Shown: positions 1 through 10,461 of the stretch, one piece after another
Position numbering within the stretch: position 1 is the stretch's first letter
Layout of the letters: every line of letters starts with the position of its first letter
IMG/VR virus record: IMGVR_UViG_2657245081_000002
Origin: a virus
Taxonomy: Duplodnaviria > Heunggongvirae > Uroviricota > Caudoviricetes
Length of the DNA stretch: 10,461 nt
Strand: one strand, 5' to 3'
Notes under the pieces: model-generated
Databases searched by the model: none
What the model was told of the DNA's origin: nothing
The model's input: only the letters and a program-made list of their open reading frames with translations
Made by a program: the position numbers and the translations under genes

Positions 1-17
1 CTATAATNNNNNNNNNN

Positions 18-201
18 CGATGTTGGTATTCCCCTCACTGTCCAGCACCGGCGTACTGTTCAGCAGTACGCTTTTTAATCCATCCACCGGACCTTCAATC
101 GGCCCTTCACTGATGGCGTCTATCACGCTCAGCATCTGGGATGATTTCAGGTTGTCCTTCGCTTCGCGCGGGGTATGCCCCTTACTGCTGCCTTTACCCA
201 T
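18..201 (-). CDS. J: Host specificity / tail tip protein J, N-terminal fragment (start codon 199-201; truncated by N-run at 8-17)
   Basis: Translation MGKGSSKGHTPREAKDNLKSSQMLSVIDAISEGPIEGPVDGLKSVLLNSTPVLD matches the lambda gpJ N-terminus as recalled. It sits 60 bp downstream (on the minus strand) of the I stop, the same spacing as in lambda. Confidence 0.85.
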
Positions 202-261
202 TCCTCACGCTCCATAAACGACAAAACCGCCCGCAGGCGGTTTCACATAAAATGTTTTGCA

Positions 262-871
262 TCAGCGACCAATCACCACAACCTGACCACCATCCCCTTC
301 GTCTGCCGTGCTGATCTCCTGAGAGACCACCCGCGACCCCACGCGCATTTCACCGTACAGAACGGGCAGAACATTGCCCTGGGCAACCATGTTATCCAGT
401 GACGAGAAATAGGTGTTCTGTTTGCCGTTATCTGTACTTGCTGCCGTGGGCGTCCTGGCTTTCGGTGCCAGCATCTGCGCCACTCCGCCCAGGATCATAC
501 TGGCCCCTGCCGCATACATGCCCGATACAGCCGCGGCACCCAGCCAGCCCACAGGGTTCCACCATGCCACCGCAATCAGCGCCGCCCCCAGCACCACCTG
601 AAACACACCGCCACTTTTAGCTCCCGCCAGACGCGGCACGATGTGGATCACGGCACCATTTGCCAGCGGCTCATTAAGACGGGCAGACAATTCGGTTTCA
701 CCTGCATCACGCCCGGCAATGCGTACCTGGTACCAGCCGTCGCTCAGTTTCTGACGAAACGCCGGGTTCTGCATGGCCAGCGCCCGGATGGCTTCGGACC
801 CCGTTTTCACTCGAAGGTCGATGCGGCGGCCAAATCGTTGTAAATCCCCGTAAAGGCAGATGCGTGCCATG
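262..871 (-). CDS. I: Tail assembly protein I (stop at 262-264; N-terminus probably lost in the N-run at 872-881)
   Basis: 202-aa translation MARICLYGDLQRFGRRIDLRVKTG...GKQNTYFSSLDNMVAQGNVLPVLYGEMRVGSRVVSQEISTADEGDGGQVVVIGR matches lambda gpI over most of its length, including the conserved C-terminus. Confidence 0.85.
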
Positions 872-881
872 NNNNNNNNNN

Positions 882-1221
882 CCCCGCCACCATCCCGCCG
901 GGCGTGTCCATATCGAGCAGAATGCCGTCCACCATCGGATCGCTGGCAGCCTGTTGCAGACGGGCGATAATGCCGTTGTAACCGGTCATCCCCGAGTACG
1001 GCTGCAGCGCCCGCGTCCGGCTGACCAGCGTGCCGGACACCGGCAGCACGGCGATGCCGTTCATGACCTGATAACTGCGGGCCTGTCGTGGTCCGTCATC
1101 ATCACCGGATAACGCCAGCGCCGCGGGTGCCTCTCCGGCAGTCAGGCTGTCGCCGGATACTGCATCCGTCAGGCGGCTGATCCCAAGCTGGCCTGCAAGC
1201 GCACAAAAGAAAACCCGCGCA
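882..1221 (-). CDS. C: Prohead protease / scaffold protein C (S49 peptidase family), internal fragment
   Basis: Minus-strand translation ARVFFCALAGQLGISRLTDAVSGDSLTA...LSGDDDGPRQARSYQVMNGIAVLPVSGTLVSRTRALQPYSGMTGYNGIIARLQQAASDPMVDGILLDMDTPGGMVAG matches the N-terminal region of lambda gpC. Both ends are cut by N-runs. Confidence 0.8.
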
Positions 1222-1231
1222 NNNNNNNNNN

Positions 1232-1340
1232 TGCCAGCGTCGCGAGTGCCTCCTGGGCAGTCAGGCTGTCGCCGGACACCGCATCCGTCAGGCGGCTGAT
1301 CCCAAGCTGGCCTGCAAGCGCACAAAAGAAAACCCGCGCA
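1232..1340 (-). CDS. C: Second, variant copy of the same C-gene segment (short fragment)
   Basis: Minus-strand translation ARVFFCALAGQLGISRLTDAVSGDSLTAQEALATLA. The last 81 nt (1260-1340) are nearly identical to 1141-1221 (2 mismatches by eye) and the sequence diverges upstream of that. Confidence 0.7.
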
Positions 1341-1350
1341 NNNNNNNNNN

Positions 1351-1600
1351 AGGCGTGGCTTACAGCCGTGTGTCGACTTTTTCCGGGGATTATCTCCGCG
1401 TAACTGACAACAAGGGAAAAACGCACGACGTGCTGACCGGAAGTGATGACGCTCGCCACAGTAACACCTCTCTGGCGTGGGGAGCTGGCGTGCAGTTTAA
1501 CCCGACCGAATCCGTGGCCGTTGATGTCGCTTATGAAGGCTCCGGCAGTGGCAACTGGCGCACTGACGGGTTCATCGTGGGTGTCGGTTATAAGTTCTGA
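1351..1600 (+). CDS. lom: Lom/Ail/PagC-family outer-membrane protein, C-terminal fragment (stop 1598-1600)
   Basis: Translation ...YSRVSTFSGDYLRVTDNKGKTHDVLTGSDDARHSNTSLAWGAGVQFNPTESVAVDVAYEGSGSGNWRTDGFIVGVGYKF ends in the family's terminal aromatic beta-strand and matches lambda Lom with a few substitutions. Confidence 0.85.
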
Positions 1601-1626
1601 TTAGCCAGGTAATACAGTGTTATGAC

Positions 1627-1653
1627 AGCCCGCCGGTTCAGGCGGGCTTTTTT
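1627..1653 (+). terminator. Rho-independent terminator downstream of lom
   Basis: GC-rich inverted repeat agcccgcc / ggcgggct around a short loop, followed by a run of six T (1648-1653). Confidence 0.7.
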
Positions 1654-1664
1654 GTGGGGTGAAT

Positions 1665-1673
1665 ATGGCAGTA
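1665..1673 (+). CDS. stf: First three codons (MAV) of side tail fibre gene stf, cut by N-run
   Basis: ATG at 1665 follows gtggggtgaat, the same context as the stf start at 8796 on the minus strand in the second lom-stf copy. Confidence 0.5.
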
Positions 1674-1957
1674 NNNNNNNNNNAAATCCAGATTAAACAT
1701 CTCATTGCTGATGCTTGATATTGAGCATCTGGCGCGCAGTAAGGGGCTGCGTTGAGATAAGAGCCAGTTCATTACAAATACCAGGATTTAGCCTCGCATT
1801 CGCGGGGCTTTTTATATCTGAATTTCACAGCGCATCTCACGCGCATATTAACGAGAGCCTTTCAGTAAGCGAGCCTGAGAAATGCCGTTATAGGTGGCGA
1901 CCTCTCTCGGGCGGCTTTTCTGTGAGACAGGCTCACTTTCTAAAAGGTAAAGACGCT

Positions 1958-2482
1958 ATGAATAATCATTCAGTTATTCCAGCCTTCGACTTCCGAGAAA
2001 TGGTGCAAGCCAAAAACGGAGAGGTCGTTACCACATCCAGAAAAATTGCCAAGTACTTCGGCAAGCGACACAGTGATGTTCTCAGGAAAATCGAGCAGGT
2101 TAAGGCTGATTGCTCGCGTGAGTTTAGCCAACGCAATTTTGCGTCGGCTGATTATATCGATGAGCAGGGCAAGGTTCGCCCGATGTACAGCCTGACGAAA
2201 GATGGCTGGATCATGGTTGTGATGGGGTTCACCGGGAAAGCTGCTGCGGCAATCAAGGAGAGCTATATCGCAGCATTCAACTGGATGGCAGAACAACTGA
2301 GCCGCCGCATGGCAATTGGCGAAGAAATGCAGCACCGCTACGCCATCAAAGAAACACGCTCAAAGCTGAAAGGTACGATCGGCAGTCGGTTAATGAACGA
2401 ACGGAAGAAAGAGAAGCGTGTCCTGGCTGTCGAGCATGAATACATCTTGCAGGTGACACAGCCTGAACTGCTGATTAATTGA
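1958..2482 (+). CDS. Phage regulatory protein, Rha family (pRha-domain, antirepressor-like)
   Basis: ATG at 1958 preceded by aaaagg-taaaga, a Shine-Dalgarno-like stretch. Translation MNNHSVIPAFDFREMVQAKNGEVVTTSRKIAKYFGKRHSDVLRKIEQV... has the pRha N-terminal signature (TTS..IA..FGKRH..VLR.I). The listed ORF begins at 1715, but the upstream 81 codons have no ribosome-binding site and look non-coding. Confidence 0.6.
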   Translation: MNNHSVIPAFDFREMVQAKNGEVVTTSRKIAKYFGKRHSDVLRKIEQVKADCSREFSQRNFASADYIDEQGKVRPMYSLTKDGWIMVVMGFTGKAAAAIKESYIAAFNWMAEQLSRRMAIGEEMQHRYAIKETRSKLKGTIGSRLMNERKKEKRVLAVEHEYILQVTQPELLIN

Positions 2483-2784
2483 AGATGTCATTACAAAGCC
2501 TATCTACGGGGGGCTTGATAATGGCTTATACCCTGCACGGGATAACTTAACTGATATCCCTTTTAACGGATAAAGGTATTCAAGCCTGACACATCATGCG
2601 CTGTATCGTCGCCGTATTCCCGCATTAACCATGACCGTAGCCCGACGGGGAATTCCTTCTGCGTGAGTGTGCGGGAATAATCAAAAACGATGCACACCGG
2701 GTTATTAACGCGTCAACTGAACGCGGGGTTGCTCTTCATGTCAGCCAGTCCGGTGCAGGGGTAGAAGAAACCGGACGTTATGGT

Positions 2785-3195
2785 TTAGTGTGGAAACATT
2801 TGTGATGTGCTCTGTATGTTTTCAGTAAAGAGTAATGAATTATCAAAGGTATAGTAATATCTTTTTTGTTCGTGGATATTTGTAACCCACCGGAAAACTC
2901 CTGCTTTAGCAAGATTTTCCCTGTATTGCTGAAATGTGATTTCTCTTGATTTCAACCTATCATAGGACGTTTCTATAAGATGCGTGTTTCTTGAGAATTT
3001 AACATTTACAACCTTTTTAAGTCCTTTTATTAACACAGTGTTATCGTTTTCTAACACGATGTGAATATTATCTGTGGCTAGATAGTAAATATAATGTGAG
3101 ACGTTGTGACGTTTTAGTTCAGAATAAAACAATTCACAGTTTAAATCTTTTCGCACTTTATCGAATATTTGTTTAAAAATGGCAACCTGAGCCAT
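2785..3195 (-). CDS. AT-rich prophage cargo ORF, tentatively DUF1398 family (YbcV/YdfO-like)
   Basis: 136 codons from the ATG at 3195, which is preceded by gaagg. The alternative upstream ATG at 3210 would add 5 codons. Visibly lower GC than neighbours. Two-repeat architecture with F..Y...L...GV..Y motifs, e.g. [28 protein letters not shown]. Position just upstream of cos mirrors ybcV next to nohD in DLP12. Family call is from memory and tentative. Confidence 0.4.
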
Positions 3196-3251
3196 TGTAG
3201 TACCTTCCATGTGATATGAGGGGCGTAGTCTGCACGATTATCTAAATTGCT

Positions 3252-3485
3252 TCAATCTGGTCTGATCTGTTTTCTGAGCAATTCAGTAATGTCACTCTTT
3301 TCTTTGTTTGCTTCAGGAGAAACTCTTTTTTCTGAGCACAGTCTCCGGCGGCAGGCTTCAATGACCCAGGCTGAGAAATTCCCGGACCCTTTTTGATCAA
3401 GAGCGATGTTAATTTGTTCAATCATTTGGTTAGGAAAGCGGATGTTGCGGGTTGTTGTTCTGCGGGTTCTGTTCTTCGTTGACAT
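3252..3485 (-). CDS. Small basic protein, possible ribbon-helix-helix DNA-binding protein
   Basis: 77-aa ORF. The N-terminus is Arg/Thr-rich, followed by NIRFPNQMIEQINIALDQKGSGNFSAWVIEACRRRL, which resembles a strand-helix-helix (CopG/Arc-like) pattern. No strong ribosome-binding site. Function inferred from the motif only. Confidence 0.35.
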   Translation of the reverse strand: MSTKNRTRRTTTRNIRFPNQMIEQINIALDQKGSGNFSAWVIEACRRRLCSEKRVSPEANKEKSDITELLRKQIRPD

Positions 3486-3639
3486 GAGGTTGTCCCGTAT
3501 TCAGTGTCGCTGATTTGTATTGTCTGAAGTTGTTTTTACGTTAAGTTGATGCAGATCAATTAATACGATATCTGCGTCATAATTGATTATTTGACGTGGT
3601 TTGATTGCGTAGATGCACGTTGTGACATGCAGATGATAA

Positions 3640-3873
3640 TTATTATCATTTTGCGGGTCCTTTCCGGCGATCCGACAGGTTACGGGGCGGCGACCTCGCG
3701 GGTTTTCGCTATTTATGAAAATTTTCCGGTTTAAGGCATTTCCGTTCTTCTTCGTCGTAACTTAATGTTTTTATTTAAAATACCCCCTGAAAAGAAAGGA
3801 AACGACAGGTGCTGAAAACGAGCTTTTGGGCCTCTGTCGTTTCCTTTCTCTGTTTTTGGCCGTGGAATGAACA
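3640..3873. other. cos: Lambda-type cos site: cosQ, cosN (12-nt cohesive-end sequence gggcggcgacct at 3685-3696) and cosB
   Basis: 3541-3873 is near-identical to the joined right and left ends of lambda as recalled (...ccgacaggttacg | gggcggcgacctcgcgggttttcgctatttatgaaaattttccggtttaagg...), and the Nu1 start follows at 3874. Confidence 0.85.
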
Positions 3874-3919
3874 ATGGAAGTCAACAAAAAGCAGCTGGCT
3901 GACATTTTCGGTGCGAGTA
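3874..3919 (+). CDS. nu1: Terminase small subunit Nu1, first 15 codons (cut by N-run)
   Basis: MEVNKKQLADIFGAS is the lambda Nu1 N-terminus, in the expected position relative to cosB. Confidence 0.85.
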
Positions 3920-3929
3920 NNNNNNNNNN

Positions 3930-4494
3930 TCTGCGGCGGGAAGGGCAGATCACCGGTATACAGGTGCCGGAAATTATTCTACTCAACTCTCACGATGGAA
4001 CCAGTTCGTATCAGATGTTGCCGGGACTATTTCGTGCGGTTTGTCAGAACGGGCTCGTCTGCGGTGAGTCGTTTGGCGAGGTGCGGGTGCCACACAAGGG
4101 GGACGTGGTGAGTCAGGTGATTGAAGGCGCGTATGAGGTGCTGGGGATTTTTGACCGGGTGGAGGAGAAACGGGATGCCATGCAGTCGTTGCTGTTGCCA
4201 CCCCCGGCACAGCAGGCACTGGCAAAAGCCGCCCTCACATACCGCTTTGGTGAAGACCACCAGCCGGTGACTGAATCGCAGATCCTCTCCCCTCGCCGCT
4301 GGCAGGATGAGAGCAATGACCTGTGGACCACGTACCAGCGGATTCAGGAAAACCTGATTAAGGGCGGACTCAGCGGGCGTAATGTTAAAGGCGAACGAAC
4401 GCATACTCGTGCCGTGCGTGGCATTGACGGGGACGTGAAGCTTAACCGTGCGCTGTGGGTGATGGCTGAAACACTGCTCACACAACTGCATTAG
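3930..4494 (+). CDS. UPF0380/DUF932-family protein (YfjQ/YafZ-like) of a CP4-type integrated element, C-terminal fragment (stop 4492-4494)
   Basis: Translation ...ILLNSHDGTSSYQMLPGLFRAVCQNGLVCGESFGEVRVPHKGDVVSQVIEGAYEVLGIFDRVEEKRDAMQSLLL...NRALWVMAETLLTQLH resembles this family as recalled. It is not part of Nu1; the apparent in-frame fusion across 3920-3929 is an artefact of the N-run. Confidence 0.65.
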
Positions 4495-4709
4495 ACGTTT
4501 TATGTTGCCACATTGTTATTATCGGACACCACCTGTCCGAATTGCTACGTGCTCGTGTGCCTCAATCTCCCGGTAATAGCCTGTAACCCCCGTTACATCT
4601 GGCTTTTGCAGAAATAAAAAATAGTTTCTGCGTTGTCCATACCCTGTCCGCCCCCTGTTTAAAGTAATCACATCATTTTCAGTCAGTTAACTTTCCTGGA
4701 GAACCTCTC

Positions 4710-5050
4710 ATGACACAGGCAGAACGCCGCCATGACCGGCTGGCTGTCAGGCTGTCACTGATAATCAGCCGTCTGGTTGCGGGTGAAACGTTGAGCGTGC
4801 GCAAACTGGCGGCTGAGTTTGGCGTGTCGGTGCGCACGCTGCGGCGTGATTTTCGTGAGCGGCTGATGTATCTGGACCTGGAGTATCAGTCCGGATATTG
4901 CCGCTTACGCACAGCGGGCAGTGAGACGCAGATGGTGCCCGACGTGCTTATCTTTGCCCATCGCAGCGGGATGGCCGGTCTTTTTCCTGGCTTTGACCGC
5001 CGTCTGGTGAACGCACTGCTGATGTGCGATGAGTCTCCCTGCGTTATAGC
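4710..5050 (+). CDS. HTH transcriptional regulator (YfjR-like, DeoR/HTH_11-type), N-terminal fragment
   Basis: ATG at 4710 preceded by ggagaacc. Translation [52 protein letters not shown]... shows a helix-turn-helix of the S.RTL.RD type. Same orientation and adjacency as yfjQ-yfjR in CP4-57. Confidence 0.55.
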
Positions 5051-5060
5051 NNNNNNNNNN

Positions 5061-5164
5061 CTTATCGTTGGCGTCCTTCCACTCTTTCGAAAACTCATCC
5101 AGTTTGCTGGCGTTATCCTCCGTCAGGTCGACTTTTTCCAGCAGCTCCTTGCCGAGATGGGATT
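5061..5164 (-). CDS. J: Tail tip protein J, short fragment from the C-terminal third
   Basis: Reverse-complement translation [34 protein letters not shown] matches lambda gpJ ...[35 protein letters not shown] as recalled. Confidence 0.7.
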
Positions 5165-5175
5165 NNNNNNNNNNA

Positions 5176-5238
5176 GCACCGATCCTGGCGGGGATTATTA
5201 CCGCAGCGATTGTCAGCTGGTGGCGTAACCGGAAGTAA
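5176..5238 (+). CDS. C-terminal 20 codons of an unidentified protein with a hydrophobic tail then basic end (stop 5236-5238)
   Basis: In-frame translation APILAGIITAAIVSWWRNRK then stop. The pattern looks like a membrane anchor, but the family is not recognised and the fragment is too short to call. Confidence 0.25.
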   Translation, partial: APILAGIITAAIVSWWRNRK

Positions 5239-5341
5239 GGTGAAAACGGGCGTCAGGCTGCCGTGATGGCAATATNNNNNNNNNNATTGATATGGCTTTA
5301 GTAGCGGTATCAATATCAGCAGTAGAATAAGTTTTCCCGAT

Positions 5342-5418
5342 GCATCCGTAGCTCAGCTGGATAGAGTACTCGGCTACGAACCGAGCGGTCGGAGGTTCGA
5401 ATCCTCCCGGATGCACCA
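5342..5418 (+). tRNA. tRNA-Arg (anticodon ACG), copy 1
   Basis: 77-nt sequence gcatccgtagctcagctggatagagtactcggctACGaaccgagcggtcggaggttcgaatcctcccggatgcacca is the E. coli argQ/Z/Y/V-type tRNA with encoded CCA. Confidence 0.95.
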
Positions 5419-5480
5419 TCTCTTACTTGATATGGCTTTAGTAGCGGTATCAATATCAGCAGTAAAATAAATTTCCCGAT

Positions 5481-5557
5481 GCATCCGTAGCTCAGCTGGA
5501 TAGAGTACTCGGCTACGAACCGAGCGGTCGGAGGTTCGAATCCTCCCGGATGCACCA
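5481..5557 (+). tRNA. tRNA-Arg (anticodon ACG), copy 2
   Basis: Identical 77-nt tRNA sequence, 62 nt after copy 1. Confidence 0.95.
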
Positions 5558-5691
5558 TATTCTACGTACTTTCAGCGATGAAGGTATGGAAGAGGTGGCG
5601 GTAATAACCGCAGGCACCAGGGAGGATAACGTTGCTTTAGCAACGGCCCGAAGGGCGAGCCGCAAGGCGAGTAATCCTCCCGGATGCACCA
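5558..5691 (+). repeat. Inter-tRNA spacer element ending in a copy of the last 19 nt of tRNA-Arg (aatcctcccggatgcacca, 5673-5691)
   Basis: About 115 nt of non-tRNA sequence containing ggataacgttgctttagcaacggcccgaagggcgagccgcaaggcgagt, fused to an exact copy of the tRNA T-stem and acceptor 3' strand plus CCA. It is followed by the same 62-64-nt leader that precedes every tRNA copy. Confidence 0.8.
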
Positions 5692-5755
5692 TCTCTTACT
5701 TGATACGGCTTTAGTAGCGGTATCAAAAAATCTGCAGTAAAGTAAGTTTCCCGAT

Positions 5756-5832
5756 GCATCCGTAGCTCAGCTGGATAGAGTACTCGGCTACGAACCGAGC
5801 GGTCGGAGGTTCGAATCCTCCCGGATGCACCA
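5756..5832 (+). tRNA. tRNA-Arg (anticodon ACG), copy 3
   Basis: Identical 77-nt tRNA sequence. Start-to-start spacing from copy 2 is 275 nt, which matches my recollection of the chromosomal arg tRNA cluster. Confidence 0.95.
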
Positions 5833-5960
5833 TATTCTCCGAAATCTTCAGCAATGAAGGTATCGAAGAGGTAGCGGAATTAACCGCAGGCACTAGGGAT
5901 GATAACGTTGCTTTAGCAACGGCCCGAAGGGCGAGCCGCAAGGCGAGTAATCCTCCCGGA
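5833..5960 (+). repeat. Second copy of the spacer element (about 90% identical by eye to 5558-5691), cut inside the tRNA 3'-end copy by the N-run
   Basis: tattctccgaaatcttcagcaatgaaggtatcgaagaggtagcgg...ggataacgttgctttagcaacggcccgaagggcgagccgcaaggcgagtaatcctcccgga aligns with 5558-5685, with scattered substitutions. Confidence 0.8.
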
Positions 5961-5970
5961 NNNNNNNNNN

Positions 5971-6255
5971 TGACGCTCACCGGTCAGCCGGCCTTTCTCA
6001 TCATATCCGTAATACACCGCCACCCGGTGCCCTTCGCTGATATGGCTGGTGTCTGTCAGCCAGCCGCGTTCGTCATACCGCCACCGCTCTGCGGTTTCGC
6101 CATTCACGGTGCGGTGCGTGAGGCGGTCTGCTTCGTCATAGTGCCAGTGGGTGACCAGCCCCTCATCCTCGCTGCGGATAAGTTTGCCGGTCAGATCGTG
6201 GTGATAACGCTGTGTGCGGCCGTCAAAGCCGGTTTCCTGTATCAGCCGGTCGAGT
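5971..6255 (-). CDS. Rhs family protein, YD-repeat core fragment
   Basis: Minus-strand translation LDRLIQETGFDGRTQRYHHDLTGKLIRSEDEGLVTHWHYDEADRLTHRTVNGETAERWRYDERGWLTDTSHISEGHRVAVYYGYDEKGRLTGE shows repeated YD/RYD motifs and matches the RhsA core region as recalled. Confidence 0.8.
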
Positions 6256-6265
6256 NNNNNNNNNN

Positions 6266-6527
6266 CGTGGGGAATCTCTACCGGCTGATGCGCGGCTATG
6301 CCACCGGTGGTTATGTCGGTACACCGGGCAGTCTGGCTGACAGCCGGTCGCAGGTGTCCGGGACGTTTGAGCAGAATAACCATGTGGTGATTAACAACGA
6401 CGGCACGAACGGGCAGATAGGTCCGGCTGCTCTGAAGGCGGTGTATGACATGGCCCGCAAGGGTGCCCGTGATGAAATTCAGACACAGATGCGTGATGGT
6501 GGCCTGTTCTCCGGAGGTGGACGATGA
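6266..6527 (+). CDS. H: Tail tape measure protein H, C-terminal fragment (stop 6525-6527)
   Basis: Translation ...GGYVGTPGSLADSRSQVSGTFEQNNHVVINNDGTNGQIGPAALKAVYDMARKGARDEIQTQMRDGGLFSGGGR matches the lambda gpH C-terminus. The stop overlaps the M start as ATGA. Confidence 0.85.
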
Positions 6528-6633
6528 AAACCTTCCGCTGGAAAGTGAAACCCGGTATGGATGTGGCTTCGGCCCCTTCTGTAAGAAAGGTGCGCTTTGG
6601 TGATGGCTATTCCCAGCGAGCGCCTGCCGGGCT
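6524..6633 (+). CDS. M: Minor tail protein M, N-terminal fragment
   Basis: MKTFRWKVKPGMDVASAPSVRKVRFGDGYSQRAPAG matches the lambda gpM N-terminus. The start overlaps the H stop at 6524-6527, the arrangement used for translational coupling. Confidence 0.85.
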
Positions 6634-6643
6634 NNNNNNNNNN

Positions 6644-6974
6644 GGCATTTGCCGCCCGGACTGTCAGCCTGTAGTTTCCCAGCGCCAGCTGCGTGAAGCG
6701 GTATGTGGTTTCCGTCGTCCGGGCCGTGCTGACCAGCCGCTCACTGCCGTCATCCGCTGCCACGGTCAGGCGAAGCAGGAAACTCACGCCCTTCACCACC
6801 TTCGGCGTGTCCCAGCGCGCCAGCACCTGGTATTCCCCGCTGTCTGCGGTGACTTCTGCGGTCAGGTGCTGCACCGCTGGCGGCGTGACACCGTTTACCG
6901 TTCCGCTCTGGTCGCCGTCAAAGTGCGCCCCGTTATCCACGATGGCTTCTTTCTCCGGTACATGCTGCACGGCA
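6644..6974 (-). CDS. J: Tail tip protein J, internal fragment
   Basis: Minus-strand translation AVQHVPEKEAIVDNGAHFDGDQSGTVNGVTPPAVQHLTAEVTADSGEYQVLARWDTPKVVKGVSFLLRLTVAADDGSERLVSTARTTETTYRFTQLALGNYRLTVRAANA matches the central region of lambda gpJ. Confidence 0.85.
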
Positions 6975-7044
6975 NNNNNNNNNNAAAATAAAATAGAGAG
7001 AGTTTTCAATCCGCATGACTTTAAAAAAGACAATTTTTAGAAAT

Positions 7045-7076
7045 AAGCCGGATAAAAAAATAGCTTTATCCGGCAC
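7045..7076 (-). terminator. Probable rho-independent terminator after corA
   Basis: Inverted repeat gccggataaa...tttatccggc. On the minus strand it is followed by T-rich sequence immediately downstream of the corA stop. Confidence 0.5.
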
Positions 7077-7081
7077 TCATA

Positions 7082-7319
7082 TTACAACCAGTTCTTCCGC
7101 TTAAAGTACAGATACGGTGCCAGGCCCGCGAGGATCATAAAGATAATCGCGGCAGGGTAGCCGAAGCTCCACTTCAGTTCTGGCATAAACTCAAAGTTCA
7201 TGCCATAGCTGGAAGCAACGAGCGTCGGCGGCAGGAATACCACGGATACCACCGAGAAGATTTTGATGATGCGGTTCTGCTCGATGTTGATAAAACCCAT
7301 TGCCGCCTGCATCAGGAAG
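7082..7319 (-). CDS. corA: Magnesium/cobalt transporter CorA, C-terminal fragment (stop 7082-7084)
   Basis: Translation ...[51 protein letters not shown] carries the CorA GMN signature motif and the two C-terminal transmembrane helices. Confidence 0.85.
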
Positions 7320-7329
7320 NNNNNNNNNN

Positions 7330-7459
7330 AGGCATGCTGGCCACCGGCTTACCGTAGACGGATGCCCCTTTAATGGGGATCACCCGGAACAGCCCATGCT
7401 TTTTCGAGCGTTCATACACAATGGTCGGGTCAATCCCGCCAATATCCCAGCAGATACGG
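7330..7459 (-). CDS. A: Terminase large subunit A, internal fragment
   Basis: Reverse-complement translation RICWDIGGIDPTIVYERSKKHGLFRVIPIKGASVYGKPVASMP matches lambda gpA as recalled. Confidence 0.8.
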
Positions 7460-7491
7460 NNNNNNNNNNATTGTGCAATTAATAGCGCCAT

Positions 7492-7744
7492 TTACATCAA
7501 ACAACTGGCCTGCTGACGTTTTTGCGCATAAAACAGATACGCAGCAGACGTTCCAACCTCAAAAACGTTTTGTCGAGTACTGGAACCCCACACCCTGACA
7601 GAAAACGGTAGTTCTGCATTACCTGAGTTCTGTAAAACAAAACGATTACCAGTCCCTGATTGCTTTGTAAGGGTTAAATCAACGGTTGAGTTAACCTCAT
7701 CCTTGTTGATAGTGAGCGCCTGCGCTTTAGCCCCGTTAACAGCA
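7492..7744 (-). CDS. C-terminal fragment of an unidentified protein (stop 7492-7494)
   Basis: An open frame runs from the N-run to a stop: AVNGAKAQALTINKDEVNSTVDLTLTKQSGTGNRFVLQNSGNAELPFSVRVWGSSTRQNVFEVGTSAAYLFYAQKRQQASCLM. It looks beta-rich, as in structural or adhesin-like proteins, but I do not recognise the family. Confidence 0.3.
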
Positions 7745-7754
7745 NNNNNNNNNN

Positions 7755-8132
7755 TCGGTGACAGTGATTTCTGCAACCGCAGCAAGTTCACCATTACCGG
7801 ATACAACCGGAATGTTGACCTTACCTGCAGCAACGCCTTTCACGGTGATGGTTATACCACTGACCGACACGGTGGCTTTTGTTTTATCCGCTGACACCGC
7901 ACGGAAGCTCTTGTCAGTTGCGCCCTCCGGCTGGAATGCCACGGTCAGCGTGGTGCTCTGCCCTTTCACCACCGAGGAGCTGGCAGGCGTCACGGTCATA
8001 CCGGTTGCCGCCGTCACCGTACTGCGATCTTCTGCCATTGACGGACGGCCCACATTGGTGACCTTCACCGTACGGGTGATCACTTCCTTCGCCGTCACCG
8101 CCTTACCGATACTGCTGACCCAGCCACGGAAC
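7755..8132 (-). CDS. V: Major tail protein V, C-terminal fragment including the Ig-like (Big_2) domain
   Basis: Minus-strand translation, open to both N-runs: [125 protein letters not shown] matches the lambda gpV C-terminal region. Confidence 0.85.
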
Positions 8133-8142
8133 NNNNNNNNNN

Positions 8143-8796
8143 TGCAGATTTTTGTGACGCTGCAGCATTCGTTTCTGACGTTTTCGCCGCACCGGCACTG
8201 GTAGCCGCCGCGCTTTTTGAGGACTCTGCAGCGGCAGCACTTTTTGATGCTTCAGTAGCCTTTGTTGATGCCGTTCCTGCGCTGGAAGACGCTGACTGAG
8301 CCGACGTCGCGGCCTGCCCGGCTGATGTGCTGGCTGCACGTGCTGAGCCTGCAGCATCAGTCGCATGGGTTGCCGCCTCACGGGCTGATGTGCCGGCATC
8401 ACTGGCTGACTTCTTCGCGGCTGCCGTGTTCTGTGCCACTGCGGACGCGTTACGCGCCACCTCTTCCACCATCAGTTCAAAACGGCGCAGTGCCTCCGGA
8501 CGGGCATCATCCTCCGTCATGGCACCGAGAAAATCATTCAGCGTACCCGGTTGTGAGTCTTCATACACGGTGATGGTCCCGGCATGCGATGGCGGGAAGC
8601 CTTCCACCAACAGAATAACGCTGTACTGACCGTACTCAACGTCCATGCTGTAACGCCCTGCTTCATCCGGATTTTCAGATGCCACCGTGTTCACCACCAC
8701 CGTGGTGCTGTTACGTTTTGCTTTCAGCTGGATTGTGCAGTTCTGTACCGGTTTACCTGCACCGTCTTTCAGTACACCTGAAATCTTTACTGCCAT
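8143..8796 (-). CDS. stf: Side tail fibre protein Stf, N-terminal fragment (start codon 8794-8796)
   Basis: MAVKISGVLKDGAGKPVQNCTIQLKAKRNSTTVVVNTVASENPDEAGRYSMDVEYGQYSVILLVEGFPPSHAGTITVYEDSQPGTLNDFLGAMTEDDARPEALRRFELMVEEVARNA..., followed by the Ala/Ser/Thr-rich repeat region typical of lambda Stf. The listed ORF starts 14 codons further upstream, but MAVKIS is the conserved start. Confidence 0.8.
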
Positions 8797-8805
8797 ATTC
8801 CCCCA

Positions 8806-8833
8806 CAAAAAAGCCCGCCTGAACCGGCGGGCT
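8806..8833 (-). terminator. Rho-independent terminator between lom and stf (second copy)
   Basis: Reverse complement has stem agcccgcc / ggcgggct followed by a T-run. It is the same hairpin as 1627-1653, with a few flanking substitutions. Confidence 0.7.
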
Positions 8834-8859
8834 GTCATAACACTGTGTTACCTGGCTAA

Positions 8860-9169
8860 TCAGAACTTATAACCGACACCCACGATGAAACCGTCAGTGC
8901 GCCAGTCGCCACTGCCGGAGCCTTCATAAGCAATATCAATGGCCACCGATTCGGTCGGGTTAAACTGCACGCCAGCTCCCCACGCCAGAGACGTGTTGCT
9001 GTGGCGACCGTCATCACTTCCGGTCAGCACATCGTGCGTTTTCCCCTTGTTGTCAGTTACGCGGAGATAATCCCCGGAGAAAGTCGACACACGGCTGTAA
9101 GCCACACCCGCCATCGCATACGCGCTGAACCATTCATTCACGCGTACAGACGGCCCCGCCATCACGCTG
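8860..9169 (-). CDS. lom: Lom outer-membrane protein, C-terminal fragment (stop 8860-8862), second allele
   Basis: ...SVMAGPSVRVNEWFSAYAMAGVAYSRVSTFSGDYLRVTDNKGKTHDVLTGSDDGRHSNTSLAWGAGVQFNPTESVAIDIAYEGSGSGDWRTDGFIVGVGYKF matches lambda Lom. It differs from the 1351-1600 copy at 4 residues (A/G, V/I twice, N/D). Confidence 0.85.
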
Positions 9170-9179
9170 NNNNNNNNNN

Positions 9180-9382
9180 GCGGGCAGGGCGATGTCGGTT
9201 TCACCGGGAAGGACCTTTGCACCGAGCAGCGGATTGACCGGATGGCCGGACGTCACCCCGCCGGGGCACACCGAACAGGCCACGCCGGTGGGGGCACCGA
9301 TGCGTACCCCGGCTGAACCCTGGACAATGCTACCGCCATACTGCGTCATGTCGCCCTGACGCGCCGCCGGTTTTCCGCTCAT
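9180..9382 (-). CDS. Rhs protein N-terminal (PAAR-like) domain fragment (start codon 9380-9382)
   Basis: MSGKPAARQGDMTQYGGSIVQGSAGVRIGAPTGVACSVCPGGVTSGHPVNPLLGAKVLPGETDIALP matches the RhsA-type N-terminus. An aagga Shine-Dalgarno sequence lies just upstream on the minus strand. Confidence 0.75.
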
Positions 9383-9655
9383 CTGCTCATCCTTGTTTTA
9401 TCGGGTTATTTGTNNNNNNNNNNCTTTTGTTTACTTCGGAGAAAACAAACATGTTAACCAAAGGCAGTGCCCTTAACGTCGGTAAGGGATGGGCGGTAGC
9501 GTCTTTATTCCGCAAAGCACGCGAAAATCGCCAGGCTAAATTTTACTTAAAGTCAGCAGGTGTAGATTCAATCTGTCAATGCAACACCCCTTTCAATTAT
9601 CTCTTTCGGTGTTTTGAACTNNNNNNNNNNGTTTTAACATCAAACTCAGATGTTA

Positions 9656-9728
9656 AGCGTGAAGGATAACGTTACGCCAGCAACGGCCCGTAGGGCGAGC
9701 GAAGCGAGTCATCCTGCACGAGCCACCA
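9656..9728 (+). repeat. Spacer element upstream of tRNA-Lys ending in a near-copy of the tRNA-Lys 3' end (catcctgcacgagccacca, 9710-9728)
   Basis: ggataacgttacgccagcaacggcccgtagggcgagcgaagcgagt aligns with the core of the tRNA-Arg spacer element at 5625-5672. The 3' 19 nt mimic the T-stem and acceptor 3' strand plus CCA of tRNA-Lys, with 2 mismatches to the authentic gene sequence. Confidence 0.7.
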
Positions 9729-9776
9729 ATTTTAAAGATTGGTTCCGAGTAGAAATCTTTCAGGTAACACCCATAT

Positions 9777-9835
9777 GGGTCGTTAGCTCAGTTGGTAGAG
9801 CAGTTGACTTTTAATCAATTGGTCGCAGGTTCGAA
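9777..9835 (+). tRNA. tRNA-Lys (anticodon UUU), 5' 59 nt; 3' end lost in the N-run
   Basis: gggtcgttagctcagttggtagagcagttgacTTTtaatcaattggtcgcaggttcgaa is the E. coli lysT-family tRNA sequence. Confidence 0.85.
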
Positions 9836-9845
9836 NNNNNNNNNN

Positions 9846-9952
9846 CGGTTTCTAACCTGTACGGTATGGTCACCGGGATGGCGGAAGATCTGCAGAGTCT
9901 GGTCGGCGGAACGGTGGTCCGGCGTAAGGTTTACGCCCGTTTTCTGGATGCG
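9846..9952 (+). CDS. L: Minor tail protein L, internal fragment
   Basis: Translation VSNLYGMVTGMAEDLQSLVGGTVVRRKVYARFLDA matches lambda gpL ...TLTVSNLYGMVTGMAEDMQSLVGGTVVRRKVYARFLDAVNF as recalled. Confidence 0.8.
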
Positions 9953-9962
9953 NNNNNNNNNN

Positions 9963-10278
9963 AACGAAAGGGGATACGGGAAAACGTAAAACCTTCGTGA
10001 ACACCACGCTCGGTGAGACATGGGAAGCGAAAATCGGTGAACGTCCGGATGCTGAAGTGATGGCAGAGCGGAAAGAGCATTATTCAGCGCCCGTTCCTGA
10101 CCGTGTGGCTTACCTGACCGCCGGTATCGACTCCCAGCTGGATCGCTACGAAATGCGCGTATGGGGATGGGGGCCGGGTGAGGAAAGCTGGCTGATAGAT
10201 CGGCAGATTATTATGGGCCGCCACGACGATGAACAGACGCTGCTGCGTGTGGATGAGGCCATCAATAAAACCTATACC
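9963..10278 (+). CDS. A: Terminase large subunit A, internal fragment
   Basis: Translation GDTGKRKTFVNTTLGETWEAKIGERPDAEVMAERKEHYSAPVPDRVAYLTAGIDSQLDRYEMRVWGWGPGEESWLIDRQIIMGRHDDEQTLLRVDEAINKTYT matches lambda gpA. It is on the opposite strand to the gpA fragment at 7330-7459. Confidence 0.85.
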
Positions 10279-10288
10279 NNNNNNNNNN

Positions 10289-10461
10289 GCGCCGCCAGCT
10301 TGCGTACAAGCAGCTCTGGCGTGGCGGTCAGGTGCTTGCTGTTCCGCCAGCGTATACAAGCCAGCGTTGCGCGTACTGTGGTCATACAGCGAAAGAGAAC
10401 CGCCTGTCACAAAGTAAATTCAGATGCCAGGTATGTGGATATACAGCGAACGCCGATGTAA
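10289..10461 (+). CDS. tnpB: IS200/IS605-family TnpB (OrfB) C-terminal zinc-ribbon fragment, running off the window end
   Basis: Frame translation ...LAYKQLWRGGQVLAVPPAYTSQRCAYCGHTAKENRLSQSKFRCQVCGYTANADV shows the pattern Y.S..C..CG(8-11)R.F.C..CG...NAD.NAA.NI typical of TnpB C-termini. Confidence 0.55.

Follow-up and report, generated by a model that had tools for sequence, protein, structure and literature searches.

The window, a stretch of 10,461 nucleotides, consists of 24 sequence blocks (B1 to B24) separated by runs of N (Table 1). Mosaic lambdoid prophages, at least three of them, account for about 66% of it, and the remainder is other multicopy DNA: Rhs, tRNA-Arg and tRNA-Lys arrays, LDR, IS30, IS609 insQ, yfjQ-yfjR, and the 3' end of corA. 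The runs of N number 23, and all have a length of exactly 10. The preliminary description of this DNA had counted 24, probably by taking the number of blocks for the number of runs; its block size of roughly 100 to 2,200 bp agrees with the 101 to 2236 nt measured for complete blocks.

Table 1. Blocks and features of the window, with the matches that identify them. Arrows mark matches running down the lambda coordinates.
Feature	Position	Strand	Content	Match
B1	1-7	+	CTATAAT, last 7 nt of large chromosomal contig (sthA-fabR-yijD-trmA-btuB-murI)	
B2	18-871	-	Complete tail assembly gene I (262-870), J 5' end (18-201), overlapping K 3' end	lambda 15686->14811, 82%; Pfam Lambda_tail_I
B3	882-1221	-	Head protease/scaffold gene C fragment, allele 1	lambda 4834->4495, 97.4%
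B4	1232-1340	-	Gene C, segment as in B3, allele 2	lambda 4603->4495, 99.1%
B5	1351-1673	+	lom 3' end, intergenic region, first stf codons, allele 1	lambda 19451-19658; L003 14484-14806, 100%; Pfam Ail_Lom
B6	1684-3919	+	Lambdoid prophage right end through cos into nu1	lambda 48141-48502 then 1-236; Pfam
B6, Rha	1958-2482	+		
B6, DUF1398	2785-3210	-		
B6, YlcI/YnfO	3252-3485	-		
B6, cosN	~3684/3685			
B6, nu1	3874-3919		First 46 nt	
B7	3930-5050	+	yfjQ (DUF932) 3' part and yfjR 5' part, CP4-57-type island	Pfam DUF932, HTH_DeoR
B8	5061-5164	-	J fragment	lambda 18078->17975
B9	5175-5275	+	Ldr type I toxin gene 3' end (LDR long direct repeat)	
B10	5286-5960	+	Internal piece of argV/Y/Z/Q tandem array; both ends inside the array's own repeat	
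B10, tRNA-Arg(ACG) x3	5342-5418, 5481-5557, 5756-5832			
B11	5971-6255	-	Rhs core (YD-repeat) fragment	Pfam RHS_repeat, E = 8e-12; RHS_repeat gene call in L018
B12	6266-6633	+	Tape measure gene H 3' end and M 5' end	lambda 12842-13209, 97.6%
B13	6644-6974	-	J fragment, Ig-like domain	lambda 17594->17266; Pfam Ig_J
B14	6985-7319	-	corA 3' end and downstream sequence	Pfam CorA; 100% matches annotated corA
B15	7330-7459	-	Terminase large subunit gene A fragment	lambda 2218->2090, 97.7%
B16	7470-7744	-	Side tail fibre gene C-terminal part, S74-peptidase type	L001 14001-14275, 97.8%, within annotated tail fibre CDS; L003, 99.6%
B17	7755-8132	-	Major tail protein gene V fragment	lambda 9687->9311; Pfam Phage_TTP_12, Big_2
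B18	8143-9169	-	stf 5' part, intergenic region, lom 3' end, allele 2	lambda 20302->19458; L001, 99.2%; Pfam phage_tail_N
B19	9180-9413	-	rhs gene 5' end, rhsC-type N-terminus, ATG at 9382, plus 31 nt upstream	
B20	9424-9620		~54-80 nt of IS30-family end, and flank matching tra region of conjugative plasmids	
B21	9631-9835	+	lysY-lysZ spacer and first 59 nt of tRNA-Lys(UUU), truncated (9777-9835)	K-12 L009 2724-2928
B22	9846-9952	+	Minor tail gene L fragment	lambda 13667-13773, 99.1%; Pfam Phage_tail_L
B23	9963-10278	+	Terminase large subunit gene A fragment	lambda 1745-2060; Pfam GpA_nuclease
B24	10289-10461	+	insQ/TnpB (IS609-type RNA-guided endonuclease) C-terminal fragment	Pfam Cas12f1-like_TNB
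10-N spacers	within 8-10288		Starts at 8, 872, 1222, 1341, 1674, 3920, 5051, 5165, 5276, 5961, 6256, 6634, 6975, 7320, 7460, 7745, 8133, 9170, 9414, 9621, 9836, 9953, 10279	

The window matches, letter for letter, positions 1,409,286-1,419,746 of GenBank WGS record JRRM01000033.1 (L018), which belongs to GCA_001413415.1, the draft assembly of Escherichia coli RU1 MA4 (strain name from a table in PMC9638481). Sequencing of MA4, which is a mutation-accumulation clone, used 100-bp paired-end Illumina reads (PMC4263409). The kinship of the RU1 lines is documented in PMC9638481 and PMC4263409, neither of which describes how the deposited assemblies were built. The runs of N sit at the same places in an independently retrieved copy of JRRM01000033.1 and are thus part of the deposited public record, in which 27 of 27 are exactly 10 long. 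Inside the 1.5-Mb record, 27 short contigs (101 to 2236 nt) follow one another between a contig ending at rrnB P1 and a Tn3-bearing contig, and the window covers most of this series.

The phage-derived blocks follow one another as J/I, C, C, lom-stf, cos-nu1, J, H/M, J, A, stf, V, stf-lom, L, and A on mixed strands, and the native lambdoid order on one strand (nu1-A-W-B-C-...-V-G-T-H-M-L-K-I-J-lom-stf) is not found in the window. Nor is each gene represented by a single allele, as in a native prophage: there are two alleles of C (B3 and B4) and two of lom-stf (B5 and B18). B3 and B4 end in an exact common suffix of 60 nt, the first base of B4 is a mismatch, and the two blocks are the arms of one bubble. 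B5 and B18 are related as an inverted repeat over 308 nt at 95%. One J segment exists as three distinct alleles across the RU1 lines, the third of which is B8, with 44 copy-specific and 60 shared nt. Therefore, the strain carries at least three lambdoid prophages, in keeping with the several proposed in the preliminary description. That description had also recognized J pieces in B2, B8, and B13, terminase A on opposite strands in B15 and B23, a lom-stf junction occurring twice in opposite orientation, and scattered tail genes H/M and L. Annotated lambda and Pfam confirmed all of these assignments, and V is among the scattered tail genes too.

Every nonphage block is multicopy in closed genomes, and the chromosomal items named earlier (corA, tRNAs, and Rhs) are real, comprising the 3' end of corA, three tRNA-Arg, a truncated tRNA-Lys, and Rhs in B11 and B19. 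The contig upstream of the first run of N reads ...ttgtcaggccggaataactccctataat (L018 7900-8050). Its end point, in B1, is what we take, from the published promoter sequence, to be the -10 hexamer of the rrnB P1 promoter, and closed genomes have a median of 3 places matching its terminal 120 nt. Matches at 100% are annotated DUF932 or yfjR for B7 (in closed genomes; median of 2 places per genome having B7), Ldr family toxin for B9 (median of 2 and maximum of 9 places per genome), rhsC for B19 (median of 3), and insQ for B24 (median of 2), a block that is cut by the window end and measures 305 nt in the full record. B14 occurs at 2 to 3 places in the best-matching genomes, where one copy adjoins IS1 elements. 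Within B20, positions 113-197 match IS30 ends (up to 23 places per genome) and positions 1-137 match plasmids at 99.3% with the annotation traA; in the RU1 line BHI7, this sequence runs contiguously into an IS30 transposase gene. The last 60 nt of B10 (5901-5960) recur without change at 5625-5684, whereas the base before them, 5900, is a mismatch, and no closed genome was colinear with B10 at 100%. B21 begins at the first base past one tRNA copy and ends inside the next, and its terminal 59 to 60 nt are exact in all tRNA-Lys copies.

Block ends and repeat boundaries agree to the base, and the ends carry a 60-nt (k - 1) signature. Nine blocks end in 60 nt that are identical to a second, diverged copy from the same strain, and the 61st base differs. 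For B3, B4, B6, B8, B10, B13, B18, and B23 this was an exactly 60-nt match at the 3' end to a second diverged RU1 copy (an MA5 allele for B13 and a BHI7 allele for B23), B17 and the MA5 contig facing it have an overlap of exactly 60 nt, and B21 extends 59 to 60 nt into tRNA-Lys. At the other end, the first block base was a mismatch in 40 of the 83 alignments that reached it (∼4% expected), and only 3 alignments started at base 3. B18 ends in the reverse complement of the 60-mer directly after which B5 starts. Between blocks, no suffix-prefix overlaps of ≥20 nt were found within any of six assemblies, and the k - 1 overlap that de Bruijn unitigs have at both ends is kept at the 3' end only. This 3'-only overlap, together with the variant first base, therefore points to a node-style output format, and suffix-prefix overlaps would be absent because such output drops the leading overlap.

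From these features we infer a k of 61. Each block would be a de Bruijn graph node (unitig) printed minus its leading 60-nt overlap, starting at the first base past a 60-mer shared with another genomic copy and ending 60 nt past the last base that distinguishes it from a paralogous copy. The last 60 nt of B15 differ from the only other allele at hand, so the k = 61 model holds for this block only with a third allele that has not been seen. The assembler did more than emit raw unitigs, since it passed through some repeats in B6, over 852, 918, or 939 nt depending on the line.

The preliminary description had called the blocks repeat-collapsed contigs. In its stricter form, in which every block is a consensus of several genomic copies, we consider this reading possible but doubtful. 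The sequences are multicopy in closed genomes, the path of B10 through a tandem array is nearly cyclic, and the first 852 to 939 nt of B6 are common to at least two prophages in the RU1 lines, with positions 1-852 identical between contexts. However, different alleles of one segment stand side by side as B3/B4 and B5/B18, and B8 is a third J allele; several blocks are therefore copy specific and not a collapsed consensus. In a k = 61 graph, moreover, a variant base at the start of a block marks it as a noncollapsed arm. B3, B4, B5, B18, and B8 are copy-specific alleles between short stretches common to paralogous prophages. Collapse is too strong a word for many blocks, for which “repeat-bounded unitigs” is the more accurate term.

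None of the 23 junctions was colinear in phage lambda, closed prophages, or K-12. When the blocks were mapped separately, as had been proposed, the flanks of every run of N fell kilobases apart, on opposite strands, or in unrelated loci. Among 5,426 complete E. coli genomes, none held ≥80% of the window in one place, and the best single place held 34% of it, spread over a 20-kb prophage. The sister lines MA5, MA7, LB5, LB12, and BHI7 share the ancestor of MA4 and were independently assembled; their five assemblies contain identical sequences with other cut points, another order, and other neighbors. Separate mapping, block ends, and reproducibility of order, which approximate the three checks that had been proposed, all bear out the view that the window is a patchwork of short blocks rather than a native locus.

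The same comparisons make it very improbable that the window is a genuine paired-end scaffold in which read pairs support order and orientation and each run of N is a small unresolved gap. Neighboring blocks lie 10 to 30 kb apart on the lambda map, far beyond a short-insert library, or are unrelated or on opposite strands. On the lambda map 29 nt separate B23 from B15, against 2.5 kb in the window, where they are also inverted. Neighbors differ between sister assemblies of the same ancestor, and closed genomes contain none of the junctions. Some scaffolders and assemblers put 10 N, as a minimum gap, between abutting contigs, which would suit gaps that are all of the same minimal length, and B3 and B4, the arms of one bubble, do adjoin; nevertheless, gaps that are all 10 N are not distance estimates, and the neighbors are not within the insert size. 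Least credible of all, to the point of being negligible, is a native locus, for example one filled with prophage and IS fragments, in which a database or pipeline masked short stretches to N: some collections do mask stretches in this way and degraded prophages do occur in E. coli, but the runs of N are already in the public GenBank record, masking would leave flanks colinear across a 10-nt hole and none are, the 60-nt rule at block ends relative to paralogous copies is a property of assemblers and not of biology, and every E. coli genome has intact versions of the essential single genes and tRNA arrays that the window contains as fragments.

We conclude that the window is almost certainly an assembly artifact composed of repeat-bounded short contigs of draft E. 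coli RU1 MA4 glued by fixed 10-N linkers, and the interpretation in the preliminary description is supported. Because unrelated short contigs are joined by 10-N spacers, gene order across any spacer is meaningless. The submitter would have joined contigs into long records via fixed linkers, which we infer to come from plain concatenation rather than scaffolding. Fragmentation would occur wherever exact repeats exceed 60 nt, the break sites being the three or more mosaic lambdoid prophages, Rhs elements, tRNA-Arg and tRNA-Lys tandem arrays, LDR repeats, IS30, IS609, CP4-57-type islands, the partly duplicated corA, and rrn operons.

This arrangement resembles pseudomolecules built from contigs and N linkers, which have an identical spacer length throughout and unrelated sequence on either side, and in the 1.5-Mb record, short contigs derived from repeats lie among large chromosomal ones. 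There is no difference in kind from such records, although the short contigs of JRRM01000033.1 were neither moved to the end nor sorted by size. The blocks also behave as de Bruijn unitigs fragmented at repeats longer than k - 1, with ends exactly 60 nt past the last copy-specific base, starts on a variant base, bubble arms (B3/B4 and B5/B18) emitted as separate contigs, and a minimum contig just over 100 nt. Unlike the usual FASTA output of common assemblers, the contigs in the window lack mutual k - 1 overlap, which is kept at the 3' end only, and unlike plain unitig fragmentation, some repeats were resolved in some RU1 lines, as in B6. The phage content is like that of the mosaic lambdoid prophages of E. 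coli, with nu1, A, C, V, H, M, L, K, I, J, lom, and stf at 82 to 99% identity to lambda and two or three alleles per segment; the window does not represent any single prophage, its gene order and strand being scrambled. The K/I/J module in B2, a non-lambda allele that is 97.6% identical to prophages with a ClpP-capsid fusion head, belongs to another prophage lineage than the lambda-type head genes.

The window is an artefact of assembly, in which 24 blocks (B1 to B24, in window order) are bounded by 23 N-runs, each exactly 10 nt long. Complete blocks measure 101 to 2,236 nt, B1 is only 7 nt, and B24 is cut by the end of the window. A preliminary description had seen in the sequence a patchwork of blocks and not a native locus. 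That observation is confirmed and its interpretation is supported, with two corrections: the 10-N spacers are as described but number 23, not 24, and the blocks are bounded by repeats but not uniformly collapsed. Lambdoid prophage sequence accounts for 6,898 nt of the window (∼66%). Mapping of blocks to annotated lambda reproduced the reported inconsistencies in its gene content, namely, three J fragments (all on the minus strand), terminase A fragments on opposite strands, a lom-stf junction that occurs twice in opposite orientation, and scattered tail genes (see the table). The lom-stf pair forms a 308-nt inverted repeat with 95% identity. Pfam assignments were concordant with the lambda mapping wherever fragment length sufficed.

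Features of the window, by block and window coordinates
Block	Position	Strand	Feature	Basis
B2	18-871		K/I/J module	
B2	18-201	minus	J fragment	Lambda mapping
B5	1351-1673	plus	lom-stf junction	
B6	1684-3919		Intact cos region, including lambda-like inverted repeat (3793-3849)	
B6-B7	3874-4494	plus	206-aa ORF, nu1 start fused to yfjQ	
B7			yfjQ-yfjR	
B7-B9	4710-5228	plus	172-aa ORF, yfjR start, through two N-runs, into B8 and B9	
B8	5061-5164	minus	J fragment	Lambda mapping
B9			Ldr toxin / LDR repeat	
B10	5286-5960		Three tRNA-Arg(ACG)	
B11			Rhs core	Pfam
	6266-6633		H/M	Lambda mapping
B13	6644-6974	minus	J fragment	Lambda mapping
B14	6985-7319		corA 3' end	Pfam
B15	7330-7459	minus	Terminase A, lambda 2218 to 2090	Lambda mapping
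B17	7755-8132		V fragment	Lambda mapping
B18	8143-9169	minus	lom-stf junction	
B18-B19	9134-9382	minus	82-aa ORF, rhs start codon in B19, through N-run, into B18	
B19			rhsC 5' end	
B20	9424-9620		IS30 end and flank resembling plasmid tra region	
B21			lysY-lysZ spacer and 59 nt of tRNA-Lys	
	9846-9952		L	Lambda mapping
B23	9963-10278	plus	Terminase A, lambda 1745 to 2060	Lambda mapping
B24			insQ / TnpB	

Neighboring blocks are never colinear in lambda, closed prophages, or K-12, which upholds the earlier view that adjacency across the N-runs is not biological. Of 5,426 complete Escherichia coli genomes, none has a single place that contains 80% or more of the window; the highest coverage by one place is 34%, with the pieces dispersed over a 20-kb prophage. 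On the lambda map, 29 nt of gene A separate B23 and B15; the window places them at a distance of 2.5 kb and in inverted orientation. One junction, with its N-run, was also searched for by exact pattern in genome and viral contig collections and gave 0 matches, likely because each species is represented by a single genome in the species collection or because the search does not match an N in the target.

JRRM01000033.1 (GCA_001413415.1) contains the whole window as an exact substring at positions 1,409,286 to 1,419,746, and the N-runs are present in the GenBank record itself. Six NCBI records with 10-N patchworks were retrieved by exact match to the Rha protein that B6 encodes. GCA_001413415.1 is named E. 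coli RU1 MA4 in a published table, and the other five records are RU1 MA5, MA7, LB5, LB12, and BHI7 (PMC9638481). From RU1, a human-stool isolate, came replicate LB and BHI populations as well as twelve mutation-accumulation (MA) clones, and these derivatives were sequenced by 100-bp paired-end Illumina reads; the same paper gives no description of how the deposited assemblies were constructed (PMC4263409).

Comparison of these sister lines is the strongest test of the junctions. The lines share a common ancestor, and identical sequences are cut at different positions and have different neighbors. The 2,236 nt of B6 form a single block in MA4 but two parts in LB12, divided near position 852 and lying 6 kb apart. 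Likewise, B20 is a stand-alone 197-nt block in MA4 and lies within an 8.6-kb contig in BHI7. A true paired-end scaffold is excluded, because neighboring blocks are too distant from each other and the sister assemblies disagree on which blocks are neighbors. The LB5 assembly has one 456-N run among its 10-N runs (L016, a stretch retrieved from that assembly, 16298 to 16753); therefore, a second kind of gap exists in the RU1 records.

Block ends coincide with repeat boundaries in a highly regular manner. In every comparable block (B3, B4, B6, B8, B10, B13, B18, and B23), the 3' end matches a second, diverged copy from the RU1 lines for exactly 60 nt and then mismatches. The 3' ends of B3 and B4 were compared with each other, and that of B10 was compared with an internal copy (mismatch at 5900). 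B17 and the facing MA5 contig have an overlap of exactly 60 nt, and B21 enters tRNA-Lys for 59 to 60 nt. Of 83 alignments at 5' ends, 40 have their mismatch at base 1 of the block, where ∼4% is expected from mean identity, and only 3 begin at base 3. B5 starts directly after a 60-mer whose reverse complement ends B18.

This pattern is the one produced by nodes of a de Bruijn graph with k − 1 = 60 that are printed without the leading overlap. Suffix-prefix overlaps of k − 1 between blocks were not found, which would follow from nodes printed in this way. Their absence was considered as an argument against a de Bruijn origin and rejected, as the overlap is asymmetric and found only at the 3' side. 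We infer both k = 61 and the output format. The end of B15 does not fit the single other allele at hand, and the de Bruijn model requires a third allele here; at least three alleles do occur in RU1. A native locus with masked stretches is also excluded, since the flanks of every N-run are noncolinear, and the block ends obey an assembler rule; the N-runs also belong to the GenBank record.

Upstream of the patchwork lies a large chromosomal contig that runs from sthA to murI and stops at ...ttgtcaggccggaataactccctataat (L018, a retrieved stretch of JRRM01000033.1, 7931 to 8050; window 1 to 7). We take this end to be the rrnB P1 promoter through its −10 hexamer (TATAAT), downstream of murI. Closed E. 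coli genomes have a median of 3 places that match the last 120 nt of the contig; therefore, the contig breaks at the start of the multicopy rrn promoter region. It is followed by 27 short blocks over ∼12 kb and then by a 4,053-nt block (record positions 1,421,332 to 1,425,384; L023 3354 to 6779). This block, the first larger one past the patchwork, encodes a Tn3-family transposase (923 amino acids) and a GFA-domain gene and precedes a contig with a truncated metL along with metB and metJ.

Every nonphage block is multicopy in closed genomes. The corA reported previously is not B7, which is yfjQ-yfjR; the corA fragment is B14. Both MA4 and MA5 have this corA 3' end as a short contig of its own, and closed genomes that match it at 100% have it in 2 to 3 places. 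In one genome, CFSAN061762, a corA-ysgD segment lies between IS1 copies, beside mrk fimbrial genes and IS26 (L022 19247 to 22458), an arrangement that resembles a second, mobile corA copy. B20 consists of an IS30-family end and ∼140 nt that are 99.3% identical to conjugative plasmids under a traA annotation. In BHI7 (L013 7244 to 8599), one contig carries the B20 sequence without interruption beside an IS30 transposase gene and the chromosomal mhp operon, and this contig may be chimeric across the IS.

The three tRNA-Arg(ACG) genes of B10 are spaced 139 and 275 nt apart, with the argV-argY type spacer after the short one, and no colinear 100% match to this spacer order was found in the 5,426 complete E. 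coli genomes. Both ends of B10 fall in one copy of the 54-nt repeat of the array, 14 nt apart, so the block is a nearly closed cycle of 689 nt. As a near-cyclic route through the arg tRNA array, B10 is either the product of mis-threading or an array variant specific to the strain. If the path is true, it would be a new copy number or order variant of the argVYZQ array. ARAGORN also called a minus-strand tRNA-Arg(tcg) at 5501 to 5572, which was rejected as an antisense image of the tRNA-Arg(ACG) at 5481 to 5557 that lacks Rfam support.

ORFs that run through N-runs have been called as genes in the public record. The products read across the spacers are chimeric "proteins," and the 82-amino-acid product occurs in one contig only, that of this record, among 153 billion gene positions. 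The value of these results lies in data hygiene, as a warning for pipelines, and not in biology. Synteny, operon, defense-island, or prophage-boundary inference from such windows would be false. Detection of regular fixed-length N-runs is a cheap filter for genome scans, and the 60-nt end signature allows concatenated de Bruijn unitigs to be recognized quickly without reads. Any novelty is at most strain-level biology hidden in the fragments: in a reading that is improbable as a whole, RU1 may combine its mosaic lambdoid prophages, at least three in number, with a partial second corA and an unmatched tRNA-Arg(ACG) array arrangement.

Repeats bound the blocks, but collapse does not apply to every one: gene C is represented by two alleles (B3 and B4), as is lom-stf (B5 and B18), and B8 carries the third allele of a J segment whose other two alleles are found together in both MA7 and LB12. 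RU1 therefore has at least three lambdoid prophages. Among the 5,426 complete genomes, full-length identity to B6 reaches only 97.3%, so these did not offer a finished near relative sharing the prophage to which all blocks could be mapped. At least two RU1 prophage contexts have the first 852 to 939 nt of B6 in identical form, and B6 may therefore combine pieces of different prophage copies. The K/I/J module in B2 is 82% identical to that of lambda and 97.6% identical to that of prophages with a ClpP-protease/capsid fusion in the head (L003 to L008), in which the fusion adjoins a Gifsy-2-type gene. One RU1 prophage has a K/I/J module typical of ClpP-capsid fusion-head prophages. The other head genes in the window (A and C) are of the lambda type, so more than one prophage lineage contributed to the fragments.

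Follow-up and report, generated by a model that had tools for sequence, protein, structure and literature searches.

The right ends of lambda-type phages carry a pair of small genes that is already known: ynfO/ylcI and ydfO/ybcV/lambdap78 are named and annotated in thousands of genomes, and lambdap78 is non-essential. In the K-12 prophage Qin, ynfO (DUF3950, 77 aa) and ydfO (DUF1398, 136 aa) lie side by side next to nohA (b4533-b1549). The order in DLP12 is borD-ybcV-ybcW-ylcI-nohD, and in lambda it is bor - lambdap78 - lambdap79 - ylcI-like ORF - cos, with the ylcI-like ORF left unannotated in RefSeq. Cos function in lambda has been genetically defined as cosQ-cosN-cosB acting with terminase, IHF, and gpFI, and cosmids without the DUF3950 gene are packaged. 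The late region of lambda also holds bor and lom, which encode outer-membrane proteins; for both, host phenotypes and expression in lysogens are documented.

Published work on the pair itself concerns mainly transcripts. K-12 ydfO was induced 12- to 117-fold by ionic liquid (PMC4077768), ybcV was 10-fold lower in a pdhR mutant (PMC7660256), and the ybcW and ylcI transcripts are convergent and overlapping (PMC12288877). An increase of ybcV of >1000-fold was reported when T4 MotB perturbs H-NS repression (PMC7827196), a value confounded by lambda DE3 induction in the same strain. In a CRISPRi map of lambda, lambdap78 was non-essential and its knock-down gave no plaque phenotype (PMC10695390). 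The NMR solution structure of YdfO (PDB 2HH8) was a structural-genomics target with function unknown. We found no functional study of DUF1398, which agrees with the initial annotation of the stretch analysed here, and the accessible literature reports no phenotype for DUF1398 or DUF3950. We rejected the only published YdfO phenotype, oxidative-stress resistance, as a mix-up of the gene names yfdO and ydfO; this citation is an error that later work should know of.

Here, we compare these systems with a prophage right end that holds both genes. Our best explanation, held with somewhat better than even confidence, is that the ynfO/ydfO right-end pair forms a leftward moron-type unit consisting of a DNA-binding regulator and a DUF1398 host-physiology effector.

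Two known genes lie between Rha and a lambda-type cos site

The window, i.e. the whole stretch of DNA analysed (10,461 nt, IMG/VR virus record IMGVR_UViG_2657245081_000002), consists of 24 fragments joined by 10-N linkers. Checked against the linker positions, its longest contiguous block spans 1684-3919, as initially annotated, and the proposed gene order, with two small ORFs between Rha and a lambda-type cos/Nu1, holds by profile matches and by alignment of cos with lambda (Table 1). The ORFs sit exactly where they had been placed: one spans 2785-3210 and encodes 141 aa, and the other spans 3252-3485 and encodes a 77-aa product with a net charge of about +8. They share the minus strand and are read against Nu1 and the lysis genes; strand had not been part of the initial annotation. 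The Rha gene does not belong to the two-gene unit; it is an optional insert of its own, located upstream of the cassette described below. It is missing in 14 loci, whose homology to the window begins at ~2485, right after the Rha stop codon. An ORF at 2563-2697 on the minus strand, hypothetical in PhiR70_1, matched no family in any profile library, and a search of the whole window with Rfam found tRNAs elsewhere only and no RNA family within the 1684-3919 block.

Table 1. Features of the pre-cos region, in window coordinates
Feature	Coordinates	Strand	Support
Rha-family regulator gene	1958..2482	+	TIGR02681 E=1.9e-33; PF09669 E=8.9e-29
AT-rich exchangeable mosaic cassette	2746..3323	.	homology end points and GC
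DUF1398 gene (orthologue of ybcV / ydfO / lambdap78)	2785..3195 (ORF to 3210)	-	
Spacer between DUF1398 and DUF3950 genes	3196..3251, 56 bp	-	
DUF3950 / YlcI-YnfO family gene, 77 aa, ynfO orthologue	3252..3485	-	
Leader, DUF3950 start codon to cosN	3486..3684	.	
cosN cohesive end, cosB, Nu1 first 15 codons	3685..3919	+	

The suggested assignment of the larger protein to DUF1398 was borne out by a full-length match to PF07166 above the Pfam gathering score (157.9 bits, cut-off 22, E=1.4e-46, profile positions 1-119 of 119). Its ATG at 3195 is preceded by GGAAGG with a 7-nt spacer and yields 136 aa, the length annotated by RefSeq. The upstream in-frame ATG at 3210 (141 aa), use of which would shorten the intergenic spacer to 41 bp from the 56 bp measured from ATG 3195, is without a Shine-Dalgarno sequence. 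The ribosome-binding context thus favors ATG 3195 as the probable start. The smaller protein matched PF13132 (74.8 bits, cut-off 25, E=4.9e-21) and NF041551 (35.7 bits, cut-off 30).

Judged by sequence, the two ORFs are orthologues of Qin ynfO and ydfO, and the pair corresponds to ylcI/ybcV of DLP12 and, in lambda, to the unannotated ORF and lambdap78. Qin is identical to the window in gene order and strands, in the lengths of the genes (234 and 411 bp), in its short spacer, and in the distance of ~390 bp to the Nu1 homologue, and its nucleotide homology to the window is unbroken across 2746-3919. At the protein level, the 77-aa product is 96% identical to YnfO and the DUF1398 product 80% identical to YdfO; this DUF1398 allele is nearer to YbcV and lambdap78 (94%). 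The two loci differ upstream, where the window has the Rha gene and Qin has gnsB/cspI, and Qin is a decayed prophage, whereas the best relatives of the window are complete lambdoid prophages. Lambda agrees with the window at 94% of amino acids in DUF1398, at 96% in the DUF3950 core, and at 96% of nucleotides in the cos frame, and in both lambda and DLP12 the two shared genes run opposite to the late operon, as in the window. However, in lambda and DLP12 the two genes are separated by ybcW/lambdap79 (68 aa, plus strand), and the DUF3950 protein ends in another, shorter tail (64 aa), whereas the window has no such insert and has Rha instead of bor. The spacer without ybcW/lambdap79 is the Qin-type junction and occurs in 2184/5426 E. 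coli genomes.

Across the annotations compared in lambda, O276, Qin, and DLP12, and with 97% nucleotide identity between the window and annotated E. coli prophages, the ynfO/ydfO pair is a standard, widespread component of lambda-type right ends. Its conservation in related prophages, on which the initial annotation had let its proposal depend, is thus high. By contrast, the locus is no fresh candidate for an uncharacterized function, as had been proposed, since the genes are already named (ynfO/ydfO, lambdap78) and the structure is solved. Because the pair is named and carried by lambda and about half of E. coli genomes, the finding is an ordinary one. What value remains is that these genes are members of the E. 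coli y-ome and among the handful of lambda ORFs still without a function.

The cos region at 3466-3919 is identical to the joined lambda ends at 435 of 455 bases (96%). The mature left end, GGGCGGCGACCT, lies at 3685-3696, and the cosN 12-mer is identical to that of lambda. Nu1 starts at 3874, 189 bp after the left end vs. 190 in lambda (where nu1 starts at 191), and is represented by its first 15 codons only (3874-3919), being ended by an N linker; in the best matches, RefSeq has nohD or a terminase small subunit here. Homology and the Nu1 distance together identify a lambda-type cos with Nu1. The leader (mean column identity of 96% among the window, lambda, Qin, DLP12, and PhiR70_1) contains an inverted repeat at 3555-3567 / 3575-3587, which by its sequence is a candidate operator. 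It also contains, at 3655-3661, a cosQ-like GGGTCCT.

The exchangeable cassette ends inside the small gene

The DUF1398 gene had been read as AT-rich, horizontally acquired cargo, and its base composition is indeed foreign, with a GC of 0.321 (GC3 0.314) that is far below the flanks and roughly 8 binomial SD below the mean (Rha, 0.493; window, 0.532). This part of the claim stood, but its extension to a "two-gene cargo" did not. The 77-aa ORF is AT-rich in its tail only (GC 0.36, vs. 0.49 in codons 1-50), and overall GC is 0.32-0.36 within the cassette and 0.49 outside it. Homology that spans cos breaks off on its left side at two preferred points, 3323 (21 loci plus lambda and DLP12) and 2746 (13 loci plus Qin). 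The mosaic junction and GC boundary therefore fall within the small gene, near codon 54 (3323), indicating that the DUF3950 core belongs to the conserved cos frame.

The exchangeable unit consists of DUF1398 and the DUF3950 tail only, together with a 39-bp 3' flank and the 56-bp spacer, and is present, absent, or interrupted by ybcW/lambdap79 among phages. The DUF3950 core (codons 1 to ~54, 3324-3485) and the ~200-bp leader are part of an almost invariant cos-proximal frame. The core is nearly invariant (dN/dS = 0.14), whereas the tails (codons ~55-77, 3252-3323) come in several unrelated versions whose type tracks the neighboring gene. This boundary within a small gene, and a DUF3950 core that moves with cos, should be useful to later work.

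An architecture survey of 69 viral loci agreed with the pre-cos accessory slot proposed earlier, as architectures vary both there and in the slots of lambda (bor/p78/p79) and DLP12 (borD/ybcV/ybcW/ylcI). DUF3950 adjoins cos in 54/69 loci, and DUF1398 is present in 39/69, with Nu1 99-100% identical. Viral contigs scanned with the single proteins P0311 and P0368 gave no match.

The closeness of DUF3950 to cos could suggest another role, in which the protein binds the leader and modulates cosQ/cosN use or transcription into Nu1, leaving DUF1398 as an unrelated passenger. The gene lies ~200 bp from cosN in the 54 loci that have it, the leader is near-invariant and includes the inverted repeat, a plus-strand promoter-like site at 3622-3649 is directed at Nu1, and the core and cos recombine as a single unit. 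Still, 15/69 loci with 99-100% identical Nu1 lack DUF3950 entirely, and both the defined lambda cos components and cosmid packaging, as established, do without it. The invariance could be explained just as well by the recent spread of one cos module, given a dS of ~0 between the window and Qin in the DUF3950-core/cos segment. We therefore consider a packaging or late-gene role distinctly improbable.

The link between tail and cargo could also reflect a type II toxin-antitoxin or abortive-infection module, with a ribbon-helix-helix (RHH)-like antitoxin-autorepressor and DUF1398 as the toxin. The layout is classical: on a prophage, the gene for a small and basic protein, putatively a DNA binder, precedes that for a larger one. 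Every phage locus with DUF1398 in the survey also has DUF3950 (39/39), the 77-aa tail form is inherited strictly with a directly adjacent DUF1398 (42/42), and the 77-aa protein has a weak PHROG match to HicB-like antitoxins (E=0.007). However, co-occurrence is not obligate, as DUF3950 stands alone in 15/54 loci, and ycgX and the Bacteroidota DUF1398 genes have no DUF3950 partner. Lambda and DLP12 keep 82-95% identical DUF1398 proteins with the 64-aa short-tail DUF3950 and ybcW in between, which argues against neutralization via the tail. Neither protein matched a toxin-antitoxin family in Pfam, and PADLOC gave no match for DUF3950 and one at chance level only for DUF1398 (E=0.016). Clones overexpressing ybcV were viable in an ASKA glycogen screen (PMC2853380), and the lambdap78 knock-down without a plaque phenotype also speaks against a toxin. 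This makes such a module highly improbable in our estimation.

Both genes are under selection

Purifying selection acts on DUF1398 (dN/dS = 0.21, dS up to 0.52), and all distinct copies of the DUF1398 and DUF3950 genes are intact (16/16 and 9/9). The low dN/dS values and intact copies indicate that both ORFs are real genes. DUF1398 occurs in 3010/5426 complete E. coli genomes (~55%). In a confident AF2 model, the window protein shares the fold of the solved family member YdfO, an orphan fold with an internally duplicated alpha2-beta3 unit. Four DUF1398 residues, Y35, W103, Y114, and E125, are invariant. DUF1398 is neither a head nor an envelope protein, and annotations that label it so are errors that later work can now set aside.

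One could still regard both genes as non-functional remnants that hitch-hike beside the essential cos site. They have no known function, are dispensable for plaque formation (PMC10695390), are retained in decaying cryptic prophages, and show no clear promoter in strict or relaxed scans. Against this stand the purifying selection and intact copies just described, the stable fold seen in both the NMR structure and the AF2 model, the conservation of the DUF1398 family across phyla, and the regulated transcripts of the K-12 copies (PMC7660256, PMC4077768, PMC12288877). Taken with the selection data, the idea of mere remnants is hardly credible.

DUF3950 shows a possible likeness to Arc and Mnt

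The small ORF had been called RHH-like, but its family is DUF3950/YlcI-YnfO, and RHH/CopG profiles were unmatched. At E<=10, no Pfam RHH family matched the 77-aa protein or any of 25 family members. A profile search of the PDB with DUF3950 returned no RHH protein, a Foldseek search of its AF2 monomer against the PDB returned no match, and hhalign against a verified Arc sequence gave a non-significant result (probability 1.0%, E=0.054). Within that alignment, the "NIRFP" of DUF3950 falls in register with the Arc beta-strand "NLRWP". The AF2 monomer is extended over residues 1-18, with no strand assigned, and has helices at 19-32 and 34-52 (pLDDT ~85). An RHH character is thus a structural proposal, suggested by the predicted secondary structure and the Arc-like "NIRFP" motif.

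Among the closest comparisons are the Arc/Mnt repressors of phage P22. Like them, DUF3950 is small and has a basic N-terminal segment, an "N-[IL]-R-[FW]-P" motif with two helices after it, and a G-x-x-x-S turn. However, it has no significant sequence or profile match to them, and the beta-strand is not formed in the monomer model. At best, then, DUF3950 may work like the Arc/Mnt repressors, a likeness that does not imply membership.

A leftward accessory unit is the favored reading

Returning to the moron-type unit, we propose that, as for bor, transcription would head leftward from the cos side, in antisense to the late pR' transcript. This orientation points to an accessory unit expressed from the prophage rather than one serving virion production. 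Consistent with a moron, the base composition differs from the flanks, and presence and absence among related phages are observed. For expression from the repressed prophage, the transcripts of the K-12 cryptic-prophage copies offer indirect evidence only. The small, basic DUF3950 protein is a probable DNA binder of the Arc/RHH-like dimeric kind, for which the invariant inverted repeat (3555-3587) is a possible site, and it would regulate transcription of both its own gene and DUF1398 downstream. The soluble DUF1398 protein probably acts on host physiology, through a stress or small-molecule response, and would be dispensable for lytic growth. Most likely, the accessory unit as a whole is non-essential for lytic growth.

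The window pair resembles lambda bor/lom in its late-region site, its expected transcription against or independent of the late genes, its deviating composition, and its lytic dispensability. Unlike for Bor and Lom, neither a signal peptide nor expression in lambda lysogens is documented for DUF1398 or DUF3950, and no promoter or terminator was identified. Strict and relaxed scans of the minus strand for a sigma-70 consensus gave no site of at least 9/12, yielding 8-of-12 matches only, and no intrinsic terminator was found downstream of 2785 on that strand. Co-transcription of the two genes is not universal, because in lambda and DLP12 they are parted by an oppositely oriented gene.

DUF1398 beyond phages and a possible role in conflict

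Outside phages, DUF1398 forms a large family on Bacteroidota chromosomes, with thousands of clusters in non-phage contexts. In the 10 Bacteroidota contexts that we sampled, the neighborhoods were of a stress/xenobiotic type and not defence islands. A redox or oxidative-stress role was suggested by the published YdfO statement and by adjacency to BrxC in one Flavobacterium. We rejected it because the statement is the yfdO/ydfO mix-up, the BrxC neighbor did not reappear in 9 further contexts, and the window protein lacks the CxxC motif conserved among the Bacteroidota proteins. Because the window protein has no CxxC, hints from Bacteroidota contexts may not transfer to it.

A further alternative is that the slot holds a phage-host conflict module, either an anti-defence function or a prophage-encoded defence or superinfection exclusion. 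Conflict-related cargo concentrates in this slot. The neighboring lambdap79/ybcW triggers the Vulcan NADase defence, and Vulcan-escape phages delete lambdap79 via recombination with Qin, which yields the window-type arrangement (bioRxiv 10.64898/2026.09.04.749371). The antisense-to-late orientation is typical of lysogen-expressed loci (PMC7067206), and the gene is kept in 55% of E. coli genomes. On the other side, PADLOC found no match, the accessible literature holds no such phenotype, and Bacteroidota DUF1398 genes are housekeeping-like and chromosomal. Loss of ydfO was seen in one spontaneous phage-resistant mutant of APEC, but as just one of many changes. We judge a dedicated conflict module decidedly unlikely.

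A broader form, in which the DUF3950 regulator and DUF1398 form a lysogen-expressed conflict or stress module, we rate as unlikely. Here, DUF1398 might act as an effector that binds small molecules and either shields the host or counters defence under specific xenobiotic or infection conditions. If true, phage-defence arms races would have shaped where the cassette is found, missing, or interrupted, and whether the Vulcan trigger lambdap79 accompanies it. This would also explain purifying selection on a non-essential gene found in lambda and ~55% of E. coli genomes.

For the favored pairing of a regulator with a DUF1398 effector, gene neighborhoods elsewhere offer a parallel. An AraC/DUF6597 gene lies immediately upstream of DUF1398 in 4/10 Bacteroidota loci, and in E. 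coli the gene directly before ycgX (DUF1398) is bluR, of the MerR type. The regulator-then-DUF1398 layout thus recurs with unrelated regulators. That chromosomal DUF1398 in Bacteroidota often sits directly behind a dedicated regulator gene, in the contexts sampled, is likewise of use to later work.

Genomic context and gene identities

In the 10,461-base window, 24 short fragments are strung together through linkers of 10 N, and the longest fragment carries the genes considered here. Its final 454 bases aligned at 96% identity with the two ends of phage lambda, right joined to left. The ORF list, base composition, and lambda-end alignment bore out the initial annotation, which had placed an AT-rich ORF and a small ORF before cos; to its coordinates we add that both ORFs lie on the minus strand, with Rha, Nu1, and the late operon running the other way. 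The larger ORF had a GC content of 0.321 (GC3 0.314); Rha stood at 0.493 and the window overall at 0.532.

Features of the window, with positions in window coordinates
Feature	Position	Strand	Basis or detail
Lom-like ORF fragment	1355-1600	+	ends in ...TDGFIVGVGYKF
Longest fragment	1684-3919
Rha-family gene	1958-2482	+	mechanical ORF list
Exchangeable cassette	~2746-3323		homology end points
DUF1398 ORF, 141 aa	2785-3210	minus	mechanical ORF list
DUF3950 ORF, 77 aa	3252-3485	minus	mechanical ORF list
13-nt inverted repeat	3555-3567 / 3575-3587		ATCAATTAATACG / CGTCATAATTGAT
Sigma-70-like site	3622-3649	+	GTGACA, 16-nt spacer, TATCAT
Cohesive end GGGCGGCGACCT, identical to lambda	starts 3685		alignment to joined lambda ends
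Nu1 start codon	3874	+	comparison with lambda ends
Chimeric ORF, 206 aa	3874-4494	+	crosses linker 3920-3929
tRNA-Arg(ACG), three identical genes	5342-5418, 5481-5557, 5756-5832	+	one 675-bp fragment
Lom-like ORF fragment	8860-9222	minus	ends in ...TDGFIVGVGYKF

Profile searches agreed with the earlier DUF1398-like call for the larger ORF, which matched the entire Pfam profile (E=1.4e-46; 157.9 bits, cut-off 22). The RHH-like call for the small ORF found no support in profiles: neither the 77-aa protein nor any of the 25 relatives scanned at E<=10 matched an RHH or CopG model. The protein belongs to DUF3950 (E=4.9e-21) and also scored above the cut-off of the NCBIfam YlcI/YnfO model. In PHROGs, the smaller protein fell into phrog_949, of unknown function, and the larger into phrog_413, labelled "head protein." This label and the "putative envelope protein" label of lambdap78 look unfounded, given a family of soluble 130-aa proteins that is chromosomal in Bacteroidota.

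Along its full length, the fragment was 97.3% identical to sequence in complete E. coli chromosomes, where the matching stretch is annotated as Rha, DUF1398, YlcI/YnfO, and nohD within a complete lambdoid prophage. The right end of lambda reads bor, lambdap78 (its DUF1398 gene), lambdap79, and then a YlcI/YnfO ORF that NC_001416 leaves unannotated, whereas the close relative O276 has it annotated. The same module occurs in the K-12 prophages DLP12 (borD-ybcV-ybcW-ylcI-nohD) and Qin (nohA-ynfO-ydfO). The window shares the Qin geometry exactly, in which genes of 234 and 411 bp follow each other on one strand across a short spacer, whereas lambda (47576-48108) and DLP12 hold lambdap79/ybcW between the pair, a gene missing at window 3196-3251. 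Protein identity was 96% to YnfO, 94% to YbcV and lambdap78, and 80% to YdfO, whose NMR structure is solved (PDB 2HH8, deposited as a hypothetical protein). Among 5426 complete E. coli genomes, 3010 carried the DUF1398 gene and 2184 the direct YnfO-to-DUF1398 junction. The initial interpretation was largely right, except that the pair is no fresh candidate: these are known, annotated, structurally solved, and very common lambda/E. coli y-genes.

Homologue lists for these genes are inflated by short copies of the lambda right end, including dozens of slightly different versions in ENA contigs of about 3.4-3.6 kb and GenBank records of 3.3-3.5 kb named "Escherichia phage Lambda" that span the same stretch.

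According to a 2026 preprint, lambdap79 triggers the Vulcan NADase defence, and phages escape by recombining with Qin and so dropping the gene, which leaves them arranged as in the window (bioRxiv 10.64898/2026.09.04.749371). We do not favor the view that the pair itself is a defence or anti-defence module; a PADLOC search of the two proteins found no defence-system relative.

An exchangeable cassette beside a near-invariant cos module

We surveyed 69 viral-contig loci, all with Nu1 at 99-100% identity and no less than 2.5 kb of sequence upstream. In 54 of these, DUF3950 adjoined cos. DUF1398 was present in 39, always with DUF3950, while 15 loci, mostly beside bor, had DUF3950 without it. Six loci held ybcW between the two genes, and six had the full window architecture of Rha, DUF1398, and DUF3950. 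Homology spanning cos stopped at discrete points, namely window 3323 (21 loci, lambda, and DLP12), 2746 (13 loci and Qin), ~2485 (14 loci, which lack Rha), and 1684 (8 loci).

The first of these points is codon 54 of the DUF3950 gene. In agreement with this boundary, GC content steps from 0.49 in codons 1-50, as in the cos frame, to 0.36 in the tail. The first ~50 residues of the protein are almost invariant, and the tails come in unrelated versions: the 77-aa tail occurred only with DUF1398 directly next (42/42), and a 64-aa tail with bor or ybcW next (21/21). Together, the junctions, GC step, and tail linkage delimit an exchangeable AT-rich cassette comprising DUF1398 and the small-gene tail. 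The DUF3950 core and its ~200-bp leader to cosN, with 96% mean column identity across five genomes, are members of the near-invariant cos module. The proposed "two-gene cargo" thus stands for DUF1398 and has to be redrawn for DUF3950, which is cut within the gene. We do not favor a packaging or late-gene role for DUF3950, which its place beside cos might suggest; 15 of the 69 loci lack the gene.

Another accessory slot of the same phages lies between the Q antiterminator and holin, where the closest complete prophages have an nmpC/OmpD-like porin gene in opposite orientation (L001 6085-7182 minus; L004 1-383 minus).

Coding status

Both ORFs are real genes under purifying selection. No reading frame was disrupted among the 16 distinct DUF1398 sequences or the 9 distinct DUF3950 core sequences collected here, and median pairwise dN/dS was 0.21 (dS up to 0.52) and 0.14, respectively. 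We accordingly do not favor the pair as non-functional hitch-hikers of cos. For DUF1398, ribosome-binding context (GGAAGG, 7-nt spacer) preferred ATG 3195 over ATG 3210, giving the 136-aa product used by RefSeq. The lambdap78 annotation (NC_001416 47042-47575; L002 2043-2576) is over-extended to 177 aa, and its true start is most likely an internal ATG that also gives 136 aa.

A possible regulatory unit

The monomer model of the 77-aa protein was of moderate quality (pLDDT 69.5), with an extended basic N-terminus followed by helices at 19-32 and 34-52 (pLDDT about 85); the tail adds a third, weak helix. One chain of an RHH dimer would be expected to look like this, and we infer from the model that the protein may be RHH. 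With hhalign, its "TRNIRFP" was set on the DNA-reading strand "QFNLRWP" of P22 Arc (sequence checked against 1ARQ), at a match probability of 1%. A weak PHROGs match to a HicB-like antitoxin family (E=0.007) could suggest a toxin-antitoxin pair, which we do not favor; the two genes are separable, as the survey and the DUF3950-free copies of DUF1398 illustrate.

Upstream of the DUF3950 start codon, at a distance of 70-100 nt, lies the inverted repeat, whose sequence does not vary among lambda, Qin, DLP12, and PhiR70_1. It could serve as an operator or as an accessory site of cos, for example one of IHF type. What is shown for these genes is their identity, conservation, selection, cassette limits, orientation, and fold, and, from published work, their dispensability. 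Beyond that, our preferred reading is a moron-type accessory unit in which leftward transcription of DUF3950 and DUF1398 would start in the invariant leader next to cos and run antisense to the late transcript. The small basic protein would bind DNA, perhaps at this repeat, and control its own gene and DUF1398, which would in turn act on host physiology. The weak points of this proposal are the unmatched RHH profiles, the splitting of the pair by ybcW in lambda and DLP12, and sequence scans that found no consensus promoter or terminator for the leftward unit. The sigma-70-like site (10/12), just upstream of a cosQ-like GGGTCCT, is aimed at Nu1 and may be due to chance, because such sites were fewer in the fragment than expected from shuffling. 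Neither the window sequence nor related loci pointed to an unusual mechanism.

The wider DUF1398 family

A phmmer search of 1.84 billion representatives returned only 239 relatives of the window DUF1398 protein, many of them fragments. The few full-length ones (25-45% identity) included YcgX, a third K-12 paralogue. The Pfam family extends much further: by way of a Flavobacterium homologue (PF07166, E=1.5e-38), we reached at least 3,964 Bacteroidota clusters with 65-70% identity across genera. Y35, A96, G99, W103, and Y114 are invariant in both branches and E125 nearly so, whereas a CxxC (FCxDCAK) conserved in Bacteroidota is missing from the window protein and the enterobacterial/phage branch.

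All 10 Bacteroidota neighborhoods sampled were chromosomal and non-phage. In four (L092, L093, L095, and L098), a 254-aa AraC/DUF6597 regulator lay directly upstream on the same strand; other neighbors were glyoxalases, an Old-Yellow-Enzyme-type reductase, HxlR/DoxX, BrxC, GNAT, and hydrolases. In E. coli, ycgX follows the MerR-type bluR immediately and on the same strand (L090 5704-7060), with no DUF3950 or cos DNA in its surroundings. These data show that DUF1398 is non-virion, does not require DUF3950, and repeatedly sits behind a dedicated regulator gene, and these regulators come from unrelated families. The gene contexts may also hint, softly, at a stress or small-molecule response.

In the library searched, DUF1398 is mentioned by five papers, which assign it no function. 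In lambda, a CRISPRi essentiality map found lambdap78 non-essential (PMC10695390). Clones overexpressing ybcV were viable with altered glycogen content (PMC2853380). An imidazolium ionic liquid induced K-12 ydfO 12- to 117-fold (PMC4077768), ybcV and ybcW were down about 10-fold in a pdhR mutant (PMC7660256), and RNA-seq described ybcW/ylcI as a convergent "excludon" (PMC12288877). T4 MotB, which perturbs H-NS repression, raised ybcV >1000-fold in BL21(DE3), a value confounded by lambda DE3 induction (PMC7827196). We discarded the oxidative-stress resistance ascribed to YdfO, since the cited Wang et al. 2010 deals with YfdO of CPS-53 and makes no mention of ydfO; the same slip occurs in a second paper (PMC4077768, PMC9181523, PMC3105296). 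The only "phenotype" tied to the family is thus a gene-name error.

Other features of the window

The 206-aa ORF is an artefact that reads the first 15 Nu1 codons through a linker into an unrelated fragment, and several further entries of the ORF list, whose translations contain "XXXX," are likewise chimeras. ARAGORN added an antisense tRNA call (5501-5572) to the three tRNA-Arg genes, which is probably spurious. The two near-identical ORF fragments resemble the C-terminal end of Lom-type outer-membrane proteins. Along with fragments elsewhere that look like terminase and tail genes, they suggest that the window was strung together from multi-copy prophage pieces collapsed in a draft E. coli assembly.

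Follow-up and report, generated by a model that had tools for sequence, protein, structure and literature searches.

Long spacers of a tandem tRNA-Arg(ACG) array as probable tRNA-linked repeats of the serV-arg operon, related to RtT

A tandem array of tRNA-Arg(ACG) genes at positions 5286 - 5960 contains long spacers that close with a copy of the tRNA's own 3' terminus, raising the question whether this copy is the relic of an integration event or part of an RNA that is processed in its own right. The array lies in the window, i.e., the whole stretch of 10,461 nucleotides analysed, which consists of 24 short pieces of a draft assembly linked by N10, and it coincides exactly with one of these pieces (675 nt). 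Because it is a separate piece, its neighbours in the window (prophage and Rhs fragments) are not its genomic neighbours. The first-pass annotation of this DNA recognised neither the region as an isolated draft contig nor the spacer family as one that had already been named (TLRs, raV/raZ/raQ).

The tRNA-Arg array and its long spacers

The piece holds three tRNA-Arg(ACG) genes with their leaders and two copies of an element of about 134 nt, all on the + strand. The 77-nt tRNA genes (5342 - 5418, 67.1 bits against RF00005; 5481 - 5557; and 5756 - 5832) were called by both ARAGORN and Rfam and were identical to each other, as had been read before. The leader of the first gene (5286 - 5341) matched the K-12 leader upstream of argQ. 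The second gene was preceded by a spacer of 62 nt without element (5419 - 5480), matching the K-12 argY-argZ spacer and containing the inverted repeat TTGATAT...GTATCAA. The leader of the third gene (64 nt; 5692 - 5755) matched the K-12 leader upstream of argY, its first 35 nt being the same as those after a real tRNA. The conserved leader formerly claimed for each tRNA gene was thus retrieved in a graded form, with ungapped identities of 94% and 63%, the first leader being partial at the contig start.

The first long spacer (5558 - 5691) contained a complete element of 134 nt, of the same type as K-12 raV (downstream of argV), and the second one (5833 - 5960) matched K-12 raZ (downstream of argZ). 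Both were 94% identical over 114 nt (5571 - 5684 versus 5847 - 5960). The first element was closed by the exact 19-mer AATCCTCCCGGATGCACCA (5673 - 5691), a copy of tRNA positions 58 - 76 (AAUCCUCCCGGAUGCACCA) that comprises the end of the T-loop, the 3' strands of the T-stem and the acceptor stem, and ACCA. A 54-nt block, consisting of the last 19 nt of the tRNA and the first 35 nt of the leader, accordingly occurred at 5400 - 5453 and 5673 - 5726, with 98% identity. The second element is ended by a run of N at 5960, 7 nt short of its CCA end, so that the claim that both spacers end in the tRNA 19-mer, followed by the leader, stood for the first spacer, while the second one showed 12 of the 19 terminal nucleotides, its downstream leader being out of view. 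Three exact tRNA copies and a 94%-identical pair of 114 nt within 675 nt are far beyond chance.

These features correspond to those of the tRNA-linked repeats (TLRs), of which PMC8144298 (with reference to Egan & Landy 1978 and Rudd 1999) counts 22, spread over 10 K-12 loci and each closing with 18 - 19 nt of the upstream gene. Indeed, each of the two elements begins at the base after a tRNA-Arg CCA, within an operon of stable RNAs, and repeats the 3' end of the upstream gene as far as the sequence extends. The comparison with the arg region of reference genomes, which had been proposed as a check, matched the elements with the spacers that follow argV and argZ in K-12, at a locus for which raQ, raZ, and raV are listed. 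K-12 and other complete genomes displayed the gene order csrA-serV-argV..argQ-yqaB at the matching locus. The region is therefore probably part of the serV-argV/Y/Z/Q operon of an Escherichia/Shigella-type genome, its long spacers being TLRs, i.e., diverged relatives of RtT that are folded and likely processed in the manner of tRNAs. Compared with raV/raZ/raQ of K-12 (serV-argVYZQ; EcoGene), the locus, the sequence type, the 18 - 19-nt copy of the tRNA 3' end, and the position in a stable-RNA operon are shared, and no essential difference was found, the window copy differing in unit order and in the truncation of its second element. This is a confirmation of a known element rather than a discovery: it had been noticed in 1978 and entered into a catalogue in 1999, and names for the arg copies already existed, so that as a discovery it carries little weight. 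What is added here is the conservation and structural constraint of the arg copies throughout an entire bacterial order, and the fact that Rfam-based annotation overlooks them.

The order of the spacers in the piece differed from that in the K-12 arg operon, and it is quite possible, albeit less probable than a genuine arrangement, that it was produced by a short-read assembler, because the 77-nt tRNA is an exact repeat across which the assembler may have chosen. The contig is bounded by N linkers, both its ends fall within repeats, and no complete genome matched the whole piece in a single alignment, the best match (99.0%) being in three pieces. However, the unusual leaderQ-tRNA-leaderZ junction was found unbroken and 100% identical, in one piece, in the complete genome of strain FACU 2024, and the arrays are truly polymorphic between genomes, namely (T, tRNA; E, element) T-E-T-T-E-T-E in K-12, T-E-T-E-T in O103, and T-T-T-E-T in FACU 2024, with many further patterns among species. 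Moreover, such an artefact would affect the unit order only and not the reality of the elements. Whereas this polymorphism is observed directly, its cause may be sought in unequal homologous recombination, for which the identical tRNAs and the 54-nt repeats would supply the substrate and which would alter the number and order of the units between strains. A practical effect is that TLRs break short-read assemblies, making the tRNA-Arg copy number uncertain in draft genomes.

Conservation and predicted fold of the element

The element was present across the Enterobacterales. Across 48 species, its 60-nt core was 81% identical, whereas identity was down to 45% in the 5' half and 39% in the leader, and the unpaired junction nucleotides of the core were strongly conserved too. 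The terminal 18-mer was exact in 147 of about 185 copies across species, around 20% of the copies having a degenerate 3' end. In the genome scan, copies had to carry an exact 3' 16-mer, so that this strand was fixed; a loose regular expression for the core gave false matches in coding regions (the class with seven to eight mismatches), which were left out.

The complete copy (5558 - 5691) had a minimum free energy of -60.3 kcal/mol (z = -5.41). The predicted fold consists of two variable 5' hairpins, followed by a helix resembling the acceptor and T-arms that ends in ACCA. The variable 5' half (5561 - 5611) comprises hairpin A (5561 - 5593) and hairpin B (5598 - 5611), and it folds as two hairpins in 70 of the 84 non-redundant homologues. 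The 5' strand of the acceptor/T-stem-like helix (5614 - 5625; GCACC at 5614 - 5618, A, and GGGAGG at 5620 - 5625) is predicted to pair with 5676 - 5687. Modelled in this way, the helix would mimic tRNA-Arg where its acceptor and T stems are stacked, the 3' strand being supplied by the last 18 - 19 nt of the tRNA, including CCA, and a conserved core of three hairpins takes the place of the T-loop. These are core hairpin 1 (5630 - 5645; CGUUGC-UUUA-GCAACG), core hairpin 2 (5646 - 5656; (G)CCC-GAA-GGG(C)), and core hairpin 3 (5656 - 5671; a C-G closing pair, tandem G.A/A.G, and GCC-GCAA-GGC). Both small hairpins noticed earlier (gccc-GAA-gggc and gcc-GCAA-ggc) are present in the element.

Covariation was assessed on the core realigned alone, because RNAalifold on a full-length MAFFT alignment gave a poor consensus, in which the invariant tail was folded into a trivial AUCC/GGAU hairpin and hairpin 3 was wrongly aligned; the structure to be tested was specified by hand. 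In this alignment, 97.2% of the cells were paired versus 92.8% in shuffles, and 58 cells were changed on both sides versus 13.8 in shuffles, neither value being reached in any of 500 shuffles; slid controls gave 33 - 52% paired. G-U pairs were tolerated on the + strand. Hairpin 1 was paired in 99.8% of its cells, with compensatory changes in three pairs, whereas the stem of hairpin 2 was almost invariant, so that its covariation speaks neither for nor against it. In hairpin 3, all four Watson-Crick pairs showed compensatory changes, and the G.A and A.G pairs were kept in 81 - 82 of the 84 sequences. In the acceptor-like helix, only one-sided changes are visible, as the search pattern kept its 3' strand constant, and most of these keep a wobble pair. 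The folding and covariation analysis over homologous spacers, suggested in the first-pass annotation, thus found compensated hairpins. A pair C46-G35 closing hairpin 2 was rejected because of seven A-C mismatches, in favour of a 46-65 pair closing hairpin 3 (CG 71, UA 7, UG 4). The Rfam consensus of RtT pairs the hairpin-2 nucleotides otherwise.

Relatives of the arg elements

Against the RtT model of Rfam (RF00391), the arg elements scored 29.2, 33.8, and 23.3 bits (the latter for the second copy; E = 2e-5 to 0.04), below the gathering threshold of 45 bits, so that no match was obtained at the gathering cut-off; K-12 copies of the other operons scored 133 - 137 (tyr), 101 (proK), 47 - 60 (lys), and 36 - 46 bits (serX). 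Because their scores of 23 - 34 bits fall below 45, arg TLRs are missed by Rfam-based annotation. Yet, an arg element matches the 3' half of the model residue by residue, namely the core followed by the host tRNA 3' end. Homology was taken as settled by the Rfam matches and direct comparison of the sequences. The likeness to the tyrT repeats that had been pointed out was correct and reflects homology rather than analogy, given RtT matches at E = 2e-5 to 1e-3 and the near-identical core, which is common to the arg, tyrT, lysT, proK, and rrnB repeats and precedes a gene-specific 3' end in the Tyr, Lys, Pro, Ser, and 5S rRNA repeats.

The RtT RNA (RttR) of tyrT-tyrV shares with the arg copies the homologous core (AACGUUGC-loop-GCAACGGCCCGAAGGGCGAG-hairpin-CGAGUAAUCC), and both occur in tandem and close with the 3' end of their own tRNA, including CCA. 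The arg copies are a short form, about 134 nt versus 171 - 178 nt, with an unrelated 5' half and without the TTCGA remnant, the extra GA-flanked hairpin, and the AUGAGAA hairpin. In the long forms, the T-stem 5' strand and TTCGA precede the core, and ATCC and the T-stem 3' strand follow it, placing the core within the T-loop. The description of the unit as a tRNA gene of which the 5' part had been replaced was thus close, and one way to view the family is as an acceptor/T-arm of a tRNA in which a common module replaces the T-loop.

The RrA, RrB, and RrF RNAs of rrnA, rrnB, and rrnD, located between two terminators (PMC8144298), belong to the same TLR family and share core hairpins 1 and 2. Like the arg copies, they close with the 3' end of the gene that lies upstream, and their ends, as mapped, are consistent with processing by RNase E. 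They follow a 5S rRNA gene and a terminator, whereas the arg copies sit between tRNA genes, and they carry loop GGA motifs and bind CsrA and Hfq in vitro, whereas the arg copies lack those motifs. The spacer sponge 3'ETS-leuZ of a tRNA operon, a functional RNA that the enzymes of tRNA processing cut from a tRNA precursor, may resemble the arg elements in principle only, its sequence being unrelated. In E. coli, TLRs occupy about ten of the most highly transcribed operons, including the T1-T2 region of rrnB.

Origin, processing, and possible role

Integrases use the tRNA 3' end from the T-loop onward as an integration sublocation, and the long spacers could accordingly be neutral duplication debris or a decayed integration site, of which the 19 nt were duplicated as attL/attR and which would have no present function. 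The geometry fits, as downstream of an intact tRNA come foreign sequence, the 3' end repeated from the T-loop onward, and the original downstream leader; in addition, copies were gained and lost between strains, and the fraction of degenerate 3' ends points in the same direction. However, unlike attL/attR duplications, with which it shares the direct repeat flanking an inserted sequence, the insert is only about 115 nt, conserved, and structured. Ten loci carry the same core, downstream of different tRNAs and of 5S rRNA, and no integrase remnant is present. The core pattern had zero matches among the 2.9 million viral contigs of IMG/VR, and a phage collection returned three matching records, none of them an unambiguous phage copy, two being scaffolds of bacterial genomes and the third, labelled 'Salmonella phage', a 7.4-kb record without annotation that matched 41% of the query. 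Debris had been expected to be unconserved and free of covariation, which is contradicted by the order-wide conservation of the core relative to its neighbouring spacers and by the compensatory changes in hairpins 1 and 3. Such debris is therefore very unlikely and, as an account of the present state, largely refuted. A selfish module of which the core spreads by T-loop insertion or by recombination at GTTCGA/ATCC, being removed harmlessly by tRNA processing, is somewhat unlikely; it would explain the origin of the elements and is compatible with their processing as TLRs. It agrees with homologous cores behind Arg, Tyr, Lys, Pro, and Ser tRNAs and 5S rRNA with gene-specific T-stem/acceptor flanks, with the bracketed core of the long forms, and with an arg copy of Serratia that retains 17 of the 18 nt of the tRNA variable loop and T-arm ahead of the insert. 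Nevertheless, no enzyme, terminal repeat, or fixed-length target duplication is evident, the rrnB copy is joined to the 5S rRNA without a T-loop, and the order-wide conservation, together with the recurrence of copies at matching loci, points to vertical descent over ongoing movement.

Conservation, covariation, and fold all speak for the alternative already raised in the first-pass annotation, a processed structured RNA with a tRNA-like 3' end. The element is most likely co-transcribed and, by homology with RttR and RrB, cut out by tRNA-processing RNases, for which the repeated 3' end would be the signal. Co-transcription with the tRNAs would start from a single promoter, as a simple scan retrieved one promoter-like site, upstream of serV, and none within the leaders. 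Since the TLR bears a tRNA 3' end and, after it, the trailer that a real tRNA has, tRNA-maturation enzymes would excise it and the repeated 3' end would be a processing signal rather than a relic. Cleavage by RNase E would fall immediately 3' of each CCA, after which exonucleases would trim back, and the 5' side of the acceptor-like helix may be a further cleavage site, for RNase P. In K-12, the annotated RttR extends from 7 nt past the tyrV CCA to exactly the CCA of the repeat, and the mapped ends of RrB lie 3 nt past the 5S end and 3 nt past the repeated 18-mer, for which the authors propose recognition of the repeat by RNase E. In the lysT operon, the TLR-containing spacers (133 - 150 nt) are treated as spacers, the tRNAs being separated by RNase P, removal of the long 3' trailers is ascribed to RNase II and PNPase, and no stable spacer RNA is reported (PMC4176162), so that TLR RNA may be degraded rather than released. 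For the arg copies (raQ/raZ/raV; argY/argZ/argQ spacers), no experiments on transcript ends, stability, or phenotype were found in the literature. A strain deleted for all 22 TLRs is listed as constructed, so that the elements appear dispensable in the laboratory; the strong core conservation argues for some cellular role.

Such a role could be that of a trans-acting small RNA, the excised RNA of about 134 nt or a 3' product of about 78 nt binding a protein or RNA partner and acting as a regulator, as proposed for RrA/B/F of the rrn operons with Hfq and CsrA. The strongly conserved core, including its junction nucleotides, the processing of RrB and its binding of Hfq and CsrA in vitro (PMC8144298), and the annotation of RttR as a stable RNA are in line with this, but it is unlikely, as the early rtT phenotype was retracted (PMC8144298) and the lys operon lacks a reported stable spacer species (PMC4176162). 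A CsrA-binding role, considered because csrA lies directly upstream and RrB binds CsrA, was set aside, as the arg copies have no GGA in their hairpin loops and the 19 tRNA-operon TLRs scored below 0.01 in a predictor of CsrA binders (PMC8144298). That the spacer codes for a small protein, like the protamine-like Tpr ORF annotated in the tyrT repeat, is most improbable: an ORF of 54 codons (5550 - 5714) spans the element, and K-12 tpr overlaps the homologous core, but the ATG of the 54-codon ORF lies inside the tRNA 3' end, the variation is of the stem-compensating kind, and the reading frame is not conserved, with a stop in 65 of the 84 non-redundant homologues and no open frame at all in 43, so that a coding function was rejected. 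A further reading, held to be rather unlikely, is that the core and the acceptor/T-stem-like helix form a functional tRNA-minihelix mimic under purifying selection in about ten stable-RNA operons throughout the Enterobacterales. It would act either in cis, where it would help RNase P, RNase E, or 3' exonucleases to dock or to work in order while the precursor matures, or as a decoy for a factor recognising tRNA acceptor/CCA ends, and its origin may possibly be a module able to move into T-loops. If so, it would represent an unrecognised class of processing element and not a spacer.

tRNA-Arg array and its chromosomal context

The region 5286-5960 (675 nt) is exactly one of the 24 short pieces that make up the window, which are joined by runs of ten N (N10) and do not form a continuous genome stretch. 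Parts of lambdoid prophage proteins (Rha, tail assembly protein I, tail fibre N-terminus) are encoded on the remaining pieces, along with island genes (DUF932, DUF1398) and an Rhs repeat. The window looks like a concatenation of small repeat-derived contigs from a draft assembly, so that its other pieces are uninformative about the tRNA-Arg piece. Both ARAGORN and Rfam retrieved three mutually identical tRNA-Arg(ACG) genes (5342-5418, 5481-5557, and 5756-5832), and a repeat finder retrieved their three related leaders and two long elements (5558-5691 and 5833-5960) that are 94% identical across 114 nt, as described in the first-pass annotation. The element starts at the base right after the tRNA CCA and has the tRNA 3' end as its terminus, and the 35 nt that come next are those found downstream of a real tRNA. 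The final 19 nt of the tRNA and 35 nt of leader form a 54-nt block that occurs after a tRNA and again after the first element. The exact tRNA 3' end plus leader, which had been ascribed to both elements, is visible for the first one (tRNA-identical end at 5673-5691); the second is truncated by the contig end 7 nt short of its CCA. A tRNA-Arg(TCG) overlapping the second tRNA-Arg (5501-5572, minus strand) was called by ARAGORN only, had no Rfam support, and looks like a mirror-image false positive.

Every one of the 5,426 complete E. coli genomes matched the piece. The locus reads alaS-csrA-serV-argV-argY-argZ-argQ-yqaB in K-12 and other genomes, and alignment to this region, as proposed earlier, placed the window elements at the K-12 spacers downstream of argV and argZ. 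With T for tRNA-Arg and E for the element, the K-12 array is T-E-T-T-E-T-E, its last E having a diverged hairpin 3 and a retained 16-nt tRNA 3' end. The array of the O103 strain RM8385 (T-E-T-E-T) misses the third E compared with K-12, a clean gap between the short repeats, and that of strain FACU 2024 is T-T-T-E-T. The spacer order in the window is unlike that of K-12. Its unusual junction is present in FACU 2024 at 100% identity, so the order could be genuine; alternatively, the assembler could have generated it in passing through the exact 77-nt repeat. A single sigma-70-like promoter was found, upstream of serV, in agreement with a serV leader of 52-56 nt (PMC7049720), and the element lies within a single operon. 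The arg-operon elements carry no RefSeq annotation.

Relationship to known repeats and distribution

The element is a tRNA-linked repeat (TLR) and as such already known, the present work confirming the observation. [quoted passage not shown] The strain table of the same paper gives raQ, raZ, and raV, the arg copies, together with argY/Z/Q, and lists a strain deleted for all 22 TLRs. At the gathering threshold, Rfam returned tRNAs only, the elements giving no match to RtT (RF00391; threshold of 45 bits). A permissive Rfam search matched them to RF00391 at 29.2, 33.8, and 23.3 bits (E of 2e-5 to 0.04), and the K-12 TLRs scored 133-137 bits (tyr), 101 bits (proK), 47-60 bits (lys), and 36-46 bits (serX). 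Direct comparison of the tyr, lys, pro, and arg repeats revealed a common core (AACGUUGC-loop-GCAACGGCCCGAAGGGCGAG-small hairpin-CGAGU(A/C)AUCC), succeeded in each case by the 3' end of its own tRNA. The likeness to the tyrT repeats that had been noticed therefore reflects homology. The window element is a diverged RtT relative, sharing with RtT RNA a core followed by the host tRNA 3' end, but scoring below 45 bits. In K-12 rrnB (L129, ~1030-1110), core hairpins 1 and 2 (GAACGTTGCGAAGCAACGGCCCGGAGGG) and then a copy of the 5S rRNA 3' end lie between the terminators T1 and T2, a region that also serves many cloning vectors as terminator cassette. The K-12 gene tpr (L123, 1288-1377, minus strand), annotated as 29 codons for a 'protamine-like protein', is contained entirely in the tyrT repeat's conserved RNA core; the AUGAGAA-hairpin loop holds its ATG, and its arginine-rich product derives from reading GC-rich stems.

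For each species, one genome was scanned for a tRNA-Arg 3' end whose last 16 nt recur 100-130 nt further on, which yielded at least 120 loci. After removal of plain tRNA-tRNA pairs, elements were found among these loci in Escherichia, Shigella, Salmonella, Citrobacter, Klebsiella, Raoultella, Enterobacter, Kluyvera, Leclercia, Lelliottia, Buttiauxella, Cedecea, Siccibacter, Pantoea, Erwinia, Brenneria, Pectobacterium, and Serratia. Degenerate copies occurred in Shigella flexneri (L007), with one C of the CCUCCC run lost and a shortened tRNA-identical end, and in Pluralibacter (L017), with one copy truncated after hairpin 2 and fused to a leader. The array of Klebsiella sp. WOUb02 (L097), TLRs included, is located on a 774-kb replicon labelled 'plasmid unnamed6', which may be a chromid or have been mis-assigned. 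tRNA-Arg arrays of the Enterobacterales type were also present in records under the names Chryseobacterium, Brevibacterium, and Vagococcus (L042, L054, and L089), the first also with TLRs, which probably represents contamination or mislabelling of assemblies.

Across 48 species, mean pairwise identity was 81% for the 60-nt core upstream of the tRNA-identical end, 45% for the 5' half of the element, and 39% for the leader to the next tRNA. Since all three segments belong to the same transcript and no tRNA could serve the core as a gene-conversion template, this contrast indicates purifying selection on the core.

Predicted fold and covariation

A four-helix structure was tested on an alignment of 84 non-redundant cores. 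Standard pairs occupied 97.2% of the cells versus 92.8% in shuffles, a level reached by 0 of 500 shuffles, and both sides had changed in 58 cells versus 13.8 expected (again 0 of 500). With the partner slid by 1-3 columns as a control, merely 33-52% of the cells were paired. Hairpin 1 (5630-5645) showed compensatory changes in three pairs, CGUUGC/GCAACG being CAUCGC/GCGAUG in Erwinia and CACUGC/GCAGUG in Siccibacter. All four Watson-Crick pairs of hairpin 3 (5656-5671) showed such changes, one pair being GC in 50 sequences, CG in 27, and UA in four; the tandem G.A/A.G positions of its stem were retained in 81-82 of the 84 sequences, and the C-G pair closing them was U-A in seven. Hairpin 2 (5646-5656) is nearly invariant, so that covariation is no test of it, and its bases are paired otherwise in the RtT consensus of Rfam. 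Beside hairpin 1, the purines at 5629/5646 (alignment columns 18/35; A.G 76, G.A 5, A.A 3, G.G 0) suggest a conserved non-canonical pair or a base triple. The G-U pairs tolerated on this strand fit an RNA in the tRNA sense.

The complete window copy folds at -60.3 kcal/mol (z = -5.41), the predicted order being two 5' hairpins, a long helix around hairpins 1-3, and ACCA. The 5' half folds as two hairpins in 70 of the 84 homologues despite differing sequence. In the predicted closing helix, GCACC-A-GGGAGG pairs with CCUCCC-GG-A-UGC, a 3' strand equal to tRNA positions 61-72, so that this helix may plausibly mimic the T stem stacked with the acceptor stem in tRNA-Arg. Where its 5' strand varied, a wobble pair was mostly retained (UG 14, GU 11), the 3' strand being fixed by the scan and two-sided changes hence unobservable. 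The folding and covariation analysis called for by the first-pass annotation lends comparative support to a conserved fold and to reading the element as tRNA-minihelix-like.

The spacers could also have been neutral duplication debris, for which a lack of conservation and covariation had been named as the sign; the contrast in conservation between the core and the other segments across 48 species and the compensatory changes speak against this. A coding function can be set aside as well: the ORF at 5550-5714 begins inside a tRNA and is interrupted in 65 of the 84 homologues, with no open frame in 43. A CsrA sponge is rejected too, as the arg copies have no GGA loop motifs and published predictor scores for tRNA-operon TLRs are below 0.01 (PMC8144298). 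The homologous tyrT core, conserved fold, and tRNA-like 3' end support the original interpretation overall.

Possible origin, processing, and role

Long forms (tyr, proK, serX, the last lys copies, and the Serratia arg copies) consist of a T-stem 5' strand, TTCGA, the core, ATCC, the T-stem 3' strand, the acceptor 3' strand, and CCA, their core having one extra GA-flanked hairpin. A Serratia arg copy retains 17 of 18 nt of the tRNA variable loop and T-arm ahead of the insert. Given this layout and remnant, the family looks like tRNA copies with a common module in the T-loop and decayed 5' parts, TTCGA having shrunk to AUA in the arg and most lys copies. As the module is homologous behind different tRNAs and its flanking stems are tRNA-specific, it must at some point have passed from one gene to another. 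It could have done so by insertion, or by recombination at the T-loop sequence, which is conserved; the rrnB copy, having no T-loop, shows that these routes are an incomplete account. Sequence searches gave no phage link for the element: the core pattern had no matches in 2.9 million viral contigs, and a phage collection matched in three records only, two of them scaffolds of bacterial genomes and the last a 7.4-kb 'Salmonella phage' record that carries no annotation and matched 41% of the query.

The K-12 annotation of RttR, the RtT RNA of tyrT-tyrV, starts 7 nt past the tyrV CCA and ends exactly at the repeat CCA. The ends of RrB, an rrn-operon TLR small RNA, were mapped 3 nt beyond the 5S end, where RNase E is known to cut, and 3 nt past the repeated 18-mer, and its authors put forward RNase E recognition of the repeat (PMC8144298). 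By homology with both, the arg elements would be separated from their tRNAs by tRNA-maturation enzymes, the repeated 3' end probably being the signal; conjecturally, an RNase P cut 5' of G5614 would yield a 78-nt product of tRNA size. In work on the lysT operon, TLR-bearing spacers of 133-150 nt are treated as trailers that RNase II and PNPase remove once RNase P has cleaved, RNase E cleaving them only when RNase P is defective (PMC4176162), which, by analogy, would count against a stable product from the element. The element may aid or time precursor processing in cis, act as an RNA in trans, or be a selfish module that is tolerated; its conservation favours the former two over the latter.

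In the Serratia arg repeats (L003, 3032-3182; L024, 2157-2303), an intrinsic-terminator-like hairpin (AAAAACCCGCTTCGGCGGGTTTTT) separates the tRNA from the repeat. This layout recurs in the K-12 proK, serX, lysQ, and lysV repeats, where the terminator is duplicated on both flanks. Judged from this arrangement, repeats behind such terminators would be transcribed solely via read-through. Finally, a single 28-nt CRISPR-DR4 match (50 bits, threshold 35) was found ~100 nt downstream of serW in K-12 (L126, 954-981), distant from the known K-12 CRISPR arrays.

Follow-up and report, generated by a model that had tools for sequence, protein, structure and literature searches.

The closest described relatives of the elements analyzed here are the 178-bp repeats of the E. 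coli tyrT operon, which belong to RtT (RF00391), an already described family of structured spacer RNAs. Repeats of this length carrying a tRNA-Tyr 3' end were reportedly described between about 1978 and 1981, and the rtT RNA is said to go back to Bosl and Kersten in 1991; to our knowledge, no function has been established for RtT in ∼35 years. In K-12, one tyrT-tyrV unit carries the annotation of an sRNA, rttR, whose start lies 7 nt past the tyrV CCA and whose end falls exactly on the CCA of its tRNA copy; a 29-codon open reading frame, tpr, is annotated inside the tyrT repeat. A 2024 preprint still gave the mode of action of rttR as unknown. Covariation support for RtT is listed by CaCoFold (PMC7657543). 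In Actinobacillus pleuropneumoniae, two RtT-family sRNAs, Arrc20 and Arrc21, lie beside Asn and Lys tRNA genes, and their expression was detected, so the family is not tyrT specific (PMC4986893). These two differ from the units described here in host order (Pasteurellales), and the only glimpse of their cognate end comes from a primer whose final bases are an Asn-like acceptor strand followed by GCCA.

The spacers of the lysT operon have themselves been the subject of a 2014 processing study, in which "large spacer regions" of 135 to 150 nt were removed by RNase II and PNPase; the study mentions no repeat or structure in them (PMC4176162). In the accessible literature, no earlier paper was found that describes the spacers of the lys or arg operons as repeats or as sRNAs. 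Functional spacers of the 3'ETS-leuZ type resemble the present units in being persistent by-products of tRNA operon processing that could act in trans. Unlike the units, such spacers work through unstructured stretches that base-pair with sRNAs; they lack both a tRNA-end mimic and a conserved junction and are unrelated to the units in sequence.

Lys and Arg spacer units and their relation to RtT

The DNA analyzed here (the window, 10,461 bases) consists of 24 short fragments chained by runs of 10 N and is no single stretch of a genome. The Lys-type element occupies exactly one fragment of 205 bp (9631-9835), which is 100% identical to the lysY-lysZ spacer region of the lysT operon in many complete E. 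coli genomes. This fragment opens at the first base past the CCA of the upstream tRNA-Lys(UUU) and stops 59 nt into the next tRNA-Lys. Another fragment (5286-5960) is part of the serV-argVYZQ operon. The initial annotation had proposed an element family spanning the two tRNA loci. The same core is indeed present at both; however, their closeness in the window is artificial, because separate fragments were joined by the N runs, and in K-12 the Lys and Arg loci are ∼2 Mb apart.

The homology of the two spacer cores, also proposed at that stage, was confirmed. The Lys and Arg cores align over ∼69 nt with a local score that was reached by 0 of 2,000 shuffles, and the motif GGATAACGTT-N6-GCAACGGCCCGNAGGGCGAG, with at most one mismatch, was found at 5624, 5900, and 9664 and not once in 200 shuffles of the window. 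Two further details held up in the sequence: each core is followed by the 3' 19 nt of its own tRNA (exact in Arg, 19/19; 17/19 in Lys), and both cores have the GCCC/GGGC stem, with GAA as the loop in one and GTA in the other.

All features described below lie on the + strand. The complete Lys unit (9631..9728), identified by its identity to E. coli and by RF00391, is of the short RtT-like type; it opens immediately behind the CCA of the preceding tRNA-Lys and closes with the CCA that terminates the 3'-end copy. Its folding z-score is −2.46, and that of the K-12 allele is −3.52. It begins with a leader hairpin (9633..9657) that has a 9-bp stem and a 7-nt loop in both minimum-free-energy and centroid folds. 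The 5' strand of the stem termed P0 (CGTGAAGGAT, 9658..9667) pairs with 9711-9720, according to the fold, RNAalifold, and pair counts; its partner consists of the copied T-stem 3' strand and three acceptor nucleotides, and the helix includes one A.G mismatch. Between the P0 strands lie three hairpins. H1 (CGTTAC-GCCA-GCAACG, 9670..9685; fold and pair counts) has an A.C mismatch in the window allele where K-12 has G-C, H2 (GCCC-GTA-GGGC, 9686..9696) is the nearly invariant center of the core, with 98.8% of cells paired and a loop that is always GNA, and H3 (GC-GAA-GC, 9699..9705) is placed by pair counts across copies. The copy of the last 19 nt of tRNA-Lys(UUU) (CATCCTGCACGAGCCACCA, 9710..9728; sequence comparison and fold) has 2/19 mismatches; its bases 9711-9720 are the P0 3' strand, and 9721-9728 form a free tail with the terminal CCA. 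Leftover spacer (9729..9776) then leads to the first 59 nt of tRNA-Lys(UUU), the lysZ equivalent (9777..9835; Rfam tRNA, 48.7 bits; genome annotation), whose 3' side is cut by the fragment end.

The Arg fragment holds three identical tRNA-Arg(ACG) genes (5342-5418, 5481-5557, and 5756-5832, thus within 5342..5832). The first two are separated by a unit-free spacer of 62 nt (5419-5480). The second is followed by a complete Arg-type unit, unit 1 (5558..5691; folding z-score, −5.41), comprising the P0 5' strand (5614-5627), H1 (5630-5645), H2 (5646-5656), H3 (5659-5668), and an exact copy of the 3'-end 19-mer of tRNA-Arg(ACG) (5673-5691). Behind unit 1 lies a 64-nt spacer (5692-5755) that is nearly identical to the unit-free one. 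Unit 2 (5833..5960; core at 5900) follows the third gene, and the fragment end cuts inside its 3'-end copy.

A permissive Rfam scan of the window brought out what the first reading had missed, namely, that both spacers match RtT. The Lys copy, its 5' side cut by the fragment end, scored 34.4 bits (E value, 2.3e-5), and Arg units 1 and 2 scored 29.2 bits (E value, 0.0015) and 23.3 bits, under the gathering cutoff of 45 bits. In K-12, the four tyrT-tyrV units scored 133 to 137 bits, five units of the lysT operon scored 46.7 to 60 bits, and three units of the arg operon scored 22.8 to 31 bits, which is subthreshold. The K-12 lysY-lysZ spacer reached 54.4 bits with the 5' half of the model placed on the real lysY tRNA. 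Short Lys units clear the cutoff only because the 5' half of the RtT model aligns onto the genuine upstream tRNA; a short Lys unit without that alignment scored 34 bits. The long-type unit after lysQ, at 46.7 bits, clears the cutoff unaided. A covariance model built from the Arg and Lys units alone recovered the tyrT repeats (32 bits; E value, 1e-4). This reciprocal match and the RtT E values of the Arg units (0.0015 to 0.45) indicate that the Arg units are homologous to RtT.

The Lys and Arg units share several features with the tyrT repeats. They lie on the same strand directly 3' of a tRNA gene, inside a tRNA operon or at its end; they end in a cognate 18- to 19-nt tRNA 3'-end copy with CCA; they contain the H1-H2-H3 core of the tyrT repeat, as seen in the alignment, the model alignment, and the covariation counts; and they are repeated in tandem with their trailer. 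The consensus of the RtT model holds the same core and has a tRNA-Tyr 3' end as its terminus. The Lys and Arg units that lie between tRNAs are short forms and differ from the tyrT repeat in that its two 5' hairpins are missing, so that P0 closes directly around the core. They also differ in scoring under the Rfam cutoff when taken alone and in carrying no RefSeq annotation. The core is detectable in 5,367 of 5,426 complete E. coli genomes, at a median of nine places per genome. Every E. coli unit examined belongs to a tRNA operon (tyr, lysT, or arg), and in enteric-type viral contigs, units are found in valU-lysV.

We therefore consider the Lys spacer element to be a short-form member of the RtT family and the Arg spacers to hold more divergent members, and we put the probability of this reading, taken jointly with the whole explanation given below, at roughly three in four. 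The element is to that extent largely a rediscovery. The finding recovers RtT-type spacers that nearly every E. coli genome contains but that are absent from its annotation, and the Arg-operon spacers are relatives beyond the reach of the Rfam model.

Predicted fold, covariation, and tandem repetition of the units

Single-sequence folds and RNAalifold agree on a four-way junction of P0, H1, H2, and H3, and RNAalifold predicts all four unaided. In general form, H1 consists of CGTTGC, a 4-nt loop, and GCAACG; H2 consists of GCCC, a GNA loop, and GGGC; and H3 has 2 to 3 bp with a small loop. In the folds, P0 corresponds to the T-stem of the neighboring tRNA plus 1 to 7 acceptor pairs, and H1 to H3 take the place of the T-loop. 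The Lys and Tyr units form three acceptor pairs and leave 8 to 10 nt, including the CCA, free. The Arg unit reads GCACCAG-GGAGG...CCUCC-CGGAUGC-A-CCA in the fold; its 5' strand, GCACCAG-GGAGG, matches 5/7 nt of the tRNA-Arg acceptor 5' strand and then the T-stem. The entire Arg 3'-end copy is paired, and the result resembles an acceptor/T-arm minihelix with an ACCA end. On these models, the unit is a predicted mimic of the top half of its own tRNA, with an NCCA end. It has in common with tRNA acceptor/T-arm minihelices an unbroken helix of T-stem and acceptor followed by NCCA; it differs in having a three-hairpin junction of ∼45 nt instead of the T-loop and, in the Lys and Tyr units, in forming only three acceptor pairs with a free tail of 8 to 10 nt.

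The Arg junction persisted when both flanking tRNAs were included in the fold. The minimum-energy structure of this tRNA-unit-tRNA sequence has a low frequency and involves cross-pairing of the two identical tRNAs. The modeling thus shows a unit that would fold autonomously in its tRNA-unit-tRNA context.

Covariation across copies, named in the initial annotation as a check on its proposal, supports the structure. In a MAFFT-based alignment of 25 distinct short units, 93.6% of the cells were paired vs 27 to 50% with slid partners; both partners vary in each of the three H3 pairs, and Arg units have G-C at one P0 pair where Lys units have U-A. With 84 distinct copies from many sources, 86.7% of the cells were paired vs 36 to 52% with slid partners, and both bases vary in 15 of the 23 pairs (5/6 in H1, 3/3 in H3, and 7/10 in P0). 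The covariation score of the 84 copies was reached by 0 of 500 shuffles. The 84-copy alignment was fitted to the model, which favors the structure, whereas the 25-unit result is without such bias. G.U and A.C combinations numbered 63 vs 72 overall, in an alignment whose P0 columns are misaligned for the long-type units, and 20 vs 8 in H1 to H3; these counts lean to the transcribed strand in the hairpins but not overall.

A listing of the spacers in the three K-12 operons showed that a unit begins right past the CCA of a tRNA and ends in the last 18 to 19 nt of that same tRNA. The sequence after a unit is the one found behind a unit-free tRNA: the 62-nt argY-argZ spacer, the lysQ trailer with its terminator, or the tyrV trailer. 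What is repeated is thus a block of "tRNA 3' end + trailer + unit," which is the product expected of unequal crossing-over and explains the tandem arrays, whose periods are 178 nt (Tyr), 153 to 155 nt (Lys), and ∼184 nt (Ser-like). Thus, local duplication, at first judged a poor explanation for the copies, accounts for them well inside one operon. Nor are the units restricted to tandem tRNA genes, as had been supposed; they also occur behind the last gene of an operon, past the terminator.

Match between units and their own tRNAs across bacteria

A genome collection was scanned with the core alone. Among the matches listed were at least 33 intact and at least 3 decayed units, all in Enterobacterales. 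Among these listed matches, a cognate 3' end (Tyr, Lys, or Arg) stands behind each of the 33 intact enterobacterial cores, and the decayed units listed (at least 3) likewise have the 3' end of one of these three tRNAs behind them. As a control, ∼90 chance matches in GC-rich genomes, among those listed, have no Tyr, Lys, or Arg tail. The copy also varies with the tRNA. In Moellerella, tRNA-Lys has a T-to-C change in the 3' strand of the T-stem, its copy has the identical change, and the P0 5' strand, GGG vs AGG in E. coli, compensates for it.

A metagenome scan designed to leave out the enteric Tyr, Lys, and Arg tails yielded at least 120 loci. Among the matches listed, 37 units have a tRNA on the same strand within 250 nt upstream; the last 18 nt of that tRNA are reproduced exactly in 30 of the 37 and with at most one mismatch in 33. 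Their identities are Ser (four anticodons), Pro, Thr, Glu, Arg(CCG), Lys(CUU), variants of Lys(UUU), and a variant Tyr, which brings the cognate 3' ends to at least eight amino acid identities overall. The conserved, covarying fold and the linked cognate 3' end across these identities bear out the earlier suggestion that a conserved RNA element accompanies tRNA genes.

P0 follows the tRNA in the variant Tyr and Ser(UGA) metagenome units, as judged by inspection and folds; metagenome P0 strand pairs are GGAGGUGG/CCACCUCC and GGGGUGGG/CCCACCCC. When the P0 complementarity of the metagenome units was compared with that of swapped tails, the observed and control medians were both 4; this comparison lacks power because most tails are of the Ser type and share ATCCC. 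The RtT model scored above the cutoff for several of these units (Lys, 94 and 76 bits; Tyr, 69.5 bits; Ser-like, 54 bits; Ser, 49.8 bits; Lys[CUU], 49.4 bits) and below it for Arg(CCG) (31.8 bits), Pro (28.6 bits), and Glu (25.8 bits).

The same three-hairpin core was also found without a tRNA end. In Pseudomonas and Salinicola, it lies inside a AAAAACAGGC...GCCTGTTTTT stem; in Rhodanobacter and rhizosphere contigs, it lies among GGGACTCGG repeats; and in many sediment contigs, it is part of palindromic elements of ∼200 nt with GTCATTCCGG...CCGGAATGAC or REP-like inverted repeats. No Rfam family was found for the tRNA-less copies of Pseudomonas, Rhodanobacter, and the metagenomes, and a plasmid BLAST search with the Pseudomonas element returned only enterobacterial chromosome-derived cores. 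Thus, the idea that the core always precedes a tRNA 3' end holds for every listed intact enterobacterial copy but fails in Pseudomonas, Rhodanobacter, and many metagenome contigs. The initial annotation had counted wide occurrence of the core without such ends as evidence against its own proposal, and the tRNA-less copies touch on that point. Since the core occurs without a tRNA end, its role need not be linked to tRNA.

Proposed processing, candidate roles, and possible origin of the units

A path for processing of the units can be proposed from the ends of the rttR annotation and from established E. coli tRNA processing. The unit would be cotranscribed with the tRNAs of its operon. An endonuclease would cut just past each CCA, RNase P would act at the next tRNA, and 3' exonucleases would then halt at the structured CCA end, guarded by P0. 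The unit would thereby be freed as a discrete RNA, like the 171-nt rtT RNA of tyrT. Because its 3' end and trailer are those of a real tRNA, tRNA enzymes would be expected to process the unit. Unequal crossing-over of the repeated block would spread units within an operon, and gene conversion or selection may keep a unit identical to its tRNA.

As candidate roles, the released RNA or the structured spacer may shield tandem tRNAs of identical sequence from misfolding, may serve as a decoy for tRNA 3'-end-binding factors, or may have the effect on the stringent response that was reportedly proposed in 1991. The broader distribution, the design modeled on the top half of a tRNA, and the tRNA-less copies make the units worth following up. 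If this wider picture holds, the own-tRNA top-half shape, the co-variation with the tRNA, and the many identities and bacteria would provide handles, and the units could be used to study the folding and processing of identical tandem tRNAs and the decoy action of mimics.

The tRNA-less copies bear on where the core came from. The other suggestion of the initial annotation, a family of small insertions aimed at tRNA 3' ends, is a conceivable origin. The three-hairpin core could be an independent module that was grafted repeatedly into hairpin loops, namely, the T-loop of the mimics of at least eight tRNAs, REP/MITE-like palindromes, and other stems across many bacteria; we hold this to be possible but doubtful. 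If it were true, RtT would be the visible tip of a far larger, mostly unannotated class and would represent either a tRNA-tailored operon device (processing, insulation, or decoy) or a new small T-loop-targeting element. In the corresponding account of origin, to which we give a similarly modest chance, the core is, or formerly was, a small nonautonomous mobile or recombining module that landed in hairpin loops, above all in the GGTTCGA|ATCC T-loop of tRNA genes, with the tRNA 3' ends as target sequence outside the element. The core is joined at one and the same T-loop position to 3' ends from no fewer than eight tRNA identities, which fits such insertion, as does its presence in MITE/REP-like palindromic repeats and other tRNA-less stems. 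AATCC at the junction is common to all host tRNAs and would provide microhomology. The 54-nt direct repeat that flanks the lysQ unit could likewise be a trace of insertion; however, tandem duplication explains direct repeats equally well, the array period being unit plus trailer. Moreover, the E. coli units have no associated transposase or integrase, and units occupy the same loci across enterobacterial genera. P0 reaches into the acceptor strand and compensates for changes in the tRNA, and an inert insertion would need neither. This account concerns origin and is compatible with RtT membership of the units.

Duplication of an 18- to 19-nt tRNA 3' end starting in the T-loop is also the classic signature of tRNA-targeting integrases and a likeness to attL/attR repeats. 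A unit would then be the scar of an island that entered a tRNA 3' end, was bounded by attL and attR, and lost nearly its whole interior, and one Ser-type array does lie between a prophage remnant and a P4-type integrase. We nevertheless consider this very unlikely. Unlike attL/attR repeats, the units have no mobile genes between the repeats. Their interior is merely ∼80 to 115 nt, is without an open reading frame, and forms hairpins that covary, and nearly all E. coli genomes have the core, at multiple places, as given above. The arrays are regular and include trailer and terminator, and one of them (L171) resembles native tRNA-downstream sequence beside integrated elements.

It is just as improbable that a tRNA gene was duplicated in tandem and then decayed to a pseudogene that is now seen as the unit. 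P0 does equal the T-stem, the strand 5' of the T-stem in the Arg unit shares five of seven acceptor 5' nucleotides, and the tyrT-tyrV unit is faintly like the anticodon and variable region of tRNA-Tyr (p = 0.058). However, the similarity between leader and tRNA body was insignificant for every unit, and neither ARAGORN nor the Rfam tRNA model detected the units. The idea that the whole unit is a degenerate tRNA was dropped: the best leader/tRNA-body p values were 0.03 to 0.06, uncorrected, and only the T-stem and the acceptor 3' part are tRNA-like. Alignments and the reciprocal model show that the three-hairpin core is homologous between tRNA identities, and independent decay could not have placed a covarying core at the T-loop of unrelated tRNAs.

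Least probable of all, to a degree that we regard as negligible, are chance likeness, which the motif and alignment shuffles exclude, and a small protein coded in the spacers, as the annotated tpr reading frame might suggest, since H3 copies differ by indels of 1, 2, and 3 nt between conserved flanks and stem substitutions are compensatory, the pattern of RNA or DNA structure and not of coding sequence.

Two individual copies depart from the intact form. A truncated 3'-end copy after lysV in one contig (L157) was considered as an integration junction and looks like simple decay beside coding sequence. The Lys allele of the window has a broken H1 pair and an altered acceptor base, yet it is common among E. 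coli, which suggests weak constraint on that copy.

The Lys and Arg spacers of the window

In the lysY-lysZ spacer of the window (positions 9631 to 9835), the Lys allele carries a G-to-A substitution at position 9674, with the loss of one pair of hairpin H1 of the core, and a C-to-G substitution at position 9722, within the copied acceptor strand; the data suggest that this Lys copy is under relaxed constraint. The allele is identical in many E. coli strains, BLR(DE3) among them, as well as in L053, a record labelled Enterobacter hormaechei that is possibly mislabelled or recombinant.

The Arg fragment (positions 5286 to 5960) consists, in order, of a tRNA-Arg, a 62-nt spacer, a second tRNA-Arg, a unit of the argV-argY type, a third tRNA-Arg, and a unit of the argZ-argQ type, whereas the order in K-12 is argV-unit-argY-62 nt-argZ-unit-argQ-unit. 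Either unequal crossing-over produced a variant in copy number or order, or the repeats were collapsed in assembly. An antisense tRNA-Arg(tcg) called by ARAGORN on the minus strand (positions 5501 to 5572) overlaps a real tRNA-Arg and was rejected as spurious, as were the Rfam plastid and HPnc0260 matches in the window, which are antisense echoes of tRNAs.

Long-type units and the Ser-type array

Long-type units, which have the two 5' hairpins of the tyrT repeat, were found behind other lysine tRNA genes. The K-12 lysT operon has one past its terminator, downstream of lysQ (L002, positions 1354 to 1601), flanked by a 54-nt direct repeat that comprises 18 nt of the tRNA end, the trailer, and the terminator. 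An equivalent unit lies behind lysV in the valU operon (L150 and L157); its 3'-end copy is decayed beyond ATCC in L157. In long-type units (for example, L015 at about 7340 to 7400 and the L004 repeats), the 5' part has the pattern S5-AUGAGAA-S3-x-S5-UUCG..., with S5 and S3 denoting the two strands of the T-stem. Because of this S5-S3-S5 layout, the region can pair in two ways, forming either a tandem pair of T-arm-like hairpins or a long-range closing helix (P0) with an inner hairpin, and the two pairings could be alternative conformations.

On contig L171 (positions 6659 to 12453), five Ser-type units are arrayed behind a tRNA-Ser(CGA)-like gene of which only the 3' half is present. The array sits between a prophage remnant (capsid, protease, and portal) and a P4-type integrase adjoining a fragment of another tRNA, which marks this locus as a hotspot for integrative elements.

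Core copies without a tRNA end

The three-hairpin core also occurs within palindromic elements of ~200 nt (L236 at about 2715 to 2935; also L177, L192, L202, L210, L214, and L235, and L199, L223, L244, and L272), bounded by inverted repeats GTCATTCCGGCGCAGGCCGG...CCGGCCTGCGCCGGAATGAC or by REP-like GTAGCCCGGATGCAGCG...GCATCCGGGCTAC. These elements lack a tRNA end, and no Rfam family matched them. Intergenic regions of Pseudomonas, Salinicola, and Rhodanobacter hold further cores with no tRNA (L005 at about 7260 to 7420, L060, and L036; L057 and L122). The Pseudomonas core sits inside a AAAAACAGGC...GCCTGTTTTT stem that resembles a terminator, and the Rhodanobacter core is surrounded by GGGACTCGG simple repeats.

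Composition of the window

The window (positions 1 to 10461) is made up of 24 short fragments (7 to 2236 nt) separated by runs of 10 N, apparently small repeat contigs from an E. coli-like draft assembly. That two features are neighbours across such a run is meaningless. At about positions 8805 to 8835, two coding stretches that appear convergent are separated by a G+C-rich hairpin (gcccgcc...ggcgggc) with an A run in front of it; this hairpin resembles a minus-strand terminator and has no relation to the spacer units.
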